From assembly GCA_019056785.1 (NCBI GenBank), contig DXJV01000087.1:34707-98706 (forward strand): 64,000 nucleotides of DNA. The letters run 5' to 3'. The stretch comes from Candidatus Heimdallarchaeota archaeon (GTDB lineage: Archaea > Asgardarchaeota > Heimdallarchaeia > JABLTI01). The notes under the pieces were generated by a model. The model worked only from the letters and a program-made list of their open reading frames with translations. It was not told where the DNA came from and did no database searches. This document shows positions 1 to 64,000 of this stretch, in pieces (position 1 is the first letter of the stretch; each line of letters starts with the position of its first letter). The position numbers and the translations under genes were made by a program.

Positions 1-15
1 ATCTAATAAAGGCAT
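1..15 (-). CDS. rps8: 30S ribosomal protein uS8, 5' end only (MPLLD...)
   Basis: ATG at 15 after a GGTGA RBS; MPLLD matches archaeal uS8 N-terminus; follows uS14 in conserved spc order. Confidence 0.7.
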
Positions 16-51
16 GTACCATTCACCTTCTATTCTTTTCGCATGGATGCT

Positions 52-234
52 TTATCCACCATGCCCTCCATAGCGTTTGAAGCCGATAGTATCTGCGACT
101 TCACGGAAGCAGCGTCGACAGAGGTATAAACCATGACGACGGATGAGCCCAACACGCGTTCCACATCGAGAGCATTGACGCGAACCTTTACCAAATTTTG
201 CTTCTCTTGGTTTTGTTCCTGAACCTTTAGCCAT
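52..234 (-). CDS. rps14: 30S ribosomal protein uS14 (zinc-binding)
   Basis: [11 protein letters not shown]...LCRRCFRE motif; synteny. Confidence 0.97.
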
Positions 235-245
235 TTCGTTTTCAC

Positions 246-800
246 CTATTCTACAATTAGTCCAAGTTCGGTTTCAGCGAATACTATCGCTTCTTCTCTT
301 GAGATCCTGTGCTTCACAGGAATCTTCTTCGGGGAACGGAATCTTCGTTTTACCCGATAGCCTGGGCGTTCTAACCGTATTAGAACATCCAGTCCTGTTA
401 CCCCCAAATTTGGGTCGTATTTCGTGCCTGGAATGTCGATGTGCTCTCTTATACCAAATCCGAAGTTTCCTTCGCGGTCGAAAGCACGTCTAGAAATTTT
501 ATTATCACGAACATCAAACAATCGCGGAATGAGATCTTTGATTTTCTGTTGGTCCCGGATGGTGACCATTGCTCCAATGGGTTCGCCCTTTCGAATCCCA
601 AACTCTCGGAAAGTCCGTTTCGCCCTTGTTTCCTTCGTTTTCATTCTACTGATAGATTCAATGATCTTCCTGACACGCTCTAAAGCTTCTCCTGATTCTC
701 CAACACTACAATGAAGGATTAAAGAAGCGACCTTAGGTTTCCGCATGGGGTGTTTTTTCCAATCATTAAGAAAGTCGTCTTTACTCATTGCAGCTGCCAT
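246..800 (-). CDS. rpl5: 50S ribosomal protein uL5
   Basis: [33 protein letters not shown] motifs. Confidence 0.98.
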
Positions 801-1555
801 TATTTACCAGCTCCTCCTTTTGCTTCTTCCCAGAAGGGGACTTTATCACCAACAACAAACACATATTCGGGAGTTGTTTGTACTTCCACCCCGTCAGATG
901 AAACTATTTTCACCGTTGAGGCACGTGGACCAAACCGCCATTGGAATTCTGTTATGGTGCCGGCTTTCCCAACGTTTCGTCCTGCAATTATGAAGGCATA
1001 TTTTCCTTCTTTGAAGGGGTAATGTGCCAAGATTTTTTGACTTGGAAGTTCAATTACAATAGTGTCCTTTGTCATGTATTTTTGTTCGATACCTTCTTCT
1101 TTTGGCAATAGGATGTTTCTTCCATCGTGAAGGTTTAATTGCAATTGTCCGCCCTTAATAGTCGTCTTATTGAGGATTTGACAGGCCTTTTGATTCCTTG
1201 GCCCCTTTTTAATTTCATAGGGAGCCAGAACGTGCAAGTAATGGGGTAAAAGACGGAAGCTTTTATTGATCTGGTCGATTTGTATAACATCCATTAAACC
1301 AACAGGGAATTTTGGATTGGTTACTACACGACCATCCACTTTCACATAATGCTTGTTAAGGATAAACTTTAGTTCATGAGCTGTTTCTGCAAGTTTCAAA
1401 ATATCACGTAAGAGGATGCCAATAGGAACGCTTTTATCTTTGCTGTGAGGACCGGGATCCGCTCGAAAAGCAAATTTATGCTTCTTCCGGGGGAGCACCC
1501 AGTTACGTGGGGAGGCTATCCGTTTCTGATGTTTTGAACCACCTGATTTTGTCAT
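800..1555 (-). CDS. rps4e: 30S ribosomal protein eS4
   Basis: KHQKRIASP, PGPH, FPVGLMDVI, QLNLHDGRN; start moved to ATG 1555 (MTKSGGSKH). Confidence 0.97.
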   Translation of the reverse strand: MTKSGGSKHQKRIASPRNWVLPRKKHKFAFRADPGPHSKDKSVPIGILLRDILKLAETAHELKFILNKHYVKVDGRVVTNPKFPVGLMDVIQIDQINKSFRLLPHYLHVLAPYEIKKGPRNQKACQILNKTTIKGGQLQLNLHDGRNILLPKEEGIEQKYMTKDTIVIELPSQKILAHYPFKEGKYAFIIAGRNVGKAGTITEFQWRFGPRASTVKIVSSDGVEVQTTPEYVFVVGDKVPFWEEAKGGAGK

Positions 1556-1571
1556 TTTTTTCTCAATCCTG

Positions 1572-1994
1572 CTAACTTGATTCTTCAACAACCTCTTCTT
1601 CTAATTCCTCTTCTTCGAGGGGGAGGCGTCTCTCGACAACAGCTTTTCGGCCTTTGTCTCGCATATTCTTCAAATTAATGATCTCACAATTGCATGCCCG
1701 AACTGGAAAGTGTTGAGCCGAGCCATCTGTCTTCTCAAAGGTTACCCCTTCAACAGTAAGACGCATCGCTCGATAATCAACTTTCGAGACCTCGCCTTCT
1801 ATGCCTTTAAAAGAACCCTTCCGAATACGAATGGTGTCACCTTTTCGGACAACCAGCTGTTTTACGCCCTCTTTTTCAGCTAGTGCCGGAGCAAGGGGAG
1901 CGGTTAGGATCTTTCGTCGTTTGTGTAATGGCGCGGTGTAAAGTTGCTTTCGTTTTTTGGAAGGACGTTTTGTGAGTGAAGCTTTCCGTTTCAT
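1572..1994 (-). CDS. rpl24: 50S ribosomal protein uL24
   Basis: PSKKRK..YTAPLHKRRK, KOW motif VRKGDTIRIRKGSFKG. Confidence 0.96.
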   Translation of the reverse strand: MKRKASLTKRPSKKRKQLYTAPLHKRRKILTAPLAPALAEKEGVKQLVVRKGDTIRIRKGSFKGIEGEVSKVDYRAMRLTVEGVTFEKTDGSAQHFPVRACNCEIINLKNMRDKGRKAVVERRLPLEEEELEEEVVEESS

Positions 1995-2013
1995 CTTTTT
2001 TCAACTCCTGAGA

Positions 2014-2430
2014 TCAAACAATAGTGCTGGCAGCATGTGCCACTCGAGGCCAGCGTTCTGCCGCTTCTTTAGCGACAGGACCCCTAATTTCGCTTCCACG
2101 AGGGCTTCCCTCGGGACTGGAAATAACTGCAGCATTATCTTCAAATTGTACCCACAGACCATTTGGTCTTCGATACATTTTCCGCTGACGGATCACTATT
2201 GCAGGTAAGACTTGTCGTCTCATTTGAGGAGTTCCTTTTTTGACTGAAACAATCACCATATCGCCTATGGAGGCTGTGGGGTAACGATTCAGTCGACCTT
2301 TGAAACCTTTAACTGCAATAATCTCAATTACTTTCGCACCGGTGTTATCAGCGCACGTTAACCGTGTGCCAACGCTAACACCCTTGCTGAGTCTTGGGAG
2401 AGATATTCCGGTTACTTTTCTTCTTGACAT
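2014..2430 (-). CDS. rpl14: 50S ribosomal protein uL14
   Basis: [27 protein letters not shown]; start moved to ATG 2430. Confidence 0.98.
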
Positions 2431-2452
2431 TTTTCCATACTCCTCAAGTATT

Positions 2453-2800
2453 TCACTGTTCTTTGCCTTCAGTAGGCTGCTTTTCTTTTGCAATTACAAC
2501 ATAAGCAATAGTCTTGCTTAATGGTCGACATTCCATAATTTTGACGATATCACCTTCCCGAGCATCGATGCAGGGAGGATTATGAGAGGCAATTGTGCTG
2601 TGCTTTCGTTCATATCGCTTGTATTTTTTGACGAAAGAGAGGTAATCTCTTCGAACGACTACAGACTTTTGCATTTTATGGCTGACAACTGTGCCAGTCA
2701 GAATTCTTCCTCGAACACGCAAGCTTCCATGGAAGGGACAATTTACATCGTTACAAACTTTTTCTGGTTCTGGAACATCAACGCCAATATATCTTGACAT
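2453..2800 (-). CDS. rps17: 30S ribosomal protein uS17
   Basis: [32 protein letters not shown]. Confidence 0.97.
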
Positions 2801-2808
2801 CTTTTCTT

Positions 2809-3117
2809 TTACCACCTTTTACGAATACTTTTTTTCAATCTATTTTCTGGTTGTCCTTTTAATACCCAGCCTTCAACATCCACCTGCTCGCCAGATGGGA
2901 GAGTAAATCGGAATATGCAGTCTTTTTTCGGGACCTTTATGCGTTGGCGTTGTCCAAGAGTAGCAGTGGGAAAGGGTTCAATAACCAATAGGTTTTTCGT
3001 CTCGTCAATGACAAGCCCTTTTAGACCTATTCGTTGTTTGTCTGTTGCGGAGAGTATTTCAATAGTCAAACCGATCAACTCATGTTGGTGGATATTTTCA
3101 GGGGTTTGTGGACTCAA
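2809..3117 (-). CDS. rnp1: Ribonuclease P protein component 1 (Rpp29/Pop4)
   Basis: HELIGL, GLVIDETKN, VPKKDCIF motifs; canonical position between uL29 and uS17. Confidence 0.93.
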   Translation of the reverse strand: MSPQTPENIHQHELIGLTIEILSATDKQRIGLKGLVIDETKNLLVIEPFPTATLGQRQRIKVPKKDCIFRFTLPSGEQVDVEGWVLKGQPENRLKKSIRKRW

Positions 3118-3317
3118 AGTTCACCATTCTCTTTCATTACAGTTAATATTCTTGCGATGGTCTTTTTCACTTGTTTAACCTTGGTGGGCTTTTCAAGTGA
3201 ACCACCGGTTGCAATCCCTGCCCGTAAAACGGCAAGGTCCTTTTGCAATTTTGTTAATTGATACTTTCGCTGTTCAGCGCTCATATACCGAATTTCACGC
3301 ATTCTCAGAATTGGCAT
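3114..3317 (-). CDS. rpl29: 50S ribosomal protein uL29
   Basis: MPILRMREIR...KKTIARILTV. Confidence 0.95.
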   Translation of the reverse strand: MPILRMREIRYMSAEQRKYQLTKLQKDLAVLRAGIATGGSLEKPTKVKQVKKTIARILTVMKENGEL

Positions 3318-3320
3318 GCT

Positions 3321-4565
3321 TCATTTCTCCTTCTTTTTCTTCTTGTCTTCGGCAGATTTCGCTTTCGTCTCTTTTTTTGTTTTAGAGGAGGTTGTTTTTC
3401 CCTCTTTTTTCGCTGTTTTTGTGCTTGTTTCAGCTTTTTTCGATTGGCTCTTCTTAGCAGGAGCAGCAGCATCTTTTTCTTTAGTACTCTTCTTGGGCTT
3501 CTCAGCCGTTTTAGCCGGAGCTTTTTTCTCCTCGCTTTTCTTCTTTGCTTTCGTAGGTTCTTTCTTTGCTTTTGCAAGCTCTTTCTTTGGCTCAGCTTTC
3601 TTCCTCGGTGCAGCAGCTTTTGTCGTTGGTTTTTCTTCTGGTTTCTTTACAGCGGGTTTCTTTGCCGCGGCTTTGGCTTTCTCTTTTTTCGCTGCTGGTT
3701 CTTTTTTCTTAGCTTTCTTCTCTTCACCCGGTTCTTTCTCAATAAGCTCTGATAGCTCTTCAACCTCTAAGTCGAGAGAGGTCTTTTTCGCAACGGGTGT
3801 CTTTTCTTCTTTAACAGCGACTTCTTTTTCTTTTGGAACTTTTTCAGCCGGGGCTGCAGCTTTTTCAGGAACCGCTTTTGCTTCCTCCGGCTTTGCAGCT
3901 ACAGGTTTTTCTTCTTGTACGACTTCCGCTTCTTCTTTTGGACTAACCTCTGTAGTGGGTTCTTCCAGTTTGACGGATTTAATGGTAATTTCATCAGGGA
4001 GGTCAATATCACCACGCATAATGCTAACTGTCACACCAATCGTGCCCAATTTCATTATAGCAGTAGCATTAGCAGTTTTCACATATTGAGTACCCACTTC
4101 TCCACTCTTTGCAAGAAAGCCCATTCGATAAGCTTCATGCCGAGAGCGTTTACTGGTAAGCTTGCCCGAGATGATAATTTCGCACCCTTTTGCGCCTGCA
4201 TTAAGAACACGTCGAAGGACAGAATAGGCGGCCCGACGGCGATGCACCCCTCGCTCAATGGCAGAGACAAGTGTATACGCCATAACCTTCGGATTAAGTT
4301 CGGGATTGACCACTTCTTTTACTTCGATTTGTGGGTTGTCAATTCCATATTCATTTGCTAAGATGTCAGTGATCATACGGATGTTTTTTCCACGACGACC
4401 AATGACAATACCGGGTCGTGAAGCATAAATGGTGATACGTTCACCGAGAGGTGTTTTAGTGATTTCCACACCACCATATCCTGCTCTTTGTAGTTCTCTT
4501 GCTAAGAATTCATCAATTCTCGCTTGACGAACGCCTTTCTTAATGAAATGATTAACAGCTGTCAA
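3321..4565 (-). CDS. rps3: 30S ribosomal protein uS3 with ~215-aa low-complexity C-terminal tail
   Basis: KH domain RPGIVIGRRG, GAKGCEIIISGKL; probable TTG start at 4565 behind GAGGT. Confidence 0.97.
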   Translation of the reverse strand: MTAVNHFIKKGVRQARIDEFLARELQRAGYGGVEITKTPLGERITIYASRPGIVIGRRGKNIRMITDILANEYGIDNPQIEVKEVVNPELNPKVMAYTLVSAIERGVHRRRAAYSVLRRVLNAGAKGCEIIISGKLTSKRSRHEAYRMGFLAKSGEVGTQYVKTANATAIMKLGTIGVTVSIMRGDIDLPDEITIKSVKLEEPTTEVSPKEEAEVVQEEKPVAAKPEEAKAVPEKAAAPAEKVPKEKEVAVKEEKTPVAKKTSLDLEVEELSELIEKEPGEEKKAKKKEPAAKKEKAKAAAKKPAVKKPEEKPTTKAAAPRKKAEPKKELAKAKKEPTKAKKKSEEKKAPAKTAEKPKKSTKEKDAAAPAKKSQSKKAETSTKTAKKEGKTTSSKTKKETKAKSAEDKKKKKEK

Positions 4566-4569
4566 TATT

Positions 4570-5031
4570 TTAGACCTCTTCAATTGCTATCTCAATATGA
4601 GTTAAGTAATTATATTTCGGGGACGATGACCCTTGAGCGCGGGGGAAGAACCGTTTGACGATCATTCCTTTTTGAGAGCAAGCATGAATAATCTTCATTC
4701 GTTCTACATCCAGCCCTTTAAACTCTGCATTGTTTTCAGCGTTTTCAAGAACACTCAGAATCATCTTTGCCGCCTTCACAGGATAGCGACCAGCAGGCCA
4801 TTTTGAAAGATCTTTCCGATGAGCGACGTGTTTCTTGTGGCGTTTATAAGGAATAGAACGTTTCATTTTAATGACATCCTCGAGATATTCCTTTGCCTTG
4901 TCAAGAAACATGCCCTTAATATGGTTGCAGATCTCTCGTGCAGCCTTTGGACTGATATCAGCTTCTCTTGCACTGGCAATGGCTGTACGATCCGGGTCTA
5001 AGCCGAAAATCGAATATCCAAATTGTGGCAT
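4570..5031 (-). CDS. rpl22: 50S ribosomal protein uL22
   Basis: ISPKAAREIC, GRYPVKAA, NAENNA, PRAQG. Confidence 0.98.
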   Translation of the reverse strand: MPQFGYSIFGLDPDRTAIASAREADISPKAAREICNHIKGMFLDKAKEYLEDVIKMKRSIPYKRHKKHVAHRKDLSKWPAGRYPVKAAKMILSVLENAENNAEFKGLDVERMKIIHACSQKGMIVKRFFPRAQGSSSPKYNYLTHIEIAIEEV

Positions 5032-5104
5032 TTACATTTCCTCGTATTGTTAGTACTTTTTCTCAATAATCGTAAAGACGACTACATTCATTTTTTTCGA
5101 ATTG

Positions 5105-5270
5105 TTTGGGGGGTAAACCCAGTCTTTGATTCATACTTCAATCCAGCGAATCACTCATAGGCAGTTGATTCCTGGAACCTCCAAGAGGCGCGACTCCCCT
5201 TCTGCATAAACTTGTGCAAGGTCGGAGCCCAATTATGCACACGCTTAGATAAGTTCAGCGCTGCAGTAAT
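5105..5270 (-). ncRNA. Candidate structured leader or ncRNA upstream of the ribosomal protein operon
   Basis: GC-richer intergenic stretch with several hairpins; TATA-like TTTTTAAA on the minus strand near 5290-5297. Confidence 0.35.
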
Positions 5271-5539
5271 CTGAAACAAGAACAGTCTCTTTAAAAATCT
5301 TGTGTCATTTTTCAGCAAAAAAAAGCAAAAATAAACAAAGTAGAAAACTACTAACAGTAAGGGAAAATGCACCCACAATAATTACTTTCTAAGCTCTTTT
5401 TCTGGCTAAAAACAAGTTTGTGAAGAGAAAGGATTAAATAAGTTAGAAAGTAGCTAATAATAATCAAGAAGTATTTACAGCGCGAAAAATGAGAAATGTC
5501 TTTGAAGCATTTTGATTTACGAGCCGGGGGCAATTTAAT

Positions 5540-5836
5540 TTGTCAAAGAATATAAATGATTATGTAATAAGAAGAAAGGATGGCTTGAAAATCTGCAAAA
5601 TTTGTCAAGCGATTATTCAAGATGAAATGGATCACATGAAACGCCGGCATCCAAAATATTTGAAATATCTCGAGAAAAGAGAAGAAAACGAAGAACGATA
5701 TATGTGTTGCTATTGTGGTTTATGGGTAAAAAATTGGAGAGAGCACATAAAACAACAACACCCGGAAATTATCGCAGAAGCCGCAAAAAGAGTGAAACCC
5801 GAACCTGAAGAAGAGGAATTTGAATTTACTTTCTAA
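5540..5836 (+). CDS. Small protein with two C2H2-type zinc fingers
   Basis: CKIC-x9-H-x4-H and CYC/CCYC-x9-H-x4-H repeats, acidic tail. Confidence 0.75.
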   Translation: MSKNINDYVIRRKDGLKICKICQAIIQDEMDHMKRRHPKYLKYLEKREENEERYMCCYCGLWVKNWREHIKQQHPEIIAEAAKRVKPEPEEEEFEFTF

Positions 5837-5926
5837 AAACTAAATCCATAAAAGGGCAAAAAAAAAGAGGAAAAAGAAACACTTGGTAGTGCTTACCAGA
5901 ATGTTTCACATGGAGAGCCTTTTCAT

Positions 5927-8002
5927 TTAGGGTGCAACCTGAGAATATTTCCTTGTAATGGCAAATGATTTGAACTCAAAGCCTGTGCCGGTATAACCTG
6001 CTTTTCCAAAGAATTCCACCCACTGCAAACGCAGGGTTTGAATAAAGGAAAATAGCCCCTCAAGAGCAAGGATTACAAGAGCACCAATAGCAACTCCAAC
6101 ATAATTTAATGCACCCAAGTGATGCCCATCACCTACAAAATCTGTGAGTAAGAAAACATGTGAAAGTGCACCATGAACTGCATTCATTGCGAAAATTCGC
6201 GCATAGCTAACGGTATGGGAAAGTGTAGAAAGAAGGATGTCCAAAATTTCACCAATGCCATTAAACCCATGTGTTACTAGATAAATGGAGAGAATGATAA
6301 TTGGGCCGACAAAAGCTCCTAAAAAGAACCATAGTGAGCTGCCTATTTTAAAGAAGGGGATTTTCTGCCCTCGCCAAGATAAAAGCGCTAAATCAAAGGT
6401 TCCTGAGTTTGTAGCGGAAAACCAATTCATAAAGTTCGACCCGAAAGTAAAGACAAGAATGAATAATGCCCAATGCATAATTGCCCACATTAATGTGACC
6501 AGAAAAGCTTCTTTATAATGTTTATGTTTGATATTTGTCAGGAATCGCAAAATATAACCAATAGTCATATGGGTCATCCCAATGAGAAGCGATAATTCGA
6601 GCATTAGAATAACAGATTTCGCCCCGTTGTGTAACTCATTACTTTCAGGGCTGAACCACAAAGCCTTTGGTGCCCCATATTCATGAGTTATTCCAAAGTA
6701 TGAACCAAATAAAACACCAAAGATAATAGCTGAAATACCTGACACAATAATGAGCATCGCGCCTGATTTGAAATACCCTTGAATTTCACCCATAAAGTTA
6801 TTGGCATTCAGTTTCTTGTTCCTAAGAGTCAAACCATAAATTCCAAGAAGTGTAAATAATGCGCCATGACCAACATCCGCAAACATAATACCAAACATGA
6901 TTGGGAAAAAAATTTGAAGTATAAGAGCAGAATTAAATTCATTATAACCAGGAACACCATAAGCATTTACCAATGTCTGATAAACTCGAGCAAATTTTGG
7001 TGTAGAGGTCTTTGTCGGAAATTCTGACTCTTCAAAAACAGGTTTAGAAAATTCAATCACTCCGGTTTTCTCAGTTGCAGTGAGAATTGCTTTTTCAATT
7101 TTACTGGTTTTCTTTTTAGGAAGCCAGGCCCAAAAAGCAATATTTCGCTTTGTCGATCGAGTCATATTCTTGATTCGTAAAATATTCTCTTCAATTAGTA
7201 ATTGCTCATAATAAGCAAGAATGAAAGCACCTTTTTCTTCAATAATTTTCTCTGCATCCAAATGATATTCTTTTATTTTTGCCTCTAATTCCTCAATTTT
7301 CCGCAGGCTTTTTTCTTCCACTTTTTTTGGCTCACCAGAAATTCGTTCCGGAATGGTTATCTTTTCAAAGTCATAAGCTATTAATAACCGGTTTACATCT
7401 TCCTGGTATCTTTCCAAAAAGCCAATAGCCAGAAATGAGTAATTGCCCTCTGTTGAGGACTCTCGAAGGACAAAATTGCTATCTGTTATCGCATCAAGGT
7501 TCCATTTAAATCGGGGAAGAAGTTTCGTGTTGATACGACCAAAAATCATAGTGAAATATGGACGTTCCTCATCTAAATCTTCGAAGCTAAAGCCAACGGT
7601 TGCTAAATTTCGAGAAATGTCTATAATAGATTTGTTTTTTTGTAACTCTCGTTCTGCAAGAGAAATGCGATCGTTTAGTTGTTTCAGCTTAATAATATAT
7701 TCCTTATAAAATTGCTGTAATTGTTTTAAAACGTGCTTTGAATCGCGATCATCAATTTCTACCTTCTTTACTCTTTTCCCTACACGTTTTTCTACTTCAA
7801 AATCTGCAATTACTTGCTGAAACTCTTCCAAATATTCCTTGATCATTGTGCCATGTTCGTAAGAGGTGATATTAAATGGCTTTTTTTGAATATCGATTAT
7901 TTCAATATCCTCACAACTTGAAATGAAACGAAGAAGATTTCTTGAGTATTCAAGGGGAGCAACAACTTTTACTGTCAGCATTCTTTCTGGGACAAAGCTC
8001 AT
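5927..8002 (-). CDS. atpI: A/V-type ATP synthase subunit I (a)
   Basis: YGVPGYNE, FGIMFADVGHG, SYARIFA, LRLQWVEFF; start moved to ATG 8002 behind AGGTG. Confidence 0.96.
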   Translation of the reverse strand: MSFVPERMLTVKVVAPLEYSRNLLRFISSCEDIEIIDIQKKPFNITSYEHGTMIKEYLEEFQQVIADFEVEKRVGKRVKKVEIDDRDSKHVLKQLQQFYKEYIIKLKQLNDRISLAERELQKNKSIIDISRNLATVGFSFEDLDEERPYFTMIFGRINTKLLPRFKWNLDAITDSNFVLRESSTEGNYSFLAIGFLERYQEDVNRLLIAYDFEKITIPERISGEPKKVEEKSLRKIEELEAKIKEYHLDAEKIIEEKGAFILAYYEQLLIEENILRIKNMTRSTKRNIAFWAWLPKKKTSKIEKAILTATEKTGVIEFSKPVFEESEFPTKTSTPKFARVYQTLVNAYGVPGYNEFNSALILQIFFPIMFGIMFADVGHGALFTLLGIYGLTLRNKKLNANNFMGEIQGYFKSGAMLIIVSGISAIIFGVLFGSYFGITHEYGAPKALWFSPESNELHNGAKSVILMLELSLLIGMTHMTIGYILRFLTNIKHKHYKEAFLVTLMWAIMHWALFILVFTFGSNFMNWFSATNSGTFDLALLSWRGQKIPFFKIGSSLWFFLGAFVGPIIILSIYLVTHGFNGIGEILDILLSTLSHTVSYARIFAMNAVHGALSHVFLLTDFVGDGHHLGALNYVGVAIGALVILALEGLFSFIQTLRLQWVEFFGKAGYTGTGFEFKSFAITRKYSQVAP

Positions 8003-8153
8003 ATTTTTACACCTATTCATAGTCTCAAGTGTTTTGAAAAGAGCTCTAATAAAAAATTTGTGGATGTTCACAAAATTAATCGAAACAGAGAAAGCTAAAA
8101 AGAAAGAGAAGAAAAACAATCATAGAAAATGATTTTCCTGTTTGGTTGGAAAA

Positions 8154-9440
8154 TCATCCAAGTTCGTTAGTAAGAAGCTTTCCTAAGCGTGTGATTCCTT
8201 CGTAAATCTCATCTTCTTTATTATAAGAATAGCCTAAACGCATAGAATTTGTTTTGGCTTGGGATGAGACTAACTTGCTTCCGTCTTCTTCTAAAGCCCA
8301 ACCCTTTATGGGGTAAAAAGCAGCACCAGGAACAAACATAATGTCATTTGGTATTGCAACATCAATCAAGAATTGTTTGGAATTGAACAGTTTCTCGGAC
8401 TCATACCAAACAAAAAATCCACCATTTGGTTTAGTGTGTTTTCCTGCTGGAAAGGTTTCTTCGATGCCTTTTAGCATTGCTTCGGAGTTCTTTTGATATG
8501 TACGTAAACATTCAGGGAGGACCTTGTCGATATATTTCTCATAATAAATAGCCATAATCTTTTGAAGGATAGTTGGAGAGCAGAGGTCGAGATACCCTTT
8601 ATCTTTTAACACCTCGTCTTTCAGACCTTTAGGCAGGACAGAATATCCCATCCGTAACACAGCAGCTTCCTTAGATGTTGTACGTAAATAAGCAACTCGA
8701 TTGTTTTCTTTATCCAATGATTTTATTGGTTTAATGGATTCTCCTTTAAATTGGATTTCTTTGTATGCTTGATCTTCGATAAGAAGAAGATCATATTTTT
8801 CTGAGATATCAAATAAAGCTTTTCGGCGCGCCCATGGAAGAGTTGTTCCCTTTGGATTATCAGAATCAGGCACGACATACAAGATTTCTGGTTTCTTCCC
8901 AAACTTCTTTTCCGCTAAGGGTATTGCTTTCTCCACAAATTCAGGGATAATACCATCCAGATCAGTTGGGATGGTAACAATTTCAGCACCCATTTTGAAT
9001 GCAGGAGCAAGAAAGCCCAAATAAGCAGGGCTCGGGGTGAGAATGACATCACCAGGGTCGATCATAGTATCCAAAATAGCATACAGAGCTTGTTGGGAGC
9101 CTGCCGTTAAAACAACATCCTTCCAGCCGCTTTCTTCGTCGAGGTATAAGCCATCAATGCGTCTCATTCGGTCAGCTAATACGCGCAAACAAAATTCTTG
9201 CCCTCCAGTCGGCCCATAGTTCCATAATGAGATGGCTTTTCCGTATCTTCCTTCGTCGTAATCACGCTTATTTTCTTCACTGATTTCTACCAAAATATCT
9301 GATAATGTTTCAATTGGCAATGCACCTGGTAAGCCACCACCGAAATTCCACTTCACTTTGTATTCTAAAAGAGCTCTAATTTCAGATGGGGGTAACAGCT
9401 TCGTCCATATCGCAAAATCAAATCGGTTGTTTTTAGTCAT
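8154..9440 (-). CDS. PLP-dependent class I aminotransferase (ARO8/LysN-like)
   Basis: FGGGLP, TAGSQQAL, NPKG, IEDQAY, TTSK...LRMG. Confidence 0.92.
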   Translation of the reverse strand: MTKNNRFDFAIWTKLLPPSEIRALLEYKVKWNFGGGLPGALPIETLSDILVEISEENKRDYDEGRYGKAISLWNYGPTGGQEFCLRVLADRMRRIDGLYLDEESGWKDVVLTAGSQQALYAILDTMIDPGDVILTPSPAYLGFLAPAFKMGAEIVTIPTDLDGIIPEFVEKAIPLAEKKFGKKPEILYVVPDSDNPKGTTLPWARRKALFDISEKYDLLLIEDQAYKEIQFKGESIKPIKSLDKENNRVAYLRTTSKEAAVLRMGYSVLPKGLKDEVLKDKGYLDLCSPTILQKIMAIYYEKYIDKVLPECLRTYQKNSEAMLKGIEETFPAGKHTKPNGGFFVWYESEKLFNSKQFLIDVAIPNDIMFVPGAAFYPIKGWALEEDGSKLVSSQAKTNSMRLGYSYNKEDEIYEGITRLGKLLTNELG

Positions 9441-9603
9441 GATTTTTTCAACCTGTTAATTGGTGATAACTTTCTAAGTAAATTATAACCTTCAATTTTT
9501 GATTCTAATTTTTTAAACATATACTTCTCAAGAGAGTTAAGATTAACCCTTTAAAAAAATGTTGATTATTAAGAATTAAAAGAATTTTGTAAGAAAAATA
9601 AGT

Positions 9604-9628
9604 AAAAAACGGCACAGAGATTAGCCGT
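9604..9628 (-). terminator. Hairpin plus T-tract downstream of atpK
   Basis: ACGGC/GCCGT inverted repeat followed by a T run on the minus strand. Confidence 0.4.
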
Positions 9629-9701
9629 CTTTAGAGTGCACTTGGTTATTGGGTGTTGGTTTATTGAGCAGCCTTCATGCATTCAACTTCGAATCTAGAT
9701 T

Positions 9702-10058
9702 TTAAGAGATATTTCCTACCAATACAAATGCAATAACAAATCCATAAATGGCAATAGCTTCAATTAATGCCAAAAGGACAAGCATTTTTCCAAAGGATTC
9801 TGGCTTTTCGACAATGGCAGCAGCAGCAGATGCAGCAGCCGTTCCAAGACCTAACGCAGCACCAATGCCGGTCAGTCCAATCGCTAACCCAGCACCAAGC
9901 GCAATGAGACCTGATTCTGACTCCGCGAGGATGGAGAAATCTGCTCCGGGTGCTCCACCGCTAAAAGCTACAACCACTCTAACGATGGCAGTAATACCAA
10001 TTGCGATGACTACTACTTGAATTGCAATAAAGATCTTTTTTGCTATTGATAATTGAAT
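9702..10058 (-). CDS. atpK: A/V-type ATP synthase proteolipid subunit K (c), probable ATT start
   Basis: GxxxGxxxG helix, EKPE loop, carrier Glu in LIEAIAIYG; open frame extends to ATT 10058, 7 nt after GGAGGT. Confidence 0.93.
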   Translation of the reverse strand: MQLSIAKKIFIAIQVVVIAIGITAIVRVVVAFSGGAPGADFSILAESESGLIALGAGLAIGLTGIGAALGLGTAAASAAAAIVEKPESFGKMLVLLALIEAIAIYGFVIAFVLVGNIS

Positions 10059-10138
10059 GTTAGTTACCTCCTTAGGGGGGAATTTACTATATAGCGAATA
10101 GACTTTTCATAAAGGGTTTTTAATCTTTACGAAAATTC

Positions 10139-11221
10139 TCACAGTAAGATGATTTTATCAAGAATTTCCTCAGATGCTTTATCATGTATTTTACCCAAGA
10201 TTATCGTACGAAGATTTCGAATTTCTATTTCCTTCAAAAAGAAGAAAGCGGGATAGATGGTTATATTAAAACTTGCACCTCTGAAAATCGAATTAGCAAT
10301 ATGAACGATATGTTGATCAGCATATAAGTCGAAATTAGCGAGAGGAGTTAAACCAGTTTCAAGATTTGTGATGAGACGATTAGCGAGGTCCTTGAAAGCA
10401 GTTTCCTCTTTTATGAGTTTGAATGTCTCTTCAAAATCTTGTGCAGCGAGGAAACGCTCAAGCAATTGTTGTGAGAGAGGACAAAATTGAGTATAGATAA
10501 GCCATTTTTTGACCATAGCCGGTTGGATTCCAAAGGCTTTTGATCGCAGAATAATCTCCAAATTTTGAATGCCGATTTGTGCCTCAAAGAATCTTTTAGC
10601 TGATCGGTAATCTGCTCCCTTTAGGGATTGCAGTGTGTTACAAAGGGAATCATAATAAAATTGGTCGATAGCAATGATAAGTGGATAAACAATATCCAGA
10701 TAGCGATATTCTCCAATGACTTTTTCTAATGCAGAACGAAGAGCGGGATTTTCTAAACGGGAAATTAAATCTGGAATGTCTTTTGCTGCAAATAAGCTCT
10801 CTGTTTGGCGATTTTCTTCCTCCGATAGGCTGATAAGCATTCCTCTGGCATCTTCAAACCGATTTGCCCCGTAAAGACCCGAAAGTATGACTTTTATGTT
10901 GTTTAAAAAGAAACGAGAACCAAAAGCGGTAATAAATTGTTGGGAGCGAGGGGGAACGAATTTCCGAAAACTGTTAAATTGATCAACAAAGTTTTGAGTT
11001 AGACGCCGGTCAATTTCAATTAGATTCGGGTAATCTTTAACCATTTCCGAGCCAATTATCTCATGATAGTTTGTTTGCGCAAGCATCTGGCGAAGATTGT
11101 TAAGATCAGTAGCGCTTGCCAAAAGGTTGTATGTACCTGCAGAAAAGAGCATAGTACGTTGTGAGCGCATATAAACATTTAGAGGACCATAATCTCGAGC
11201 ATTTTTAAACATCGTCTTCAT
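10139..11221 (-). CDS. atpC: A/V-type ATP synthase subunit C (d)
   Basis: YxxLNxxMR start, NIKVIL, NLEIILR, EIEIRNLRTII repeats; adjacent to atpK. Confidence 0.88.
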   Translation of the reverse strand: MKTMFKNARDYGPLNVYMRSQRTMLFSAGTYNLLASATDLNNLRQMLAQTNYHEIIGSEMVKDYPNLIEIDRRLTQNFVDQFNSFRKFVPPRSQQFITAFGSRFFLNNIKVILSGLYGANRFEDARGMLISLSEEENRQTESLFAAKDIPDLISRLENPALRSALEKVIGEYRYLDIVYPLIIAIDQFYYDSLCNTLQSLKGADYRSAKRFFEAQIGIQNLEIILRSKAFGIQPAMVKKWLIYTQFCPLSQQLLERFLAAQDFEETFKLIKEETAFKDLANRLITNLETGLTPLANFDLYADQHIVHIANSIFRGASFNITIYPAFFFLKEIEIRNLRTIILGKIHDKASEEILDKIILL

Positions 11222-11402
11222 CTCTCGAATAATTTGAAGAGTTATCCAGATAAAACATTTTTTAAAGCTTCATCTGAAAATGACTCAACAGTTTAAAAAA
11301 AGAGCTGATTTATAATTCTTTTTGCTCATATCAGTAAAAAGCATTAATTGAAAAAAAGAGGGGAAAAGAATTCAACACTTGAATTCTTATTGATGACATT
11401 CA

Positions 11403-12287
11403 CTACTTCTCAACAATTTCGACGACTTCTTTCTTTTTCTTGGAAAAAGAAGAGGCGATGGATTCCATTGTTGCAGTTATTTCCTTGCTCATCTGCTTGA
11501 CAATTCACGCTTTGCCATGGATACGTCGTTTCAACCGATCTGGTAGTATCCATCCAAAGTAATCAATAATAATACTAATACTCGCTGTGATTCCCCGTAA
11601 GGTATGAACTAAACCGACCACAACGGGGATTTGGTGCATATTAGGCATTATATAAAAACTCGAAATCAACGATAATGTCATAATGAGTACAACCGGTGCC
11701 AAGATATAGGTGAATCCTTTTCTTGCCACAGGGTTTTCAACATCACGTTGAATGCAGATGAGTCTGAAAACGATTTGTACATGGATTAATGAAAAGACAG
11801 GCAAATAAATGGCTAAGCCATAAATTATTTGAGGTAAATAGAGGACAATTTCCACGCCCGCTAGAATGAATTTTTGATAAAACCGAGGATTCGGAACATC
11901 AAACATTATTTCTGCGGCCATTAAGGTAATGAAAATCGAGATAACAGCTGTTAAAAATACAGTTGTCATAGCACGAGCGAAATCCTTGTCCTGTAAAATG
12001 TGGCGATTAGAAAAGTAGTAGAAGATGTAAGCAAGAGAATAAAAGAAGGTATACGAAAGAATGAGATACCCCACCCAATGGCTGTCGCCCTGGTAGAAAT
12101 AAAGTGTTTCACTTAAAGCCGTGGCAATTTCACCAAAAGCAACAAATAGAAAGCTAATGGTCAACAATAAAGTACCAAGAGTTTTTTTCTTTAAAAATTG
12201 TCGGAACAACAAAAACACGAAAGCAAGTGCAAGAAGCGAAGCAAGATAGGAAATAATCAAAAAATACCATGTGAAAGCTAATCCCAT
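11403..12287 (-). CDS. 7-TM membrane protein (260 aa to TGA at 11505-11507; frame continues 33 codons to 11403)
   Basis: Seven hydrophobic segments followed by a basic amphipathic helix; starts 3 nt after the GTPase stop. Confidence 0.75.
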
Positions 12288-12290
12288 AGC

Positions 12291-12827
12291 TTAGACCTCC
12301 TTTAGCATTTTAATGAACCATGAAAATGAATCATATACACCTTCGCCGGTTCTTGCAGAAGTGGGGAAGCAAGCCCAGGTAATCGGTAAATCGATATCCA
12401 TGAGACCGAATTCTTCGATGAATTCTTTTCGAGAAAGACTATTAGGTAAGTCAACTTTATTTAGCAAGATTAACACAGGTGTTTCTTCGTTGATTTGTGT
12501 GTTAAGAATGTTGTAGAAAATTTCTTTCGCTTCTGCCAAGCGAACAACATCTGTACTATCAACCACAAACACAAGAGCATCTGACTTTTCATTAATTTGA
12601 TTCCAAAGTCCTCGAAAGTCTTCCTGACCACCAAGATCAAAAACATTTAAACGCAATTTTGGAAAATTAATTGTTTCACGATTTACCCCCATTGTTGGGA
12701 TAGTTTCGATAAATTCACCTTTTACCAAATAATTTAGTAGAGTGGTTTTTCCGGCTTTGTCTAAGCCACAAATAGTCATATTTACTTGTTTTGTCTACTT
12801 TTAAAGAGTTTTTATAAAAAAAGACAT
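12291..12827 (-). CDS. Arf-family small GTPase; N-terminal helix region disrupted (intact ORF from 12779)
   Basis: G1 GLDKAGKT, G2 TIPTMG, G3 DLGGQ, FRGLW, G4 NKVD, G5 TSA; upstream ATG 12827 with GGTGA is in frame but followed by TAA and TAG. Confidence 0.9.
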
Positions 12828-12872
12828 TTCTCAAATCACCTTGATTATTAAAAATATTAGGGGATACAATTT

Positions 12873-13386
12873 CTACCATAAGTCTTCTGCAAGTGATTTA
12901 GCTACTCGTTTGCCATTTGATTCCGCTTTATCCTTCTCTTCTTCAATTTTAACCTCAATGGTGGTCACAAAGCCAATTTTTATCTTGATGGTCTTTGACC
13001 CAAAGGCATTATAGATTGACGGCAAGATTTGTTGAAGAAGCTCAAGAAAGATTGCATCATTATTTTGCAACTCGGAAATAATAATGGAAAACAATTTTCG
13101 TACACTTTGGATATTATAATCGCTATTATCAAATACCACCACTAAAGAAGCGATATTATTACACTCGGTTTGGGAAGGAATGATAAAAACATAGCCCGAG
13201 ATTGCGCTACCGTTATTCATTACATTAGAAGTAAAATCGCCTGCCTTTGCACCGAAAGGCATAACTCTTAATAGTATTCTCATTTTTTAATGGCTGAGGT
13301 AAAATATCAGGGTAAACCTTAATGAGCTCCAAGCCATTTTTTCACATTTGAACTAAACAGACACTCACAGGTTTAATTTTGCTCAC
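12873..13386 (-). pseudogene. uDENN/longin-like protein, interrupted by TGA (13342-13344) and a frameshift near 13280
   Basis: Reconstructed MSKIKPVSVCLVQM*KNGLELIKVYPDILPQPLKNE/ILLRVMPFGAKAGDF...; beta-hairpin, helix, three-strand pattern. Confidence 0.6.
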
Positions 13387-13647
13387 CTAGAAAGTAAATG
13401 TTAGAAACTTCTTGAAAAGTAATATAAGTCTTTCACTTTAGGAAAATTTGAAAAAAAAAGTTCGGCTAAATAGGATTTTTTTTCAAAAAACAAGAGCGGA
13501 ATATTTTCGCTTTACAGCAGGGAATTAATTGGAACAAAGGAGGAACTGAGCGAGAAAACAGTTCTACATTTGAACCAATAGACATTAAAAGAAAAAAGAC
13601 TATTATCAACTAAAATTGATTAAAAGTTAAAACTAAGGAAAACAAAA

Positions 13648-15096
13648 ATGACCGATGGACAAGAAATAGCCGATTTTGCTATTGACTTTGCAACAAAACA
13701 AGGAGCAAAGTATGCAGAAGCCCGCTTTGAAGAAACAATGGCTGAAGGATATACAACCAGAAACGGCGTAATGATTGGTGGAGGGAAAAAGAACTTTGCT
13801 GGCATTGGTATGCGAGTTCTCACAAAAGAAGGAATGGGTTTTTGTTCTACAGCAAAATTGGATAAGGATGAGATTAAAAAAGCAATTAAAATTGCTGTGA
13901 AAATGGCTCGAGCGAGCAGAAGGAAGGAACCTATAAAGTTCTCAGAGGAAAAAGCTGTTCAAGCTAAATGGCAAACGCCTGTAGAAGAAGCTTTTGAGGA
14001 TATAGCGGATGAGGACAAAATACAATTTGTCCAGCAAATTGATAAAACATTAATGGAGCAAGAGTTTGGTTCAGCTTTGGTGACAAGAACATTAATACTT
14101 GATTTAACTCGGAACAAGAAATATTTTACAACAAACGAGGGAACAAAAATTGAAAGTGAAAAAAGCCTTATCGCTTTCTACACGTTCAATACTGCAAAAG
14201 GAGTGTTTGGAACCGAGCAACGATTCTATGGTCAAGCAGGAGCTATGGGTTGGGAATGGTTCAAAAAGGAGAAGATCCTCGATAAGATTATCGAGGACAA
14301 TCGTGCTCTTGTAAAAACAGCGAATCTTGCCAAAGAAGCTTCTCTCGGAGTTACCGATGTAATCGTCAGTGGCGAAGTAGCTGGAATTATTGCTCATGAA
14401 AATTGTGGGCACCCCTCAGAAGCAGACCGCATTCTCGGGCGAGAAGGAGCTCAAGCAGGCGAGTCATTCTATATTGACCTGTTAGAGAAAGGCACTCTTG
14501 GTGAAATTCAACTTGGTTCGGAGGTGGTGACAATCATTGACGACCCCACGCTCCCAGGAGGAGCAGGTTTTTATGAATACGATGATGAAGGCGTTAAAGC
14601 TCGCCCCCGATTTCTTATTAAAAACGGTAGGCTGAATGAATTACTCTTCAATCGGGAATTTGCCGCAAAATTCAACACCCAATCAAATGCAGCTGCCCGA
14701 GCAATAGGATATAATCGAGAACCGATCATTCGGATGGCTAACACTTATTTTGCACCGGGCAAGTTCACCCTTGAGGAATTGTTTGAAGATGTAAAAAAGG
14801 GCTTGTATATGAAAAGCTTCACAGAATGGAATATTGATGACCGTCGCTATCAAAGTAAATACGTTGGCTTAGAAGCATATATCATTGAAAATGGTGAATT
14901 GACGGAACAAATGGTTCGACGACCAATCCTCGAGTTAACTACCAAAGGAATCTTCGGCAGTGTAGATGCAGTTTCAAAGGAAACTGAATTTCCTTATGGA
15001 ACATGCGGTAAGAGCGATCCTGCTCAGGGAGCACCATGCTGGATGGGAGGGGCCCAGCTTCGGTTACGGAACATTCGACTTGGAGGCGGAAAGTAA
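13648..15096 (+). CDS. tldD: TldD metalloprotease subunit
   Basis: HENCGHPSEAD (HExxxH), DDEG, RMANT, C-terminal CGK. Confidence 0.95.
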   Translation: MTDGQEIADFAIDFATKQGAKYAEARFEETMAEGYTTRNGVMIGGGKKNFAGIGMRVLTKEGMGFCSTAKLDKDEIKKAIKIAVKMARASRRKEPIKFSEEKAVQAKWQTPVEEAFEDIADEDKIQFVQQIDKTLMEQEFGSALVTRTLILDLTRNKKYFTTNEGTKIESEKSLIAFYTFNTAKGVFGTEQRFYGQAGAMGWEWFKKEKILDKIIEDNRALVKTANLAKEASLGVTDVIVSGEVAGIIAHENCGHPSEADRILGREGAQAGESFYIDLLEKGTLGEIQLGSEVVTIIDDPTLPGGAGFYEYDDEGVKARPRFLIKNGRLNELLFNREFAAKFNTQSNAAARAIGYNREPIIRMANTYFAPGKFTLEELFEDVKKGLYMKSFTEWNIDDRRYQSKYVGLEAYIIENGELTEQMVRRPILELTTKGIFGSVDAVSKETEFPYGTCGKSDPAQGAPCWMGGAQLRLRNIRLGGGK

Positions 15097-16464
15097 ATGA
15101 CAGAATCAATACTTAATTTGACCCTTTCTCTTGCGCAGAAAGAAGGAGCAAAAGAAGTCATTGTACAGCACTCTTTTGGTCCGGGGTATCAGATACGTTT
15201 TTCGAATGCTGCTATCGATATTGCTAAAAAATGGGATAACAACACCCTCGAGGTTTTCCTTGCAATTGGACAAAAAACTACTCAAATTGACATTCTTGAT
15301 CCATCACCAACAAAAATTAGAGAAGCTATTCCTCGTACAATGAGATTCTTAAGGAAAATGCCTGACAGCGAGTTATATGCTGGGATGGAGGACCGCGTCT
15401 TAGCTTATCAGCAACTCGATGGACTTTATGACAAGCGTGTGGAGGGGCTGTATGAACAAGCACCGGACTTGGTGAATGGAGCCATTAATGCTGCTCTTGC
15501 TGCAGGAGCAAAGCGTGTTGCAGGCGTCCTTTATTTCGGGAGCGAAACCGTGGAACTCCAGACAAGCTATGGGTTTACCGGAAGCTATAAACATTCCTAT
15601 TACAGATCAACCATTCGCTCTTTTGTTGATTTTGAAAGCAGCGGCCAGCAAGTGGTTGTGGGACGCGACTTAACCGATCTTGAAAAGAAGCTCACTAACG
15701 CCGGACAAAAAGCAGGCAAACTTGCAGCCATGGCGGTTGGTGGCAGACAAGGAAAGGCAGGGACTTATGATTTAATTATGAGCCCCACAGTCGGAGCAAA
15801 TGTGCTTGGTGAGATCACGAACAGCGCTAACCCCCTAATGATTCTTATGGAGATGAGCCCCTTAAAAGATCATTTTGGCGAACAGATTGCCCCTGAAAAC
15901 TTGCAAGTAATAGATGATCCGCACATAAGTGAAGGCCTGGAAAGCAAACCATTTGATGTAGAAGGCACGCCCACAGCGAAAACACCGATCATACAAAATG
16001 GTGTTTTAGTTGGAATGATCCACAATACCTCTTCCGCAAAAATAATGCAAACAGAATCAACCGGAAATTCAGCCCTTCTTGATATTGGCATGGGATCAAA
16101 AGTACTTGCGCCAGAAACAACGAATATGGTCTTCTCCAAAGGAGAGCAAACCTTTGAGGAAATAGTTGCTGACTCGCGAAAACCGACAATTTATGTCACA
16201 TCCAATTGGTACACACGATTTACCAATATGCTCGAAGGAGAATTTTCCACCATCCCCAGAGATGCTATGTTCCTTATAGAAAAAGGGGAAATCAAAAAAC
16301 CCGTACGAAAACTACGACTAACTGACAATCTCCTACGAATGAGCAAAAATATTATTGCTGTTGGAAAAGATCAGAAACAAATCTTCTGGTGGGAAGTTTA
16401 TACCCCAACATTCATTTCAACAATTAAAGTGGCAGATTGCAGATTAACAGCGGCCACGCAATAA
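15097..16464 (+). CDS. pmbA: PmbA/TldE subunit
   Basis: IRFSN, PFDVEG, WYTRF; no HExxxH; abuts tldD. Confidence 0.9.
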   Translation: MTESILNLTLSLAQKEGAKEVIVQHSFGPGYQIRFSNAAIDIAKKWDNNTLEVFLAIGQKTTQIDILDPSPTKIREAIPRTMRFLRKMPDSELYAGMEDRVLAYQQLDGLYDKRVEGLYEQAPDLVNGAINAALAAGAKRVAGVLYFGSETVELQTSYGFTGSYKHSYYRSTIRSFVDFESSGQQVVVGRDLTDLEKKLTNAGQKAGKLAAMAVGGRQGKAGTYDLIMSPTVGANVLGEITNSANPLMILMEMSPLKDHFGEQIAPENLQVIDDPHISEGLESKPFDVEGTPTAKTPIIQNGVLVGMIHNTSSAKIMQTESTGNSALLDIGMGSKVLAPETTNMVFSKGEQTFEEIVADSRKPTIYVTSNWYTRFTNMLEGEFSTIPRDAMFLIEKGEIKKPVRKLRLTDNLLRMSKNIIAVGKDQKQIFWWEVYTPTFISTIKVADCRLTAATQ

Positions 16465-16682
16465 AAAAGTAGCAAAGAGCCTATCTTTAAGACTCTTTAT
16501 ACTTCATTTTTTTTAATGACAGTGGTGATTCATACGCAAAAAAATATTACTTGAGAGTTTGGGAGCAGTTGAGTTTGCTGCGAAAAATTCAGAAAAAGAT
16601 TTTTACAGCTGACAACAAACTATTTATAGCAGCTTCGAGTTAGTGGAGCTTTTATTAGCAAATAACCAAAGGATTCAGAAAA

Positions 16683-18320
16683 ATGACTAAAAAAACAAAG
16701 TTCGTCTTCGTTGTAGGGGGTGTGATGTCGGGGATTGGTAAAGGAGTAGTAACCTCGTGCATCGGAAAAAATTTGCAGGTGCGAAAAGGAACAATTGATT
16801 TAATAAAAATTGACCCCTATCTTAACATAGATGCTGGAACGATGAATCCCATCCAGCATGGTGAAGTGTATGTCACTGATGATGGCGGAGAAATCGATGT
16901 TGATTTTGGTCATTATGCTCGGATACTTGGTCTTGATATGAAGAAAACACAAAATATTACCACAGGACAAGTTTATCGGGAAGTTATTCGAAAAGAACGT
17001 GCAGGAGACTACTTGGGGCACACAGTTCAAGTCATTCCGCATATTTCTAATGAAATAAAGCGGCGCATTCGCGAAGTCAGCACCTTTAAAAACCCTGACG
17101 TTTTACTTGTTGAGATAGGGGGAACTGTTGGCGACATTGAATCGCTCCCCTTTTTAGAAGCTATTCGACAAATGATTATGGAAGAGCCCGAAGAAGACAC
17201 TTTACTGGTGCATACAACCTATGTTCCCGTGCCGGATCACTTACATGAAGCGAAAACAAAGCCCACCCAACATTCTGTGAAAGAGCTGCGGGGTATTGGA
17301 TTGAACCCAAATATTATCGTCTGCCGTAGTCATAATATTCTTGATGAAAAAACTAGGAAAAAGGTGGCACTCTTTTGTAATGTTCCTGATGAAGCCGTTT
17401 TTACACTCCCGGACCTCGAGTCAGTTTACTCTGCCCCTTATCATTTGGATAAACAAGGATTAGGCGAGCTGCTAATAAAACGACTAAAACTCAAACTCTC
17501 TCCACCTGATTGGAAAGAATGGAATGAGTTGATTGATCGATATGAAAACCCAACGGCAAAAGTAAAAATTGCCATGGGAGGAAAATACACACAACTAGTT
17601 GATTCGTATATCTCTGTTAATGAGGCATTAAAACATGCTGCCGCCTTTTATCGTTATGGTGTTGAAATTGATTGGATAGAAACAGAGGAAATTGAAGAAG
17701 ACCCCCAAAAAGTGCGAATCCTCGAAGAATATGATGGGTTACTTGTTCCAGGAGGGTTTGGATATCGGGGCACAGAAGGAAAAATCAAGCTAATAGAATA
17801 TGCCCGTGAGAAGGACATTCCTTTCCTTGGCTTGTGTTTCGGCTTTCAACTGGCAACTATAGAATTTTGTCGACATGTACTGAAAATCAAAAACGCAACA
17901 AGTTTTGAGTTTACAAGTAGTGGGGATATAAACTCGAGTAATTTAGTTATTGACCTTCTACCTGAACAAAAGGGGGTAAAAGAAATGGGTGGGACAATGC
18001 GCTTAGGAGGTCTCCCTGTTAAGATTAAAGAAAACACAAAGGCCTTTGAACTTTATAAAAAGACCTTGATCCGAGAACGCCACCGCCACCGCTATGAAGT
18101 AAACCCCCAATTTATCCAACGTATTGAAGAAAAGGGGCTGATCTTCTCCGGTACATCTGAAGATGGGAGACGAATGGAAATTCTCGAGCTACCTGACCAC
18201 AAATTCTTTATGGCATCACAATTTCATCCGGAATTTACTTCATTACCTTGGAAACCAAACCCTCTATTTCGAGGGTTCATTGGTGCGGCAATTGAACGGA
18301 AAAAGAAACGAGAAAGCTAG
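16683..18320 (+). CDS. pyrG: CTP synthase
   Basis: GGVMSGIGKG, DPYLN, GGTVGDIE, GLCFG, ERHRHRYE, QFHPE. Confidence 0.99.
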   Translation: MTKKTKFVFVVGGVMSGIGKGVVTSCIGKNLQVRKGTIDLIKIDPYLNIDAGTMNPIQHGEVYVTDDGGEIDVDFGHYARILGLDMKKTQNITTGQVYREVIRKERAGDYLGHTVQVIPHISNEIKRRIREVSTFKNPDVLLVEIGGTVGDIESLPFLEAIRQMIMEEPEEDTLLVHTTYVPVPDHLHEAKTKPTQHSVKELRGIGLNPNIIVCRSHNILDEKTRKKVALFCNVPDEAVFTLPDLESVYSAPYHLDKQGLGELLIKRLKLKLSPPDWKEWNELIDRYENPTAKVKIAMGGKYTQLVDSYISVNEALKHAAAFYRYGVEIDWIETEEIEEDPQKVRILEEYDGLLVPGGFGYRGTEGKIKLIEYAREKDIPFLGLCFGFQLATIEFCRHVLKIKNATSFEFTSSGDINSSNLVIDLLPEQKGVKEMGGTMRLGGLPVKIKENTKAFELYKKTLIRERHRHRYEVNPQFIQRIEEKGLIFSGTSEDGRRMEILELPDHKFFMASQFHPEFTSLPWKPNPLFRGFIGAAIERKKKRES

Positions 18321-18368
18321 AAAACCCTTTTCCTTAGTATTATAAAAGTAAGAAAGAAAAGAAGGATG

Positions 18369-18647
18369 CTAAATAGAGAAGATCACACTTGAAACTTTTG
18401 TACTGCAGACTTTTCGAACACCATGGGAACCGGGCTCATACCGTGACACCAACAAACCTGCTTCTTCCAGAATTTTTATTTGGGCACTAATATTTGCTTC
18501 GGTTTGATTGAGCATTGCCGCGATTCGACTTACATCAATATCTTTTTCGGTTGTCATTTTCAATATTTGCAGCCTTGTTTTTGAAGACAGCGCTTTTGCA
18601 ACGATCGGGATTCTGTCTCCATCAACATGTAGTGTTTCTTCAGCCAT
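18369..18647 (-). CDS. ArsR-family winged-helix transcriptional regulator
   Basis: KALSSKTRLQIL...ANISAQIKILEEAGLL. Confidence 0.88.
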   Translation of the reverse strand: MAEETLHVDGDRIPIVAKALSSKTRLQILKMTTEKDIDVSRIAAMLNQTEANISAQIKILEEAGLLVSRYEPGSHGVRKVCSTKVSSVIFSI

Positions 18648-18978
18648 TGTTTATACCCCATTGTTTTGAGCAATTAATTACTTTCGAAGTACTATTCAAA
18701 CGGGATGTAATAAATAAACATTTCTGTTTCTTTTTTAATAACCATTTTAAAGATAAACTAGTTAATAATACAATTACTCTTTTCTTCTAATGTTATAGAC
18801 TACTATTGTGTAAGCTTTTTCCGGCACAGAATATACAAGTCTTAGAGGGGTTCATCTCTTGCTAAGGAATTTCATCGGGCAAATAACAAACGACACATCT
18901 TTCTTATGACCTATTTTAGATTTTTCGATAGGGTTTAAGAAGGCATACTTCGTTCTTTTTTTAGGAGCGTTTCTTAGC

Positions 18979-19899
18979 ATGGCAAAAGCAGCAGAATATT
19001 TACTCGAACTTGAAAAAAATGACTTTCGCATTTTACAAGCAATAGAAGTTGGCATGCGAACCTCCGAATATGTTTCACTCGAGACGATTGTTGAATTCAG
19101 TAAACTCAGGGTGGATCAGGTTATTCATCGTTTGGATAAGCTTCACTTCCTAGAGTTAATTTTTCGCTGGAAAGGGAATTATCTGGGTTATCAATTGACC
19201 CATCATGGCTACGATGTTCTTGCCTTTCGTGCATTGTCAGAACGAGATTCAATAGTTGCCATTGGCCTTCCAATCGGGCGAGGAAAAGAAAGTGATGTGT
19301 TTTTAGCGTATAATGCTACCCAAGAAGTTCTGGTAGCAAAAATTCATCGTGTCGGCCGGCCTAGCTTTCAACGAAGTAAAAAATTACGAAGCTATATCGG
19401 CAAACGCAGTCATTTGAATTGGTTATACAAATCCCGTCTTTCCGCAGAGCGAGAATTTCAAGGCTTGGAAATTGCTCATAAGATAAAGGCAAAAACACCA
19501 AGAGCAATCGATCATAATCGCCATATTATTATCATGGAATTTTTTGAAGGAAAAGAACTAGTTGAGTCTTCTGCAATAAAAAAACCTTTGGCATTATTTA
19601 ATGGCATCATTTCTGAAATTCGAAAACTAGTTGTTGAAGGGGGGATAGTTCATGGCGATCTCTCAGCTTACAATGTAATTATCACACCAGAAAATGACTT
19701 TTTACTTATCGATTTCCCACAATTTGAACCTATGGATCACCCCAATAGCCACGAGTTGCTGCTCCGAGATATCACAAACATTTGTAAATTCTTTAAACGC
19801 AAGTATAAATTGCAAGCAAACCCGCAGGAAATTTTCAAGCAGATAATAGCAGAATATGAAGAGAAATTACAGAAAAAAACAAAACGAAAGAAAGGATAG
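18979..19899 (+). CDS. rio2: RIO2 atypical protein kinase
   Basis: N-terminal wHTH (DFRILQAIE, GYDVLA), GRGKESDV, HGDLSAYN, IDFPQ. Confidence 0.96.
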   Translation: MAKAAEYLLELEKNDFRILQAIEVGMRTSEYVSLETIVEFSKLRVDQVIHRLDKLHFLELIFRWKGNYLGYQLTHHGYDVLAFRALSERDSIVAIGLPIGRGKESDVFLAYNATQEVLVAKIHRVGRPSFQRSKKLRSYIGKRSHLNWLYKSRLSAEREFQGLEIAHKIKAKTPRAIDHNRHIIIMEFFEGKELVESSAIKKPLALFNGIISEIRKLVVEGGIVHGDLSAYNVIITPENDFLLIDFPQFEPMDHPNSHELLLRDITNICKFFKRKYKLQANPQEIFKQIIAEYEEKLQKKTKRKKG

Positions 19900-19920
19900 C
19901 TATTAATTTTCTTGGTGGCG

Positions 19921-21222
19921 CTACTCTTTAGTGAGCGTTTTTTGTGAGGTTTTCACTTTTTCTTGGAGCAGAAGATTTAATGCATCATTCTCTCCTCCCA
20001 AAGCAAAGTTGAGGATTTCTGTGAAAAAGAAAGTGGGCAGTGGCTCTGGATTATACTCCCTCTGATGTACAGTATACATCATACTGCAATTCCCACAACC
20101 GAGGATTAATGCGTCCACAGAACGTGCTTTCAAAGAATCTATCCTTTTTTTACCAATCGCATAAGCAATCTCCTTATTATAAATTAACATAGAAGAACCA
20201 CAACAGAGTGTTTCGAAAGGATATCGTATTGACTTTATGGCGGTAAGCGAGAGCAAATTCCTGAGAAGATTAGAACCAATGGAAGCATTTGGTGAAGTTG
20301 GTGCCGGGCGGATAACTTGACAAGGAACTTGTGTTCCCACAGTCAGTTGTACTAGTTGTTGATTCTGCTCGGGTTCGATAAGTTGTTTCAAGCGCTCTTG
20401 TAGATCTTTGTTTTGTAGGAATTCAGAGAGATGGAAGATACGAACTGTTCCTGTATATTGCTTGTTAATTGTAGCCAAATAGTGATTCACTTTTTTAAGA
20501 AGAGATGGTTCTTGTAACAACTTTTGATTTACCCGCCGCAAATTGCCCGTACAACCCCCGCAAAGAGAAAGAATAGTTGTAATACCCCTTTCTTCAGCAA
20601 TAGCCAAATTATGTGCAGCTGAAACAAGCCATAGCAGTTCAGACTGTGACTCGGTCATAATAGAACCACAACAAACAAAGGGTAAATCAACAAAGGAAAT
20701 TTCCAATTGTTTCAATAACTCACGAGCAGATTTTTCATACTGTAAAACGCGATAGGGGATCAAGCAGCCTAAAAACAAAGCAATGGATGTTTGGAGGGGG
20801 GAGGCTTGAAGGTTCTTAGAAAAGGTTGCTGGAAGAGGAGGGGGTTGCTCTTCACCGCGAAGAATCTGTTCATACAAGTATGCTACTTCTTCCACCGGTT
20901 TTGCAGGCAGCTGTGGCAAGCCATACTCTTCTCGAACGGCTGCTAATTCTTTTGAAATGGGAAACAATGTTCCGAACTTTTTGAGTTGTTCCAGTGGTTC
21001 TCTCATCTCTTTTGAGTTCTGCTCTTTTGTTCGACGCTTTTCGATAGCATGTTGTCTTGCAGAATTTGAAGCACATGCATCTTCACAATAAAAGCAATTG
21101 GTACAATACCACACGTTACCCTTATCTTGCAATATCGGATAAGCACCCTCAGTTTTATCAGCTTGAGTTACAGGACAAGGAAGAAGTTTCTTCTGGTCCG
21201 CACAATCATCTTTTGGTGGCAT
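19921..21222 (-). CDS. Heterodisulfide reductase HdrC/HdrB-like Fe-S protein (two CCG domains)
   Basis: CTNCFYCEDAC, FLGC, CCGS twice, CGGC, CGNC. Confidence 0.85.
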   Translation of the reverse strand: MPPKDDCADQKKLLPCPVTQADKTEGAYPILQDKGNVWYCTNCFYCEDACASNSARQHAIEKRRTKEQNSKEMREPLEQLKKFGTLFPISKELAAVREEYGLPQLPAKPVEEVAYLYEQILRGEEQPPPLPATFSKNLQASPLQTSIALFLGCLIPYRVLQYEKSARELLKQLEISFVDLPFVCCGSIMTESQSELLWLVSAAHNLAIAEERGITTILSLCGGCTGNLRRVNQKLLQEPSLLKKVNHYLATINKQYTGTVRIFHLSEFLQNKDLQERLKQLIEPEQNQQLVQLTVGTQVPCQVIRPAPTSPNASIGSNLLRNLLSLTAIKSIRYPFETLCCGSSMLIYNKEIAYAIGKKRIDSLKARSVDALILGCGNCSMMYTVHQREYNPEPLPTFFFTEILNFALGGENDALNLLLQEKVKTSQKTLTKE

Positions 21223-21285
21223 GTCTAACGGCTAAATAAAAAGACTGCTAAGGTATAATTATTTCGATTCATTTTCCAAAGCAAG

Positions 21286-21588
21286 CTACTCGAGGAAAGC
21301 TTCAGATGAGAGAAGTTCATTGATTTCGTCACAAATTTGAATATTAATCGGGTGCTCTGCATCAGAAAGATAGAGTGTCAAACAGTCACGAACTTTCTTG
21401 ATTTCCGGAAAAAAGGTCTTGCCAAAATTTATTGCAGCGGTTAGTTGTTCACCGCCATGATGAACATAGGCATTCTCACCAATTCGTATATACCCGGCTT
21501 CTCGCAACACTTTTTGAAAAAGTTTCTCCATTTTCGTAGGATTCGCAATGAAGCATGTCACAATCATTGGGAATCTAATTCGGCTCAT
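21286..21588 (-). CDS. Hypothetical protein, possible ferredoxin-like (Cas2/VapD-like) fold
   Basis: 100-aa ORF from ATG 21588; KVLREAGYIRIGENAYV segment. Confidence 0.55.
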   Translation of the reverse strand: MSRIRFPMIVTCFIANPTKMEKLFQKVLREAGYIRIGENAYVHHGGEQLTAAINFGKTFFPEIKKVRDCLTLYLSDAEHPINIQICDEINELLSSEAFLE

Positions 21589-21766
21589 ATCGCACCCGTC
21601 CTTCAATTCAAAACAAATAACGATAATATATAATAACAAATTAAAAGATTAAAAACTATTTCTTTGGAAAACGCATAAAAAAGTTGCCAGGCGATTTTTT
21701 AAAGCCTTTTATGCCCAAAAAGTAAAAAAACTTATTTGATATGTCAAAAATACTGGACACTAGGAT

Positions 21767-23128
21767 TTGGTGTTATTTCCTATGAAACAAATTCAAGTAA
21801 CCCTTCCCTCTGAAGAGGCCGAGGAGCTGGCTGAAAGTTTAACAGAGGTTGTTTCCCCCTCTCAAATTAACCTCATCAAAGGTACAACTTCGAGTTTAAT
21901 TCTTATTACAGTCTTTCCCACACGAACGGGCTTTGTGATGGATTATTTGGATGACTTGGGGATCGGCCGGATTAAAGGGAGAATAACAATTACGGAGATT
22001 GAAGCAACAATTCCTCGAGTTCGCCCTCGAAAGCAGGACAAATTTTTACGCAGAATATCCATTGAAGAATTAGAACATAATGTAGTTAGTTTAGCAAAGA
22101 TAGATTTCAATTACATTTCCTTTATAATTTTATCATCAATAATAGCTGCAATGGGTCTTGTCACCGACAATAATATTACTTTGATTGCTTCAATGATCGT
22201 TGCCCCCTTAATGGGTCCCATTGTTGCAATGGCATTTGGTGCAGTGACTTCGAATCAAAAAATCTTGAAAGAAGGAACCATTGTAGAGCTTTGGGGGATG
22301 ATAATCTCAATAGGAATTGGTTTTGTAATTGGTTTGGCCTATCATTTCACACAGACTGAGCCAAGTACCTTTATTATTGCCCGTGGAGAACCCAACATTG
22401 TTGATTTGGTTGTGGCAATTGCTTCAGGGCTTACAGCCGGGATTTGTTTTGTTAGTGGCACTTCTCTTGCTCTTGTTGGTGTAGCTGCTGCGGCGGCACT
22501 CTTACCTGTAGTTGTTAATATTGGTATTTCTCTTGGAATGTTTGAATGGCGCCTTGCTTTAGGGAGCCTTGTCCTGTTCATTACCAACCTTGTCTCAATT
22601 CATCTTGGATGTATGATCATCTTTTGGATACGGAAAGTAGAACCACCAAAGGCAGTTAAGAGAGTAAAAGCGAAAAAATCACTTCGCGCACAATTATTTG
22701 CTTTTGGGATTCTCTTGCTCGTTGTTGCATTACCAATCACTCAAACGTCTATTCAAATTGGGAGAAAATGGCGCTACCAAAAAATCACTAATGATGTTAC
22801 AACCGAGATTTTGCAGCCCCTCGAAGGGGTAATCTTTCCGCCTGAGAAACTCGAGGTTTCAATAAGTGCAACTCTCACTCGTAATTATGTAGTGAACATT
22901 ACCATTCGGATTTTTTCATCGAAACAACTCCCCAATGGAACGAATTTGGCGATAAAACAAGAAATAGAGAATCGAGCGAAACATCCAATAAACTCACTTA
23001 TCTTAGAAGTAATTATAATTCAGGAGTTTGAACCTCTCGCATTACTTTCTACGCCAGAGATAACCGGCATTCTACCGCAACGAGAACTAAATGTAAATCC
23101 TTTTACCCGAGCGTTTATCCTTGGGTAA
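21767..23128 (+). CDS. TIGR00341/DUF389 family membrane protein
   Basis: IASMIVAPLMGPI, LVGVAAAAALLP, LFITNL motifs. Confidence 0.9.
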   Translation: MVLFPMKQIQVTLPSEEAEELAESLTEVVSPSQINLIKGTTSSLILITVFPTRTGFVMDYLDDLGIGRIKGRITITEIEATIPRVRPRKQDKFLRRISIEELEHNVVSLAKIDFNYISFIILSSIIAAMGLVTDNNITLIASMIVAPLMGPIVAMAFGAVTSNQKILKEGTIVELWGMIISIGIGFVIGLAYHFTQTEPSTFIIARGEPNIVDLVVAIASGLTAGICFVSGTSLALVGVAAAAALLPVVVNIGISLGMFEWRLALGSLVLFITNLVSIHLGCMIIFWIRKVEPPKAVKRVKAKKSLRAQLFAFGILLLVVALPITQTSIQIGRKWRYQKITNDVTTEILQPLEGVIFPPEKLEVSISATLTRNYVVNITIRIFSSKQLPNGTNLAIKQEIENRAKHPINSLILEVIIIQEFEPLALLSTPEITGILPQRELNVNPFTRAFILG

Positions 23129-23912
23129 TTCCTTCAACTGAAAGATTGTATTTTTTAAGGAGGAGAGCGATTTCCTTTAATTCCGTAATGGTTTGCACTG
23201 TTAATTTCTTACGGAAGAGGTGAGAGTTGAGAGTTGCGGCGGCGCGTGTAATGTCATGTTTTCGCCAAATATTCATCTCCGGGTCAGCTAAAAGGATAAA
23301 GAGCTTTTTCTTTTTCTTATCCGCTATGAGGAAAACATCTCGGTGCATGATCTCTTTGCCAATAAGCTCTTTTACCTCTCCTTTCTTAGTGACTGTGAAG
23401 ATTCGTGGTAAAACACCTTGGAAGAGAAGATTCATTTTCCGAAAGACAGTATGAAGATTTGCTGTTTGAAGGTCATAGTCGTAAACAATCTCACGAGAGA
23501 TGATGTTGAAATAGGGCTCTATCAATCCATAAGAATCTAATATTTGTCGCGTATGCTCGATATTATAAATGAGGAATAGGACACAAAAACGACCACAAGT
23601 GGCAATGCGTGTATCTTTAGAATCTTTGGCTTTAACCACAAAGGAAATGGCTAATGCCCGTAAAGATGCATGATCTTTAACAGGAAATGGCCCAAATTGT
23701 TGAATGGTTGAGCGTCTTTGTTCGTCATCCTCTATGTCATCAATAACATCTAAAGGATTATCCAAGCCAATAACGGTCATTCCTTTTATCGATAAAATCA
23801 TAGCCTCATCATCACCCAAGTGAGTATTATTGAAAACAATGTTAGGGCCGCTATCGCTAAAGGTTGAAACAATCATTCCAACAAGTTTGGGTTCGTAATC
23901 ATTAATATCCAT
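23115..23912 (-). CDS. Hypothetical protein: longin/uDENN-like N-terminus plus gelsolin-like C-terminus
   Basis: STFSDSGPNIV N-terminal hairpin; C-terminal DVFLIAD...LFIL...RKHDITRAAATL; ATG 23912 behind GAGGT. Confidence 0.6.
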   Translation of the reverse strand: MDINDYEPKLVGMIVSTFSDSGPNIVFNNTHLGDDEAMILSIKGMTVIGLDNPLDVIDDIEDDEQRRSTIQQFGPFPVKDHASLRALAISFVVKAKDSKDTRIATCGRFCVLFLIYNIEHTRQILDSYGLIEPYFNIISREIVYDYDLQTANLHTVFRKMNLLFQGVLPRIFTVTKKGEVKELIGKEIMHRDVFLIADKKKKKLFILLADPEMNIWRKHDITRAAATLNSHLFRKKLTVQTITELKEIALLLKKYNLSVEGITQG

Positions 23913-24258
23913 CAATTTATACCTCGAGAGATTCGGAAGGGTTTTTTTACCAGGTAAAGACAAATGTACACGCAATTATTATTTGCTAACTCTTTCTTTA
24001 TATGCCTTTTTAAAGGAGCATTCGTTAAAATAGCAATGAAGACTTTTAATTAATTGCCTTTAAGGATAAAAATTCCCAGAAAACAAACGAAGTTGTTAAA
24101 AAGCCAAAAAGGCTTTTGCCAGAACAAAAATACTTTAAATGAAAAAACAAGCTTAGTTAAAAAGGCGATGAAGTGTTTTCAAACATAATCTTGATAAAAC
24201 ACTTTAGCTTATAGTATTTATAACTGATTGAAAAAACTCAACGGATGGTTGATAAAGT

Positions 24259-24717
24259 ATGACTCTTGGAAAAATGATTCTAAAGAAAAATAAGGCGGTT
24301 TCGCCAGTTATTGCGACTATTCTACTTATCGCTTTGACTGTTACTGCTGCTGCTATTGTTTATTTTGTCGTTGTTCCGCTTTTGAAAGGAAAGCCTGAGC
24401 TTGTCCCACTTGACTATGATAAGGTTTCAGGAACAACTGATCGCTATCAAGTCGAAATTCAAAACACAGGTGGCGCAGAAGCAAACATTGTAGGGCTTGA
24501 CTCGTTCGACCTTACAAACACCACTGGTACTATTCATCCAGTAGCTGTGTACATTGGCACTGATCCAGTCAATTTCACATCACCCTATGTTTTGAACCCC
24601 AATGATTCAGTGACATTCATTTTAGACTTCGACACAGCTTTTACCTCTGGTGGAACCTACACTTTAACTATTCACTATGATGGTGGGAAGACTTTAGAGC
24701 TTGATTTTACTTACTAA
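24259..24717 (+). CDS. Archaeal type IV pilin (archaellin/pilin N-terminal domain)
   Basis: Class III signal peptide KKNKA|VSPVIATILLIALTV, then an Ig-like beta domain. Confidence 0.9.
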   Translation: MTLGKMILKKNKAVSPVIATILLIALTVTAAAIVYFVVVPLLKGKPELVPLDYDKVSGTTDRYQVEIQNTGGAEANIVGLDSFDLTNTTGTIHPVAVYIGTDPVNFTSPYVLNPNDSVTFILDFDTAFTSGGTYTLTIHYDGGKTLELDFTY

Positions 24718-24947
24718 ATTAATCTCTTCCCTTTTTTCTCTATTTTTTCTTTTTCTAATGCTTTTTTCTCAGTAAATTTTGCTTAGTTTTAAATAGGTGG
24801 AAAACAATCTTTTTAATAAAGAACATTAGTTGAATGCAGGTTGGCATTTCTTCTAAATAGAAATGAAAACACTCTCGCAGGAGACGGTTTTTAAAACAAT
24901 GACAATTAATGAAATATTAAATTAAAAAAGGGGAAAAATGAAAAACA

Positions 24948-26156
24948 ATGACAATTACTCCAACGACAATTGGGATTATTGTAGCAAGTATTGGCGTATT
25001 TTTTTTGTTGTTTCTGATTTTTATCATAAGTAGATACCGGAAATTCAAAACAAACGAATATGTGATTCGATTTAGAAATGGGAAAATCAAATCTGCAGGA
25101 AAAGGTGGTAGATGCTTCCTTATGCCGATCATCGATGAGATTGTGGTTATCCCGACTACTACACAACAAACCTTTTTAGAGGCACGAGAAAAAGTTCTCT
25201 CACGTGAGTTTCAAGACGTAGCAATTAATGCTTTTGTCTTTTGGAAAGTGGTGAAACCGGAAGTTGCCTTTACAGCAGTTTCTTGGGATCAGAAAGAAAC
25301 AGATTATATTGAAAAAATCATTAAAAATGCTGCTGAAAGTATCATCCGAACAACTTGTGCCAACATGCCACTGGAATCAATAATTCGGGATCGAGGGGAA
25401 ATCATCAGTGCAGTTTCAAAGGAATTACATGACTTGCTAGCAGATATGGGAATTGTCGTCATTTCTGTAGAAGTTCGAGATGTAGAAGTGTTAAATAATA
25501 ATCTCAAAAGTAATTTGGAAGCATCCAAACAAATTGCAGAAGAAGAAACCGCTCGACTCAGACGAGCGCAAATGGAAGAGGTGACAAGACTTCGAGACCT
25601 CGAGGTAAACCGGAAAACAGGCATTCAGGAACAAAGTGTTCAGATGGAAATCCAGCGAGAAGCGAAAAACAGAGAAATCCAAATCCAGAAATTGGAATTA
25701 CAACGAACAGCAATTGAAGCGGACACCTTAAAGAAAAAGGTTACAATCGAAGCAGAAGCAGAGTATGAAAAGATGAAACGCTTAGCTGAAGGTGAAAAAG
25801 CCAGATTGATCGCCAAAGCAGAAGGTGAAGCTGCAGCAGTGAAAGCGAATCTAGTGGCAGAAGCAGAAGGTATTCTGGAACAAGTAAGAGCATTGGCACA
25901 AGCAGACCCGAAATTCTTCCAACTCAAAATAGTCGAGATGCTACCAGAAATTTACAAGCAATTAAATGTAGACAAAATGTTTGTGATGGGAGATGGGCAA
26001 AAAGCCTTTTCGAGCCTTGCCGAATCAATTATTCCGTTTTTAACAGTATTACCTGAAATCACAGAAAAGAGTCTGGGCTTTACGAAAGAACTTGCTAAAG
26101 AAACAACAACTAAAAAAGACGCGGCAAAAAAGAAAGCAAAAGAGAAGGCGACATAA
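24948..26156 (+). CDS. SPFH/flotillin-like membrane protein
   Basis: N-terminal TM, band-7 domain, EAEA/AEGE coiled-coil tail. Confidence 0.92.
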   Translation: MTITPTTIGIIVASIGVFFLLFLIFIISRYRKFKTNEYVIRFRNGKIKSAGKGGRCFLMPIIDEIVVIPTTTQQTFLEAREKVLSREFQDVAINAFVFWKVVKPEVAFTAVSWDQKETDYIEKIIKNAAESIIRTTCANMPLESIIRDRGEIISAVSKELHDLLADMGIVVISVEVRDVEVLNNNLKSNLEASKQIAEEETARLRRAQMEEVTRLRDLEVNRKTGIQEQSVQMEIQREAKNREIQIQKLELQRTAIEADTLKKKVTIEAEAEYEKMKRLAEGEKARLIAKAEGEAAAVKANLVAEAEGILEQVRALAQADPKFFQLKIVEMLPEIYKQLNVDKMFVMGDGQKAFSSLAESIIPFLTVLPEITEKSLGFTKELAKETTTKKDAAKKKAKEKAT

Positions 26157-26285
26157 AAAAGATATGGAGGGATGATTTGGCTCTTAAAAAGAGCCTTTCC
26201 AATCTTTTTTATGAAAAAAATGAAACACTAAAAATTTAGTACAACAAAAGTGAAAAAATACTCAAGGGAAAAATATAGCTTGACA

Positions 26286-27158
26286 ATGTTTAACCGTTTA
26301 GTTAACCAACCTCTGATTCAAGCCCGGGAGTTGCTCCCATGGGAAGTCTATCTGAAAGGCTTTTGTATTGGCTTTCTTATTTTTGGTAGTATAGTTGTCT
26401 TGTTAGTTTTGATTACAATGGGTATTAGCACTGGACATGCACTAACTCATGAGTTTGATCACGGATTAAATCATGATATTACCACAGAGGTTAATGTTGA
26501 TAAAGATTTAACCATTGATAAGGACCTCTCTATCGATAAAGGTTTACCTTTTGAGAGGGAGCTTACTTTCGACAAAGAACTTTCTGTTGATAAGGATCTC
26601 ACAATTGATAAAGATGTCTCAATTACCCATGAGCTTAGTTTAGGTGAGGTTGACCATCTCCATGGGCCAATGGTTGTAGATAAAAGTGGTTCGGCACCGC
26701 TTCTTTTATTAATTGCAATTTTCTCAATTACTTTTGGCGGTTTAGGATTGTTGTTATTTTGGCAACAACCTGAAATGAATCCTTTTGCGCGACTAGCAAC
26801 TATTTTAATTACACCTATTCTTTTATCAATAATTGTTGATCTCCTCTGGCGAAAAATTGCTGTTTCTGAAACATATCGTCTTCCGACAAATCAAGAATTT
26901 ATCGGAAAAGAAGCAGTTGTGATGGTAGAAGTTGATGCAGAAGGGGGAACTATTCGCGTTGAATTACCCGATCAACTTGAGCCTTTGCGCGTACCGGCAA
27001 AAGCAGTGCACAAACATCAGAAATTTCTCAAAGATGAATTAGTTTTTATTGTAGGTATTGATAAGAACTTTTATCTTGTGGATAACAGCCGAGATTTACT
27101 CAAGGGAAAAAGTAAATTACAACTCTCAGAACCTGAAGAAAACGAAGACCAAGAGTAA
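26286..27158 (+). CDS. NfeD/YqiJ-like flotillin partner
   Basis: TM helices plus C-terminal OB-like domain (FIGKEAVV...GGTIRV); directly downstream of the SPFH gene. Confidence 0.8.
   Translation: MFNRLVNQPLIQARELLPWEVYLKGFCIGFLIFGSIVVLLVLITMGISTGHALTHEFDHGLNHDITTEVNVDKDLTIDKDLSIDKGLPFERELTFDKELSVDKDLTIDKDVSITHELSLGEVDHLHGPMVVDKSGSAPLLLLIAIFSITFGGLGLLLFWQQPEMNPFARLATILITPILLSIIVDLLWRKIAVSETYRLPTNQEFIGKEAVVMVEVDAEGGTIRVELPDQLEPLRVPAKAVHKHQKFLKDELVFIVGIDKNFYLVDNSRDLLKGKSKLQLSEPEENEDQE
26499..26642 (+). repeat. Eight degenerate 18-bp coding repeats (DKDLTI consensus)
   Basis: DKDLTI DKDLSI DKGLPF ERELTF DKELSV DKDLTI DKDVSI THELSL. Confidence 0.85.
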
Positions 27159-27192
27159 ACTTAAAAGAAAAAGAAGAGAAAGGCCCAAGCCT

Positions 27193-28089
27193 TCAGAGCT
27201 CCAAGTTTTTTAAGAAGGCCCGTAATTCTTCTCCGATCTCTTTATCCCGAAGACAAAAACTAACAAAGGCTTTTGCATAAAGTGGAAAAGAACCTGTATC
27301 GAATCGCTTTTCACTTTCTGCCAACTGTAAAGCAACGATTCTGCCTTCTTTGCGAAGCAAGTGCATTGCATCTGTGAGCTGTTTTTCGCCTCCCTTCCCA
27401 ACTTTCACTTGTTTAATATAGTCAAAAATAACTGGTGAGAACACATAACGCCCACAGATTGCAAGATTACTCGGAGCTTCTTTGGGCGAAGGTTTCTCAA
27501 TTAAGTCTTTGACTAAGTATTTCCCTTTTGTTTGTGTGCTTTTCTGCTCTTCCAAAAAAGGGCTTACAGCTAAAATGCCGTATCGATTGCAATGCTCTAA
27601 TGGGATTTCCTCAACTGAAAGTGCGCAAACAGCCTTTGCCTTCCTATGAAAGTCAATGAGTCGTGCAAGATGGATTGGGCTTTGGGAGGAATCGATAATC
27701 GTATCTCCCAATGCAACAACAAAGTTGTCATTCCCGACAAATTCCTTTGCTTTATAAACAGCATCAGCCAGGCCTGTTGGGATTGCTTGCCGGACATAGA
27801 ATATTTGCACATTCAAATTCTCCAGGGCTTCTAAATCATGTAGTTGATTTACTTTATTTTTTTTCTTCAAGTCTTCAAGAAGAATAGGGTCCCGGTCAAA
27901 ATGGTCCTCAATTGCCCGTTTGTTTTTTCCAGTAATAATTAAAATATCTTTAATCCCTGCAGCTTCCATCTCTTCAACAATATATTGGATGACTGGCTTT
28001 TTTGCTACTGGTAACATCTCTTTTGGTTGGGATTTTGTTGCAGGGAGCATTCTGGTTCCCAAACCCGCTGCTGGAATGACACCTTTCAT
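27193..28089 (-). CDS. galU: UTP-glucose-1-phosphate uridylyltransferase
   Basis: GVIPAAGLGTRMLPATKSQPKEMLP, LIEKP, QLTDA. Confidence 0.95.
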   Translation of the reverse strand: MKGVIPAAGLGTRMLPATKSQPKEMLPVAKKPVIQYIVEEMEAAGIKDILIITGKNKRAIEDHFDRDPILLEDLKKKNKVNQLHDLEALENLNVQIFYVRQAIPTGLADAVYKAKEFVGNDNFVVALGDTIIDSSQSPIHLARLIDFHRKAKAVCALSVEEIPLEHCNRYGILAVSPFLEEQKSTQTKGKYLVKDLIEKPSPKEAPSNLAICGRYVFSPVIFDYIKQVKVGKGGEKQLTDAMHLLRKEGRIVALQLAESEKRFDTGSFPLYAKAFVSFCLRDKEIGEELRAFLKNLEL

Positions 28090-28311
28090 ATAACTTTCAC
28101 AACCACTTTTCTTATTTTATTATTGAGATAAATTTCTCATCACCCATATATTAGAGAGGTTTATATCAATATAAAACTTCGGGAATTTTTTTATAAAGAC
28201 ACAAAATACCAAATTTTTTAGGTCTTGTAGAGCGACTATTAAACCGACAAAACCCAAACAGAAGCAATAAAGAAAGAAAAAGAAGAGGTTCATTGCAAAA
28301 AAGCAATGAAT

Positions 28312-29763
28312 TTATACGTCACGATTGTTGTAATTGACAGAGGGGTCTCGGTCGGAGGGATGGAAATAGTCGAGGATTTTATCAGAAATACGCTTAAGGT
28401 CCCGTTTTGGATTTGGGAACGCAGCAAGAAGATCCCAACCTATGTCCAAAGTCGCAAAAATCGACCGATTCTCATCTCTTCCTTGATTGATGAACTTGGC
28501 TTCAAATTCATCGGCAAATTTGAGATAGAGGTGGTCTTCTTCTGTCAAGGATTCTTCACCGACAACTGCAACTAAATTCCGGAGGTCAATACCTCGAGAA
28601 TAGGCATAATACAATTGGTCGGCGAGTTCTTTATGGTCTCTTCGTGTCAAACCTTTCCCAATGCCTTCTTTCATCAACCGAGATAAAGAGGGGCCAACAT
28701 TGATTGGTGGATAAATTCCCCGACGATGCAATCCTCTATCAAGAAGTACTTGTCCTTCTGTTATGTAACCAGAAAGGTCAGGCACAGGATGCGTCATATC
28801 ATCGTTTGGCATGGAAAGAATGGGCATTTGCGTGATGGTGCCTTTCTTCCCTCGAATCCGTCCGGCACGTTCATAAATACTTGCCAAGTCAGAATACAAG
28901 TAGCCAGGATATCCACGTCTTCCGGGCACTTCTTCTCTTGCAGCACCAATCTCTCGGAGTGATTCAGCATAATTTGTCATATCAGTCAAAATAACAAGAA
29001 GATGCATATCGCATTCATAGGCAAGATATTCCGCAGCTGTTAAAGCAAGGCGTGGAGTAATGATCCGTTCGATGGCAGGGTCATCTGCAAGATTAAGAAA
29101 GAGAACAACACGATCCAAAGCACCACTTTTTTGAAATTCGTTTCTAAAGAATTGTGCTTCTTCTGCCGTTATACCCATTGCAGCAAAAACAACTGCAAAT
29201 TCTTCTTTTTCACCCAATACAGTTGCCTGTCTGGCAATTTGTGCTGCTACTTCATTATGTGGCAACCCACTTGCAGAAAAGATCGGCAATTTTTGCCCTC
29301 GGATAAGTGTAAAAAGACCATCTAGTGTCGAGATTCCCGTTTGAATGAATTCTCGCGGGTACTGTCTTGCGTAGGGATTAATAGGTGAGCCAGAAATTGG
29401 CCACTCCTCCTTGGCAATGATCGGTGGTTGATTGTCAATGGGTTCACCTCTTCCGTTAAAGATCCGGCCAAGCACATCTACCGACACAGGTAATTTCATG
29501 GTTTCCCCTAAGAATTGCACCGTGGTATCTTTTACATCAATACCTGTTGTGCCTTCAAACAATTGCACGACAGCAATGTCCCTTGACACCTCAAGGATTT
29601 GGCCTGAACGTACCTCACCATTTGGGAGACGTACTTTTGCAATTTCGCCATACGAAACGCCGCCACGCCCTTTGAGGTTCACAAACAAGAGGGGGCCTGA
29701 AACCTCTGTAGCTGTCTTGAAGATTCGTTTTGAAAGTACTTTTTTGGTTGGTGTTTCTGTCAT
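28312..29763 (-). CDS. atpB: A/V-type ATP synthase subunit B
   Basis: [30 protein letters not shown]. Confidence 0.99.
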
Positions 29764-29775
29764 TTTTCTTTTCTC

Positions 29776-31587
29776 CTAATCTTTTGTCAATCCTGGCATC
29801 ATACGGCCACTGATCCGGTCGACAATATCATCAGCGTGGAGTGCATCAATCTCCATCAAGAGATTGCCCAAGTCTTTCTCTGCCTTTTTATTTGGGACAT
29901 ATTTCATTCGAGCAATTTTATCGACTATGGGCAAATTCATCATTTCGGGTAATTTCACACCTTGATTATAGAGTTCTCTCATTTTATGATAGAAATCAAT
30001 AATTGCTTTAAGCATCAACCATTGTTTCTGAATGGAGGCATAACTGTCAACATCACTGAAAGCGTTCTGTTGCAAAAAGTCTTCCTTGATCATTCTCGCA
30101 GTTTCGAGGATAATTTTTTCGGATTCGGGTAAAGCCTCGGGACCGACTAGTTGGACGATGTCTTCTAACTCTTTATCTTTTTGAAGAATGGCCATTGCTT
30201 CGGAACGATAAGCTAGAAAATTAGGGTCAACATTTTCCGAATACCAAGGAGCCAATTCATCAGTATAAAGAGTATAGGAAATCAAATAATCAATGGCTGG
30301 GAAATGACGCCTTGCAGCCAAATCTTTACTTAATGCCCAAAAGACTTTAGTAATCCGCAAGGTATTCTGAGTGACGGGTTCGGAAAAGTCCCCGCCTGGG
30401 GGGCTCACCGCACCGGTTATCGAGATAGACCCTTGCCGGTCCTTTGAGCCTAAAGTGAGAACTCTGCCTGCGCGCTCGTAGAATTGAGCGATTTTACTGG
30501 CGAGATAGGCAGGATATCCGGCTTCGCCAGGCATCTCTTCTAATCGGCCAGAAATTTCTCGCATCGCTTCTGCCCAACGAGAAGTACTGTCAGCCATCAA
30601 AGCAACATCAAAACCCATATCTCGATAATATTCTGCCAGAGTCATGCCAGTATAGACACTTGCTTCACGAGCAGCAACAGGCATATTGCTCGTATTTGCG
30701 ATGAGAATTGTTCGGTTCATAAGTGGTTCACCGGTATTTGGGTCTATTAGCTCAGGAAAGTCTTCAAGGACATTTGTCATCTCGTTTCCACGCTCACCAC
30801 AACCGATGTACACAACTATTTGCGCATCTGACCATTTAGCCAATTGATGTTGTGAGACAGTTTTCCCTGTACCAAAGCCACCTGGGATTGCGCTTGTACC
30901 ACCTTTTGCGATCGGGAAGAATGTATCGAAGATCCTTTGTCCTGTAAGTAATGGAATGGAAGGTTCCAGTCGCTTCTTTATTGGCCGAGGATGTCTGACG
31001 GGCCATTTCTGGAGCATGGGGATCTCAATTTCTTGCCCATTATGTTTTACTTTACAAATAGGCTCCTTAATTGTGTAATCGCCCTTCTTTACAATCTCGG
31101 TAATTGTTCCTTTAATGCCCGGAGGAATCATCACTCGATGTTCTACTACAGTGCCTTCCTTTACTGTACCAATAATATCGCCTGCTACCACCTTCGTACC
31201 TTTTTCAATAGTGGGAACAAAAGGCCATTTAATATTGTAATCTAAAGGAGGAACTACCACACCCCGACGAATGAAATCATCTTTTGTTTGCTCAAGAATA
31301 TCAGGAAGGGGTCGTTGAATACCATCATAGATCTTACCGATAAGGCCTGGGGCTAATTCAGCACTTAATCCGGCCCCAGTACCAATCACCTTTTCATTGG
31401 GAAGCAAACCATCAGTCTCTTCATACACCTGAATGGTGCAAACGTCACCTTGAATCCTAATAATTTCACCAATAAGGCCTTCTTCACCGACTTTGCAAAC
31501 TTCGTACATGGAGCTCCCAAACATACCATCCGCTTCCACAACGGGACCGGAGATCTTGAGAATTCTTCCAACTCTTTGTTTTGACAC
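29776..31587 (-). CDS. atpA: A/V-type ATP synthase subunit A
   Basis: GGFGTGKTV Walker [28 protein letters not shown]. Confidence 0.99.
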
Positions 31588-31776
31588 AATTCAATCCTCT
31601 TAACAGCTCTTTTTTCTGATGAATAGGGGATTTTACCCGCTTAATCAGTTTGCGGTTTTAATGAATGTACTCTAATTCATTCTTTTTGAAAAATAGCTTA
31701 CATAAAAAAGCTTTGTTAACTAAATGAAAAAGCAGTTTAACAGAAAAGAGAAAAAAGGGGGAAAATGAATAATTCT

Positions 31777-32355
31777 TTAAGTTTTGAAGAATTCAGAAAA
31801 GATATCTTCTTCTTCCTCTTCCCCTTCTTTTTCTTTCTTACCTTTGTCTTTTTCAGCGCCTTCTTTACTTGTCGCTGATTCCACCATTGTTAATTCTTCT
31901 TCTACATGTTCGCCGGCAGCGCTTTCGATGACTTTACAAAAGTCTGAGTGAAGTTTAATGGGGATGGGGATTTGGGAATCAAGCAATTCCACAGTAACCT
32001 CTTCACGGCTCACATCAATACGGTTGATCTTAGCGCGACTGCCTTTAAATGGCCCACTAATAATTTCAATGATGTCATTGACATGCAACCCTTCAATGGT
32101 TGGTTTTGGAACAAGAAAACTTTCCAGCTCAGAGATATCTACTTCACCAACAACACGGCTTCGTAAATGCGGGATGCCCAGAACCGCTTTGTCCACATTT
32201 TCAATATCCTTTGCTTCGATGAATAAATAGCCCCGCAAAGATTCAGGTATCAACAAAGAGTAAACTTCGAGCTTCTTCGTTTCGATCTTTTTGTTGATAT
32301 GCTTTGCAATGGCTCTTTCTTGGCCAATTGTTGCCCGTAGCGTCCAAATAGTCAT
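31777..32355 (-). CDS. spt5: Transcription elongation factor Spt5/NusG
   Basis: TIGQE, LRGYLFIE, KOW IISGPFKG; acidic tail. Confidence 0.96.
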   Translation of the reverse strand: MTIWTLRATIGQERAIAKHINKKIETKKLEVYSLLIPESLRGYLFIEAKDIENVDKAVLGIPHLRSRVVGEVDISELESFLVPKPTIEGLHVNDIIEIISGPFKGSRAKINRIDVSREEVTVELLDSQIPIPIKLHSDFCKVIESAAGEHVEEELTMVESATSKEGAEKDKGKKEKEGEEEEEDIFSEFFKT

Positions 32356-32584
32356 ACTTTCTTCAACCCTTAGGCTCTTCCGAATTTTGTTCCTATTAAA
32401 TCTTTTTTATACTACTTTAATAAAGATTGTTTGTCCTTTTGGAGAAGGGATCCTGGAAAAAACTTTCCCAAAGAGAGCTCTAAATTGATTCAAATGGGAA
32501 AGAGGAAGTTATTCGTCCTCTTCTTTTAGAAAGAAGACTTAGCGCTTTGCCTTAAGAGGAATAAACAAGTGAGCGTAATTATTT

Positions 32585-32773
32585 TTATTGTATGTTTCCA
32601 ATTACAGTGAAGAGAATGTGAATAATATAACCAACTAACCCAACAAGCAATATGCCAATTGCAGTAATTCGCACAGTTAACCAGATTTCCTTTCGATCAG
32701 GTCGCTTACTATGAATCAATAATCGTTTACTTCGTGTGAAAAATTCTCCGATGTTCATACTCGTCACGTTCAC
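32585..32773 (-). CDS. secE: Protein translocase SecE/Sec61-gamma
   Basis: KRPDRKE...TAIGILLVGLVGYII; position between ftsZ and spt5. Confidence 0.93.
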   Translation of the reverse strand: MNVTSMNIGEFFTRSKRLLIHSKRPDRKEIWLTVRITAIGILLVGLVGYIIHILFTVIGNIQ

Positions 32774-32971
32774 ATTAATAGCTTGTTCATATGGACAATA
32801 GTCGCTACACAGAAAAAGCGACGGATATTTTAAAATCTTTTGTCAAGACCCGAGATTTTCTAATGCGGAAAATTTGGCCAGTTTCGACCACTTTTTTCAT
32901 AATTACTGACCATATAAAGATAAATTAAGAGAAAAAGTCAAATTAAAAAAAGATTTAAGATTCAAAAGACA

Positions 32972-34474
32972 TTGAATAAAAAGGAGCTCTTACAATCTAT
33001 GTCAATAGCAAAAACAGAAACAATCGTCCCAGAAAAACCTTCCATCAAGGAAGTCTTAAAGAATCGTCCGTTTATGCTACTCTTCACGGCACAATTCATT
33101 GAGAATATCGGTCGAGCGATCTCGGGTTTAGCACTAGAATTTCTAATCTACGAACTTACGAGAAGCCCTCTTATGATGGGTATTCTTTCTATCATCTGGC
33201 TCTTACCCTTTGTTGTTATAGCTCCTTTTGCAGGTGTTTATACCGACCAGTTCGATCAACGTAAGATCATGCTGTGGTCAAATATTGTCAGCTTTTTTGC
33301 TGCGATAGGATTCCTTATTATTTATTTACTGAAGGATGCATTAACAATAATAACATTCATTAAAATTGCTCCTGGTCACAATTTAGTGACCATTAATTAT
33401 ACTCACGTTATTTGGCCACTCTTTCTCTTATTGTTTATTAACTCCTCTTCTGCTGCCTTTTTCTTCCCGGCAAGAAACGCCTATACACGCTTGATCATTA
33501 AAAAGAAGAACTTACTTGTTGCAAATTCCATTGGGAGCACTGTTTTCCAAATTGCAACAATTGTTGGATACGTCTTAGCAGGGGTGTTAGCGGAAGCAAG
33601 CTATCTCGGAAGCTTCATTACAAATGCTGGAACCTTTTTAATTTCCGGTACACTTATTACCCTTCTCTTCCATATTGGGAAGAAGCCTCCAGAAAGAGTA
33701 AAAGAAAAGACACGCACATTGAAAGCGGAAATGAAGAAATTCTATAATGACATTCGTATTGGTTACCAGGCAGTTAAAGAAAAGCCTAAAATCTCCTATA
33801 TGCTCTTAATTTTCTCTGCGATTACCTTCACTTTTGGGGCGGTAAATGTATTGTTTATTGTCATTCTTCAAGGCGAGATGTCTTTGGGGGCAACATGGTA
33901 TGGCATTTTCCAAGGGCTTATGGGCGCTTCGGGCATCATTACAGCGATTGTTTTAATGGCAATTGGGAAAATTAAACGGAAAGTGATGGTATTAAATATT
34001 GCGTTTGTGTTTGCAACAATTGCCCTATATTTCTTTGCAGTAATAAGAAACAAATGGGTTATGGCAGCTATCCTCTTTTCATTTGGAATTATTAGTGTTT
34101 CAATTAACGTACCCTCCTCGACCCTAATTCAAGAAAAAATTGCTTATGAAAAACAAGGGCGGGTATTTGGAGCAATGCAACTCGCTCAAGGAATCGCGCA
34201 GCTCTTAGGTATGGGAATAGTTTCTTTAATTGCCGAATATGTTCTTCCTATGTATGTCTTACTAGCAAGTTCAACACTTTGTGCAATTATCATTTTTGCA
34301 GGCATGATTTATTCCGGCATAAAAGGTCTAATGGGGAATGATTACACAGAATCAGAGAAGAGCGATAACACAGAGCTATCCTCGATAAAGGATGAGCCTC
34401 TTGTCTTTGATGAAAAAGAAAGAATGATTAGAGAAGAGTTAGAGCTTGATCAAACTGTTCCTACCATAGAATAA
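32972..34474 (+). CDS. MFS transporter (DHA3/macrolide-efflux-like)
   Basis: APFAGVYTDQFDQRKIM motif A, QGRVFG, ~12 TM. Confidence 0.9.
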   Translation: MNKKELLQSMSIAKTETIVPEKPSIKEVLKNRPFMLLFTAQFIENIGRAISGLALEFLIYELTRSPLMMGILSIIWLLPFVVIAPFAGVYTDQFDQRKIMLWSNIVSFFAAIGFLIIYLLKDALTIITFIKIAPGHNLVTINYTHVIWPLFLLLFINSSSAAFFFPARNAYTRLIIKKKNLLVANSIGSTVFQIATIVGYVLAGVLAEASYLGSFITNAGTFLISGTLITLLFHIGKKPPERVKEKTRTLKAEMKKFYNDIRIGYQAVKEKPKISYMLLIFSAITFTFGAVNVLFIVILQGEMSLGATWYGIFQGLMGASGIITAIVLMAIGKIKRKVMVLNIAFVFATIALYFFAVIRNKWVMAAILFSFGIISVSINVPSSTLIQEKIAYEKQGRVFGAMQLAQGIAQLLGMGIVSLIAEYVLPMYVLLASSTLCAIIIFAGMIYSGIKGLMGNDYTESEKSDNTELSSIKDEPLVFDEKERMIREELELDQTVPTIE

Positions 34475-34507
34475 GAAAAGAGAAAAAAGGAAGAAACTTG
34501 ATAATAA

Positions 34508-35653
34508 TTATTCGAATGTTTCAAGTCCCAAGTCCAAATCCTCCTCGAGGAGAACATCCATTCCTAAAGCATCTTCTTGAATGTTAGAGATGATATAAGG
34601 ACTACGCACACCACTCACAATAATTGTTGCACGTATTGTTCCCTCAAGTTTAGGATCAATTAACACACCAAACTTTACTACAATATCATTACTTAAACTG
34701 TCTGTTACAGCCCGAATCACTTCTTCGGTTTGATTGAGCTTCAAGTCCGGGCCGCCTGTGATATTTAACAGCACGCTTTTTGCGGACCGAATATCTACCT
34801 CAAGAAGTGGATTCTTCAAGGCGTCTTCTACTGCTTCGCGAGCACGATTGTCAGGGCTACTGGATTCTCCAAGACCGATTATGGCTGCTCCGCCCTCGCC
34901 CAAAACACGTTGTACATCAGCAAAATCAACATTCACATCACCTGGGCGATTAATAATTTCGGTCACTCCGCGTACGGCCCGAATGAGAATTTCATCTGCT
35001 ACGAGAAAAGCCTCTTTTAGAGAGAGTTCAGGGGCAATTTCAATTAACTTCTCATTTGGAACAACAATTGTCGTATCACTACTTTCGTACAAACGACGCA
35101 ACCCTTCTTTTGCGTGTTGCAATTTTGTGCGCCCTTCGACTTCAAAAGGCAGAGTACAAATTGAAACTGTTAGAACTTCAAGGTTTTTAGCGATACGAGC
35201 TATTACTGGTGCAGCACCTGTGCCTGTACCTCCACCCAGGCCACAAACAATAAAGCACATATCCACTTGTGATAAAATACCTTTTAGTGTCTCACTCGAT
35301 TCCATCGCCGCTTCTGCTCCAATTTGAGGATCATTTCCGGCGCCTAATCCCCGACACAGTTCCCGTCCGAGAAGGAGTTTCTTGTGACTTTTCGAATAAA
35401 GAAGTTGTTGAGCATCAGTATTCGCTGCTAAAGTAACTGCACCGACGATACCAGATTCATTCAAGCGAGTGATTGCATTATTTCCTGCACCACCAACACC
35501 GATCACCAGAATTTTCGCTTGCATGTTTTCAATGATTTTTCGCAAATCATTATCAACATCATTGGCATCATGTTGTCCTTCCTTCGGAGCAAACAAATCA
35601 GGGACTTTTTCTTTTTCGGTTATGTTTTTAATAAAAGATTCCAAGTTCCTCAC
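34508..35653 (-). CDS. ftsZ: Cell division protein FtsZ
   Basis: GVGGAGNNA, NTDAQQL, GGGTGTG, NVDFADV. Confidence 0.98.
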   Translation of the reverse strand: MRNLESFIKNITEKEKVPDLFAPKEGQHDANDVDNDLRKIIENMQAKILVIGVGGAGNNAITRLNESGIVGAVTLAANTDAQQLLYSKSHKKLLLGRELCRGLGAGNDPQIGAEAAMESSETLKGILSQVDMCFIVCGLGGGTGTGAAPVIARIAKNLEVLTVSICTLPFEVEGRTKLQHAKEGLRRLYESSDTTIVVPNEKLIEIAPELSLKEAFLVADEILIRAVRGVTEIINRPGDVNVDFADVQRVLGEGGAAIIGLGESSSPDNRAREAVEDALKNPLLEVDIRSAKSVLLNITGGPDLKLNQTEEVIRAVTDSLSNDIVVKFGVLIDPKLEGTIRATIIVSGVRSPYIISNIQEDALGMDVLLEEDLDLGLETFE

Positions 35654-35786
35654 CTATGAGAGCTAATTAGGAACATTTTATTAAAAAACCAATGTGAGAC
35701 CAAGAACTTGTTCTAATAATTACAGAGATAACATCTACAGAATACATTAAGAGGGAAGAAGAAAAAAGGCGCTTAAAAGAGCCTTT

Positions 35787-36863
35787 TTAGAGGGATAAAT
35801 AGATCAATCCTAGAGTAGCCAACGCTAAAAGAGAAGAAATGAAAGAAGTTACACCCATCGCAACAACAATCTCATGCTCCCGCATTGGTTGTTTTGCAAC
35901 GAGCCAACGCGTCAAAGTGAGCGGGGCTTTTTTGTGAGGGTTCGCCGAAATCTCTTCTGTGTCATCATGTACGATAGTTGGTCGCTCTTTTATCTGCCGG
36001 CGTTCTCGAAGGCCCTTAATACTGGAAAGGATTTGAAAAGAATTCATTATCTGAGGCATCATTGCGACAATAATAATAATCTCAATTCGGCCAAATATTG
36101 CAACTAAAGCAATCATTGCACCAATTGTTAAACTCCCCGTATCACCACAAAAGATCTTCGCAGGATAACGATTAAACCAGTAAAAAGCAAACAAACACGC
36201 AAAAAGCAAGACTGAAAGCACAACACCCGGGAAAGTATCAATGGCAGTTTTTTGTTGGATGCCCAACACAACAGTGGAGATAATTGCACTTCCTGTAACA
36301 AAAAGCATTGTTACTGGTGTAGAACCATTCATCACATCCAGCATATTTGTGGCATTCGACAACACTGTAATAGCAAAGGGCACTAACAACCAATAAACAA
36401 TTGTTATGGTTATTGAACCAATAAGAGGGAGGAAGGGACGCGGGTTAAAAAGTAGAAGTTCTGTCTTCTCAAAAGTTGGATTTGCGACAAGTTGCCAGAT
36501 AAGAAGGGGGATACTTGGTATAAGCAACAAGAAAGGTTTGGTAATCGCACCTAAAGCTTTCAAATCATCCCAAATGCCAATAAGCCCCACAAGAAGTATG
36601 ACAATTGCTGAGACAGTGAAAAATTGCCAGTAGTCTGGGAAGATAAAGATACAACTAATAAGCATCACTATTAAAACGATCACAATGCTGACACCCCCCA
36701 TCTCAGCCACCTTTGGTCGCTCCTTTTTATGGACATCAAGACCATAGATACCTTTCTTTAAAAAGAATTTACTGAGAAACCATGTAAGAAGAGCTGTTGC
36801 CCCAGCAGCAAAAACAAAAATGATAATGAGCCAGATCCAATCCATTAAGTCCATAATCGTCAC
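35787..36863 (-). CDS. aglH: UDP-GlcNAc:dolichyl-phosphate GlcNAc-1-phosphotransferase (AglH/ALG7, MraY family)
   Basis: GLDVHK...VAEMGG, GIWDD, NATNMLDVMNG, NRYPAKIFCGDTG. Confidence 0.88.
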   Translation of the reverse strand: MTIMDLMDWIWLIIIFVFAAGATALLTWFLSKFFLKKGIYGLDVHKKERPKVAEMGGVSIVIVLIVMLISCIFIFPDYWQFFTVSAIVILLVGLIGIWDDLKALGAITKPFLLLIPSIPLLIWQLVANPTFEKTELLLFNPRPFLPLIGSITITIVYWLLVPFAITVLSNATNMLDVMNGSTPVTMLFVTGSAIISTVVLGIQQKTAIDTFPGVVLSVLLFACLFAFYWFNRYPAKIFCGDTGSLTIGAMIALVAIFGRIEIIIIVAMMPQIMNSFQILSSIKGLRERRQIKERPTIVHDDTEEISANPHKKAPLTLTRWLVAKQPMREHEIVVAMGVTSFISSLLALATLGLIYLSL

Positions 36864-37074
36864 GATTCAACAAATTAATAATGATTTTTTTTGAGTTCAA
36901 GTTTGTATTACCAATTAAAAAATTTTTGATAAAAAAATCCTTTAGTTCGAAATTTTAAAAGAAATTAAATAGTCGTTTTTGTTCGTTATTGGCTAAAGAA
37001 CGATAACTTATCGTGAAAAATATTTTAACGAAAAGAGTTTACGTTTAAAGTGTCAAAAGAAGAACTTTAGATGA

Positions 37075-38979
37075 TTGGAAAAATCATATAAAAAAGAACA
37101 GAAGGTAAAAAGATTGTCCAAAGAAAAAACTGTAATGCTATTGAGTGGAAATGAAGCTTTTGCTCGAGGTGTCTTGGAAGCAGGAGTGGATGTTGCTGCA
37201 GCCTACCCTGGAACGCCCTCCACAGAGATCATGGAAACAATCGCGCGGTTTGGAAAGGAAACAGGGATGCATGCAGAGTGGTCCATTAATGAGAAAGTGG
37301 CCTTTGAAGTTGCCCTGGGAGCATCCTGGAGTGGCCTCCGGTCGTTTACAGCTGCAAAACATGTTGGTTTAAATGTTGCGGCTGACCCATTCTTTACAGC
37401 TACACTTTTCGGCGGCATGAAAGGTGGCTTTGTTATGGTTATCGCTGACGACCCCAGCTTTCATTCAAGCCAGAATGAACAGGATACACGGATGTATGCT
37501 CTTGCTGCCCATGCCATTTGCATGGAGCCATCTACGCCCCAAGAAGCTCTTGATATGATTAAATTTGCCTACGACTTTTCCGAAAAGTGGGAATCGCTAG
37601 TTGTTCTACGTTCCACTACTCGCTTAAGTCACTCAAGAGGACCTGTGGAGCTGGGTGCGATTCCGAAAAAAGAATCACACAAAGGGGAATTCATCAAAAA
37701 TCCCGCACAATTTGTTTGTCTACCAGCTAATGCAAGAAGAACAAAACCATTACTCATGGAGAAACTCGAGAAAATAAAGGAGTATTCAAACACATCTGAA
37801 TGGAATGTCCTTGAGAAGGGTGATAAGTCGCTACTAATTATTGCATCCGGTGTCTCTTATGAATATGTAAAAGATGCAATTCAAGAGCTCAACCTTAAAC
37901 CAACTGTCTACAAAATTGGCTTTAGCAACCCCCTCCCTGAGGGAAAAATAATCGAGTTGCTTAAAGAATATCCAAAATGTTTGATCGTAGAAGAGGTTGA
38001 ACCATATTTAGAATTAAGTGTTAAAGCATTAGCAGCAGAAAATAACATTCAAGTGCAAATTTTCGGTCGAAAAGAGAAAGTGATTCCCATCTCAAATGAG
38101 TTGAATCCTAAAATTGTTAAACAGGCAATCACTCGAGTGTTAAACTTAAAGAAAGCCGAAACAGAAGAAGGGAGTCTGCCAACAAACGCTGAAATCAATG
38201 AAAAACTGCCAAATCGCCCACCAGAACTCTGTGCCGGTTGCCCCCATCGTGCAACTTTCTTTGCTATTAAGCAAGCAGCAAAGAAACGAAAACTAGACCC
38301 GATTATGCCAGGAGACATTGGGTGTTATACCCTCGGTTTTATGCCTCCATTAAGTGCAGTAGATACAACAGTAGCAATGGGTGCATCAATTGGTATTGCC
38401 AACGGAATCGCCCAAGCAACCAATCAAGTTGTTATTCCAGTCATAGGTGACAGCACCTTTTTCCATACAGGGATTCCTGCGCTAATAAATGCCATAGTGA
38501 ATAATGCCAAATTTGTCTGTGTTATTATGGACAACCAACTAACAGCTATGACAGGTGGGCAACCAACACCCGAACTTGGGAAAACCGCTTTTGGTGAGCC
38601 GGCGGGAGTAGTTTCGCTGGAGCAAGTTTGTAAAGGGCTTGGCATTAAAAATGTCGAAGTGGTTGACCCTTATGACCTCGAGAAAACCACAGAAATTATT
38701 GGTAAAGCTATTGATAGTGGTGAGCTCTCTGTGGTCATTGCCCGAAGGGAGTGTGCACTCGAGTATACCCGCCAAGTTAAACGTGCCAAGCAAAAACTTG
38801 ACACCTATTTTGTGGATGAAGACCTTTGCACCGGTTGCCGGATCTGTGTTCGCACTTTTGCATGTCCAGCGATAACTTTTGACTATGATAAAAAGAAAGC
38901 TCATATCGATGAATCTATGTGCATGGGATGCGGGGTTTGCAGGATTGTCTGCCCCTATGATGCTTTTATAAAGAGGTGA
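37075..38979 (+). CDS. iorA: Indolepyruvate:ferredoxin oxidoreductase alpha subunit
   Basis: YPGTPSTE, KHVGLNVAAD, LCAGCPH, GDIGCYTL, GDSTFFH, two C-terminal 4Fe-4S motifs. Confidence 0.97.
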   Translation: MEKSYKKEQKVKRLSKEKTVMLLSGNEAFARGVLEAGVDVAAAYPGTPSTEIMETIARFGKETGMHAEWSINEKVAFEVALGASWSGLRSFTAAKHVGLNVAADPFFTATLFGGMKGGFVMVIADDPSFHSSQNEQDTRMYALAAHAICMEPSTPQEALDMIKFAYDFSEKWESLVVLRSTTRLSHSRGPVELGAIPKKESHKGEFIKNPAQFVCLPANARRTKPLLMEKLEKIKEYSNTSEWNVLEKGDKSLLIIASGVSYEYVKDAIQELNLKPTVYKIGFSNPLPEGKIIELLKEYPKCLIVEEVEPYLELSVKALAAENNIQVQIFGRKEKVIPISNELNPKIVKQAITRVLNLKKAETEEGSLPTNAEINEKLPNRPPELCAGCPHRATFFAIKQAAKKRKLDPIMPGDIGCYTLGFMPPLSAVDTTVAMGASIGIANGIAQATNQVVIPVIGDSTFFHTGIPALINAIVNNAKFVCVIMDNQLTAMTGGQPTPELGKTAFGEPAGVVSLEQVCKGLGIKNVEVVDPYDLEKTTEIIGKAIDSGELSVVIARRECALEYTRQVKRAKQKLDTYFVDEDLCTGCRICVRTFACPAITFDYDKKKAHIDESMCMGCGVCRIVCPYDAFIKR

Positions 38980-38984
38980 AAAAG

Positions 38985-39608
38985 ATGACCAAATTAGAGA
39001 AACCTTATCAAATAGAAATTGCAGGTGTGGGCGGGACAGGCGTCCTTACTGCAGCAATGCTTATCGGAAATTCAGCCCTCCTTCAAAATGTCCATGTCGT
39101 ACAAAGTGAAATTCATGGGATGGCACAACGTGGTGGCGTTGTGAACACAGAGATTCGGATGGGACCGGTCCATGGGCCGCTCATTCCCGACCACGAAGCA
39201 GATGTATTATTAAGCTTTGAGCTTGGTGAGACAGCACGGGCAATGAATAAACTAAAACCCAAGAATGGGATTGTTATTATGAACACACATATTATTGTCC
39301 CGCCCAGTCTTCAAATCAAGAAAGGGGCAAAATATCCATCACTAGAAGAAATCGAAAGCATTGTGAAGCAATTCACAGAGAAAGTCTATTTAATAGATGC
39401 ATTTTCCTTGGCTGAAAAAGCAGGAGATCTCCGCACACAAAACGTCGTTCTTGTGGGAGCGCTCTTTGCGACACCCGACTTTCCAATCACTCGAGAGTCT
39501 TTTGAAAAAGCGCTTACCATTCAATTCAGAAAGAAAGAACAAGTAATAAAAGCCAATATGAAAGCCTTCGAATTAGGATATAACAAAATGAAAGAACTTA
39601 TGAAGTAA
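38985..39608 (+). CDS. iorB: Indolepyruvate:ferredoxin oxidoreductase beta subunit
   Basis: AGVGGTG, SEIHGMAQRGG, ANMKAFELG. Confidence 0.96.
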   Translation: MTKLEKPYQIEIAGVGGTGVLTAAMLIGNSALLQNVHVVQSEIHGMAQRGGVVNTEIRMGPVHGPLIPDHEADVLLSFELGETARAMNKLKPKNGIVIMNTHIIVPPSLQIKKGAKYPSLEEIESIVKQFTEKVYLIDAFSLAEKAGDLRTQNVVLVGALFATPDFPITRESFEKALTIQFRKKEQVIKANMKAFELGYNKMKELMK

Positions 39609-39707
39609 GGCAAAAGTTTTATTTCTCTTCTTTTTTTATTTCTTATTTCAAAAAGCATCTTACCAATCTCTGGGGCGTGGGCAAGAATTCAATCCTTAGA
39701 CAAGTTT

Positions 39708-40364
39708 TTGGATGATAACCGTGTAGAAGTAACCTTTCAACCAGGATTAACCAGCAGTCATATTGATGAACTGCTGTTTTTCAAGGACATGACACTACCA
39801 GATTACCTCAAATTCTTTTATCAACAAACAAACGGGGTCTTAATTGAGAGTAGCTATTTCCTAGACAAATTAGAGGACGCTTTTTCCTTTCGGGTTTTGG
39901 CGCTCGAGCATCTAACTTTTACAACCAAAAAATTGAACTTGCTGCCAGACAGACGGTTCATCCATTTTGCAAATGATGAAGAAGAAGCCATTTATTTGCT
40001 CGATATGGAAAATCTCTCACCCGAAGGACAACCACTCATACTTTTGAACATCCCTTCAGAGCAGTTCTGTATCCCACTAACCAATTCTTTTGAAAGGTTA
40101 TTAGAAAGCGCATGCCTTGGACTTTTAGCCGTGATACAAACAATTGGCGGAAATGAAAAAGGAACTTTGCCCATCATTCCCTCGAGAATGTTGAAGCAAA
40201 AAGAACGGATTAAAGCCTGTTTAAAAGATTTATTCATCGTAGTAAAACGCGAATATGACTTACTCACCATTTGGCACCTTTCCTCAAAGGCAGAACGACT
40301 CGTCCAGCTTAGCATTGTTAAATGGTTAAAAGGGCTGAAAGAATTACTAACAATAATGAAATAA
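39708..40364 (+). CDS. SMI1/KNR4 (SUKH)-like protein; true start may lie upstream
   Basis: PGLTSSHIDEL...LPDYLKFFYQQTNG...FAND...YLLD...LTNSFERLL. Confidence 0.7.
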   Translation: MDDNRVEVTFQPGLTSSHIDELLFFKDMTLPDYLKFFYQQTNGVLIESSYFLDKLEDAFSFRVLALEHLTFTTKKLNLLPDRRFIHFANDEEEAIYLLDMENLSPEGQPLILLNIPSEQFCIPLTNSFERLLESACLGLLAVIQTIGGNEKGTLPIIPSRMLKQKERIKACLKDLFIVVKREYDLLTIWHLSSKAERLVQLSIVKWLKGLKELLTIMK

Positions 40365-40415
40365 AAAGAGGAAAAGGAAGAAAAAAGAACAGAAAAGTCA
40401 AGGTGGAAAGCCAGA

Positions 40416-42704
40416 CTAAATTTCTTTGGAACGAGCCATAAAGGAAGCATTGATAATTTGTTGTACCGCTCGTACAAGAGCATCCTGTTCTGTCAAGAAG
40501 CTGGTTAGTTCCCCTTCTCGTGTTACAGGGGCCAAGAGCACCTCAGCACCATCGCGGGTCACAGCATAAAAGTCACGCATGGTGTATTGCCATATGGTTA
40601 TGTTTCCTTGTTCTTTCATTATTGAGATAAGTGATTCATCTCTGAAAGGATCGATGTCTGCGAGCACTCTAATTCGTACAGTTTTTGAAATTTGTTTCAC
40701 TAAAAAGTCAACAAAAGTTTGGTCAATCGTTGGCATCACAACCGTACAGGTCGATTTTGTTCGCATCAGCATATCATAAATGGCGGCCATTGAATTTTGA
40801 TTGCCATAAATGATAAGTGAATGAGGTCTCGGAACAGGGATAATTTGATCAACTGCATTTGTTATCTCTTGAAGATATGTCTTTGTTTCATTTACTTTGT
40901 AAATAATCCCGGCAAGCCGATTGGATATTTGTGAACTTGTTTCGGTTAAAGCGTCTTTCAAATTACTAAGAAAACTATCAATAACCTTACTGATTTTTTC
41001 AAGTGTATTAAACTGGTCGCGATTAAGCGTTGTTAAATAGCTATCTAAGCTATTTGTGTATTGCGAGATCATTTCGGAAGCAATCATTTTTGGTTTGCTT
41101 AGTTCCTCCTGGACCTGGGTTTTAAATGCAAATTTCATATCATCTGTGAGATAGCGGATTGTTTCGAGGGCTTTGCTGTTACTTTCATTATGCAATCGCA
41201 ACCGTTTTGAAGAATCCAAAAATAAATTCTCCAAGGTATCCTCTAAATCATTGAAAACTACATCACGAAGAGGTAAGAGAATCTCAGAGATATTCCCTTT
41301 CAATGTTTCTAAATTCTTTAATGAAATATCAAAAGCTTGTTGTGAGGAAGTTGCGATTTTAGCGCTTGCATCTTTAAGAATGTCTTTTGTCGCAGCATTC
41401 AAGTCCTTCTCAAATTTACTCGAGATTTCTGACCACTTTGTTGTTAATTTCACTTTAAGGTTCTTAATCTTTGTTTTGCCCTCTTTCAATTGTTCTGAGA
41501 GTGTAGCATCACTATTTTTCATTAAAGTAGTAATGCCTTCTACGATATTTTTCTTATAAACATTCAAAGCTTCAGAATAACGCGTCTTAATGGCTTGAGA
41601 AAGCTCATTAATTTTACTCGCACGCCTTTTCGCCTCCTCCACAAGAGCCGGGTCAGGGCGCTTTAACCGTCCCACCTTGGAGATTTCATCAATGTTCTCT
41701 TTTAAATTGCTCGCTTCAATTGAAAGTTGATCGATGTTTTTTCCAACTTCGGCAATTAAGTTGTCAACGATCCCATCAATTTTCCCTGTTTCTAACTTGA
41801 AAATTTCTTTCATTTTTGTCCGGTAATTTGTTAAGACTTCTGCATAGTCATTAGTTGCTTTGGTGATGATTGCATTAAATTCTTTTTCAAATTCCTTCAA
41901 GGCAGTAGCAAATTCTTTTATGCTGTATTTCGTTAGTGATTTGACATTTTTTTGCAAGGCAGAAATCTCTGCTTTGTTTTCTGTGAGGATGGTTTTCAAA
42001 TCGTTAGCGGCAGTAGTTTTGTAATGCTCAATGGAATTGTCGATGGGGGCAAGCATTTCTTGAATGGTTTGATTTGTTAATTGTTCGAATTTCTGCAACC
42101 GTTCTGTTGCTCTATCAGATTCTTCTCGGAGAATGATACTAATTTCATTGCTAAGATTTGAGAGTTCATTGCTGATAGAAAGAAAGGCTTTAGAAAAGCC
42201 CTCTGTAAGCAAGAGATCAAAGTCTTCGGCCAGGTTGGCAATTTTATCAGAGTGACGGTAGATAGCATTTGTTAAATCCATTTTCAACTGTTCATTGGAA
42301 GTTCGTAACTCTTCGACAATTCTATTATAAATCGGCTCCACAGCAACGCGGAATTCATCCATCTGTTTGACAAGATTGGAATAATTGCTGTCAATGCTGC
42401 TAATGAGTGAATTTTCAATATTGATAATGTCATTTTGAAATTCCTTTTCAATAAAGAGAAAGCCCTTCAGAAAAGGTTCGACAGCAATATAGCGGTTAAT
42501 CTTCCCCTCTATCTTTTTTAAATACCCGCGATTCGTTAATTCTTGGATAATTTGCTGGATTTCTTCTAAAGGCAATTGTGTTTGTAACGCAATCTCACCT
42601 AAAGAAGCATTCCCAATGCCAAGAATTGTTAAATAAACTTGTTGCTCATTTTCTGAAAAGCCAATTTGACTTAATAACGAACTTTGAACGATTTTCTTCG
42701 ACAT
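40416..42704 (-). CDS. TrmB-family HTH protein with long alpha-helical insert and C-terminal PLD-fold-like effector domain
   Basis: IGFSENEQQVYLTIL...RYIAVEP HTH; C-terminal IYG...MLMRTKS...VTRDGAEVLL. Confidence 0.8.
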   Translation of the reverse strand: MSKKIVQSSLLSQIGFSENEQQVYLTILGIGNASLGEIALQTQLPLEEIQQIIQELTNRGYLKKIEGKINRYIAVEPFLKGFLFIEKEFQNDIINIENSLISSIDSNYSNLVKQMDEFRVAVEPIYNRIVEELRTSNEQLKMDLTNAIYRHSDKIANLAEDFDLLLTEGFSKAFLSISNELSNLSNEISIILREESDRATERLQKFEQLTNQTIQEMLAPIDNSIEHYKTTAANDLKTILTENKAEISALQKNVKSLTKYSIKEFATALKEFEKEFNAIITKATNDYAEVLTNYRTKMKEIFKLETGKIDGIVDNLIAEVGKNIDQLSIEASNLKENIDEISKVGRLKRPDPALVEEAKRRASKINELSQAIKTRYSEALNVYKKNIVEGITTLMKNSDATLSEQLKEGKTKIKNLKVKLTTKWSEISSKFEKDLNAATKDILKDASAKIATSSQQAFDISLKNLETLKGNISEILLPLRDVVFNDLEDTLENLFLDSSKRLRLHNESNSKALETIRYLTDDMKFAFKTQVQEELSKPKMIASEMISQYTNSLDSYLTTLNRDQFNTLEKISKVIDSFLSNLKDALTETSSQISNRLAGIIYKVNETKTYLQEITNAVDQIIPVPRPHSLIIYGNQNSMAAIYDMLMRTKSTCTVVMPTIDQTFVDFLVKQISKTVRIRVLADIDPFRDESLISIMKEQGNITIWQYTMRDFYAVTRDGAEVLLAPVTREGELTSFLTEQDALVRAVQQIINASFMARSKEI

Positions 42705-42810
42705 CTCATCAGCACACCTGGATACCTCATTTTTGGATGTTTTTTTCTAATAAAATAATTTTCTCTTATAACAAGTGTGGTTATTTTTTTAATCTTTAAT
42801 AATTATTTTC

Positions 42811-43344
42811 CTAAAAATTAGTAATTATTGCTCCTTCTTTTATCTCCAGCATTCCCAAAGATTGAAAAAGATCAAGAATATCTTGCAAGCAACTTCGAAT
42901 GGCATAGATTGATAATGAGGAGTTTGCTAAAAGATAACTCACCAAAACAGCCACTTGAATTGTCTGCCTATCCTGTTGGAGGGAGAGGAACAATTGTGAC
43001 AGAGAGTTATTCTGAAGAAATGTTAAAAGCAAAGCATCTTTCTCGTCACTCGATAAAATTCCGTCCTGAAGCGAAGAAGCCAGTACAAAACCCTTCTTTG
43101 TGAATCGATACAAACTCTTGCTTTTGCGCGATTGCAGGAGGTCAATCCACTGGCAGTTTTCATAGCGATTGCAATGTTGCCCACAAGACGGGATCTTGTT
43201 TTTCACAACTTTAGCAATCCCAAGTATTTCTAAGGGAGCTAATGCAACACCAAACTTTTCTTTGAAATCGTATGTACAAGCAACATCTTTTTTCGATTGA
43301 AACTCGGTGAGAATTGCCAGTAATGTTTCTTTTGTTAACATCAT
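42811..43344 (-). CDS. Hypothetical protein with winged-helix-like segments and a Cys cluster
   Basis: LEILGI, CGQHCNRYENC, YRFTKKG, FQSLGML. Confidence 0.6.
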   Translation of the reverse strand: MMLTKETLLAILTEFQSKKDVACTYDFKEKFGVALAPLEILGIAKVVKNKIPSCGQHCNRYENCQWIDLLQSRKSKSLYRFTKKGFVLASSLQDGILSSDEKDALLLTFLQNNSLSQLFLSLQQDRQTIQVAVLVSYLLANSSLSIYAIRSCLQDILDLFQSLGMLEIKEGAIITNF

Positions 43345-43548
43345 TAATTCATTTCAAAAAAGACACCATTGTTTAATAATAATTGTTTTAGTGCCAAGTT
43401 TAAATATGAGACCTCTGGAGAAAAGAACGTTCAGTTTTGAAAAAATCGGGGGATTTCTCCTATACCGTACATTGCAAAATCCGGCAGAATCAAAACCGAA
43501 TAGTAAATAAAATTTTAAACTCGTAAAAAGATTCAGATTTGATTACAA

Positions 43549-44976
43549 GTGATTTTAATTATAGTGGATCCTAAAATAAACAATCCCCCAGTAAGATATT
43601 CTATAACAATGCTATTCAAGGATTTCCTCGGAATCCCAATTGAGATTATTGATGGAAAAGACTATCATAACGATTCACAGCCAGACATTAAGATTTTTTA
43701 TGGATTTACGCCAAATAAAGATAAAAAATTCGATATGATTATTTATAGCAGCAAATTCTGGATTGAGAACTATCTGAAAAAAGAATCACTACCATCTTTA
43801 CCCTTGAAATACTATGAACAAGAATGTAAAGACGCGCAAAGACAAAAAAAGAAAAAAATGCCAATTATCTATGTAGGGGGATCAAAAAAAGAAGAACCAT
43901 TTATAGAAATTGATGAGGGTTGTATTCTAACAAATATTGACTTTTTTGCCTCCTCATTTTTTATGTTAACAAGATACGAGGAAATGATAAATGATTATCA
44001 GGACGAGCATGGCAGATTCCCGGGGAAACAGAGCTTAGCCTTTCAGGAGGGGTTTCTTGAAAGACCAATAGTGAATGAATATTTAGAACTACTTTGGTCC
44101 CTTCTGCTTAAGATATCACCAAAACTAACCAGAAAGGAGAGACAGTTTGAACTGTTTTTAACTCATGATATTGACAATTTGAAGTTGGGAACTGTAAAAA
44201 AACGCATTCGCTCGTTAGGTAGCCAATTAATAAGAAAGAAATCAATCAAAGGGTTCCTGGGTGAGCTGTGGCGAAACATCACATGGTTATTTACTTTTAG
44301 AAAAAACGGCATAAAGTATATTCTTTATACTTCAAATAAATATGGCTTTCAATCCACATTTTTCTTCCTGCTCAATGGAACATCGAGATTTGATAATAGA
44401 TATGACCCTTATTCTAAAAAAGTCAAAAAAATTATTAAAAAAATACTTTCAGAGGGGCATAAGGTTGGCCTTCACTCATCCTATAGCTCCTATTTAAATT
44501 TCGAACAATTAACTAAGGAACAAAAAATTTTAACAGAGCTAACACAAGAAGACAAATTTGGCGTACGAAACCATTATTTACGAATTAAGGTCCCCGAATC
44601 TTTGCGTTTATTTGACCAAGCAGGACTCGCGTATGATTCGTCCTTAGGATATTCTAAGTGCTTTGGTTTTCGTGCAGGGGTATGTTATCCTTTTAGAGTC
44701 TTTGATGTTCTGGAGAACAAGACACTAAATATCATCGAGTATCCCCTAATGATAATGGATAAAACAATCGTAAATAATTACCCTGAACTTAACACACCCA
44801 AAAAAGTCTTGAAGGAAATAAAAAAGCAAATTGATGTTATCTCTTCTTATCACGGTACATTCGTATTTCTAATCCATAATCACTCATTAGAAGAATTTCA
44901 ATATCCGTGGCGGCGGATATACAAAAAAATGCTAAGCTATTGCAAACTGAAGCGCGACGAAAAATCTCGAGAGTGA
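43549..44976 (+). CDS. Polysaccharide deacetylase (CE4) family protein
   Basis: DFFASSFFMLTRYEE, LTHDID, VGLHSSY, RNHYLR, YDSSLG, GFRAG. Confidence 0.9.
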   Translation: MILIIVDPKINNPPVRYSITMLFKDFLGIPIEIIDGKDYHNDSQPDIKIFYGFTPNKDKKFDMIIYSSKFWIENYLKKESLPSLPLKYYEQECKDAQRQKKKKMPIIYVGGSKKEEPFIEIDEGCILTNIDFFASSFFMLTRYEEMINDYQDEHGRFPGKQSLAFQEGFLERPIVNEYLELLWSLLLKISPKLTRKERQFELFLTHDIDNLKLGTVKKRIRSLGSQLIRKKSIKGFLGELWRNITWLFTFRKNGIKYILYTSNKYGFQSTFFFLLNGTSRFDNRYDPYSKKVKKIIKKILSEGHKVGLHSSYSSYLNFEQLTKEQKILTELTQEDKFGVRNHYLRIKVPESLRLFDQAGLAYDSSLGYSKCFGFRAGVCYPFRVFDVLENKTLNIIEYPLMIMDKTIVNNYPELNTPKKVLKEIKKQIDVISSYHGTFVFLIHNHSLEEFQYPWRRIYKKMLSYCKLKRDEKSRE

Positions 44977-45011
44977 TTTTCTCCTTTTTTCCGAAACCTT
45001 CTTTTTTAGAT

Positions 45012-46175
45012 TTACTCTTGAAGATTGCCTTTAGTGCCATATAAGAGCTTTTCATATGCCACGATCAGTTTCTTTTCTTCATTCTCCCAAATGAATTTAC
45101 TTGCGGTTTTTTGTATTTTTTCGCCGGAAGGATATTTGTCAATATTTTTTAGGATAGATTTTATTTCTTCTTTCGGCGTTTCGGGATTTATCCAGATTAT
45201 TAAATCGTCAAATTTGTCGACAAGCGTTTTAACTTTAGAAGAGATGATCCGGACACCTAGTAAAGCAGCTTCAAAAAATCTGTTTGGCGAACAATAATCC
45301 ATTAACTCATCAATAAGTAAAGGATTAAGAACCACATCACACTTCTTGCAACTGGCTAAAAACTCATATCTTGGTTTATACCCAAGAGAAACGACGCCAA
45401 GCTTTTCAAACTTCTCATCAGATTGGCCGAAATTCACAATGACCCAATTGTCCAACTCGCTGACCGCTTGAGCGATGTTGTCGATGTTTCTCAATATACT
45501 TGCAGAAATTTTAGAGAATTTTGAAGCAGTGACTATTTTTTTTCTGGAGTCATCTGTGAAGAAAGGATCTAGTTTGAAGTTGTTAGAGAGGACTTTATCA
45601 ATCTCCCTCTTAAGAGGGAAGTTTTCTAAAGAAATCATTTTGTCAGCTTCTATGCCTTTCTTTGAGTAATATTTTACCCAATAATCATTCACAAAAATGA
45701 TCAAGTCAGCTTTAGTCATTACTTTTCTGGTCAGCATCTTTGCTGCAATACACAAATATTTTCTTTGGATTTTTTTTAGCAAATTCTTTGTTCTTTTTGT
45801 GTAGAGCTTGTAATATATTTCCCACACTTCATGATCGTCATAAACAAACTTTACATTAGGAGAGATAATTTTTCTAACGATATTTGCCGCTGGTAGATCA
45901 TTTGCATGGATAACATCCGGTGCAATTCTGGTGATAAGCTCTTTGAATTTTTTACGCATTTTACTGACAGCACCAGGCAGATATGCGAGGTGTTTTTTGT
46001 TCAGCTTAACATAAATAATTTCATTGTAAAAATCAGGAATAGTATCCTTTTTCTGTCCTCTACAAATTAAATAAATCTCAAACCCTTGTTTTTTCAATGT
46101 TTGAGCAACTTGGTCTATGCGTTTGTCTGGTGTTAAGCTATGCGTTACAAAAAGAATCTTTTTCGTTGCGTTCAC
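45012..46175 (-). CDS. Glycosyltransferase, GT4-like
   Basis: PDKRI, PDVIHANDL, VYDDHE, SPNRFFE. Confidence 0.88.
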   Translation of the reverse strand: MNATKKILFVTHSLTPDKRIDQVAQTLKKQGFEIYLICRGQKKDTIPDFYNEIIYVKLNKKHLAYLPGAVSKMRKKFKELITRIAPDVIHANDLPAANIVRKIISPNVKFVYDDHEVWEIYYKLYTKRTKNLLKKIQRKYLCIAAKMLTRKVMTKADLIIFVNDYWVKYYSKKGIEADKMISLENFPLKREIDKVLSNNFKLDPFFTDDSRKKIVTASKFSKISASILRNIDNIAQAVSELDNWVIVNFGQSDEKFEKLGVVSLGYKPRYEFLASCKKCDVVLNPLLIDELMDYCSPNRFFEAALLGVRIISSKVKTLVDKFDDLIIWINPETPKEEIKSILKNIDKYPSGEKIQKTASKFIWENEEKKLIVAYEKLLYGTKGNLQE

Positions 46176-46309
46176 AATCCTTCACTAGTCCTCTTTTTTT
46201 TAGCGGCGATGATTTTGATTTTACTCTAATATGGAGGTATTGCTATTCTTATTCTTTTTCTATTTATTTGGCATATGTTTTTTTAACTAATTATAAAAAA
46301 ATCTTACAT

Positions 46310-49300
46310 TCAAGTTTTGATGTTTTTGGAATCAATTTGTGTTGCTAAGCCTTCACGAGTTAAAGCGTCTATGGTTTCAAAAACTCTTCTAAAGTATTCT
46401 TTTGCTTCAATCTCATTTTTATCGCCACCCGGTTTTATAAAGGTTTCACGATTTCCCAAAAGAATTAATTTTGCTTTTGCACGACTAATTGAGACATTCA
46501 GCCTTCGCCACTCAGAATGTAATTGACCAATGATATTTTCCTTATTGCTATTTGTTAAACTAATTATTATTATCTCTCGCTCATCACCTTGGAAACGATC
46601 GACAGTATCAACCCGGATATTTTCAATGATCTCATCGGCAAGTCCAATGGCGCGCATTTCGCTGTAGATCAAATTGTTTTGATTTCGATATGGTGAAATG
46701 ACACCTACTTGTTTGGCAATTTCAAGTTGCGCGGTTTCCTGATATTGTTTTAGAAAGTGCGCAACAATAATAGCAGCTATTTTCGCTTCCCGTAAATTAA
46801 AACGCGACTCTGTTTGAATTTCAACATCTTGCTGCCCTTCAAAGGCTTTGGGGTCATTGGCGGTATTTATAAAAACAATTGGTTGTTTAGGATTAAATAT
46901 TTGAGCGATGATTTCTTCTTTTGTTTTTTCAATGAGATCTTTTTCAAAAGATGAAAGAAAATCGGTTAATGAATGCTTTCCAATTTCTTCATTTGCTGGT
47001 TGATAATCCACTTCCGGATAAAAAGCGGTTCTAATAATTTTGCAAATAGCCTCATTCATCCTGTATTGCTTATCAAGAATAATGACATTTCCAAATTTTT
47101 TGCCCCATAGTCGGTGTAATCGCTCGAAAAGGGAGGTCTTTAAACTGTCTCCTGGGATCAATCCCGCCTTACAAAGGCTTTTGGGGATTGAAGGGGTGTA
47201 ATTTTTCGTTTCCTCTGCGACAACAGGTGGGAGTTGGAAATGGTCGCCAACGAGAATAATACGAGGATAGCCATCTGTTGAATCCGTTTTAGAAGTGAGG
47301 TGTCGGAATGCGCCCAAACATGCCGGCTCTGTTGCTTGGCCGGCCTCATCAACGATGATCCATTTGAAATTCACTCCTTTTAGAAGATTGCTCCCTACAC
47401 TCCCCAAAGTGCCAACAACAATTCCTGCTTTATTAAAAAGTTCATTTCCTTGTTGAAGGATAGTGACCAGCTTCACTGCATCAGCTTTTTCACCCATCGT
47501 CTCTTCGTAGGCAACAATTTTGGGGATGATAAAGTTCTGAACCTCAGGTGGATGTTCCTTTGAATATGACTCCAATCGAATAATGTATGGCTTTAAGTCT
47601 GGGAATGCCGAGAGTTTAATTATCACCTCATCCGCAGCTCGATGAGTGTTTGCCAGAATTAAAACAGCTTTTGTCAAAGGGGTGGCCTCATCAACCTCTT
47701 GAGAACGCAATAAATATGCTTCAGCAAACATTTCCTTCGCCATCTGAGCAATCATCCGCGTTTTTCCTGTCCCCGGTGGACCTTGGACAAGCATAATTTC
47801 GCCTGCCTTTAAACCCAAAGCTTTCTCAATGGCTTCTACTTTACTTGAGTCAAGAACAGACAGTAGGGCAGTTCGAGGTACTCGCTTAATATGCTTTGGT
47901 TTTTGTAACCCCAAAAGTAATTGAACAGTATAAGGTAACTCCGAATCAGTAATTGTTCGCCCTTGAATTCCCGAACGTGCCATAGCACCAAATAAAAAGT
48001 CAGTCAATGAACGAGACTGCCATTTTGAGAAGAGGACATTCTCCACTTGATCTACACGAAAAGTATCAACTTTCTGGTTTCGACCCTTAATAATAGAGCG
48101 GGTTTTTATGACAATTTCTTCGCTTCGTAACGATTGTACTTTCCCTTCTATGCTGAAAATTTCTCCTGGGATTAGATGGGTAGGAGTGACAAATACATCA
48201 TCCCCCTCTCTAATTCGGGTAAAAATCCTTTTCGCACTTTTTAAGGTTAAGAGATATCTATAGGAGTCAAATTTCACTTTCTTTAAATTCGAGATTGTTA
48301 CTCCCTGTTTTTCTAAAACGTCAATATTAGTTGTCGCCAAGCGATAGAGATGTCGTTTGACATTATTCAACTCGAATTTCAATTGTTTAAAGTACCACGC
48401 CCAATACTCGAATAATGACTGTGGGAAATGCAGCCAAATATCAGGGTCTAGCATTCGTTTTCCATCGGCGCAAATACCCAGCTGGTTAGAAGGACAATAA
48501 CTACAGACCCTGAACCAATTACTGCTTAGAAGGTTAAAGTCTGTCCCGAGAGCAGGCATATAACGTTTTGAGAGGAAGCGATTGATTTTATAGCGATCAT
48601 ACCCTGAGAGTAAACCAGATTCAATGGCAAAAGCGATATTTCTCGTTTGAAGAAGGAGATTCCAATATTCTTCGCAGTTTTCTTCTTCCAAGTTTATTTT
48701 TCGTCGCTTAATAACAGCATGTTGTTCTAAGGGGATAATCTCTGGGTTATCCTCAGAGAGACCTGCATCAGCATCGAAAAATTCTATAAAGGTTTTTGGG
48801 GTGCGCCCGGTTATTTTTTTGATAATGTCATGATAAGCAAACGCCTGCATGCCCCCAGGATGGGCAGCTCCTGTGAAAGGGTCATAATCAGATTCGATAT
48901 AATAACGACTTCCGGTTTTGATTTCCCATAATTCTTCGAAGGTTTTTCGCAGAATGATTTGGTCTGCCCTTCCAGAAATTCCTCGTTCCGGGGAAAATAA
49001 CAAGGACTCATTTAAAAGCTGGGTGGGGGATACCCCTTCAAATTGTTCGATAATATTATCAACGACAATGGAATCTACCTGGATGGGCAATTTCAAGTCC
49101 TTATTAGGACCACGTTTGTAGCTTTTTCTAATTAAAATATCAAAATTATCTCGCCAAACATCAAGAATGGCCCGATGATAAGCGCGCATGGCTTTTACGG
49201 GATCCTGGCTACGTATCCATTCGTTTGAAGCATATTGGATTCCTTTATGAATGGCATTTCCACGGACATAGCCAATTGATGTGGGTGTTAGTCGGATGCT

Positions 49301-49789
49301 TCTTTGTAAACCTAGAAACGATTCATAGAAGTATTTCGCTGGGCAGTTAAAAACGCTTTCCAGCTCTGCTCCTGTAACATTAAAATCAGGTGCAATAATA
49401 AATTTCAAGGGGATAAGATAACCATTCATACCATTCGAGGGATTCGTTCCACTAGTAGCATCGGCAATGGGGAACCAAACGGCTTGAAGTACTTGAAGGA
49501 GCAGCTCGGGTGGTTGATTATCTGAAAGCAAGCCAGCATAACAATAACGCAAAACATTTTGATAGTGAGAAAAATTCGGCTGTTTTTGTCTTCCGGGGTA
49601 CCATTCCTTTGGGTAAACGAACGCATTACAAAGAAAAGCCTTTGTATTTGGCTCATACAATTTTAAAAAGAGGTAATTGCCTTTTTCTGCCTTCCGATCT
49701 CTTTCAGCCAGTACCTGGAAATCTACAAATTTCGGCTGTTTTGGATTATCTCTAAGGTAAGCTAAAGAATTCACAAGTTGTTCATTCAT
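46310..49789 (-). CDS. Dna2-like Fe-S nuclease (Cas4/PD-(D/E)xK) fused to SF1 helicase
   Basis: CPAKYFY, GNAIH, GRAD, EIKTG, QAFAY, CSYCPSNQLGIC; GPPGTGKT, DEAGQ, GDHFQLPP, QYRMN, TVDRFQGDE, RRLNVSISRAK. Confidence 0.92.
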   Translation of the reverse strand: MNEQLVNSLAYLRDNPKQPKFVDFQVLAERDRKAEKGNYLFLKLYEPNTKAFLCNAFVYPKEWYPGRQKQPNFSHYQNVLRYCYAGLLSDNQPPELLLQVLQAVWFPIADATSGTNPSNGMNGYLIPLKFIIAPDFNVTGAELESVFNCPAKYFYESFLGLQRSIRLTPTSIGYVRGNAIHKGIQYASNEWIRSQDPVKAMRAYHRAILDVWRDNFDILIRKSYKRGPNKDLKLPIQVDSIVVDNIIEQFEGVSPTQLLNESLLFSPERGISGRADQIILRKTFEELWEIKTGSRYYIESDYDPFTGAAHPGGMQAFAYHDIIKKITGRTPKTFIEFFDADAGLSEDNPEIIPLEQHAVIKRRKINLEEENCEEYWNLLLQTRNIAFAIESGLLSGYDRYKINRFLSKRYMPALGTDFNLLSSNWFRVCSYCPSNQLGICADGKRMLDPDIWLHFPQSLFEYWAWYFKQLKFELNNVKRHLYRLATTNIDVLEKQGVTISNLKKVKFDSYRYLLTLKSAKRIFTRIREGDDVFVTPTHLIPGEIFSIEGKVQSLRSEEIVIKTRSIIKGRNQKVDTFRVDQVENVLFSKWQSRSLTDFLFGAMARSGIQGRTITDSELPYTVQLLLGLQKPKHIKRVPRTALLSVLDSSKVEAIEKALGLKAGEIMLVQGPPGTGKTRMIAQMAKEMFAEAYLLRSQEVDEATPLTKAVLILANTHRAADEVIIKLSAFPDLKPYIIRLESYSKEHPPEVQNFIIPKIVAYEETMGEKADAVKLVTILQQGNELFNKAGIVVGTLGSVGSNLLKGVNFKWIIVDEAGQATEPACLGAFRHLTSKTDSTDGYPRIILVGDHFQLPPVVAEETKNYTPSIPKSLCKAGLIPGDSLKTSLFERLHRLWGKKFGNVIILDKQYRMNEAICKIIRTAFYPEVDYQPANEEIGKHSLTDFLSSFEKDLIEKTKEEIIAQIFNPKQPIVFINTANDPKAFEGQQDVEIQTESRFNLREAKIAAIIVAHFLKQYQETAQLEIAKQVGVISPYRNQNNLIYSEMRAIGLADEIIENIRVDTVDRFQGDEREIIIISLTNSNKENIIGQLHSEWRRLNVSISRAKAKLILLGNRETFIKPGGDKNEIEAKEYFRRVFETIDALTREGLATQIDSKNIKT

Positions 49790-49802
49790 TTCTATTCAAC
49801 CC

Positions 49803-50681
49803 TCAAGTTGACTTAAAAGGAGGGAAACTCAGAATTTCCTTTGTTTTTTCCAGAAAATTTACATCATAAATCTCAGTAAGAAGGTCAATAAAGATATCTC
49901 GAAGGTCACCGGATTTCGCAATTGTTGGGCTGTCATCCAATTCCTCGCTCAATCCTGTTTCAATACTTAGATATTCTTTTAAATTCACAAGAACTTCTTT
50001 TAAGCGTTCATTTTTATTTGCAATTGTTGTAAATGAGTCTTTATTAAGCAGATAAATTTTATATAACCAGATATATGCAGCAAGATACTCAGAGTTCATT
50101 AATGAAATTGAACATCTCGCTAATAATTGATGGGTTAAAGATGCCACCTCTTTTTTTGTAAGTGCTTCTACAAAGTTGAAAAGCAAATCTAAGAGTTGAA
50201 GGTAGTGCTGCTGTTCTGCTTTATCAAAGAGGTCATATTTCTCAATCGATAGTCGGATGTCTTTGAAAATCGGTTGAAGATTGCGCACAGCTCGTTCCGG
50301 ATTTGCTTGAATTATTGCTTTAAGAAGCTTGTTTAATTGTTTGTAAAGATTGACTTTTTGTTGGATGGTTTTATCGGTTGTTTGTATAGCAGCCAAAGAT
50401 AAATGGTCCATACTCTTTCGGAACTGCCAGGAGTTCAAGGCGCGTTTCCCTATAGAAAGGTTTTTCTTTGCTAAATCTTCTGCCGGATTAAAACTAGTCG
50501 AATGAATTTTCAAGGGAGCACCCATTCGTTCAGCACTGAGAATTTTTATAACAATATCTTTTGTTGAGTCTTTACTTGTTACTACAAGAACAGGATTTTT
50601 TGAATTATATCGCTCTGACTCAATTCGTTCTATTTCTTCTTTCACAGCTGTAAAAATCTCGCTTTCAAATTCCTTGCTCAT
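49803..50681 (-). CDS. Hypothetical protein, partial CARF-like N-terminus plus helical domain
   Basis: 292-aa ORF ending 13 nt before the helicase start; NP...ALNSWQF segment. Confidence 0.6.
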   Translation of the reverse strand: MSKEFESEIFTAVKEEIERIESERYNSKNPVLVVTSKDSTKDIVIKILSAERMGAPLKIHSTSFNPAEDLAKKNLSIGKRALNSWQFRKSMDHLSLAAIQTTDKTIQQKVNLYKQLNKLLKAIIQANPERAVRNLQPIFKDIRLSIEKYDLFDKAEQQHYLQLLDLLFNFVEALTKKEVASLTHQLLARCSISLMNSEYLAAYIWLYKIYLLNKDSFTTIANKNERLKEVLVNLKEYLSIETGLSEELDDSPTIAKSGDLRDIFIDLLTEIYDVNFLEKTKEILSFPPFKST

Positions 50682-50981
50682 ACTTTTCCCTCATTGCTTT
50701 TAACATTACAAAATAGTCTTTTTTACTCAATAAAAATCCATTGTCTCTTGCTCAAATTTTTCTTTCGAGTTAAGAAGAGCTGCGGAAGAGATAGGCGAAA
50801 ATAATAGCCGGAGGTATGAAAAGAAAATCGAACCTTTTCAAAGCAATTAACTCGAGACTTCTATTTGACAGAGATTTCAAGTATTTTCCTTTAAAAAAGC
50901 GAACAATCGATAGTCAGAAATAATTGGAGGTACTTTTAAGATTAATGGTGGCACTCGAAAAATTAGAAAACAGAAATTTTC

Positions 50982-51776
50982 CTAGATGTTTTTTCTTTTC
51001 TTTCTTTCTTCCTTATAACTTGTTGCTAAGGAGGCAAGGATATTCGCCCTTGAAACAATCAGAGCAAGTTTCTCATTCTTAGGATAACGATTTGCCAAAC
51101 GTTTCAGTTCATCAAGCACTTGATATAAGTCTGGAAACCTTTTCTCTCGTGCCAGGGTACCAATAATACTTAGAAGTGAATTTGCAAATTCAATTTGTAC
51201 TTTTAAATTATCTTGATGTTTATTTGCAAACATTCGAAGCTCAAAGAGGAAACGATCACAAATGAAGTTGTGCCGGTCTGAACAAAAGCGATTTATAGCG
51301 TTATTATAACTTTTAGCGAAGAAAATAAGGAGGGTTTCATTAAGAGGATAAGCTTTTACAAGGTTCCGCAATCTATTCAATAATTTAGATGTTCCTTCCA
51401 CATCCCACGAACCACGCAAATAAAAGATTGTTTGAGTAATTGCTTCAGCAAGAAACTCGGCCACTTCTTCGGAACGCGTTTTTTGATAGTGTAATTCTAG
51501 CTCATCAAGTAAGAAGAGCATATCAGCAAAAAGGAGTCGCTCACCGAACATTTTAACAGCATTTTTGAGCGTTTTTGCGTATAAAAATTGAACGTCTTTA
51601 TTTTCTGGAAAATCATCTTTTAATAACTGGAATTCTTTCAACCATATAGAAAAGTCATTTAATGACTGCTGAAAAGTAAAATGAGTTATAAGGTCCGATA
51701 ATTCTTGCGCACGTATTTCAGCAAGCGAATTCGCATCCCGAAGGGATTTGTCCGGGAGACCAGATGGACCTTTCAT
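50982..51776 (-). CDS. Alpha-helical repeat protein (~41-aa repeats)
   Basis: Five repeats of LxxLxxLxxx(F/Y)PxNxxVxxxxA. Confidence 0.75.
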   Translation of the reverse strand: MKGPSGLPDKSLRDANSLAEIRAQELSDLITHFTFQQSLNDFSIWLKEFQLLKDDFPENKDVQFLYAKTLKNAVKMFGERLLFADMLFLLDELELHYQKTRSEEVAEFLAEAITQTIFYLRGSWDVEGTSKLLNRLRNLVKAYPLNETLLIFFAKSYNNAINRFCSDRHNFICDRFLFELRMFANKHQDNLKVQIEFANSLLSIIGTLAREKRFPDLYQVLDELKRLANRYPKNEKLALIVSRANILASLATSYKEERKKRKNI

Positions 51777-51867
51777 GTTATTACCTCTATTTATTAAAAA
51801 GAAATTCGGGAGCTAACAAATATACATTTCGTTAGCTGCCTTTTTCTTGAAAAAAAGAAGGTGATTC

Positions 51868-53376
51868 TTATAAGCCATAAAGTTTGGTATATTTATTTTT
51901 TACTTCTTCAACAAAATACTTGGCTGTGAAATCTTCGCCTGTCACTCTTTTAACAAGATCCAATGGGTCATAGAGTTTTCCAACCCTACGAATGTTCTTA
52001 TTTAGCCAGTCCAAAATTGCTTGAATCTTTCCTTCTCGCAATTGATCCTCCCATGTTGGAAGGTCCTTTTTAAGAACTTTCAAGAATTGCGCGTTGTAAT
52101 AAGAACCCAAAGCATAGGTTGGGAAATAACCGAATAACCCCCAAGCATAATGTGTGTCTTGTAATATCCCCTCAGCATCATTTTCTATTTCAATGCCCAG
52201 ATACTCTTCCATCTTCTCATTCCAGAAGGAAGGAAGTTCATCAACTGTGAGTTTATCAGCAAACAAAGCTTTTTCCAGCTCATATCGAAGAATAATGTGC
52301 ATCGAATAAGTGAGGGGGTCAGCATGAATGCGTATTTTGCTGGGAACGACTTTGTTTATCGCATGGGCAAAAGGTTCTAGTTGGACATCTTTGAATATTT
52401 TCCCGGTTATTTTCTTAAATTTTTCAAGATAGAATTCCCAAAATGCTGGATTTCGACCAATAATATTTTCAATGAAGCGCGCTTGCCCTTCATGCATGGC
52501 ACTCGAGGTAGCCTTTCCAATTGGTTGATATTTGAATTCAGGAGCGATGTTTTGTTCATATAACGCATGTCCAACTTCATGCATAGTAGCGAAAAAGCTA
52601 TTTGTGAAATCATTCTCATCAAAAGCAATTGTGATACGCACATCATCGAAATAACCCGTAGTAAAGGGGTGGACAGCCGTATCAATTCGTCCAGCATTAA
52701 GATCATAGTGTACAAAAGCCGCCACATCATGAGCTAAGGCGGTCTGTACACGAACAGGGCATTTTCGAAGAATTAATGAATCATCAGGCTGATTGGTTGC
52801 TGTAACTAAGGATTGTATCAAGGGGGTTAGACCACTTTTTGCTTCGGCAAAAATTTTGTCGTAGATTTTCTTGTTGAAACCATATTCATAATCGTCAAGG
52901 AGTACATCATATGGATCACCATCAGGATTAAGATAGGCGGCTTCTTGCTTTTTTAATTCGATCATTTTTGCTAGGTCATCACGAAAGATAGAAAAGTCGG
53001 CTTTTGCTTTTGCAGTTTTCCAATGCTCGGTGGAAATTGCCCCATGTTTTGCAAGCTCCTTTGCAAATGCTACAGGGATTTTCGTCGCTTTTTCATAATC
53101 ACGCATAATCAATTCAACATTTCGTTTCTGTTGAAAAGAAAGATCATCAAAAGATTTATGCTCTTGAATTTTTTTAAGCAACTTGCCAATTTGTGGGCTA
53201 ATATTTCGTTCATGTATTAACCCACTCATATATGCCAGTTCTTCGGAACGTTGTTCTGTGCCCTTTTTAGGCATCATTACTTCAAAATCCCAGTACAATA
53301 CACCATTAATATTGTTTAGCAAAGTAATTTCTTTATAGAGTTCGAGTAATTTTGTATATTGAGGTATTTTAGTCAT
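51868..53376 (-). CDS. Carboxypeptidase, M32 (Taq) family
   Basis: LYWD...MP, HPFT, HEVGHALYEQ, HEGQARF, IRIHAD, GILQDTH, GYFPTYALG. Confidence 0.97.
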   Translation of the reverse strand: MTKIPQYTKLLELYKEITLLNNINGVLYWDFEVMMPKKGTEQRSEELAYMSGLIHERNISPQIGKLLKKIQEHKSFDDLSFQQKRNVELIMRDYEKATKIPVAFAKELAKHGAISTEHWKTAKAKADFSIFRDDLAKMIELKKQEAAYLNPDGDPYDVLLDDYEYGFNKKIYDKIFAEAKSGLTPLIQSLVTATNQPDDSLILRKCPVRVQTALAHDVAAFVHYDLNAGRIDTAVHPFTTGYFDDVRITIAFDENDFTNSFFATMHEVGHALYEQNIAPEFKYQPIGKATSSAMHEGQARFIENIIGRNPAFWEFYLEKFKKITGKIFKDVQLEPFAHAINKVVPSKIRIHADPLTYSMHIILRYELEKALFADKLTVDELPSFWNEKMEEYLGIEIENDAEGILQDTHYAWGLFGYFPTYALGSYYNAQFLKVLKKDLPTWEDQLREGKIQAILDWLNKNIRRVGKLYDPLDLVKRVTGEDFTAKYFVEEVKNKYTKLYGL

Positions 53377-53626
53377 TTTCTTCCCGGATAATGTTTTTTT
53401 ACTTACAGTTCACTCTTCAAGTTTTAAGTATTTCATTTAGACTGACAGAACTCGAGTAATCTTATAGTAAAAATAGCGCTATAGGAGATAAATCTTCTTA
53501 CAAATAAATGGTGTATGTTACTTGACTGACTTTTTATTAGAAGGGAAAAGGCGAGGAAAAACATAAATGTAGGAAGAGGAAAGCATTATTAATTTTTACG
53601 AGATAAAATCCCGCTGATGAAGAAAT

Positions 53627-54007
53627 ATGACAGATCAGATCGAGAAAGAAGCAACAACTGCACCAATTGACCACATCAAAATTAGCTCAGCAATACAAGA
53701 AGCAATTTTAGAAAAGTTTTATCAAGCAAAAGCTTTTTCTGAAGATACTGCACTCTTAGAAGAGGAGCTATCACTTTCAGAAGCCGAGAAGCAATCATTT
53801 ACCTATCTTGTTTTACGAGGGACAATTTTGCAGACAGAAAAAAATGGTCATAGGTATTATTTTCTTTGCGAAGAAGTCAAACCACCAAAAAACTATCGAA
53901 AAGAAGTTGTTATGGGGCTGAGCATTCCGCTCCTCGTTTTCCTTTTATCACTACTCGCAGCAGGGCTGGGCGCGATTATTTTTAGCCTAATTTCTTTTCT
54001 TCGATGA
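53627..54007 (+). CDS. Small protein, wHTH-like with C-terminal TM anchor
   Basis: FTYLVLRGTI...RYYF followed by a ~30-residue hydrophobic C-terminus. Confidence 0.65.
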   Translation: MTDQIEKEATTAPIDHIKISSAIQEAILEKFYQAKAFSEDTALLEEELSLSEAEKQSFTYLVLRGTILQTEKNGHRYYFLCEEVKPPKNYRKEVVMGLSIPLLVFLLSLLAAGLGAIIFSLISFLR

Positions 54008-54079
54008 AAGAGAAAAAAGAATTTTTTAATTAACGAAAGGTTCAAAAAGAGTTGTGAACCGACTTTTATATAGATTCTT

Positions 54080-54156
54080 GGGCGGGTGATCTAGCCCGGT
54101 ATGATGCCTGCCTTACTAGCAGGATGTCGCGTGTTCAAATCGCGCCCCGCCCACCA
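54080..54156 (+). tRNA. tRNA-Val(TAC), CCA encoded
   Basis: Acceptor GGGCGGG/CCCGCCC, anticodon stem CCTGC/GCAGG with loop CTTACTA, T-loop TTCAAAT, discriminator A plus CCA. Confidence 0.93.
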
Positions 54157-54171
54157 CCAGTTACTTTTTCG

Positions 54172-54699
54172 CTAGTCATAGATATTTTCTATAAAAGTAA
54201 TGGAATAATAGAGCTTGATAAAGCCACCAAATTTTTCAAACCTATATTCTGGTGACCAGATAGATATCCCGGACCCTGAGGTATATAACGTTAGAATGAT
54301 AGTTTGTGAGAGGATTTTTTTCATTTTTACTCTCAATTGAATAGAGTAAACATAACCATCTGACTTACCAAAGCATTGGTCAGTCACCAGTACTTTATCA
54401 TAATAATAATAGCCAGCCCCTTCGAGCTTGACTGGATAAGTAATAAAGGCTCCGCGATAGCCACCGGCGATCTTGAGCGTAAATTGCCCACCTTTAAACA
54501 TATCTGTTATTTGGACAGCACTTACAGTCAAAAGAAAACGAACATTTTCTGCTTGTTTCTTTTGGGCTTGGGCATTAAAATAGAGAGGAAAGAATATGCT
54601 GCTAAAGACGATAATAAAAACAATGGCAGGGACAGCAATTCTCTGCTTTATGCTTGCGATTTTTTTTCGATTTACTTTTCCCCACATAATTGGCACCAT
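54172..54699 (-). CDS. Hypothetical membrane-anchored protein
   Basis: Basic N-terminus, one TM, beta-rich ectodomain. Confidence 0.6.
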   Translation of the reverse strand: MVPIMWGKVNRKKIASIKQRIAVPAIVFIIVFSSIFFPLYFNAQAQKKQAENVRFLLTVSAVQITDMFKGGQFTLKIAGGYRGAFITYPVKLEGAGYYYYDKVLVTDQCFGKSDGYVYSIQLRVKMKKILSQTIILTLYTSGSGISIWSPEYRFEKFGGFIKLYYSITFIENIYD

Positions 54700-54816
54700 A
54701 AGTACAATAAACTTTTTTTTATTTAAATAATTCTTAATCTTTTTTTCTTAGCAGTTATCCAAAGTCTTTTTTACTTTCACCTTTTTTCTACAAAAGGTTG
54801 TAGGAGACCAAACACT

Positions 54817-56166
54817 ACGACGGAGAATACTACTAAAGTAAAAGATGAAGAGATTTCCTCGAAACAAATCAAGGAAAAGGACCTTACCAAAGGTAATCGA
54901 AAAGGGATTTTTTGGTCCATTTCTATCTTTGCTACTGCCAATAACAACATCTTCATGCAGTTTTTCTCTGTTTTTGCTCGTTTTATAGGTGTTACTGCAA
55001 GCGTGCTCGGATTTCTTACCTCTATTCGCAATCTTTTACAAGGATTATTTCAAGGAGCCATTGGTAACCTTTCTGATCGCTTTGGCCGGAAGTATATCTT
55101 GCTGTTTGGGTTTGTATTAAGTTTCTTGATTCCAATTCCATTGATCTTTTATCATAATACTTATTTCTTGATTTTTGTAGCAATTATTCAAGCTTTTTCG
55201 GTGAGTATAATTATTCCTACTTGGAACGCCGTACTCGGTGATGTTACTGAACCCAGCAACCGAGGTACCTTCATTGGGAAAATAACATCCATTGGCAGGT
55301 TGATTTCCGTCTCTGTAACACTCGCTATCGCAGGGTTTTTTGCTTTTATCGCCGCCCGTCACAATAGTATCTTAACTATCGGGAAGTGGACCATTACTAT
55401 CACTGAAGAATTTCAATATGGGTTTATCTTTGCTCTTGCAGCATTTAATGCCCTCCTTTGCATTATTAGCGTTTTATTCTTAAAAGAGACTAGGACTTTC
55501 GTTGACCAAGAAAAAAGAAATCAAGTACCAAAACTACACGTTATTTCTCGAGATAAGAAATTCAGACGATTTCTTTTGGTGAATTCCTTGTTTGGCTTAA
55601 CCATGTCACTTATTTGGCCTATCAACCCGATTATTTTGAACGATTATTTGAAATTAGATTTCCCCAAAGTGGCAGTTATGACCTCTTCTTTTGCTGTGTT
55701 CATAGGAGTGACCATGATTATGGCAGGCAAGATTGTTGATAAAATCGGCCGAAAACCGTTAATTATTATCGCTGTTTTTACCCTCGTATTCTTTCCTGTT
55801 AGTATGATACCTGCCATTTTGACTGGCAAATGGTGGCTTTTGCTACTCTCTCGTTTTGTTGGTGGCGTCGGAACAGGCATTAATATGATCGCCATAAATG
55901 CTTACACATTAGATCTTGCACCAAATGAATTATTCGGGGGCTATTCTGGTATTCGAGAGACATTTTATGGGATAGCAACGTTTGCCGGTTCACTCGCGGC
56001 AGGGTTCATTATTGATGCAATGGAAGTAAGATATGGTTTATATATCACCGTTCTGGCACTCTCAATCGGTGTAACACTTCTTCGAATGTTTGCCGCCCTT
56101 GGTTTTCTCTTTATTTCAGAGAGTTTACCAATAAAAAATAATAGCAATCTAGAAAAAAATGACTAG
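54817..56166 (+). CDS. MFS transporter; probable non-canonical (ACG) start upstream of ATG 54955
   Basis: GNLSDRFGRK and GKIVDKIGRK motifs; upstream frame aligns with TM1 of the paralog at 60243-61700. Confidence 0.88.
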   Translation, partial: TTENTTKVKDEEISSKQIKEKDLTKGNRKGIFWSISIFATANNNIFMQFFSVFARFIGVTASVLGFLTSIRNLLQGLFQGAIGNLSDRFGRKYILLFGFVLSFLIPIPLIFYHNTYFLIFVAIIQAFSVSIIIPTWNAVLGDVTEPSNRGTFIGKITSIGRLISVSVTLAIAGFFAFIAARHNSILTIGKWTITITEEFQYGFIFALAAFNALLCIISVLFLKETRTFVDQEKRNQVPKLHVISRDKKFRRFLLVNSLFGLTMSLIWPINPIILNDYLKLDFPKVAVMTSSFAVFIGVTMIMAGKIVDKIGRKPLIIIAVFTLVFFPVSMIPAILTGKWWLLLLSRFVGGVGTGINMIAINAYTLDLAPNELFGGYSGIRETFYGIATFAGSLAAGFIIDAMEVRYGLYITVLALSIGVTLLRMFAALGFLFISESLPIKNNSNLEKND

Positions 56167-56195
56167 GAGATAATCAATCATTTAGAGGTTTTTTC

Positions 56196-57908
56196 TCAAT
56201 TCATTAGTTCGTAATAAGTTTTCCAATAAGCATCTGAAAAAGCTTTTCGTTCAATTATTTCCCATTGGTAAATTTCACTAAGAATGCTAATGATAAGCTC
56301 TTCTTCAAAACCTGTGACCGTTTTTAACCAGTCAATGTTAACATTTTGCAACGGAAAGATCAATTTCTCAATTGTTTTGATCTTCTTTTGAGTAATGTTC
56401 TTTGATTTATCTTTAATAAACTCCTTTTTTCTCCTTTCAAGTTTTATTCGATAATTCAAAAACTCATCAAAATCGTTGGTTATTTCAATCTTAATGATTC
56501 GTCTAAAGCTTTTTTTATTCGTTTCGAACCTTTTCCCACCAAAATAACCACTTATTGGAGAGGTAATTATTTCCAAACAACAAATAATAAAAATAGCATA
56601 CTGTTGAGGTTCAGTGAACTCATTAACTCTTACATCCGGAGTAAATAAGAAATAAAAAATGAAAATTATAACTCCCAAAAGTATTCCGGAGAGCAAGCCA
56701 CGAATTCTTCCCTTACAAATTAGACCTGAAATATAACCCGTAAAAGTAATTCCAAAAGCAATCAAACCAAGGGAAATTAGAAACAAAATTATTCGAACTA
56801 TAGCCAGAAAAATAATCCCGGTCCAATAAAAAACATTCCAGAATGTTTGGGCATCTCTATAGGTAACACCTCCATGATAAAATAGCCAGTCTGGTAAAGG
56901 AAAGCCAAAAAAACTTATCATTACAAGCAAAGCTAAACTAAAAATAAACAGAGAGCCACTAATAAAAATTGCAAAAAAGATTTGACCGGTGTTTTTATAG
57001 AGAAGCTCGAGAGATTTGAAAGACGCTTTTTCAAATAAAAGAACGATTCTAGAGATTTTTGGGAATCCATTTTGGAGCTGCTTCAGGGATGTTTTTATTT
57101 GAATATTTAAACCGGAGAAGGCGAGAATACCAAAAAGTGTGAAAAAAGAGGGCAAAAGGAATTTCAAGAATAGCGATTCGCTAAATGGTACCTCGCTTTT
57201 TGAATATGTCAAGAAAATCGCACTTAGAGCTAGGAAAAAGGCACATGAAACTAATAAAAGCAAAGTTGCTTTCGTATAGGAAAGAGTCATTGCAACAGTT
57301 TCTTTAAACGACTTTTTCTGCAAGAGAATTTTGTGACTTTTTTTAGCTCGTTCTTTAATAATTATTTCATTTGTAATTATAGAACGGTTCCAGAGCAAAC
57401 CATTGTGTGCTGCATTGATTATAATAATAACCGTGAAGGCAACAACTAGATAAAAAGCTGCTGTGAAATGACTATTCCGATATATTAGTCGGAAATAACG
57501 TAGGAGAATGACATGCAAAAGACTTGCTACCAAAGAAAGTAATCCCCCGCATAGTTGGAGAAGGCTTCCCCTTCGTTTTCTTTTCCGCCTTCTGACTTTG
57601 AGTTCTGCTGATGGTATGACACTACTCTTTACGAATGTTGCTCTACTGAAACCCAGAACCTCGAGGAGAAGGCCAAAACCAAGAAGGAATGCGAGCTGTT
57701 TTGCTAACTGCTTTTTAATACTCAAAAAGTTAACATTGTCATCAAAAAATAAAATACCACCCACCCAGAAAGCATTTTTAGAATTCATCACAATAATTGG
57801 AGCAAACAATATTAGCACAATAAGCACGAAAAAGATTACTACAAGAAGATAGTATTGTTTTAACGAGAAGATCTTTGCTCTAATTTGTTCTTGTGTATTC
57901 TTTTCCAT
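56196..57908 (-). CDS. Hypothetical multi-pass membrane protein
   Basis: About 10 hydrophobic segments and a soluble C-terminal domain. Confidence 0.7.
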   Translation of the reverse strand: MEKNTQEQIRAKIFSLKQYYLLVVIFFVLIVLILFAPIIVMNSKNAFWVGGILFFDDNVNFLSIKKQLAKQLAFLLGFGLLLEVLGFSRATFVKSSVIPSAELKVRRRKRKRRGSLLQLCGGLLSLVASLLHVILLRYFRLIYRNSHFTAAFYLVVAFTVIIIINAAHNGLLWNRSIITNEIIIKERAKKSHKILLQKKSFKETVAMTLSYTKATLLLLVSCAFFLALSAIFLTYSKSEVPFSESLFLKFLLPSFFTLFGILAFSGLNIQIKTSLKQLQNGFPKISRIVLLFEKASFKSLELLYKNTGQIFFAIFISGSLFIFSLALLVMISFFGFPLPDWLFYHGGVTYRDAQTFWNVFYWTGIIFLAIVRIILFLISLGLIAFGITFTGYISGLICKGRIRGLLSGILLGVIIFIFYFLFTPDVRVNEFTEPQQYAIFIICCLEIITSPISGYFGGKRFETNKKSFRRIIKIEITNDFDEFLNYRIKLERRKKEFIKDKSKNITQKKIKTIEKLIFPLQNVNIDWLKTVTGFEEELIISILSEIYQWEIIERKAFSDAYWKTYYELMN

Positions 57909-57914
57909 CTTTTT

Positions 57915-60137
57915 TCACTTCTTCCTCTCCTTTGTTAAGACACTAGAGTCATCTCGAAAGTTTTTCGCTGAGATCATTCTTATAGAAGCAACCAATATTG
58001 GCAGAACAATAAAGCCGACTAAAAAAAAGGCAGGTGTTAAAATGAAAAATCGATTTGGTTCGCTCGTTACTTTCACTATGGCTGAAGGTTCACTATAGAA
58101 ATCATATCCATAGAAATCATTAACCAAAGTAATAAATCTAACGCGTAAACAATATTCACCATCTGGAAGCCCATCTAAAGAGATTCCTTCGACATACCAC
58201 CACTCTTTAACCGGGTCCCAAAGCAAATCTCCAATTCTGTAGCTTGGAAATAAATCTTTCGTGAAAATGCGCCACTTTGCTTCACGAACATCCTCGATTT
58301 TGGGGTCAATAGGCATTTCATAGATATAATAATGATCTATTCGCGTATTATTATACTCATCATATGCTGTAATATTGTAAGCATTAAGGATTTTCTTTTT
58401 AGAATCATAAACGATTTGGGGCATGGAAACAGTAAGCAAATGAGGACGCGTAACAAAAGTGTTTGTAGACTCACCTCTTGCAAAAGGATAAAAGAAAACA
58501 TCATTATGCCAATTAGTAAGAGAAGAACCCACTGGAACATTTAAGTAAAAATCAACCACAATATAAAGGATTACACCGGTGAAAGTAACAACCCACCCTA
58601 AATCGATGTTCAATGCTTCCCAAACACTGGCATTCTCGTTATAAGTTAAATTTCCATTGACGACATTACCAAAGATGTCTTTTTTTGGATAACCAACCCT
58701 ATTGATAGGGGTAGTGAAACCCATACCATATTGGTAAATGGTCCATGTAGCTTTGTAGACGTCTTCGGGGAGTATCATTCCTACTTCCGGAAGTTCACAG
58801 AAGGCAGTGACGTTATAGATGTCTAATATCCAGTCGCTATCTGAATATCTAAAGTCGATTGATGTGAATGTAACATTGAAATAAGAAACTACAAAGAACG
58901 TCTTTGAAAGGTTACTCCATGTGGGCCCTGCACGGAGCATATCAAAACGTACAATCACAGAGGTATTACAATTTGGCTTTAACCAGCGAGCGAGGGTGTT
59001 CGTTAGCGACCACTTGCCTGTCTGTGAGTTAAATTGTAGCGGGATTGGATTGCTCGAAAGCTCTAAGGGGTTATTTTGAGAGTCGTAAAAAATAAACCAG
59101 GCTTCCGCCAATGTTGCCATACTACTCTCGTTAAGAATATAAGTACCTGTGCTTGTGACATATCGCACTTCCATTTCTGAAAGGTTCAAGAGATTTGTTG
59201 TATTATCATAGAATGCAACCGGTCTTGGTATTATTAAATAGCGCCAGTTTACTTCGAGCATCGCTTTTTCCAATGCAGCATATATTGCTTCCACCGCATA
59301 GGTCAAACACTTCTTTGTCATGTTATAATACTCTGTGGGCCAATCCGAGGCCTTCATTATGGTTGCATTGAAATCCATTGCCAGGTTTTCTACCATGGGA
59401 TAAACTTGTTTTGCTAAGGCGACAGTAGCATTCCAAGCGGTTATTGGTTGCTTTTTTATTGGACTAAGAGCAAAGAACTCATTGTAATAACCTGTCAAAT
59501 TTGTAAATCGGTAATTAAAGGATGGCTTGGGAAGGCGCTCCTTTCCCAGCCCTGCTTCTATTGCCCCCTCATAAGAAAGCCAAGTCGTTATATTCAACTC
59601 TCCCCATTTGGTTTCATTCCAAAGTGCTTTCCATATTCCTGCCTGGGAAATGTAATGAGCCATTGTTCCCGCATAAAAAGCTGCTTTCTGATAATTAGAT
59701 TCTTCTTTTTTCAACTCTGTGAGTAATTTAGAGTACTCTTCTTGTGCTCTATCTGCAAGGCTACTGTTAAGCACTTCAACGCCAGCTTGATCAAGCCCAA
59801 TGCTCAGCTCTTCAATATCCCCGTACACACCCCCGTTTGTGTATCCATATGCAAAGCTTGCAGCCGGCATAAAGGGAGCCTCAACGCCATGCCAAAAAGC
59901 ATAGAGATTTTCAGTTATCCAAGTAATTTTTGCTTCCGGAAAGAGTTTTATTGCTTCCCAAGCCAACCATTGATGCGTTGAGAAACAGGGCTTCTCAAAT
60001 AACTCCTCCTCCTCTGTCTCATCAGCATGCCAGCCGATCACTTTTAATGACAGCGAAGAGCAGACTACTACTAGTATAAGAAAAAAACCACTTGCTTTTC
60101 TTTTCCAGATTGAAAACCACAATACCCCTTTTGCCAT
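57915..60137 (-). CDS. Secreted, C-terminally anchored protein with Zn-dependent phospholipase C-like domain and beta-rich domains
   Basis: Signal peptide then GW, STHQWLA, AAFYAGTMAHYI, YEGAIE; many N-x-S/T sequons; C-terminal TM plus basic tail. Confidence 0.75.
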   Translation of the reverse strand: MAKGVLWFSIWKRKASGFFLILVVVCSSLSLKVIGWHADETEEEELFEKPCFSTHQWLAWEAIKLFPEAKITWITENLYAFWHGVEAPFMPAASFAYGYTNGGVYGDIEELSIGLDQAGVEVLNSSLADRAQEEYSKLLTELKKEESNYQKAAFYAGTMAHYISQAGIWKALWNETKWGELNITTWLSYEGAIEAGLGKERLPKPSFNYRFTNLTGYYNEFFALSPIKKQPITAWNATVALAKQVYPMVENLAMDFNATIMKASDWPTEYYNMTKKCLTYAVEAIYAALEKAMLEVNWRYLIIPRPVAFYDNTTNLLNLSEMEVRYVTSTGTYILNESSMATLAEAWFIFYDSQNNPLELSSNPIPLQFNSQTGKWSLTNTLARWLKPNCNTSVIVRFDMLRAGPTWSNLSKTFFVVSYFNVTFTSIDFRYSDSDWILDIYNVTAFCELPEVGMILPEDVYKATWTIYQYGMGFTTPINRVGYPKKDIFGNVVNGNLTYNENASVWEALNIDLGWVVTFTGVILYIVVDFYLNVPVGSSLTNWHNDVFFYPFARGESTNTFVTRPHLLTVSMPQIVYDSKKKILNAYNITAYDEYNNTRIDHYYIYEMPIDPKIEDVREAKWRIFTKDLFPSYRIGDLLWDPVKEWWYVEGISLDGLPDGEYCLRVRFITLVNDFYGYDFYSEPSAIVKVTSEPNRFFILTPAFFLVGFIVLPILVASIRMISAKNFRDDSSVLTKERKK

Positions 60138-60242
60138 TTTTCCGTAGTTTCCTAGACAATATATCGGTTGTATAATATATCGCTTAAACTATATATGTTT
60201 TTCTTTCAATTAAAGAAATGAGAAATTTGAGAATAGAAAGGA

Positions 60243-61700
60243 TTATTTAGATTGAAATTGAGCATCTTCGCAAGCGGATTGTGCAACTGCAATTACAAGG
60301 GCTTTTTTTTCGAGTAATTGTTCTTCCGGTTGCTTTTTCACCAAACTCTCCTCGATAAAGAAATAGCCTATGGATGCAAGAAATCGCAACACGGCAATAA
60401 CGCTAAAGGTGATGATGATCATTTGTTTTGTTCCAACTTGGTTTTCAATAGCATCGGCAATAAAACCAACAGAGAGAGAGCCTATGAATGTGGCAATGCC
60501 CCAACCGACTTGATTTAAGCCTGAATAGGCACCCATTTGATCTCTTGGGGCTATATCCAAGATATAAGCATTTTGTGCCACCACGGTCATACCCATCCCT
60601 GTTCCACCTAGAATATTAGAGAATAAAAGCACTTTCCAATTATTAAAAAGAATAGCGCCGATCATTACAATAGGGATAGTAAACATCACCATCCGACCAT
60701 AAATGATGAATGGCTTACGACCGAATTTATCACCCAATTTCCCTCCAATAAGCTGCCCTAAGCTAGAGCAAATTGAGAATACAACATTGATTATAGCAAT
60801 TTGAGTAAATCCCATCTCCAACACGCCCACTTGAGCTATGGGAAATATGGGCCACATAGTTGCCATAATTAAGCCAAAAACCGAATTAACGATGAAAAAG
60901 CGCTTGAATTTTTCATTTTTCAAAGCGACAAACATACTTGGCTGTTTTTTCTGCTTGTCTTTTTTATTAACAAGTCGAGTTTCTTTTAAAAAGAAGACTC
61001 CCACCACACAGAGCAAGAAATTTAATGCGGCAATACCAAACGCAACACCATATTCTATTGGCCAAAGTTTTTCAGGGATATAGAACTCTAAAAACCATTT
61101 CTTGAAGATATAGCCTTGATGGTTATCAAAGTAGTTAAAAATGGTTGCCAAGATAAGCATGGAACTCACCGATACCGCCGTTCCCATCGCAGAGAGCCGA
61201 CCAATAAACCTTGCCCGTTCTTCTGTCTTTGTAACATCTCCGAGCGTTGCATTCCAAACAGGGATAATTATACTTAAGGCAGTAGCTTGGACGATAGAAA
61301 TGATAATTAACATTAATGGGTTATTGATGAAAATTAAAACAATCATTATTGAGAAACTCAGGAAAAAACCTAAGAGAAGCAAAAAGCGCCGGCCAATTCT
61401 ATCACTCAATCGGCCAAGACTCCCTTGAAATAAGGAGCTCAATAAATTACGTATCGAAGTTATAAAACCAAGAATAGAACTGGAAACACCGACATTTACT
61501 GCAAAGGCAGAAAAGAAATTAAAGAGGAAAGATTGACCGGTAGCATTCCCAATTGCAATTAATCTGAACAAACCCATGCGCCCTTTTTGAACGGATGGAG
61601 CTTCCTCTCTAGACTCTTCACTCAAACGTTCTTGTGCGAATTCGGGAGGTTCAAAATCATCTGGAGTGACATCCTCTGTTGATGGCTCCTTTTTGTTCAT
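60243..61700 (-). CDS. MFS transporter (paralog of 54817-56166)
   Basis: GRLSDRIGRR, GKLGDKFGRK; shared TSIRNLL, PxWNAxLGDVT, NAYxLDxAP. Confidence 0.92.
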   Translation of the reverse strand: MNKKEPSTEDVTPDDFEPPEFAQERLSEESREEAPSVQKGRMGLFRLIAIGNATGQSFLFNFFSAFAVNVGVSSSILGFITSIRNLLSSLFQGSLGRLSDRIGRRFLLLLGFFLSFSIMIVLIFINNPLMLIIISIVQATALSIIIPVWNATLGDVTKTEERARFIGRLSAMGTAVSVSSMLILATIFNYFDNHQGYIFKKWFLEFYIPEKLWPIEYGVAFGIAALNFLLCVVGVFFLKETRLVNKKDKQKKQPSMFVALKNEKFKRFFIVNSVFGLIMATMWPIFPIAQVGVLEMGFTQIAIINVVFSICSSLGQLIGGKLGDKFGRKPFIIYGRMVMFTIPIVMIGAILFNNWKVLLFSNILGGTGMGMTVVAQNAYILDIAPRDQMGAYSGLNQVGWGIATFIGSLSVGFIADAIENQVGTKQMIIITFSVIAVLRFLASIGYFFIEESLVKKQPEEQLLEKKALVIAVAQSACEDAQFQSK

Positions 61701-61876
61701 CGTCTTTTGCTCCCAAACCGCAACGGATGCTAATTTCTGACAAATTTAAATATTCAACTAAATTTAAACGTTTGGAAAGAAGTAAAAAAAGTCCTTATTT
61801 TTTCTTTTCTTTCCTAAATGAATAGCTTTATAGTTAACTATTTAAGATAAAGTATAGAACCCAATTACGAGAGCAA

Positions 61877-62233
61877 ATGGTGAAGATGTTTCATTTGTTA
61901 GGCAAAGACTGGGCGTTAAAACCCACAGACCATGTAACATTTACAACCGAAATGGTTATTGCTGGGGGATTTCTAGTTGTTTGGGTACTTGTTATTCTCC
62001 TTAGAGTTCATTACCCTAAATTCACTAAAATTGGTGGGACAGAATTAATTATAGGTATGCCTTTTATCATTTTAAAGGGGGTTTTTGATGGTTTGGACAC
62101 AATTTCTCCTGATAACTTTAAGATCATTTTCGATAGTTTGGAATCGAGCTTCTTATTTATCGGGTTAATTTTACTGGGTGTGGGGCTATTACGAATAGCA
62201 AATCACAGTGCCAAAATTTGGGAGGTCCGGTAG
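61877..62233 (+). CDS. 3-TM membrane protein
   Basis: Three hydrophobic helices; first gene of a 3-gene run. Confidence 0.75.
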   Translation: MVKMFHLLGKDWALKPTDHVTFTTEMVIAGGFLVVWVLVILLRVHYPKFTKIGGTELIIGMPFIILKGVFDGLDTISPDNFKIIFDSLESSFLFIGLILLGVGLLRIANHSAKIWEVR

Positions 62234-62236
62234 AAG

Positions 62237-62641
62237 ATGACATGGACAATTCAAGCATTTATTGATCATTGGATAATTCCAAGCAGCTGGCAAGATTATC
62301 GCGACATTGTTATGGAATCTCTTACAGTACTCGCGTTTCTATTTTTACTAGTAGTTATCATTATTTCAATGAAAAAGAGTCCCATTTTGAACAAACACGG
62401 TTCAATTGAATTCCTTTTCTTTGTTATCCTCGGCTTTGTGCATGCAACTATGAATGTATTTGATGAATTTGCATGGATTGGCCCCTATACCTATTGGAAA
62501 CTTGGAAAAGACCTCACTTTGCTTTTCGCTGCCATAATACTTGTCGTTGGCTTCTTCCGATTCTTTACCTTTTCTTGGCGGCTATTAGGTGAAGAAGATG
62601 AGGGGGGCAGGGCAAAGAAGATAGAAGAAACCACTCCTTGA
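62237..62641 (+). CDS. 3-TM membrane protein, distant paralog of the preceding gene
   Basis: Same E(TM1), P..., GxxE(TM2), D, GxxR(TM3) pattern. Confidence 0.75.
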   Translation: MTWTIQAFIDHWIIPSSWQDYRDIVMESLTVLAFLFLLVVIIISMKKSPILNKHGSIEFLFFVILGFVHATMNVFDEFAWIGPYTYWKLGKDLTLLFAAIILVVGFFRFFTFSWRLLGEEDEGGRAKKIEETTP

Positions 62642-62693
62642 GAAAAACAATAACATTTAAACATTGGAATGCCTTGAAACGGGGTGAACAGCA

Positions 62694-63569
62694 ATGATTG
62701 ATGAATTCTTTATCTTACGAAAAGATGGATTAAATCTTTTTCACATCATTCTCGAAAAAGACAGCTATGCTGTTCAAGTTCCGACAGAGCTTTTTGCCGG
62801 CTTTTCCAGTGCCATGGTTGCGTTTGCCAATGAGCTTGGATCAGGCCAATTATCCAAAATTGAGATTGAAGACCAGATTTTCGTTTTTAATTTAAGTGAC
62901 AAGCTAATTACTGTTGCTAAAATTTCAACTGATGATGATGAACATCTAGCTAAACATATTGTTGCTCTTTTAGAAAGGGAATTCATCAATGATTATCGAG
63001 AAGAACTTAAGAATTTTAGGGGAACTGTTCGCAAAGATGTCTTCTTTCCTTTTTCAGAGAAAGTGCACGAAATCATTAAGAAATGCATGAAAGTCGCCGC
63101 AAAAAACCCCCATCTCTTAGAGAACATTCCTCCAAGTATAGATATTGATGCAATCCTCACTTTAAGTGAATATTCTGATGAATTAATCGAAAATTTCCCT
63201 GACGCAACAATTAGACTTACAAGGGAATTTCAGAGCAAACTTCCTGAGGGAGAGATGCATTATACTATGTTCAAACTCGGGCTCGAGGTAGGAAAGGAAG
63301 TTGCAAAAAAGAAGTTCAATAACAGACAGATCAATGATAAGGGAATCATGAAATTATTGAAGGAGATCAGCATTTGCTCCATGAATGATAATGTTATTTC
63401 TCTGCAGATTTGCCCATTCTGTCGGGGGAGAAAAACAAAGGAGTTTGACTGTGATTTTGTTTCCGGGTTCATAGAGGGGGCTTACAACAATCCGAACATT
63501 GCTGTACGCGAAATCAATTGTCATGCTGTGGGGCACAAGCATTGTGAGTTCCAAGTATATAAGATATAA
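62694..63569 (+). CDS. Longin-like domain fused to V4R domain
   Basis: FFILRKDGLNLF...LFAGFSSAMVAFANEL...EFINDY; CPFCRG, CDFVSGFIEG, EINCHAVGHKHCEF. Confidence 0.85.
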   Translation: MIDEFFILRKDGLNLFHIILEKDSYAVQVPTELFAGFSSAMVAFANELGSGQLSKIEIEDQIFVFNLSDKLITVAKISTDDDEHLAKHIVALLEREFINDYREELKNFRGTVRKDVFFPFSEKVHEIIKKCMKVAAKNPHLLENIPPSIDIDAILTLSEYSDELIENFPDATIRLTREFQSKLPEGEMHYTMFKLGLEVGKEVAKKKFNNRQINDKGIMKLLKEISICSMNDNVISLQICPFCRGRKTKEFDCDFVSGFIEGAYNNPNIAVREINCHAVGHKHCEFQVYKI

Positions 63570-63617
63570 ACAAAGAAAGCGCTATTCCATTCTACTAGAA
63601 CCTACTTCTCAATTAAA

Positions 63618-64000
63618 TTAATATTTCACAGTTTTAAGGAAATTCGGGTCGTATCGGATTCTTCGCCGTTTCCCTTGGCCGATTATTTCAAGCTTTAATT
63701 TATCAACAATTTTTACGGAATCAAAAACAAATAATTCGTTTTCCAAGCCAAGTTTAAAAGTTCGAAACTCTAGAAGAGCGGCCAATATTTCTTCTTTGAA
63801 TTGCTCTTCGTTGCTAACTTGAGAAGGTTCTATAGTTAATGTTAGCTTTGGTTTAAATCCTTCTCTAGAGATATATACCTCCCAAAGAGCAACTTGTCCA
63901 TGCTTAAAATTAGACTTGAAGATAGAATCAAACTTAATGGCAGAAAAACGGATTATCCCAAGATTGATAACATCATCCGTTCTTCCGATGATTTCCAATC
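63618..64000 (-). CDS. Phenylacetate-CoA ligase-like (PaaK/AMP-binding) enzyme, C-terminal fragment
   Basis: IIGRTDDVI hinge motif and C-terminal GKRRRI; runs off the window end. Confidence 0.75.
   Translation of the reverse strand, partial: LEIIGRTDDVINLGIIRFSAIKFDSIFKSNFKHGQVALWEVYISREGFKPKLTLTIEPSQVSNEEQFKEEILAALLEFRTFKLGLENELFVFDSVKIVDKLKLEIIGQGKRRRIRYDPNFLKTVKY

Follow-up and report, generated by a model that had tools for sequence, protein, structure and literature searches.

The window, a stretch of 64,000 nucleotides from a Candidatus Heimdallarchaeota genome (contig DXJV01000087.1), contains three co-oriented genes on its minus strand that encode a longin-like protein (A), an Arf-family GTPase (B), and a membrane protein (C) (Table 1). 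The gap between A and B is 45 nt, from the stop codon of A (12875-12873) to the ancestral start of B (ATG 12827), and that between B and C is 3 nt, from the stop codon of B (12293-12291) to the start of C (ATG 12287). The coordinates thus confirm the tight packing given in a preliminary description of this DNA, and the need for frame repair mentioned there is also real: comparison with intact paralogues reveals four in-frame stops and one frameshift in the cassette. As a tblastn query, the N-terminal remnant of gene A matches the N termini of all four paralogous A genes, and the end of the severed tail of gene C, aligned to paralogues and to the intact homologue from another genome of the genus (G090), keeps the acidic terminal motif of the family (..VVEIVEK compared with ..IVEVSEQ). 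It should be noted that scans for σ70 promoters and bacterial terminators rely on a bacterial model and are uninformative for an archaeon. The terminator-like hairpin lies past the ancestral end of gene C and not past its premature stop. The neighboring genes are long, clean open reading frames in the standard code (genetic code table 11).

Table 1. Features of the longin-Arf-7TM cassette, in coordinates of the window
Feature	Position	Strand	Description	Basis
Possible archaeal TATA box TTATATTA	13420..13427	-	About 38 nt upstream of the ancestral GTG of gene A	Read by eye
Gene A, longin-like	13283-12873	-	Upstream in-frame remnant back to GTG 13386	ORF
Gene A, N-terminal remnant	13264..13386	-	41 codons, strands 1-2 and helix 1 of the longin fold	Frame/paralogue alignment
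Gene A, lesion (TGA)	13344-13342	-	At the family-invariant Gly	
Gene A, lesion (one extra T)	13263	-	Frameshift between codons for ..IKS and MPFGAK..	Frame comparison with paralogues
Gene A, main part	12873..13262	-	Family-invariant Arg now Cys (ECNN, family ERDN); KISS motif now KIGF	Family alignment
Gene B, Arf	12779-12291	-	Upstream in-frame remnant from ATG 12827	ORF
Gene B, remnant of N-terminal amphipathic helix	12780..12827	-	Compare paralogues, e.g. MSFLKRLFRQRTKR	In-frame reading, aligned to paralogues
Gene B, lesions (TAA and TAG)	12803-12801 and 12797-12795	-	Within the N-terminal helix, at paralogue Lys/Arg positions	
Gene B, G domain, intact	12291..12779	-	162 aa from internal ATG; G1-G5 all present	Pfam PF00025
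Ribosome-binding site of gene C (GGAGGT)	12295..12300	-	Within the 3' end of gene B, 7 nt ahead of ATG 12287	Read from sequence
Gene C, 7TM and helix 8	11505..12287	-	260 aa; ends at a TGA in place of a conserved Trp	
Gene C, lesion (TGA)	11507-11505	-	At a conserved Trp	Genome HMM match reads through one TGA
Gene C, severed C-terminal tail	11403..11504	-	33 codons and TAG	Stop-to-stop ORF
Terminator-like hairpin, perfect 10-bp, then T-rich run	11351..11388	-	-8.1 kcal/mol	z -1.65; weak statistical support

Further deviations accompany these lesions. In gene A of the window 7 of 38 conserved columns deviate, compared with a mean of 1.1 in the other copies; in gene C the figures are 4 of 21 and 0.65, the PDWLKRR motif reads PDRLKRR, and two nearly invariant Trp residues are lost. 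Of the 48 columns conserved in its family, gene B deviates in 3; two of these fall in the remnant that precedes ATG 12779. The nearest homologous cassette, in another genome of the genus (G090, contig C37), is intact and located elsewhere; at only 67% DNA identity, its synonymous sites are saturated. The atpC-tldD interval of other genomes in the genus contains a different gene or none. With disabling lesions in all three genes, the window copy is, to judge from its sequence, a decaying pseudo-operon that is no longer functional as a unit, and the function is evidently carried by the three intact copies in the same genome (contigs C11, C14, and C88); in the C11 copy the three genes are at 5124-5618, 5652-6179, and 6191-7132.

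It is very unlikely that the window copy still works in a short form, with a helix-less Arf translated from ATG 12779, a 7TM protein without its tail, and an N-truncated longin, or through readthrough of the stops. The Arf G domain is nearly unchanged, gene C retains its ribosome-binding site and 260 of about 293 codons, and the same lesion set is found across several samples; however, the truncated longin would be without strands 1-2 and the invariant Arg, gene C is without the two Trp residues, and no ribosome-binding site precedes ATG 12779. As for readthrough, TGA, TAA, and TAG are all used, at Gly, Lys/Arg, and Trp positions, so that no single recoding fits; there is a frameshift in addition, and the adjacent genes are clean in the standard code. 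Stop recoding, including selenocysteine, was rejected on the same grounds. A residual role of the Arf G domain, expressed from the internal ATG, may nevertheless persist. The idea that the cassette is really intact and that the lesions are sequencing or assembly errors has a practically negligible probability and was rejected on the sequence data because, although the genome is a fragmented metagenome-assembled one (102 contigs, 82.5% completeness), all five lesions recur in four of four independent assemblies from different samples that span the cassette (99.87% identical across it, with only 3 differing bases in 2401 besides the lesions), and four of the five are substitutions, not homopolymer indels.

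The arrangement of the genes extends well beyond the window. The order A-B-C occurs five times in the source genome, and A-B-C or A-C is present at about 30 loci of related Heimdallarchaeia; because of this recurrence, the arrangement is, on genomic grounds, far beyond chance. Members of the gene A family were identified in 9 of 11 genomes belonging to the same family as the source genome and in 14 of 31 from a sister family, and public records of the cassette proteins carry locus tags two apart. Over 23 cassettes, the pairwise distances of A, B, and C correlate with Mantel r of 0.87-0.91, a level reached by none of 2000 permutations, as is appropriate for a conserved block that has been duplicated and has co-diverged. 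The proposal in the preliminary description that the three genes are encoded as one unit is therefore sustained, and the triplet is conserved in relatives. At eight loci A directly adjoins C with no Arf between them, and in one distant genome the genes are ordered A-C-B (longin-7TM-Arf), which indicates that the longin and the 7TM protein are the constant pair. Distant A-like and C-like proteins occur throughout the phylum but are adjacent only in two Heimdallarchaeial families and two further genomes. The cassettes are present in many diverged copies per genome, with frequent pseudogenes. None of the PADLOC defence models matches A, B, or C.

Judged by its motifs and profile match, gene B is an Arf-family small GTPase. 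It matches the Pfam Arf family (PF00025) with an E value of 2.5e-44 and 151.2 bits (cut-off 22.3), and the G1-G5 motifs and Arf signatures noticed earlier are all found (GLDKAGKT, TIPTMG, DLGGQ, FRGLW, NKVD, and TSA). The match to G-alpha (PF00503) is 44.3 bits, under the 48.8 cut-off, and involves residues 27-111 only; at 162-178 residues, B has no room for the G-alpha helical domain. The N-terminal amphipathic helix, of which traces had been recorded, is basic and is present in the intact B paralogues and the G090 homologue, but it is destroyed by TAA and TAG in the window copy. A Gly2 for myristoylation is found in no copy of B. In established Arf biochemistry, an Arf with DLGGQ and without an intrinsic Arg needs a GAP finger supplied in trans; B has DLGGQ and lacks the intrinsic Arg, so that it would need such a finger. 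In the case of ARF1, the finger is supplied by a longin pair, C9orf72-SMCR8 (PMC8213707). Asgard Arf proteins expressed in eukaryotic cells bind membranes through their N-terminal helices (PMC11914678).

The intact A proteins are 162-173 residues in length (about 165) and, in the structure model, consist of one longin domain and a disordered tail. With the model of an intact paralogue (pLDDT 85.5) as the query, the best Foldseek matches in the PDB are longins of GATOR1 (NPRL2/NPRL3) and of the SEA complex/SEACIT, with E values of 6e-8 to 1e-4 and TM scores of 0.64-0.68 for the GATOR1 chains, followed by an Asgard longin, FLCN/FNIP, DENND, and SMCR8. At the sequence level, A has no match to NPRL2, FLCN, SMCR8, or any Pfam family: a Pfam scan of 40 members gave only noise, NCBIfam gave nothing, and the A-family profile gave only spurious nanobody matches among PDB sequences. 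All 40 members have an Arg in the loop that precedes strand 5, and the Arf-less doublets keep it also. A Gly is likewise invariant in the family, and the residue after it is nearly always Leu (..KGLEL..). A GP motif in the loop leading into strand 2 has been proposed as a mark of GAP-type longins (PMC12290439); in A it is thus G-L, with no Pro. The core DENN and dDENN modules are absent from this protein of 165 residues. Of the earlier assignment of A as a uDENN/longin protein, the longin fold stands and the DENN part does not.

The GATOR1/SEACIT fold matches and the invariant Arg, a candidate arginine finger (Arg71 in the C11 copy) that may correspond to Arg78 of NPRL2 and Arg147 of SMCR8, make it more likely, in so far as the models can be relied upon, that A is a GAP rather than a GEF. 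The exchange-factor role assigned in the preliminary description is thus not upheld, as GAP-type longins match best. Many longin domains are GEFs or adaptors and not GAPs, and the 7TM protein and the longin could together promote GTP loading of the Arf, as DENN proteins, Mon1-Ccz1, and TRAPP do for Rabs. This we regard as unlikely. It is in keeping with the incomplete GP motif, with the weak uDENN/longin matches to DENND1 and DENND10 (E 5e-3 to 1e-2), and with the fact that most characterized longin assemblies are GEFs (PMC12290439), but the E values of the GATOR1/SEACIT matches lie four to five orders of magnitude below those of the DENN matches, the invariant Arg probably occupies the position expected for a finger, and the protein is too short to include a DENN core.

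In the AlphaFold2 model of gene C (mean pLDDT 93.8, pTM 0.88), seven long helices are followed by a short basic amphipathic helix 8, and a β hairpin separates helices 4 and 5, so that the seven transmembrane segments and basic amphipathic helix described previously reappear in the predicted structure. The predicted topology places the N terminus outside and the C terminus inside, with 15 Lys and Arg residues inside compared with 2 outside. Conservation is 2.49 bits in the cytoplasmic loops and helix 8, 1.27 outside, and 1.64 in the membrane, the outer loops being fast-evolving. The conserved cytoplasmic motifs are KKRTxGT in a loop, RHILxD where helix 3 ends, and GWIxPxWLKRR in helix 8. The closest predicted models are those of HisKA_7TM (PF16927), with TM scores of 0.69-0.76 and an rmsd of 3.1-3.6 over 220-236 residues, and PF16927 is present in 10-25% of the members of the nearest language-model clusters (score 0.87), which is to be taken as a lead only. 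GPCRs top the lists of PDB folds, but microbial rhodopsins score the same; the description of C as GPCR-like therefore holds for its topology and helix 8 and not for a GPCR-specific fold. Pfam scans of 50 members with E values up to 1 gave only noise, with no match to PF16927 or another family; no 7tm Pfam match or sequence similarity to GPCRs was found, and NCBIfam yielded nothing. Assignment to HisKA_7TM by sequence was rejected, since aligning the C family with four Asgard HisKA_7TM domains in hhalign gave P 0.36, a value that did not stand out from reversed decoys. A genome search with PF16927 found true members in the sister family only. Complex prediction with alignments for the intact C11 7TM protein and its longin, run without controls, gave a score of 0.02 against a mark of 0.32, which weighs on neither side of the question of binding.

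On balance, the evidence modestly favors the view that the window contains one copy of a block-inherited Heimdallarchaeial cassette in which a longin of the NPRL2/FLCN/SMCR8 type, the likely GAP, is encoded together with its own Arf and a stand-alone 7TM protein. The requirement of B for a finger in trans, and the invariant Arg and GAP-type fold of A, are counted in favor of this mechanism. GTP-bound Arf would be held on the membrane by its N-terminal helix, and the longin, probably as a dimer, would turn it off with an arginine finger, as C9orf72-SMCR8 does with ARF1. The 7TM protein may use its conserved cytoplasmic loops and its helix 8 to dock or gate the longin-Arf pair, by which means the Arf switch would answer a membrane or external cue.

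Some observations count against the GAP mechanism. The Arf-less doublets show that an Arf is not always needed beside A and C, A is a single domain of 165 residues when the eukaryotic GAP longins are heterodimers with extra domains, their GP motif is G-L in A, and a sequence match to NPRL2, FLCN, or SMCR8 is lacking.

The cassette could instead be membrane-remodelling or sorting machinery, in which the Arf is recruited by the 7TM protein, acting as landmark or cargo, and in turn recruits effectors, with the longin timing release. Such a role would suit the membrane binding of Asgard Arfs through N-terminal helices in eukaryotic cells (PMC11914678), the presence of such a helix in the intact B paralogues, and the conservation of C on its cytoplasmic face only, which befits an anchor as well as a receptor. 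It appears improbable, however, in that the cassettes examined have no coat, adaptor, or ESCRT genes beside them, the many diverged copies, fast outer loops, and frequent pseudogenes look more like a sensory repertoire, and the nearest predicted folds of C are sensor input modules.

A stronger form of the receptor interpretation, which we consider doubtful, is that the 7TM protein is a true receptor directly setting the nucleotide state of its cognate Arf, whether through exchange-factor activity or by binding the longin GAP and letting it go. If true, the closest archaeal relatives of eukaryotes would possess prokaryotic 7TM-receptor-to-small-G-protein signaling, expanded into a repertoire of rapidly evolving sets in which receptor, switch, and regulator are matched. 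Of the earlier suggestion that the module is an archaeal analogue or antecedent of 7TM-G protein signaling, the first is tenable and the second is unsupported, there being no sequence link to GPCRs or G-alpha. The observation itself is confirmed, and its interpretation is supported in part. C resembles eukaryotic GPCRs in several ways: its seven helices run from an outer N terminus to an inner C terminus, the loop joining helices 4 and 5 contains a hairpin, helix 3 bears a conserved motif where it reaches the cytoplasm, and helix 8 is amphipathic. It has, however, no GPCR sequence similarity. Similarly, the family of B is the nearest to G-alpha, yet B falls short of it in domain content and score, and the cassette includes no G-beta or G-gamma.

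Among eukaryotic systems, A shares its longin fold with GATOR1 (NPRL2-NPRL3, acting on RagA/B), FLCN-FNIP (RagC/D), and C9orf72-SMCR8, the best structural matches being with GATOR1 and the SEA complex; C9orf72-SMCR8 is also alike in the Arf family of its partner, ARF1 being its substrate (PMC8213707). A differs in being a single domain that lacks the C-terminal DENN or NPRL2 part, and the cassette encodes no further longin. In logic, the nearest eukaryotic counterpart is LYCHOS/GPR155-GATOR1-Rag, in which a GPCR-like multi-pass protein binds the GAP that contains NPRL2/3 and so controls a small GTPase (PMC11525196; bioRxiv 10.1101/2024.11.21.624772); in the cassette, the longin and 7TM genes are constant neighbors. 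The likeness to LYCHOS is one of logic; LYCHOS is a lysosomal 17-TM fusion of a transporter with a GPCR-like part, and its GTPase is a Rag. The cassette may be an archaeal counterpart of the logic of membrane sensor, longin GAP, and small GTPase that controls mTORC1 at lysosomes.

In prokaryotes, the conservons (CvnA-D) and MglA-MglB are operons with a membrane sensor, a likely GAP of the roadblock/longin superfamily, and a small Ras-superfamily GTPase (PMC13621833, PMC13343842). The actinobacterial conservon has the closest prokaryotic logic, and its resemblance to the cassette is functional only: its four-protein core, to which the likely GEF CvnC belongs, consists of a histidine-kinase-like sensor, a roadblock protein, a DUF742 protein, and an MglA-like GTPase, whereas the cassette is built of three genes, none of them for a kinase, and its GTPase is of the Arf type. 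C has a fold in common with HisKA_7TM proteins but is without a fused kinase, cyclase, or HD output domain, and its output would be the neighboring GTPase pair. Within the Asgard archaea, B belongs to the Arf family already known there (ArfR/AArf); the papers concerned are silent on gene neighborhoods and membrane partners (bioRxiv 10.1101/2024.02.28.582541; PMC11914678). A conserved Asgard operon of a LAMTOR1-like roadblock protein, a small GTPase, and a DENN protein has been reported, as have NPRL2-like longins (bioRxiv 10.1101/2020.10.19.343400), but its GTPase is Rab-like and it has no 7TM protein.

To our knowledge, the native partners of the many Arf-like GTPases and longin proteins of Asgard archaea are unknown. 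GAP-type longins of Heimdallarchaeia have already been reported, together with the question of whether their partner GTPase is Arf-related or a Rag (PMC12290439; 2025 survey), to which the cassette offers a testable answer, a longin of probable GAP type encoded beside its own Arf. The longin gene adjoins the 7TM gene even more constantly than the Arf gene, and the sets have co-diverged over many duplications, so that the matched triplets are defined material for biochemistry. The decayed copy in the window suggests birth-and-death turnover of the family, like that of sensory receptor repertoires.

The cassette of a longin-like gene (A), an Arf-family GTPase gene (B), and a gene for a predicted 7TM membrane protein (C) is flanked by the gene for A-type ATPase subunit C (10139-11221) and, from 13648 onward, by a divergent tldD/pmbA pair, in a MAG of 2.87 Mb (102 contigs, 82.5% complete) that has 29 small-GTPase matches. 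The preliminary description of three co-oriented genes with gaps of 45 and 3 nt is correct when B starts at the upstream in-frame ATG at 12827, and its assignment of the middle gene to the Arf family agrees with a Pfam Arf match (E 2.5e-44) in which all of the motifs G1-G5 are present. Other genomes of the genus have, between the gene for ATPase subunit C and tldD, either a gene resembling a PLP-dependent synthase or next to nothing (locus L017, contig C62 of genome G085; contig C41 of genome G084), so the position of the cassette in the window is lineage-specific.

Features of the cassette in the window and lesions of its three genes
Feature	Coordinates	Strand	Detail
Gene A ORF	13283-12873	minus	136 aa
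Gene B ORF	12779-12291	minus	162 aa
Gene C ORF	12287-11505	minus	260 aa
GGAGGT		minus	inside 3' end of B, upstream of C
Perfect 10-bp hairpin and T-run	11388-11351		downstream of the longer C reading ending at 11403, not of the stop at 11505
A lesions			TGA at invariant Gly; one extra T; invariant Arg to Cys; KISS to KIGF
B lesions			TAA and TAG in N-terminal helix
C lesions			Trp to Arg in PDWLKRR motif; TGA at next conserved Trp

The linkage of the three genes is shown by their recurrence: tblastn finds the order A-B-C five times in this genome (in the window contig and on contigs C11, C14, C88, and C60), and the order is conserved in Asgard relatives, as the proposal of a single unit would have it, with 23 distinct triplets among about 30 loci examined. 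These loci also include eight A-C doublets, defined by the absence of a cassette-type Arf over a distance of about 3 kb, and because such doublets exist the longin and the 7TM protein are treated as the core pair; across all of these loci, the spacing between A and C is 45-600 nt. Among the 400 genomes of the phylum that were searched, full-length relatives of A occur in 9 of the 11 genomes of the same family and 14 of the 31 genomes of a sister family in the same class, and those of C in 8 and 18, respectively, with up to nine copies per genome. In another Asgard family (locus L035, contig C214 of genome G126, 1376-3715), one genome has the gene order longin-7TM-Arf; its longin is split by a TGA, and its Arf (295 aa) carries an additional C-terminal fusion of roughly 110 aa, a domain absent from the other cassette Arfs. 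Across the 23 triplets, the pairwise distances of the three genes correlate with r of 0.87-0.91, a level reached in none of 2000 permutations, and the three genes therefore duplicate and diverge together, with mean identities of 55% for B, 49% for A, and 29% for C, the fastest evolving.

Protein A has no sequence match in Pfam, NCBIfam, or the PDB. The intact C11 copy, as modeled by AlphaFold2 (pLDDT 85.5), is a longin domain for which the top Foldseek matches are longin subunits of GATOR1 and the yeast SEA complex (E 6e-8 to 1e-4), with a Lokiarchaeal longin, FLCN/FNIP, DENND10/DENND1, and SMCR8 at lower ranks. The loop preceding strand 5 contains an Arg that does not vary among 40 family members and is also present in distant copies and in the doublets (L040-L047, from relatives G081, G084, G085, G086, G088, and G090); its N-terminal offset is presumably that expected for Arg78 of NPRL2. 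The family has G-L where GAP longins have a "GP" motif (PMC12290439). NPRL2-like longins, often fused to two-component domains, have been described in Asgard archaea (Liu et al., bioRxiv 10.1101/2020.10.19.343400), as have GAP-type longins in Heimdallarchaeia, whose GTPase partner was left open (PMC12290439); the synteny found here points to an Arf-related GTPase as the partner of such a longin.

With 93 representatives in a set of 1.84 billion proteins, the C family is small. The AlphaFold2 model of C (pLDDT 93.8) comprises seven helices and a basic helix 8, with a hairpin separating helices 4 and 5, in agreement with the seven hydrophobic segments and basic amphipathic helix originally noted. 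Foldseek matches in the PDB are GPCRs only and are weak (E 1.5e-3 or worse, TM 0.5-0.58); closest to C are predicted models of HisKA_7TM (PF16927) input modules (TM 0.69-0.76), which belong to kinases, cyclases, and HD proteins of bacteria and archaea. Language-model neighbors also lie toward HisKA_7TM, at lead level only, and sequence methods gave no support for C as a member of PF16927. Genuine members of HisKA_7TM, about 600-630 aa long and in some cases arranged in tandem, are present in a sister Heimdallarchaeial family (loci L048-L051 and L057; genomes G076, G071, G058, and G064), and none was found in the genus of the host genome. The conserved residues of C cluster on the predicted cytoplasmic face, where they lie in helix 8, at the end of helix 3, and in the loop that follows helix 1. 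This face has a conservation of 2.49 bits as compared with 1.27 outside and 1.64 in the membrane, and the predicted topology places 15 Lys and Arg residues inside versus 2 outside. This pattern suggests that C is under constraint for docking a cytoplasmic partner, its outer side being free to vary. At the C-terminus, most 7TM proteins of the cassettes have a variable linker and then a short conserved acidic motif (..VEVSE/..VEISEQ; e.g. 7100-7132 in the C11 locus L001, L015, and 11406-11430 in the window), which could serve as a short linear motif recognized by a partner.

By analogy with C9orf72-SMCR8, which gives ARF1 an Arg finger (PMC8213707), the longin would lend an Arg finger to its cognate Arf, and the 7TM protein might dock or gate the longin-Arf pair through its cytoplasmic face. 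The proposed logic would resemble that of LYCHOS, which binds GATOR1 (PMC11525196; bioRxiv 10.1101/2024.11.21.624772), in that a membrane protein docks a longin GAP, and also that of the actinobacterial conservons (PMC13621833). Alternatively, the longin may be a GEF, as was proposed from a uDENN/longin-like reading of A; the longin fold of that reading stands in the model, but the DENND proteins rank below the GATOR1 and SEA longins. The cassette may also have a role in trafficking. No evidence supports the earlier suggestion that it may be an antecedent of GPCR-Gα signaling. No description of this cassette turned up in full-text searches of the literature; two papers on Asgard Arf proteins make no mention of gene neighborhoods or membrane partners, and a 2026 preprint that includes Asgard "7TM proteins" and GPCR-like structural clusters does not connect them to GTPases.

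The copy in the window is decaying, its lesions having been called against the intact paralogues and the nearest homologue, which lies in another genome of the genus and is also intact (contig C37 of genome G090). The TGA in C removes 33 codons, which still end in the acidic terminal motif of the family. At family-conserved columns the window copy deviates at 7 of 38 in A and 4 of 21 in C, as compared with averages of 1.1 and 0.65 for other copies, and at only 3 of 48 in B. All five stop and frameshift lesions are present in four independent metagenome assemblies (99.87% identical over 2401 nt; two shorter contigs hold part of the cassette only), and this recurrence indicates that they are real and rules out sequencing or assembly error; stop-codon recoding is ruled out by the mixed stop types. 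The three differences between the MAG and the four other assemblies (13200, 13203, and 13212) are clustered within 13 nt in the broken A.

In the C60 copy (locus L004, about 6200-6760, minus strand), the Arf is dead, with Val rather than Gly preceding the GKT of the P-loop, the Gln of DxxGQ lost, and two stops, one a TAA and the other a TGA in place of the interswitch Trp; the longin and 7TM genes of this copy appear intact. In the doublet L046 of a relative, two TAA stops interrupt the 7TM gene. Together with the window copy, these broken copies indicate that the family turns over by birth and death. The intact C11 cassette has immediately upstream of it, in divergent orientation, a gene for a 170-aa small GTPase (L001, 4303-4815, minus strand) that matches the cassette Arf profile weakly (E 4e-11). 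The next-closest Arf paralogue in the host genome (48% identity; contig C47, 21443-24998, minus strand) is preceded by genes for a 297-aa protein of unassigned family and for one of 669 aa that has some 10 transmembrane helices, and this locus may represent another type of membrane-protein/regulator/Arf cassette.

Follow-up and report, generated by a model that had tools for sequence, protein, structure and literature searches.

One protein encoded in the 64,000-nucleotide stretch of Heimdallarchaeota DNA analysed here (the window) joins the domains of the chromatin protein TrmBL2 to a very long helical rod. Its family is found across the Asgard archaea. The rod keeps a hendecad register with one break, it is mirror-symmetric about its midpoint, and its length is strictly conserved. 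From the model we believe the rod most likely folds back on itself at a fixed length of about 40 nm. Our preferred reading, to which we give about even odds (roughly 0.5), is that the protein is a TrmBL2-like head on an antiparallel fold-back rod and acts as an ATP-independent architectural spacer or tether, not as a sugar-sensing regulator. That it tethers DNA or has a role in chromatin is something we infer.

The open reading frame encodes 762 aa where an earlier note on this DNA had placed it, with the correction that it is read from the minus strand (Table 1). It has three parts: a TrmB winged helix, an amphipathic helix of ~540 residues and a C-terminal domain. The landmarks used in that note are residues 71-77 (RYIAVEP), 345-352 (GRLKRPDP) and 623-627 (PVPRP). 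Its placing of GRLKRPDP at the midpoint is precise, the centre of the break (348.5) being the exact middle of the helical span 77-620. The BRE/TATA-like block begins 61 nt ahead of the ATG and probably serves this gene as its promoter.

Table 1. Parts of the rod protein gene, in residues and in window positions.
Feature	Residues	Position	Strand	Basis
Whole CDS, 762 aa + stop, ATG start		40416..42704	minus	ORF listing
TrmB-type winged helix-turn-helix	9-77	42474..42680	minus	Pfam, PDB and fold matches
Arm 1 of rod	78-343	41676..42473	minus	Constant hendecad phase; AF2 helices 77-156 and 173-343
Possible joint 1, includes invariant G169	157-172	42189..42236	minus	AF2 model; low confidence
Tip/hinge loop (V-G-R-L-K-R-P-D-P)	344-352	41649..41675	minus	Alignment, register break, AF2 model
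Arm 2 of rod	353-619	40848..41648	minus	Hendecad register; AF2 helices 352-515 and 537-619
Possible joint 2	516-536	41097..41159	minus	AF2 model: low pLDDT, non-helical
Pro-rich linker, arm 2 to C-domain (I-I-P-V-P-R-P-H)	620-627	40824..40847	minus	Sequence, alignment, AF2
C-terminal alpha/beta domain, PLD-like	628-762	40419..40823	minus	Structure superposition, Foldseek
BRE/TATA-like conserved block GAGAAA-ATTATTTTATT		42749..42765	minus	Alignment of four orthologous upstream regions

Ordinary TrmB proteins have only a short dimerisation helix where this protein has its rod. The hydrophobic pattern of the rod has a sharp period of 3.66-3.68 residues in both halves (11/3, a hendecad and not a heptad), and the AF2 model computed on the alignment is helical at 77-156, 173-343, 352-515 and 537-619, so the insert is amphipathic helix as had been proposed. 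The hendecad phase holds steady for ~240 residues (78-320), collapses only at ~320-350 and then settles into a new register. This behaviour is more than chance. Arm 1 runs for about 22 hendecads without losing register, its core positions being a/(d)e/h, and in arm 2 the register drifts over 353-450 and is constant over 452-600. Of each 11 positions three are strongly and two partially apolar, which makes a narrow stripe of the kind typical of helix-helix packing.

The 11-residue amphipathic periodicity is shared with the exchangeable apolipoproteins (ApoA-I, ApoA-IV and ApoLp-III). One could therefore picture 11-mer helices of the apolipoprotein or perilipin kind that open on lipid or membrane and link a DNA-binding head to membranes or lipid bodies, an idea that gains from profile matches to ApoA-IV and ApoA-I (E 1e-12 to 1e-9) and from sub-threshold Pfam matches to Apolipoprotein and ApoLp-III. 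However, the Pfam scores are 31.8 bits against a cut-off of 90 for Apolipoprotein (PF01442) and 24.6 against 36.3 for PF07464, the stripe is narrow, the prolines are irregularly spaced and do not punctuate 22-mers, and the mirror-symmetric covariation described below indicates that the arms pack on each other. Shared periodicity is the best explanation for these matches. The resemblance is most likely an analogy, and we find a lipid-binding rod very improbable.

The earlier note had described a single break in the insert. This is right for the hydrophobic register, which fails only at ~320-350, but conserved Pro and Gly occur elsewhere in the rod (P124, G169, P220, P233, G321, G390, G409, P448, P478 and P538) and the model has two low-confidence joints. 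Joint 1 is non-helical in the model with pLDDT below 50, yet the hydrophobic register passes through it. The joints mirror each other about residue 347 (sums ~691-696), and there are mirrored kink pairs at P220/P478, G286/G409 and G307/G390. The tip loop has the invariant residues G345 and P350 and a nearly invariant P352, and its flanks (321-343) are better conserved than the remaining distal rod.

Three features of the rod, its column entropy, its Pro/Gly kinks and its covariation, show mirror symmetry around residue 348. In the orthologue alignment entropy is mirror-correlated with a best register of i+j = 693-696, and antiparallel covariation peaks at 696 with z 3.2, where no parallel register exceeds z 2.3, although variable columns that are themselves symmetrically placed could confound both measures. 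The ten best antiparallel registers all fall at i+j = 690-700, and the top two MI pairs are 227/464 and 313/380. The fold-back geometry is read from the aligned residue ranges of the AF2 model (pLDDT 72, pTM 0.31). Of the 309 residues of the Thermotoga chemoreceptor hairpin 2ch7, 304 align with model residues 183-504, a match whose Z of 12.2 is inside the range of unrelated long helices, and residues 184-481 align to Tsr 3zx6. MarR-type fold matches cover model residues 1 to 612-616, so the end of arm 2 would adjoin the winged helix. The register break, the 2ch7 alignment, the mirrored entropy and the covariation support the antiparallel hairpin of two ~270-aa arms that had been proposed, and the span of the MarR-type matches suggests, as had also been proposed, that the HTH and PLD-like domains come together as a head. 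A complex prediction of arm 1 (78-346) against arm 2 (347-620), made without controls, scored 0.08 against a mark of 0.32 and speaks neither for the hairpin nor against it.

It could be argued that there is no single extended hairpin, and that the chain folds at its Pro/Gly or at the joints into a compact bundle (of four helices, for example, ~12-25 nm long) or swaps arms between subunits. The many conserved Pro/Gly of the rod fit this, as do the low-pLDDT breaks at 157-172 and 516-536, the pTM of 0.31 and one match to the folded elbow of cohesin. A single-sequence AF2 run (pLDDT 43) split the rod into helices of ~85 residues. Against this, the hydrophobic register continues unbroken through P124, G169, P220 and P233, residues 183-504 superpose as one continuous hairpin, and covariation prefers i+j of about 696 throughout. 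We think such a fold quite improbable. Compact bundles, which the earlier note had named as fatal to a hairpin, were not predicted, though the rod may fold at its mirrored joints.

The same note had held that the hairpin would fall if the hinge were not conserved. The break is recognisable in relatives of only 14-20% identity, where a basic-x-[FLM]-[KR] motif followed by G/P stands at the aligned midpoint, a position partly forced by the end-to-end alignment of proteins of similar length. Two noisy tests give modest support to a central break across length classes: a two-phase split test puts 36 of 74 splits at 0.4-0.6, and a Pro/Gly-window test finds its strongest cluster at 0.47-0.51 in several classes. 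The length itself is fixed, since not one indel occurs across the 762 columns of an alignment of 38 orthologues, the most distant of which is 53% identical. Solvent-facing positions are conserved at 67-85% in the head-proximal rod (78-85% in most segments) and at 52-65% in the distal part; proximal and distal rod do not differ in hydrophobic content. Arm-against-arm hhalign probabilities are at most 19%, so there is no sign of internal duplication.

The modelled geometry is indeed chemoreceptor-like, and this raises the idea of a sequence-specific transcription factor whose hairpin is a signal-conducting stalk, with an event at the tip altering DNA binding by the head. The MCP cytoplasmic hairpin (2ch7, 3zx6) is likewise a long helical hairpin without interruption, its tip conserved and its length strictly kept, and in chemoreceptors such constancy of length is a sign of paired-arm constraints. 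The tip is better conserved than the adjoining distal rod, and the gene has a promoter-like element of its own. However, only the geometry matches. MCPs have a period of 7/2 (3.5) and the rod protein 11/3 (3.67), Pfam finds no MCP signalling domain and there is no HAMP match, and MCP dimers form a four-helix bundle, where the rod protein is modelled as a monomer. There is no conserved sensor or kinase partner nearby, and the effector-binding subdomain is missing. A signalling stalk therefore seems doubtful to us.

The comparison with SMC proteins that the earlier note had drawn is one of shape. As in SMC and Rad50, the N- and C-terminal parts would make one head on a fold-back arm of ~40-50 nm, and there may be an elbow, with weak fold matches to the cohesin elbow and JetC. 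The ABC ATPase head is absent and so is the hinge domain or zinc hook, the turn being a loop of 8-9 residues. The SMC repeat is an interrupted heptad and that of the rod protein a hendecad, and no homology was detected. The protein was rightly described as having no ATPase, for the Pfam and NCBIfam scans give neither an ATPase nor an SMC family.

The identities of the two head domains are clear, and both are as first described. In Pfam the N-terminal domain matches the TrmB winged helix (PF01978) over residues 11-77 with E 4e-11, scoring 43 bits where the cut-off is 25.6. It also matches residues 8-97 of TrmB itself (PDB 3qph, E 4.5e-6; E 4.4e-14 with the family profile), and the modelled winged helix gives MarR/wHTH fold matches at Z about 10-11 and rmsd 1.3-2.6 Å. 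In TrmB the effector domain opens with a PLD-like subdomain, and the C-terminal domain of the rod protein superposes on it (2f5t, Z 17.4, rmsd 2.0 Å over 128 aa, TrmB 110-241), and it also matches 3qph (Z 16.4) and TrmBL2 (5bpd, Z 14.2); the top Foldseek match is TrmBL2 (E 3e-8). Further matches place it in the PLD alpha/beta fold (NucT Z 14.9, FAM83 Z 14, Nuc Z 13.3, Zucchini Z 11-12), while PLDc_2 is below its cut-off at 14.5 bits against 27. In superfamily alignment A3 the invariant columns of this domain are G634, D718 and E721; there is no invariant or near-invariant His, and the HKD motif HxK(x)4D is absent.

The sugar-sensing TrmB of P. furiosus and T. litoralis (3qph, 2f5t) has the same winged helix and first effector subdomain, and its pairing-helix zipper (Phe81/Phe84/Leu88/Ile91) is partly kept: F84 aligns with F84 and L88 with F89, both invariant here, whereas F81 aligns with G81 (F82 adjoins) and I91 with D92. 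TrmB also has a second, sugar-binding effector subdomain with Asn305 and Gly320-Glu326. The rod protein stops after the first subdomain and lacks those residues, and it has the ~540-residue rod inserted. It scores 33.3 bits against a cut-off of 600 for the TrmB equivalog (NCBIfam NF040851). Its composition of winged helix, helix and first effector subdomain only is that of TrmBL2. Judged by sequence and model, then, the PLD-like domain is inactive and the protein is a TrmBL2-like member of the TrmB superfamily.

TrmBL2 (TK0471/PF0496; PDB 5bpd, 5box, 5bpi, 5bqt), the Thermococcales chromatin protein, is abundant on the chromosome, binds DNA irrespective of sequence and assembles into filaments (PMC8707338, PMC4158304). 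The domain set is shared, but sequence similarity is confined to the winged helix (E 8.7e-5 with the family profile). In its 264 aa TrmBL2 has a single short pairing helix; the rod protein has 762 aa, the ~460 extra residues forming the fold-back rod. Residues 75-264 of TrmBL2 superpose on model residues 582-762, and a Sigynarchaeota relative of 323 aa aligns only to residues 1-111 and 574-759. From these two alignments we believe the hairpin was inserted into the pairing helix.

Whether the head binds DNA is the point on which our reading is most exposed. Tyr50 and Asp51 are the DNA-recognition residues of the TrmB family (PMC4158304, Table 1), and in a gap-free alignment of residues 8-84 with 3qph both are Gln here, Gln50 being nearly invariant among orthologues. 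In TrmBL2, too, the position that is Gln50 here is Tyr50. The recognition helix (46-58) is acidic, with Glu47, Glu48 and Glu54, and the net charge of residues 8-77 is about -3. The wing supplies the basic residues: R59, K63, K68 and R71, which are invariant in the orthologue alignment, and K64. The acidic helix and the loss of Tyr50 weaken the functional half of the earlier note, which had suggested DNA tethering, chromosome organisation or filament formation, in one respect. They also favour a structural scaffold that does not bind DNA, in which the winged helix is re-used for protein-protein contact, the rod serves as a spacer or cytoskeletal element, and both head and tip have protein partners. 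Fold matches of the winged helix include protein-binding examples such as RPA32C and RPC62, and genomes carry several paralogues of different fixed lengths. Yet the basic wing is retained, all characterised TrmB-family members bind DNA, and MreA, which likewise lacks the Tyr, is still a DNA-binding regulator (PMC4158304). We regard a scaffold of this kind as possible though unlikely.

Of 301 genomes of the phylum, 187 (~60%) carry relatives with inserts of ~170-1560 residues, and every named relative is Asgard. A profile search in a word-indexed database added hardly any new members. In the limited literature collection we searched there is no published account of long TrmB-like rod proteins, and the protein belongs to a large, apparently undescribed Asgard family. 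The gene is core and slowly evolving: it is found in 10 of 10 genomes of the host's family, and the protein is 56-70% identical where flanking genes are only 35-56% identical. In this it is unlike defence genes. A defence-island reading of the locus was considered and rejected, since the PADLOC matches of the rod to ZorA (E 5e-8) cover only the long helical tail of ZorA and are explained by common periodicity, and the MkoA match of a neighbouring helicase reflects a shared Upf1-like core. Nor is the upstream gene of 177 aa an obligate partner; it adjoins in orthologous loci, but it is 35-41% identical and absent beside paralogues. The neighbourhood (IOR, SUKH, glycosyltransferases) has no chromatin link, and the gene context is not kept in Lokiarchaeial relatives.

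The architecture we favour for the spacer or tether would be a lollipop. Insertion of an antiparallel hairpin (about 2 x 230 residues) in the pairing helix would give two arms of ~267 residues. The winged helix and the PLD-like domain would form the head, and two straight helices packed through the narrow hendecad stripe the stalk, which would measure ~40 nm at full extension or ~25 nm with the mirrored joints folded and would carry the conserved basic Gly/Pro loop at its tip. By analogy with TrmB and TrmBL2, the protein may dimerise through the most conserved, head-proximal part of the rod (78-210 with 496-620), and two winged helices may contact DNA, chiefly through their conserved basic wings. 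A rigid rod could then keep the tip at a set distance, where it might bind a second partner such as some cellular structure or a further copy on DNA.

No known organisms are more closely related to eukaryotes than the Asgard archaea, and to our knowledge little is understood of how these cells arrange their chromatin and interior. In this family a head of the type found in a chromatin protein is coupled to a rod whose length is exactly conserved. Should the head bind DNA, these proteins would provide a new ATP-independent means of bridging DNA or spacing it; should it not, they would be a new rod-shaped scaffold made from a transcription-factor fold. In either case a long unbroken hendecad hairpin is of interest to structural biology. 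If the inserts of the relatives are rods as well, they would form hairpins of roughly 10 to more than 100 nm. It is tempting, though we hold it with considerable doubt, to see in them an Asgard-specific class of ATP-independent, DNA-anchored rigid rods of fixed length per orthologue group, molecular rulers or tethers that hold chromatin at set distances from other DNA, membrane or cytoskeleton. If that is true, they would be a structural layer of genome organisation without a described counterpart, in the closest prokaryotic relatives of eukaryotes.

We believe the rod protein is a TrmB-like protein whose two end domains are joined by a long hairpin. Its gene is one ORF of 762 codons. Residues 11-77 match the Pfam TrmB winged helix-turn-helix (wHTH; E 4e-11, above the gathering score), and the N-terminal region also matches TrmB structure 3qph. 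In an AF2 model (input alignment of 59 sequences, mean pLDDT 72), residues 628-762 superpose on the first subdomain of the TrmB effector domain (2f5t 110-241; Z 17.4, rmsd 2.0 Å, 128 residues). This C-domain also superposes on TrmBL2, the Thermococcales chromatin protein, and matches the PLD-fold proteins NucT, Nuc, Zucchini and FAM83 (Z 11-15). The superfamily alignment shows no invariant or nearly invariant His in this domain, which therefore lacks the catalytic HKD motif. The protein terminates right after the first effector subdomain, so the second TrmB subdomain and the sugar-binding residues are missing, as they are in TrmBL2 (PMC4158304). The landmarks named in the earlier note are in place: RYIAVEP is residues 71-77 and PVPRP is 623-627, while GRLKRPDP (345-352), described there as a midpoint break, centres on residue 348.5, the exact middle of the helical span 77-620.

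That note also proposed an antiparallel hairpin bringing the ends together, and both the model and the sequences agree with it. In the model the rod helices cover 77-156, 173-343, 352-515 and 537-619, and a loop occupies 344-351; confidence is low at two breaks, 157-172 and 516-536, that are mirror images about residue 347. The hairpin geometry was read from the aligned residue ranges of structural matches, which at Z of about 10-12 are evidence of geometry, not homology. Of the 309 residues in 2ch7, a chemoreceptor hairpin from Thermotoga, 304 superpose on model residues 183-504, and Tsr superposes on 184-481; MarR-type proteins align across residues 1 to 612-616, which would set the end of arm 2 (353-619) beside the wHTH. 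When residue i is compared with S-i, S being the sum of two paired residue numbers, the correlation of column entropy is highest at S = 693-696 (r 0.44 before smoothing and 0.85 after). Among antiparallel registers, mean covariation is highest at S = 696 (z 3.2; the top ten all lie in 690-700), compared with z 2.3 for the best parallel one; these values may be inflated, since the variable columns are themselves symmetrically placed. The top two MI-APC pairs are 227/464 and 313/380, and conserved kinks are mirrored at P220/P478, G286/G409 and G307/G390. There are zero indels over 762 columns in 38 orthologues, with identity down to 53%, and this fits a hairpin where a length change in one arm needs a match in the other. 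A more compact fold is one of the main rival readings.

When hydrophobicity along residues 78-620 is averaged over 21 orthologues that align without gaps, a single sharp periodicity emerges at 3.66-3.68 residues (11/3), with next to no power at 3.5. The hendecad phase is steady from 78 to about 320 (22 consecutive repeats), is lost at about 320-350, and then takes up another register that lasts to about 600. The idea of a single break holds for this register, which collapses only there, and fails for helix breakers in general because ten further Pro/Gly are conserved within the rod (P124, G169, P220, P233, G321, G390, G409, P448, P478, P538). Positions a, e and h (0.7-0.8) and, in part, d and i make up a narrow core. 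Sub-threshold apolipoprotein matches suggest lipid binding, another main rival, but such a core is typical of helix-helix packing, unlike a lipid-binding face. Solvent-facing positions of the head-proximal rod (78-209, 496-620) are conserved 0.67-0.85, most segments 0.78-0.85, nearly reaching the globular domains (0.87-0.89); the distal surface falls to 0.52-0.65 and rises again at the tip flanks. This conservation argues that the proximal rod is an interaction surface, more than a mere spacer. With the TrmB pairing helix as a guide, the simplest reading is a candidate dimer interface.

Only residues 1-111 and 574-759 have a counterpart in a 323-aa relative from Sigynarchaeota, and TrmBL2 residues 75-264 (helix plus C-domain) superpose on model residues 582-762. 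The rod protein is thus a short TrmBL2-like protein with an insertion of about 460 residues (2 x 230) in its pairing helix; no homology between arm 1 (78-343) and arm 2 is detectable. Searched exhaustively, 1.84 billion representatives gave 238 relatives. Among the proteins retrieved, 189 have both end domains, all with strong 11/3 periodicity and with inserts of some 170 to some 1560 residues. The midpoint break stays recognisable in distant relatives: subfamilies of ~750-766 aa at 14-20% identity keep basic-x-[FLM]-[KR] then G/P at the aligned midpoint. Named members are all Asgard (Heimdall, Loki/Promethearchaeota, Thor, Jord, Hod, Baldr, Sigyn, Borr, Atabey), as are the closest Atlas clusters. 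Matches at E <= 1e-10 occur in 187 of 301 genomes of the phylum (66 of 90 high-quality ones); orthologues sharing 56% identity or more occur only in the window's own family of organisms (10/10 genomes). Three additional long rod paralogues with a TrmB head, whose open frames measure 702, 756 and 787 aa, are encoded in the window's genome, alongside a TrmB-like gene of ordinary size (322 aa).

A BRE/TATA-like block begins 61 nt 5' of the rod-gene ATG and, because it is kept in four orthologous loci, the gene probably has its own promoter. Gene order in orthologous loci is 292-aa unknown, Dna2-like nuclease-helicase, ~175-aa unknown and rod gene, the last convergent with the SUKH and IOR beta/alpha genes; flanking genes are 35-56% identical and the rod protein 56-70%. 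In relatives the first two of these genes adjoin the last two; in the window the two pairs are separated by a DUF7033/polysaccharide-deacetylase gene and a GT4 gene. The helicase half matches PADLOC MkoA strongly (E 3e-76). One relative has three called ORFs (462, 216, 330 aa) for the Dna2-like gene, which may be split or frameshifted there. P0204 matches no known family and carries a C-x3-C-x5-C cluster. Its gene adjoins the rod gene on the upstream side in every orthologous locus seen, at just 35-41% identity, and its Atlas model is similar to proteins with tandem winged helices (AAA_assoc_C, DUF2250; TM about 0.5). No trustworthy chromatin or defence signal was found in the neighbourhood. 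A 760-aa Lokiarchaeial relative has a different gene context, flanked by two Arf/Ras-like small GTPase genes, which may be chance since such genes are numerous in Asgard genomes.

Coordinates of the rod gene, its neighbours and related genes
Feature	Position	Strand	Remark
Indolepyruvate:ferredoxin oxidoreductase (IOR) alpha + beta	37075-39608	+	alpha TIGR03336, 763 bits; syntenic with rod gene in relatives
SUKH-1/SMI1-KNR4 family protein	39708-40364	+	position kept in relatives, 42-56% identity
Rod gene	40416-42704	-	
P0204	42811-43344	-	177 aa
Dna2-type nuclease-helicase	46310-49789	-	1159 aa; PD-(D/E)XK nuclease + Upf1/IGHMBP2-like SF1 helicase
292-aa unknown	49803-50681	-	precedes nuclease-helicase gene
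Rod paralogues + ordinary TrmB-like gene, window's genome	G000:C84:143446-145356, G000:C43:12801-15035, G000:C84:176636-178732, G000:C80:7030-7407		
Dna2-like ORFs, one relative	L001 2248-5352		
GTPase genes, Lokiarchaeial relative	L004 1003-1539, 4659-5213		

No published description of such long TrmB-headed rod proteins was found in the literature searched. In the rod protein, Gln/Gln stand in place of Tyr50/Asp51, the DNA-recognition residues of the TrmB family; its recognition helix is acidic, the net charge over residues 8-77 is about -3, and the wing is the only basic, invariant part of the wHTH. For these reasons we put DNA binding at roughly 55-60%, and hold the analogy-based tether or spacer reading as less likely than not. 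Besides the compact fold and lipid binding, the main rivals are a scaffold that does not act on DNA and a signal-conducting regulator. By fold the nearest relatives of the rod protein are TrmBL2 and TrmB, and TrmBL2 is an abundant, filament-forming chromosomal protein whose DNA binding is not sequence-specific (PMC8707338, PMC4158304). This kinship supports, by analogy, a DNA-associated architectural role for the rod protein.

Follow-up and report, generated by a model that had tools for sequence, protein, structure and literature searches.

The locus at positions 61877-63569 of the window (the whole stretch of 64,000 nucleotides of a Candidatus Heimdallarchaeota contig that was analysed) raises the question of what two small membrane proteins and one soluble protein, which joins a longin to a V4R/Bet3-fold domain, do together. 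The three ORFs are tightly packed on one strand (Table 1). The earlier note had read them as an operon of two paralogous three-helix proteins and a longin-V4R fusion, which proved correct in respect of ORFs, folds, paralogy and conserved linkage, and the 3-nt spacing that it gave for the two membrane genes upstream of the 291-aa gene agrees exactly with the ORF coordinates. The TATA-like stretch TTTAAGATAAAGTATAG lies inside a 176-nt divergent intergenic region, common to TM-A and an MFS gene, and is a candidate archaeal promoter, from which a transcript with little or no leader would start.

Table 1. Features of the three-gene locus, in positions of the window
Feature	Positions	Strand	Remarks
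A/T-rich TATA-like stretch TTTAAGATAAAGTATAG	61840..61857	+	20-37 nt 5' of the TM-A start codon; read by eye
TM-A ORF	61877..62233	+	118 aa, three TM helices
SD-like GGGAGGT	62220..62226	+	10 nt 5' of the TM-B start, within the end of TM-A
TM-B ORF	62237..62641	+	134 aa; begins 3 nt past the TM-A stop
SD-like GGGGTGA	62681..62687	+	6 nt 5' of the longin-V4R start codon
Longin-V4R ORF	62694..63569	+	291 aa; 52 nt gap after TM-B
Longin domain, residues 1 to about 132	62694..63089	+	AF2 secondary structure and structure matches
Helical linker, residues about 133-161	63090..63176	+	AF2 model
V4R/Bet3-fold domain, residues about 162-291, and stop codon	63177..63569	+	Pfam and structure matches

The AF2 model of the 291-aa protein (pLDDT 84, pTM 0.75) identifies its N-terminal domain as a longin fold. 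Residues 1-106 follow the topology beta-beta-alpha-beta-beta-beta-alpha, DSSP placing beta1 at residues 4-9, beta2 at 14-19, alpha1 at 31-47, beta3 to beta5 at 55-58, 61-67 and 71-78 (55-78 as a whole) and alpha2 at 83-106, after which comes another helix. The most conserved stretch is alpha1 (L-F-x-G-x-S-S-A-I), modelled with a pLDDT of 46-64. Among solved structures, VIA-align returned Sec22b (Z 13.8, 124 of 127 residues, rmsd 2.5), TRAPPC4 (Z 13.6), VAMP7 and Fuzzy (Z 12.9 each), and Foldseek an AP sigma subunit (E 2.8e-5); the nearest cluster in the Atlas is an Asgard 'FUZ/MON1/HPS1 first longin' (TM 0.78 by row). Topology, structure matches and Atlas cluster thus agree with the longin-like N-terminus that had been proposed from the sequence. 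The same topology and fold are found in Sec22b, VAMP7, TRAPPC1/C4, the sigma-adaptins, zeta-COP, the SRX domain of SR-alpha and LD1 of Mon1, Fuzzy and HPS1 (Z 11.7-13.8), and assignment to any one subfamily (SNARE, TRAPP, Mon1/Fuzzy or SRX) was rejected, the Z-scores being tied within 1 unit. As to sequence, none of 30 orthologues matched a curated longin model above threshold; sub-threshold matches were obtained to Fuz_longin_1 in nine of them (best E 0.0016) and to Pfam Longin in three, and the similarity to Mon1 LD1 is weak (E 0.022). The helical linker which follows is absent from the short forms (254-285 aa) of the Lokiarchaeial, Helarchaeial and Borrarchaeial orthologues, as seen from HMM coverage gaps and the alignment.

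The second half of the protein was correctly taken for a Cys-rich V4R domain: residues 234-288 match Pfam V4R (PF02830) with 35.8 bits against a gathering score of 31, and so do all 30 orthologues (best E 8.9e-15), while five Cys residues, C240 and C243 (in a C-P-x-C motif), C253, C276 and C284, are invariant in the alignment columns. A G-F-I-E-G motif occupies residues 258-262. The fold (residues about 166-291) is that of Thor-TRAPPC3 (PDB 7YH2, 7YH3), Bet3/TRAPPC3 and TRAPPC6 (Z 12.5-13.2, rmsd 2.7-2.9) and equally that of the prokaryotic V4R proteins MJ1460 (2OSO/2OSD), MopR and PoxR (Z 13.0-13.2 to the last two), a group to which the sensor domain of DmpR and the redox sensor MsvR also belong. 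VIA-align gave Z 13.2 for Thor-TRAPPC3 (7yh3), 13.2 for MopR, 13.1 for PoxR and 12.7 for Bet3, scores that are tied within 1 unit, and an attempt to tell Bet3 from the bacterial V4R sensors in this way was abandoned. MJ1460 is also matched by Foldseek (2oso, E 2.4e-4) and by sequence (E 1.1e-4). Pfam TRAPP (PF04051) finds no match in the window protein, and sub-threshold, weak matches in four of the 30 orthologues (best E 0.011). The Cys-rich site sits where Thor-TRAPPC3 and PoxR bind zinc, in the former as Zn(Cys)4, the zinc being structural (PMC10933270); by analogy, the invariant Cys of the 291-aa protein probably form a Zn(Cys)4 site. In contrast to Thor-TRAPPC3 and Bet3, the window sequence fits Pfam V4R and not Pfam TRAPP, is fused to a longin domain and is encoded with membrane proteins, and the module has no Bet3-family partner subunit. 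The prokaryotic V4R domains of the PoxR/MopR type bind small aromatic ligands and zinc; such sensors drive DNA-binding or AAA+ outputs, whereas here the partner is a longin domain and the context a pair of membrane proteins.

The fusion itself is not new, as the pairing of the two domains has been published: MBD3190748.1, a Heimdallarchaeial 'longin-TRAPPC3' presented as an AF2 model by Tran, Akil, Senju & Robinson (2024, Commun Biol 7:273, PMC10933270), is 51% identical to the window protein over 100% of the query (E 2.1e-89). It is an orthologue with the same two domains and, on its own contig, likewise follows two small TM genes. That work treats one protein and one model, without describing a wide distribution in Asgard archaea, and is silent on the membrane genes (with 0 occurrences of 'transmembrane') and on gene linkage (PMC10933270); nor was the linkage found in a limited literature search. 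Tran et al. noted that the genes of GTPases and their regulators seldom lie in operons, so that partners are hard to guess, and that GFP-fused Asgard proteins were diffuse in HeLa cells (PMC10933270); the latter test was made without membrane partners, and whether it included the longin-V4R fusion is not stated.

Each of the two membrane proteins has three hydrophobic helices, as judged by hydropathy and, for TM-B, by an AF2 model (pLDDT 86.5, helices 18-47, 56-78 and 84-116). Their relation as paralogues is supported by BLASTP (26% identity, E 0.008) and by profile-profile comparison in hhalign (probability 92.6%, E 4.6e-7, 109 columns). The TM1-TM2 loop carries 3.3-3.9 Lys and Arg per sequence, and the N-terminus and the TM2-TM3 loop are acidic with few Lys/Arg, a charge distribution from which an N-out/C-in topology is predicted for both. 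In the deep alignment of TM-A the invariant residues are E25 in TM1 and D71, D74 and T75 of an F-D-x-L-D-T motif at the outer end of TM2, and its conserved cytoplasmic tail ends in W-E-V-R. The best-conserved segment of TM-B is the outer TM2-TM3 connection (M72, D76, E77, W80, Y84, W87 and K88), and its cytoplasmic tail consists of a conserved F-S-x-R-L-[FL]-G-E-E and a variable acidic end. The most conserved segment falls outside the membrane. Of the intramembrane polar pattern that the earlier note ascribed to both proteins, the acidic residue of TM1, the F-D-x-[LF]-[DE] motif closing TM2 and the glycines of TM3 persist across deep orthologues, but the glutamate of GxxE and the arginine of GxxR are conserved only within the window's own family.

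Neither protein could be placed in a known family. For TM-A and TM-B alike, no Pfam or NCBIfam family scored above threshold, feature and shape searches of the ESM Atlas returned generic small helical membrane proteins only, and Foldseek found no match of the TM-B model in the PDB at E <= 0.001. Membership of TM-B in DUF981 (PF06168) was considered and rejected, its score of 13.4 bits being below the 29-bit gathering threshold; sub-threshold matches, to the first half of the DUF981 model, occur in 11 of 30 TM-B orthologues (best E 3.5e-4). There is a likeness to the membrane anchors SdhC/SdhD, two paralogous three-helix subunits that hold a soluble partner, and here too the pair is encoded beside one; this is an analogy of design and not of family, since homology could not be detected (E above 1) and the TM pair showed no identifiable haem or quinone motif. 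SdhD appears among the non-significant fold matches of the TM-B model.

The three genes make up a real, testable module that is conserved across Asgard archaea. A robust match to TM-B was found in 48 of the 400 Asgard genomes searched (about 12%), distributed over 11 GTDB families and including the cultured Ca. Lokiarchaeum ossiferum, where the set consists of NEF87_000078 with its two upstream genes, as well as Hodarchaeota, Helarchaeota and Borrarchaeum. Judged by coordinates and HMM checks, a longin-V4R gene lies within about 1 kb of TM-B in 47 of the 48, and the remaining locus is cut by a contig end. This strict linkage is kept through three gene orders (A-B-LV4R, LV4R-A-B, and A-B convergent with LV4R), frequently with overlapping start and stop codons. 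When 17-kb regions of eight lineages were compared, the trio were the only families common to more than two of the eight, and the others recurred only between close relatives. Among 1.84 billion representatives, 27 clusters of TM-B were retrieved, all of small proteins (85-244 aa) apart from one doubtful match of 536 aa, and the distant clusters with readable flanks again adjoin a longin-V4R gene. Two apparent carriers outside Asgard archaea, labelled 'Bathyarchaeia' (L049) and 'Zixibacteria' (P0052), were set aside, since their near-identical genes point to probable binning or labelling errors. The module is patchy and, because it is present in only about 12% of Asgard genomes, dispensable.

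The wider surroundings are another matter. In the window's own family the module is part of a syntenic block of about 15 kb, together with an M32 peptidase, MFS genes, ANL ligases, SRAP and PolB, and adjoins 1-4 MFS transporter genes. The MFS transporters and ANL/PaaK-like ligases were considered as functional partners and rejected as lineage-specific synteny: in the seven further families with wider flanks inspected (f3, f6, f19, f20, f25, f28 and f31) neither lies beside the module, which is bordered there by unrelated genes, for example of the class II tRNA synthetase-like, PhzF, metallo-beta-lactamase and sulfotransferase kinds.

We suppose, with a probability of about one half, that the module encodes a sensor or adaptor complex docked at the membrane, and neither an enzyme nor a transporter working on its own. 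The three products would act together at the cell membrane, where TM-A and TM-B would pair into a pseudo-symmetric 3+3 helix unit, whose best-conserved surface should be an acidic motif where TM2 ends on the outside (F-D-x-L-D-T in TM-A, M-D-A-F-D-E-F-x-W in TM-B). The soluble longin-V4R protein may be docked by the C-terminal tails together with a short, conserved loop on the cytoplasmic side (Y-P-x-L-T-x-x-G-W). Its V4R/Bet3-fold domain, presumably stabilised by Cys-bound zinc, would dimerise and either hold a small hydrophobic ligand or report thiol or metal status, and the longin domain would be the output face, binding a partner whose gene lies elsewhere. With so little of the TM pair exposed to the cytoplasm, there is no obvious docking site; longin alpha1 seems the likeliest interface, though its pLDDT in the model is low.

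Complex prediction by ESMFold2 lends weak support to binding. The module scored a median of 0.54 (runs 0.64, 0.01 and 0.54) against 0.00 for the highest-scoring of three controls; at least 25% of contacts are common to the runs, and the partner pLDDT is at least 73. The mark applied is reached by 58 of 80 solved complexes and by two of 110 mismatched pairs, and, at 0.60 or under, by only seven of the 80 solved complexes and by both of the passing mismatches. The single run at 0.01 counts against the docking model, as do the diffuse GFP fusions in HeLa cells and the patchy distribution; the TM pair matches no known family or solved fold, which leaves some room for a channel or transporter role.

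A thiol-redox or metal sensor is a rather unlikely alternative. In it the five invariant Cys would do the sensing, the V4R domain, like that of MsvR, changing state when oxidised or loaded with metal and relaying the change via the longin domain, and the outer acidic TM motifs would bind a cation. The acidic clusters at the outer face of both membrane proteins and an NCBIfam match, weak at E 4.8e-4, to the V4R portion of MsvR are consistent with this, but the latter is far under the family cut-off of 220 bits. In the same genome a thioredoxin-V4R-V4R fusion adjoins a peroxiredoxin, which ties V4R domains to thiol chemistry in this organism; the conserved module, however, contains no redox gene, and the equivalent Cys site of the solved Thor-TRAPPC3 and PoxR holds structural zinc (PMC10933270).

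Alternatively, the 3+3 helices could form a small channel or transporter, gated by the longin-V4R protein as a regulatory subunit, with an ion or small solute passing the acidic residues. Both proteins have an invariant acidic residue within TM1, besides the acidic motifs at TM2, and pseudo-symmetric paralogue pairs are typical of small transporters; the adjoining MFS genes of the window's own family could be taken in the same sense, but they are wanting in the other seven families examined. For a regulated pore, six helices joined by short loops are a small number, and the searches found nothing similar among transporter families or solved transporter folds. We regard such a function as unlikely.

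The earlier note went further and proposed a one-polypeptide proto-TRAPP or ligand-gated GEF, in which the TM-anchored fusion would activate an Asgard Rab- or Arf-like GTPase, possibly under the control of a ligand bound in the V4R pocket. What stands of this is the likeness of fold: the longin half matches TRAPPC4, Fuzzy and Mon1 LD1, the last two with weak sequence similarity as well, and the V4R half matches Bet3/TRAPPC3 and Thor-TRAPPC3. Clients would be at hand, as the genome has more than 40 Ras/Arf-type genes, and Asgard fusions of longin and GTPase exist (Atlas row; PMC10933270). However, the Z-scores for Bet3 are not separated from those for the bacterial ligand sensors MopR and PoxR, Pfam TRAPP is matched in few members and below threshold, and none of the lineages or gene orders examined links a GTPase gene to the module: there is no GTPase family among the called flanking genes and no further family common to more than two of the eight lineages, and the nearest Ras/Arf-type gene of this genome lies at window positions 12303-12818, about 49 kb away. 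The TRAPP core complex is a hetero-oligomer of several Bet3-family and longin subunits with GEF activity towards Rab1/Ypt1, whose GEF site needs several separate subunits, whereas the module offers one fusion and two membrane proteins. Similarly, the tri-longin-domain Rab GEFs (Mon1-Ccz1, Fuzzy-Inturned, HPS1-HPS4) need three tandem longin domains in each subunit, while the 291-aa protein has a single one followed by a V4R fold, and was rejected as a member of that group. No fused or larger longin-V4R forms were found among proteins of 532-2000 aa, which is weak evidence in the same direction. Taken as a proto-TRAPP or longin-type GEF, the module is thus improbable, and nothing shows it to be a forerunner of the eukaryotic TRAPP complex beyond the likeness of modelled folds.

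That the genes are adjacent merely by inherited order, without a common function, is very improbable: the 15-kb block is syntenic only within the family of the window, beyond which every flanking gene is different, the trio persists in three orders including an inversion, and the presence or absence of TM-B and longin-V4R coincide in 47 of 48 genomes, so that the conserved neighbourhood predicted for the membrane genes is borne out far beyond shared descent of gene order.

Proteins with longin or Bet3/V4R folds count among the 'eukaryotic signature' parts cited as evidence that membrane-regulating machinery was already present in Asgard archaea, and almost nothing is known of their archaeal roles and partners. 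The module provides a longin-V4R protein with a fixed, conserved partnership, and one with integral membrane proteins. Carriers are known from no fewer than 11 Asgard families, and as one of them, Ca. Lokiarchaeum ossiferum, is in culture, direct tests can be made of how the module is composed, whether it associates with the membrane, and whether it binds a metal, a ligand or any GTPase client. It is a long shot that the module represents a membrane-anchored forerunner of the eukaryotic longin/Bet3-type GTPase regulators, in which the TM pair would fix a longin-V4R dimer to the membrane and the V4R domain, on sensing a ligand, a lipid or a redox signal, would switch the longin face so as to activate or recruit a Rab/Arf-like GTPase; if true, a one-polypeptide, ancestor-like TRAPP or Mon1-type GEF would be at work at an archaeal membrane. 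If, on the other hand, the module is only a small-molecule sensor, it would be a warning against taking every Asgard longin or Bet3 fold as trafficking machinery.

The genes of two small membrane proteins, TM-A and TM-B, and of a 291-aa longin-V4R protein constitute a real and conserved module, restricted to Asgard archaea and built from known folds. Their layout in the window fits a single transcript with internal ribosome-binding sites, as SD-like sites precede the second and third genes and a TATA-like stretch precedes the first. The 740-aa protein encoded farther upstream, for which no Pfam family was matched, is probably a surface glycoprotein; no counterpart of it adjoins the module in relatives.

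The module and other features discussed, with their positions in the window
Feature	Position	Strand	Remarks
TM-A	61877-62233	+	ORF, 118 aa
TM-B	62237-62641	+	ORF, 134 aa; starts 3 nt past the TM-A stop
Longin-V4R protein	62694-63569	+	ORF, 291 aa; 52-nt gap after TM-B
SD-like GGGAGGT	10 nt 5' of the TM-B (second) start codon	+	Sequence
SD-like GGGGTGA	6 nt 5' of the third start codon (291-aa protein)	+	Sequence
TATA-like A/T-rich stretch	20-37 nt 5' of the TM-A start	+	Sequence
MFS transporter gene	60243-61700	-	Upstream of the module
ANL/PaaK-like gene, C-terminal end	63618-63998	-	Downstream, convergent; rest beyond the window; G-R-T-D-D motif in the fragment
740-aa protein	57915-60137	-	Hydrophobic N-terminal segment, C-terminal TM anchor, many N-x-S/T sequons
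Ras/Arf-type small GTPase gene	12303-12818	-	The only one on the contig; Arf profile E 3.2e-46

In close relatives (51-99% identity) the same trio lies inside a syntenic block of ~15 kb, which in the family of the window contains MFS genes, ANL-type ligases, SRAP and PolB: one to four MFS transporter genes are found upstream of the module (loci L001-L007), and an ANL/PaaK-like gene (~485 aa), an AMP-binding ligase, and then SRAP and PolB downstream. Because of this embedding, the adjacency of the three genes, if judged from the close relatives alone, could be merely inherited gene order. Beyond this family, however, the block is not conserved, while the trio is retained (11 families in all, three gene orders) and only the module genes recur between lineages. 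Profile searches of 400 Asgard genomes revealed full-length longin-V4R genes in several further families and, for TM-B, 48 genomes with robust matches, spread over 11 families: f1, which includes the genome of the window (7 of the 12 genomes searched), f3 (4/31), f6 (4/22), f7 (1/2), f15 (2/3), f19 (8/14), f20 (2/135), f25 (2/5), f28 (2/5), f30 (1/1) and f31 (15/89). In 47 of the 48 genomes a longin-V4R gene lies within ~1 kb of TM-B, the exception (G322) being truncated by a contig end, and TM-A adjoins TM-B in all loci checked by HMM; the membrane genes are thus conserved neighbours of the longin-V4R gene, in line with the operon described in the earlier note. Besides the order A-B-LV4R, the order LV4R-A-B occurs in f7, f15 and f28, and A-B convergent with LV4R in f25 and the metagenome contigs L056-L058. 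Among eight lineages compared over 17 kb each, cross-lineage recurrence is limited to the three module genes; other genes are shared only by L041 and L042, which belong to one genus, and by L044 with close relatives, and the flanks in other lineages are unrelated housekeeping genes.

Against 1.84 billion representative proteins the TM-B profile retrieved only 27 clusters, all of small proteins save one doubtful 536-aa match. By source label, the members belong to Heimdallarchaeota, Hodarchaeota, Helarchaeota, Borrarchaeum, Ca. Harpocratesius repetitus and the cultured Ca. Lokiarchaeum ossiferum (NEF87_000078, 266 aa). Near-identical Heimdall module genes also occur in MAGs labelled 'Bathyarchaeia' and 'Zixibacteria' (L049, DATKZI010000013.1, and protein P0052), probably because public records were wrongly binned or labelled. 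Some f31 genomes (G328, L029:31-696; G324, L026:64-690; also G325) carry, directly 5' of TM-A, an extra V4R-only gene (~210-220 aa), i.e., a second Bet3-fold protein with no longin domain.

TM-A and TM-B have three hydrophobic helices each, as the earlier note had seen, and in the AF2 model of TM-B (pLDDT 86.5) these span residues 18-47, 56-78 and 84-116. That the two are paralogues, also suggested there, is supported by alignment of their family profiles (109 columns, probability 92.6%, E 4.6e-7), the pairwise BLASTP match being marginal (26% identity, E 0.008). In 30 orthologues of each, the TM1-TM2 loop carries 3.3-3.9 Lys+Arg per sequence, the N-terminus is acidic with few Lys/Arg, and the TM2-TM3 connection is acidic; this charge distribution predicts the same N-out/C-in topology for both. 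According to the orthologue alignments, the strongest constraint falls on an acidic residue within TM1 and on the outer end of TM2 (F-D-x-L-D-T in TM-A, M-D-A-F-D-E-F-x-W-F in TM-B). Of the shared intramembrane polar pattern proposed initially, the acidic TM1 residue stands, but GxxE and GxxR are kept only inside the family of the window. Neither protein belongs to a described Pfam or NCBIfam family (TM-B matches DUF981 below threshold only), and fold searches of Atlas and PDB returned only generic helical membrane fragments. In one Heimdall lineage (L006:7137-7937, L007:692-1492) TM-B reaches 266 aa owing to a ~140-residue C-terminal tail in which nearly every residue is Asp, Glu, Val or Thr, whereas in the window and elsewhere this acidic tail is short (~10-25 aa).

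The AF2 model of the 291-aa protein (27 orthologues; pLDDT 84.3, pTM 0.75) shows beta-beta-alpha-beta-beta-beta-alpha topology in residues 1-106; helices come next, and an alpha/beta domain forms the C-terminus. Residues 1 to ~132-150 align with longin domains (VIA-align Z: Sec22b 13.8, TRAPPC4 13.6, Fuzzy 12.9, VAMP7 12.9, SRX 12.0) and residues ~162-291 with the V4R/Bet3 fold (Thor-TRAPPC3 13.2, MopR 13.2, PoxR 13.1, Bet3 12.7); since the scores are tied within each group, the modelled folds are certain and the subfamilies uncertain. The longin-like N-terminus predicted by the earlier note has weak but consistent backing in sequence, namely a match to Mon1 LD1 (E 0.022), Fuz_longin_1 matches in 9 of 30 orthologues and, as the closest Atlas shape cluster, the Asgard 'FUZ/MON1/HPS1 first longin domain' family. 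Its Cys-rich V4R C-terminus was confirmed as well: V4R (residues 234-288) is the sole Pfam match, above threshold, and five Cys (C240, C243, C253, C276, C284) are invariant in deep orthologues, where a G-F-I-E-G motif is likewise conserved. The corresponding region of Thor-TRAPPC3 and PoxR binds a structural zinc (PMC10933270). In short forms (254-285 aa) both domains are retained and the helical linker (residues ~133-161) is missing. A further longin-type gene of the genome (contig C72, L009:655-1926, minus strand) encodes a 424-aa protein whose N-terminus, at positions 7-142, matches the longin profile with E 5.3e-8 and is followed by a sub-threshold winged helix (HTH_45); a Roadblock/LC7 gene (L009:1970-2380, minus strand) lies directly upstream, and similar 424-aa frames were met in many f12 genomes.

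The domain fusion is already published: Tran et al. (2024; PMC10933270) showed a longin-TRAPPC3 fusion as one sequence (MBD3190748.1), which is 51% identical to the protein of the window over its full length. Their paper mentions no membrane proteins or operon for it, and our limited literature search on Asgard V4R and longin/TRAPP fusion proteins met no description of the three-gene unit. What is new is the link with membrane proteins and how widely it occurs; one of the three proteins is already in print, and the folds are known ones.

The earlier proposal that the longin-V4R protein is a proto-TRAPP or ligand-gated GEF draws on fold likeness alone and is unproven: the sequence class is V4R, with Pfam TRAPP weakly matched in 4 of 30 orthologues, the V4R-domain fold scores are tied with bacterial phenol sensors, each chain has one longin domain, not three, and no small-GTPase gene is linked to the module in any lineage examined; of the more than 40 Ras/Arf-type genes in this genome, the nearest (12303-12818) is ~49 kb from the module. 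We consider the proposal improbable, although GTPase clients could be encoded elsewhere. Several of the Ras/Arf-type loci lie within 290-600-aa frames, which suggests fusions.

A shared function of the three genes is argued from their linkage, complex prediction being secondary. One three-chain job with orthologue alignments gave a median score of 0.54 (runs 0.64, 0.01 and 0.54; best control 0.00), with at least 25% contact agreement and partner pLDDT of at least 73. In calibration the mark was reached by 58/80 solved complexes and 2/110 mismatches, scores of 0.60 or less comprising only 7/80 solved complexes and both passing mismatches; the prediction is thus a mild nudge, giving weak support to a complex.

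In the favoured model, TM-A and TM-B would pair into a 3+3 helix membrane unit with its constrained face outside the cell, while its short cytoplasmic loop and tails would hold the longin-V4R protein. The V4R domain, presumably zinc-stabilised, would sense a small hydrophobic ligand or else thiol or metal status, judging from the known behaviour of the family and the invariant Cys, and the longin domain would relay this status to a partner encoded at an unlinked site. Of the two main variants of this scheme, one makes the membrane pair with the longin-V4R protein a regulated small channel and the other a redox or metal sensor. The redox variant is kept alive by a 498-aa thioredoxin-V4R-V4R fusion gene of the same genome (L010:205-1698, plus strand) with an AhpC/TSA peroxiredoxin gene directly 3' of it (L010:1764-2210, plus strand; both genes on contig C52, ~41.1-43.1 kb), which links V4R domains with thiol-redox chemistry in this organism.
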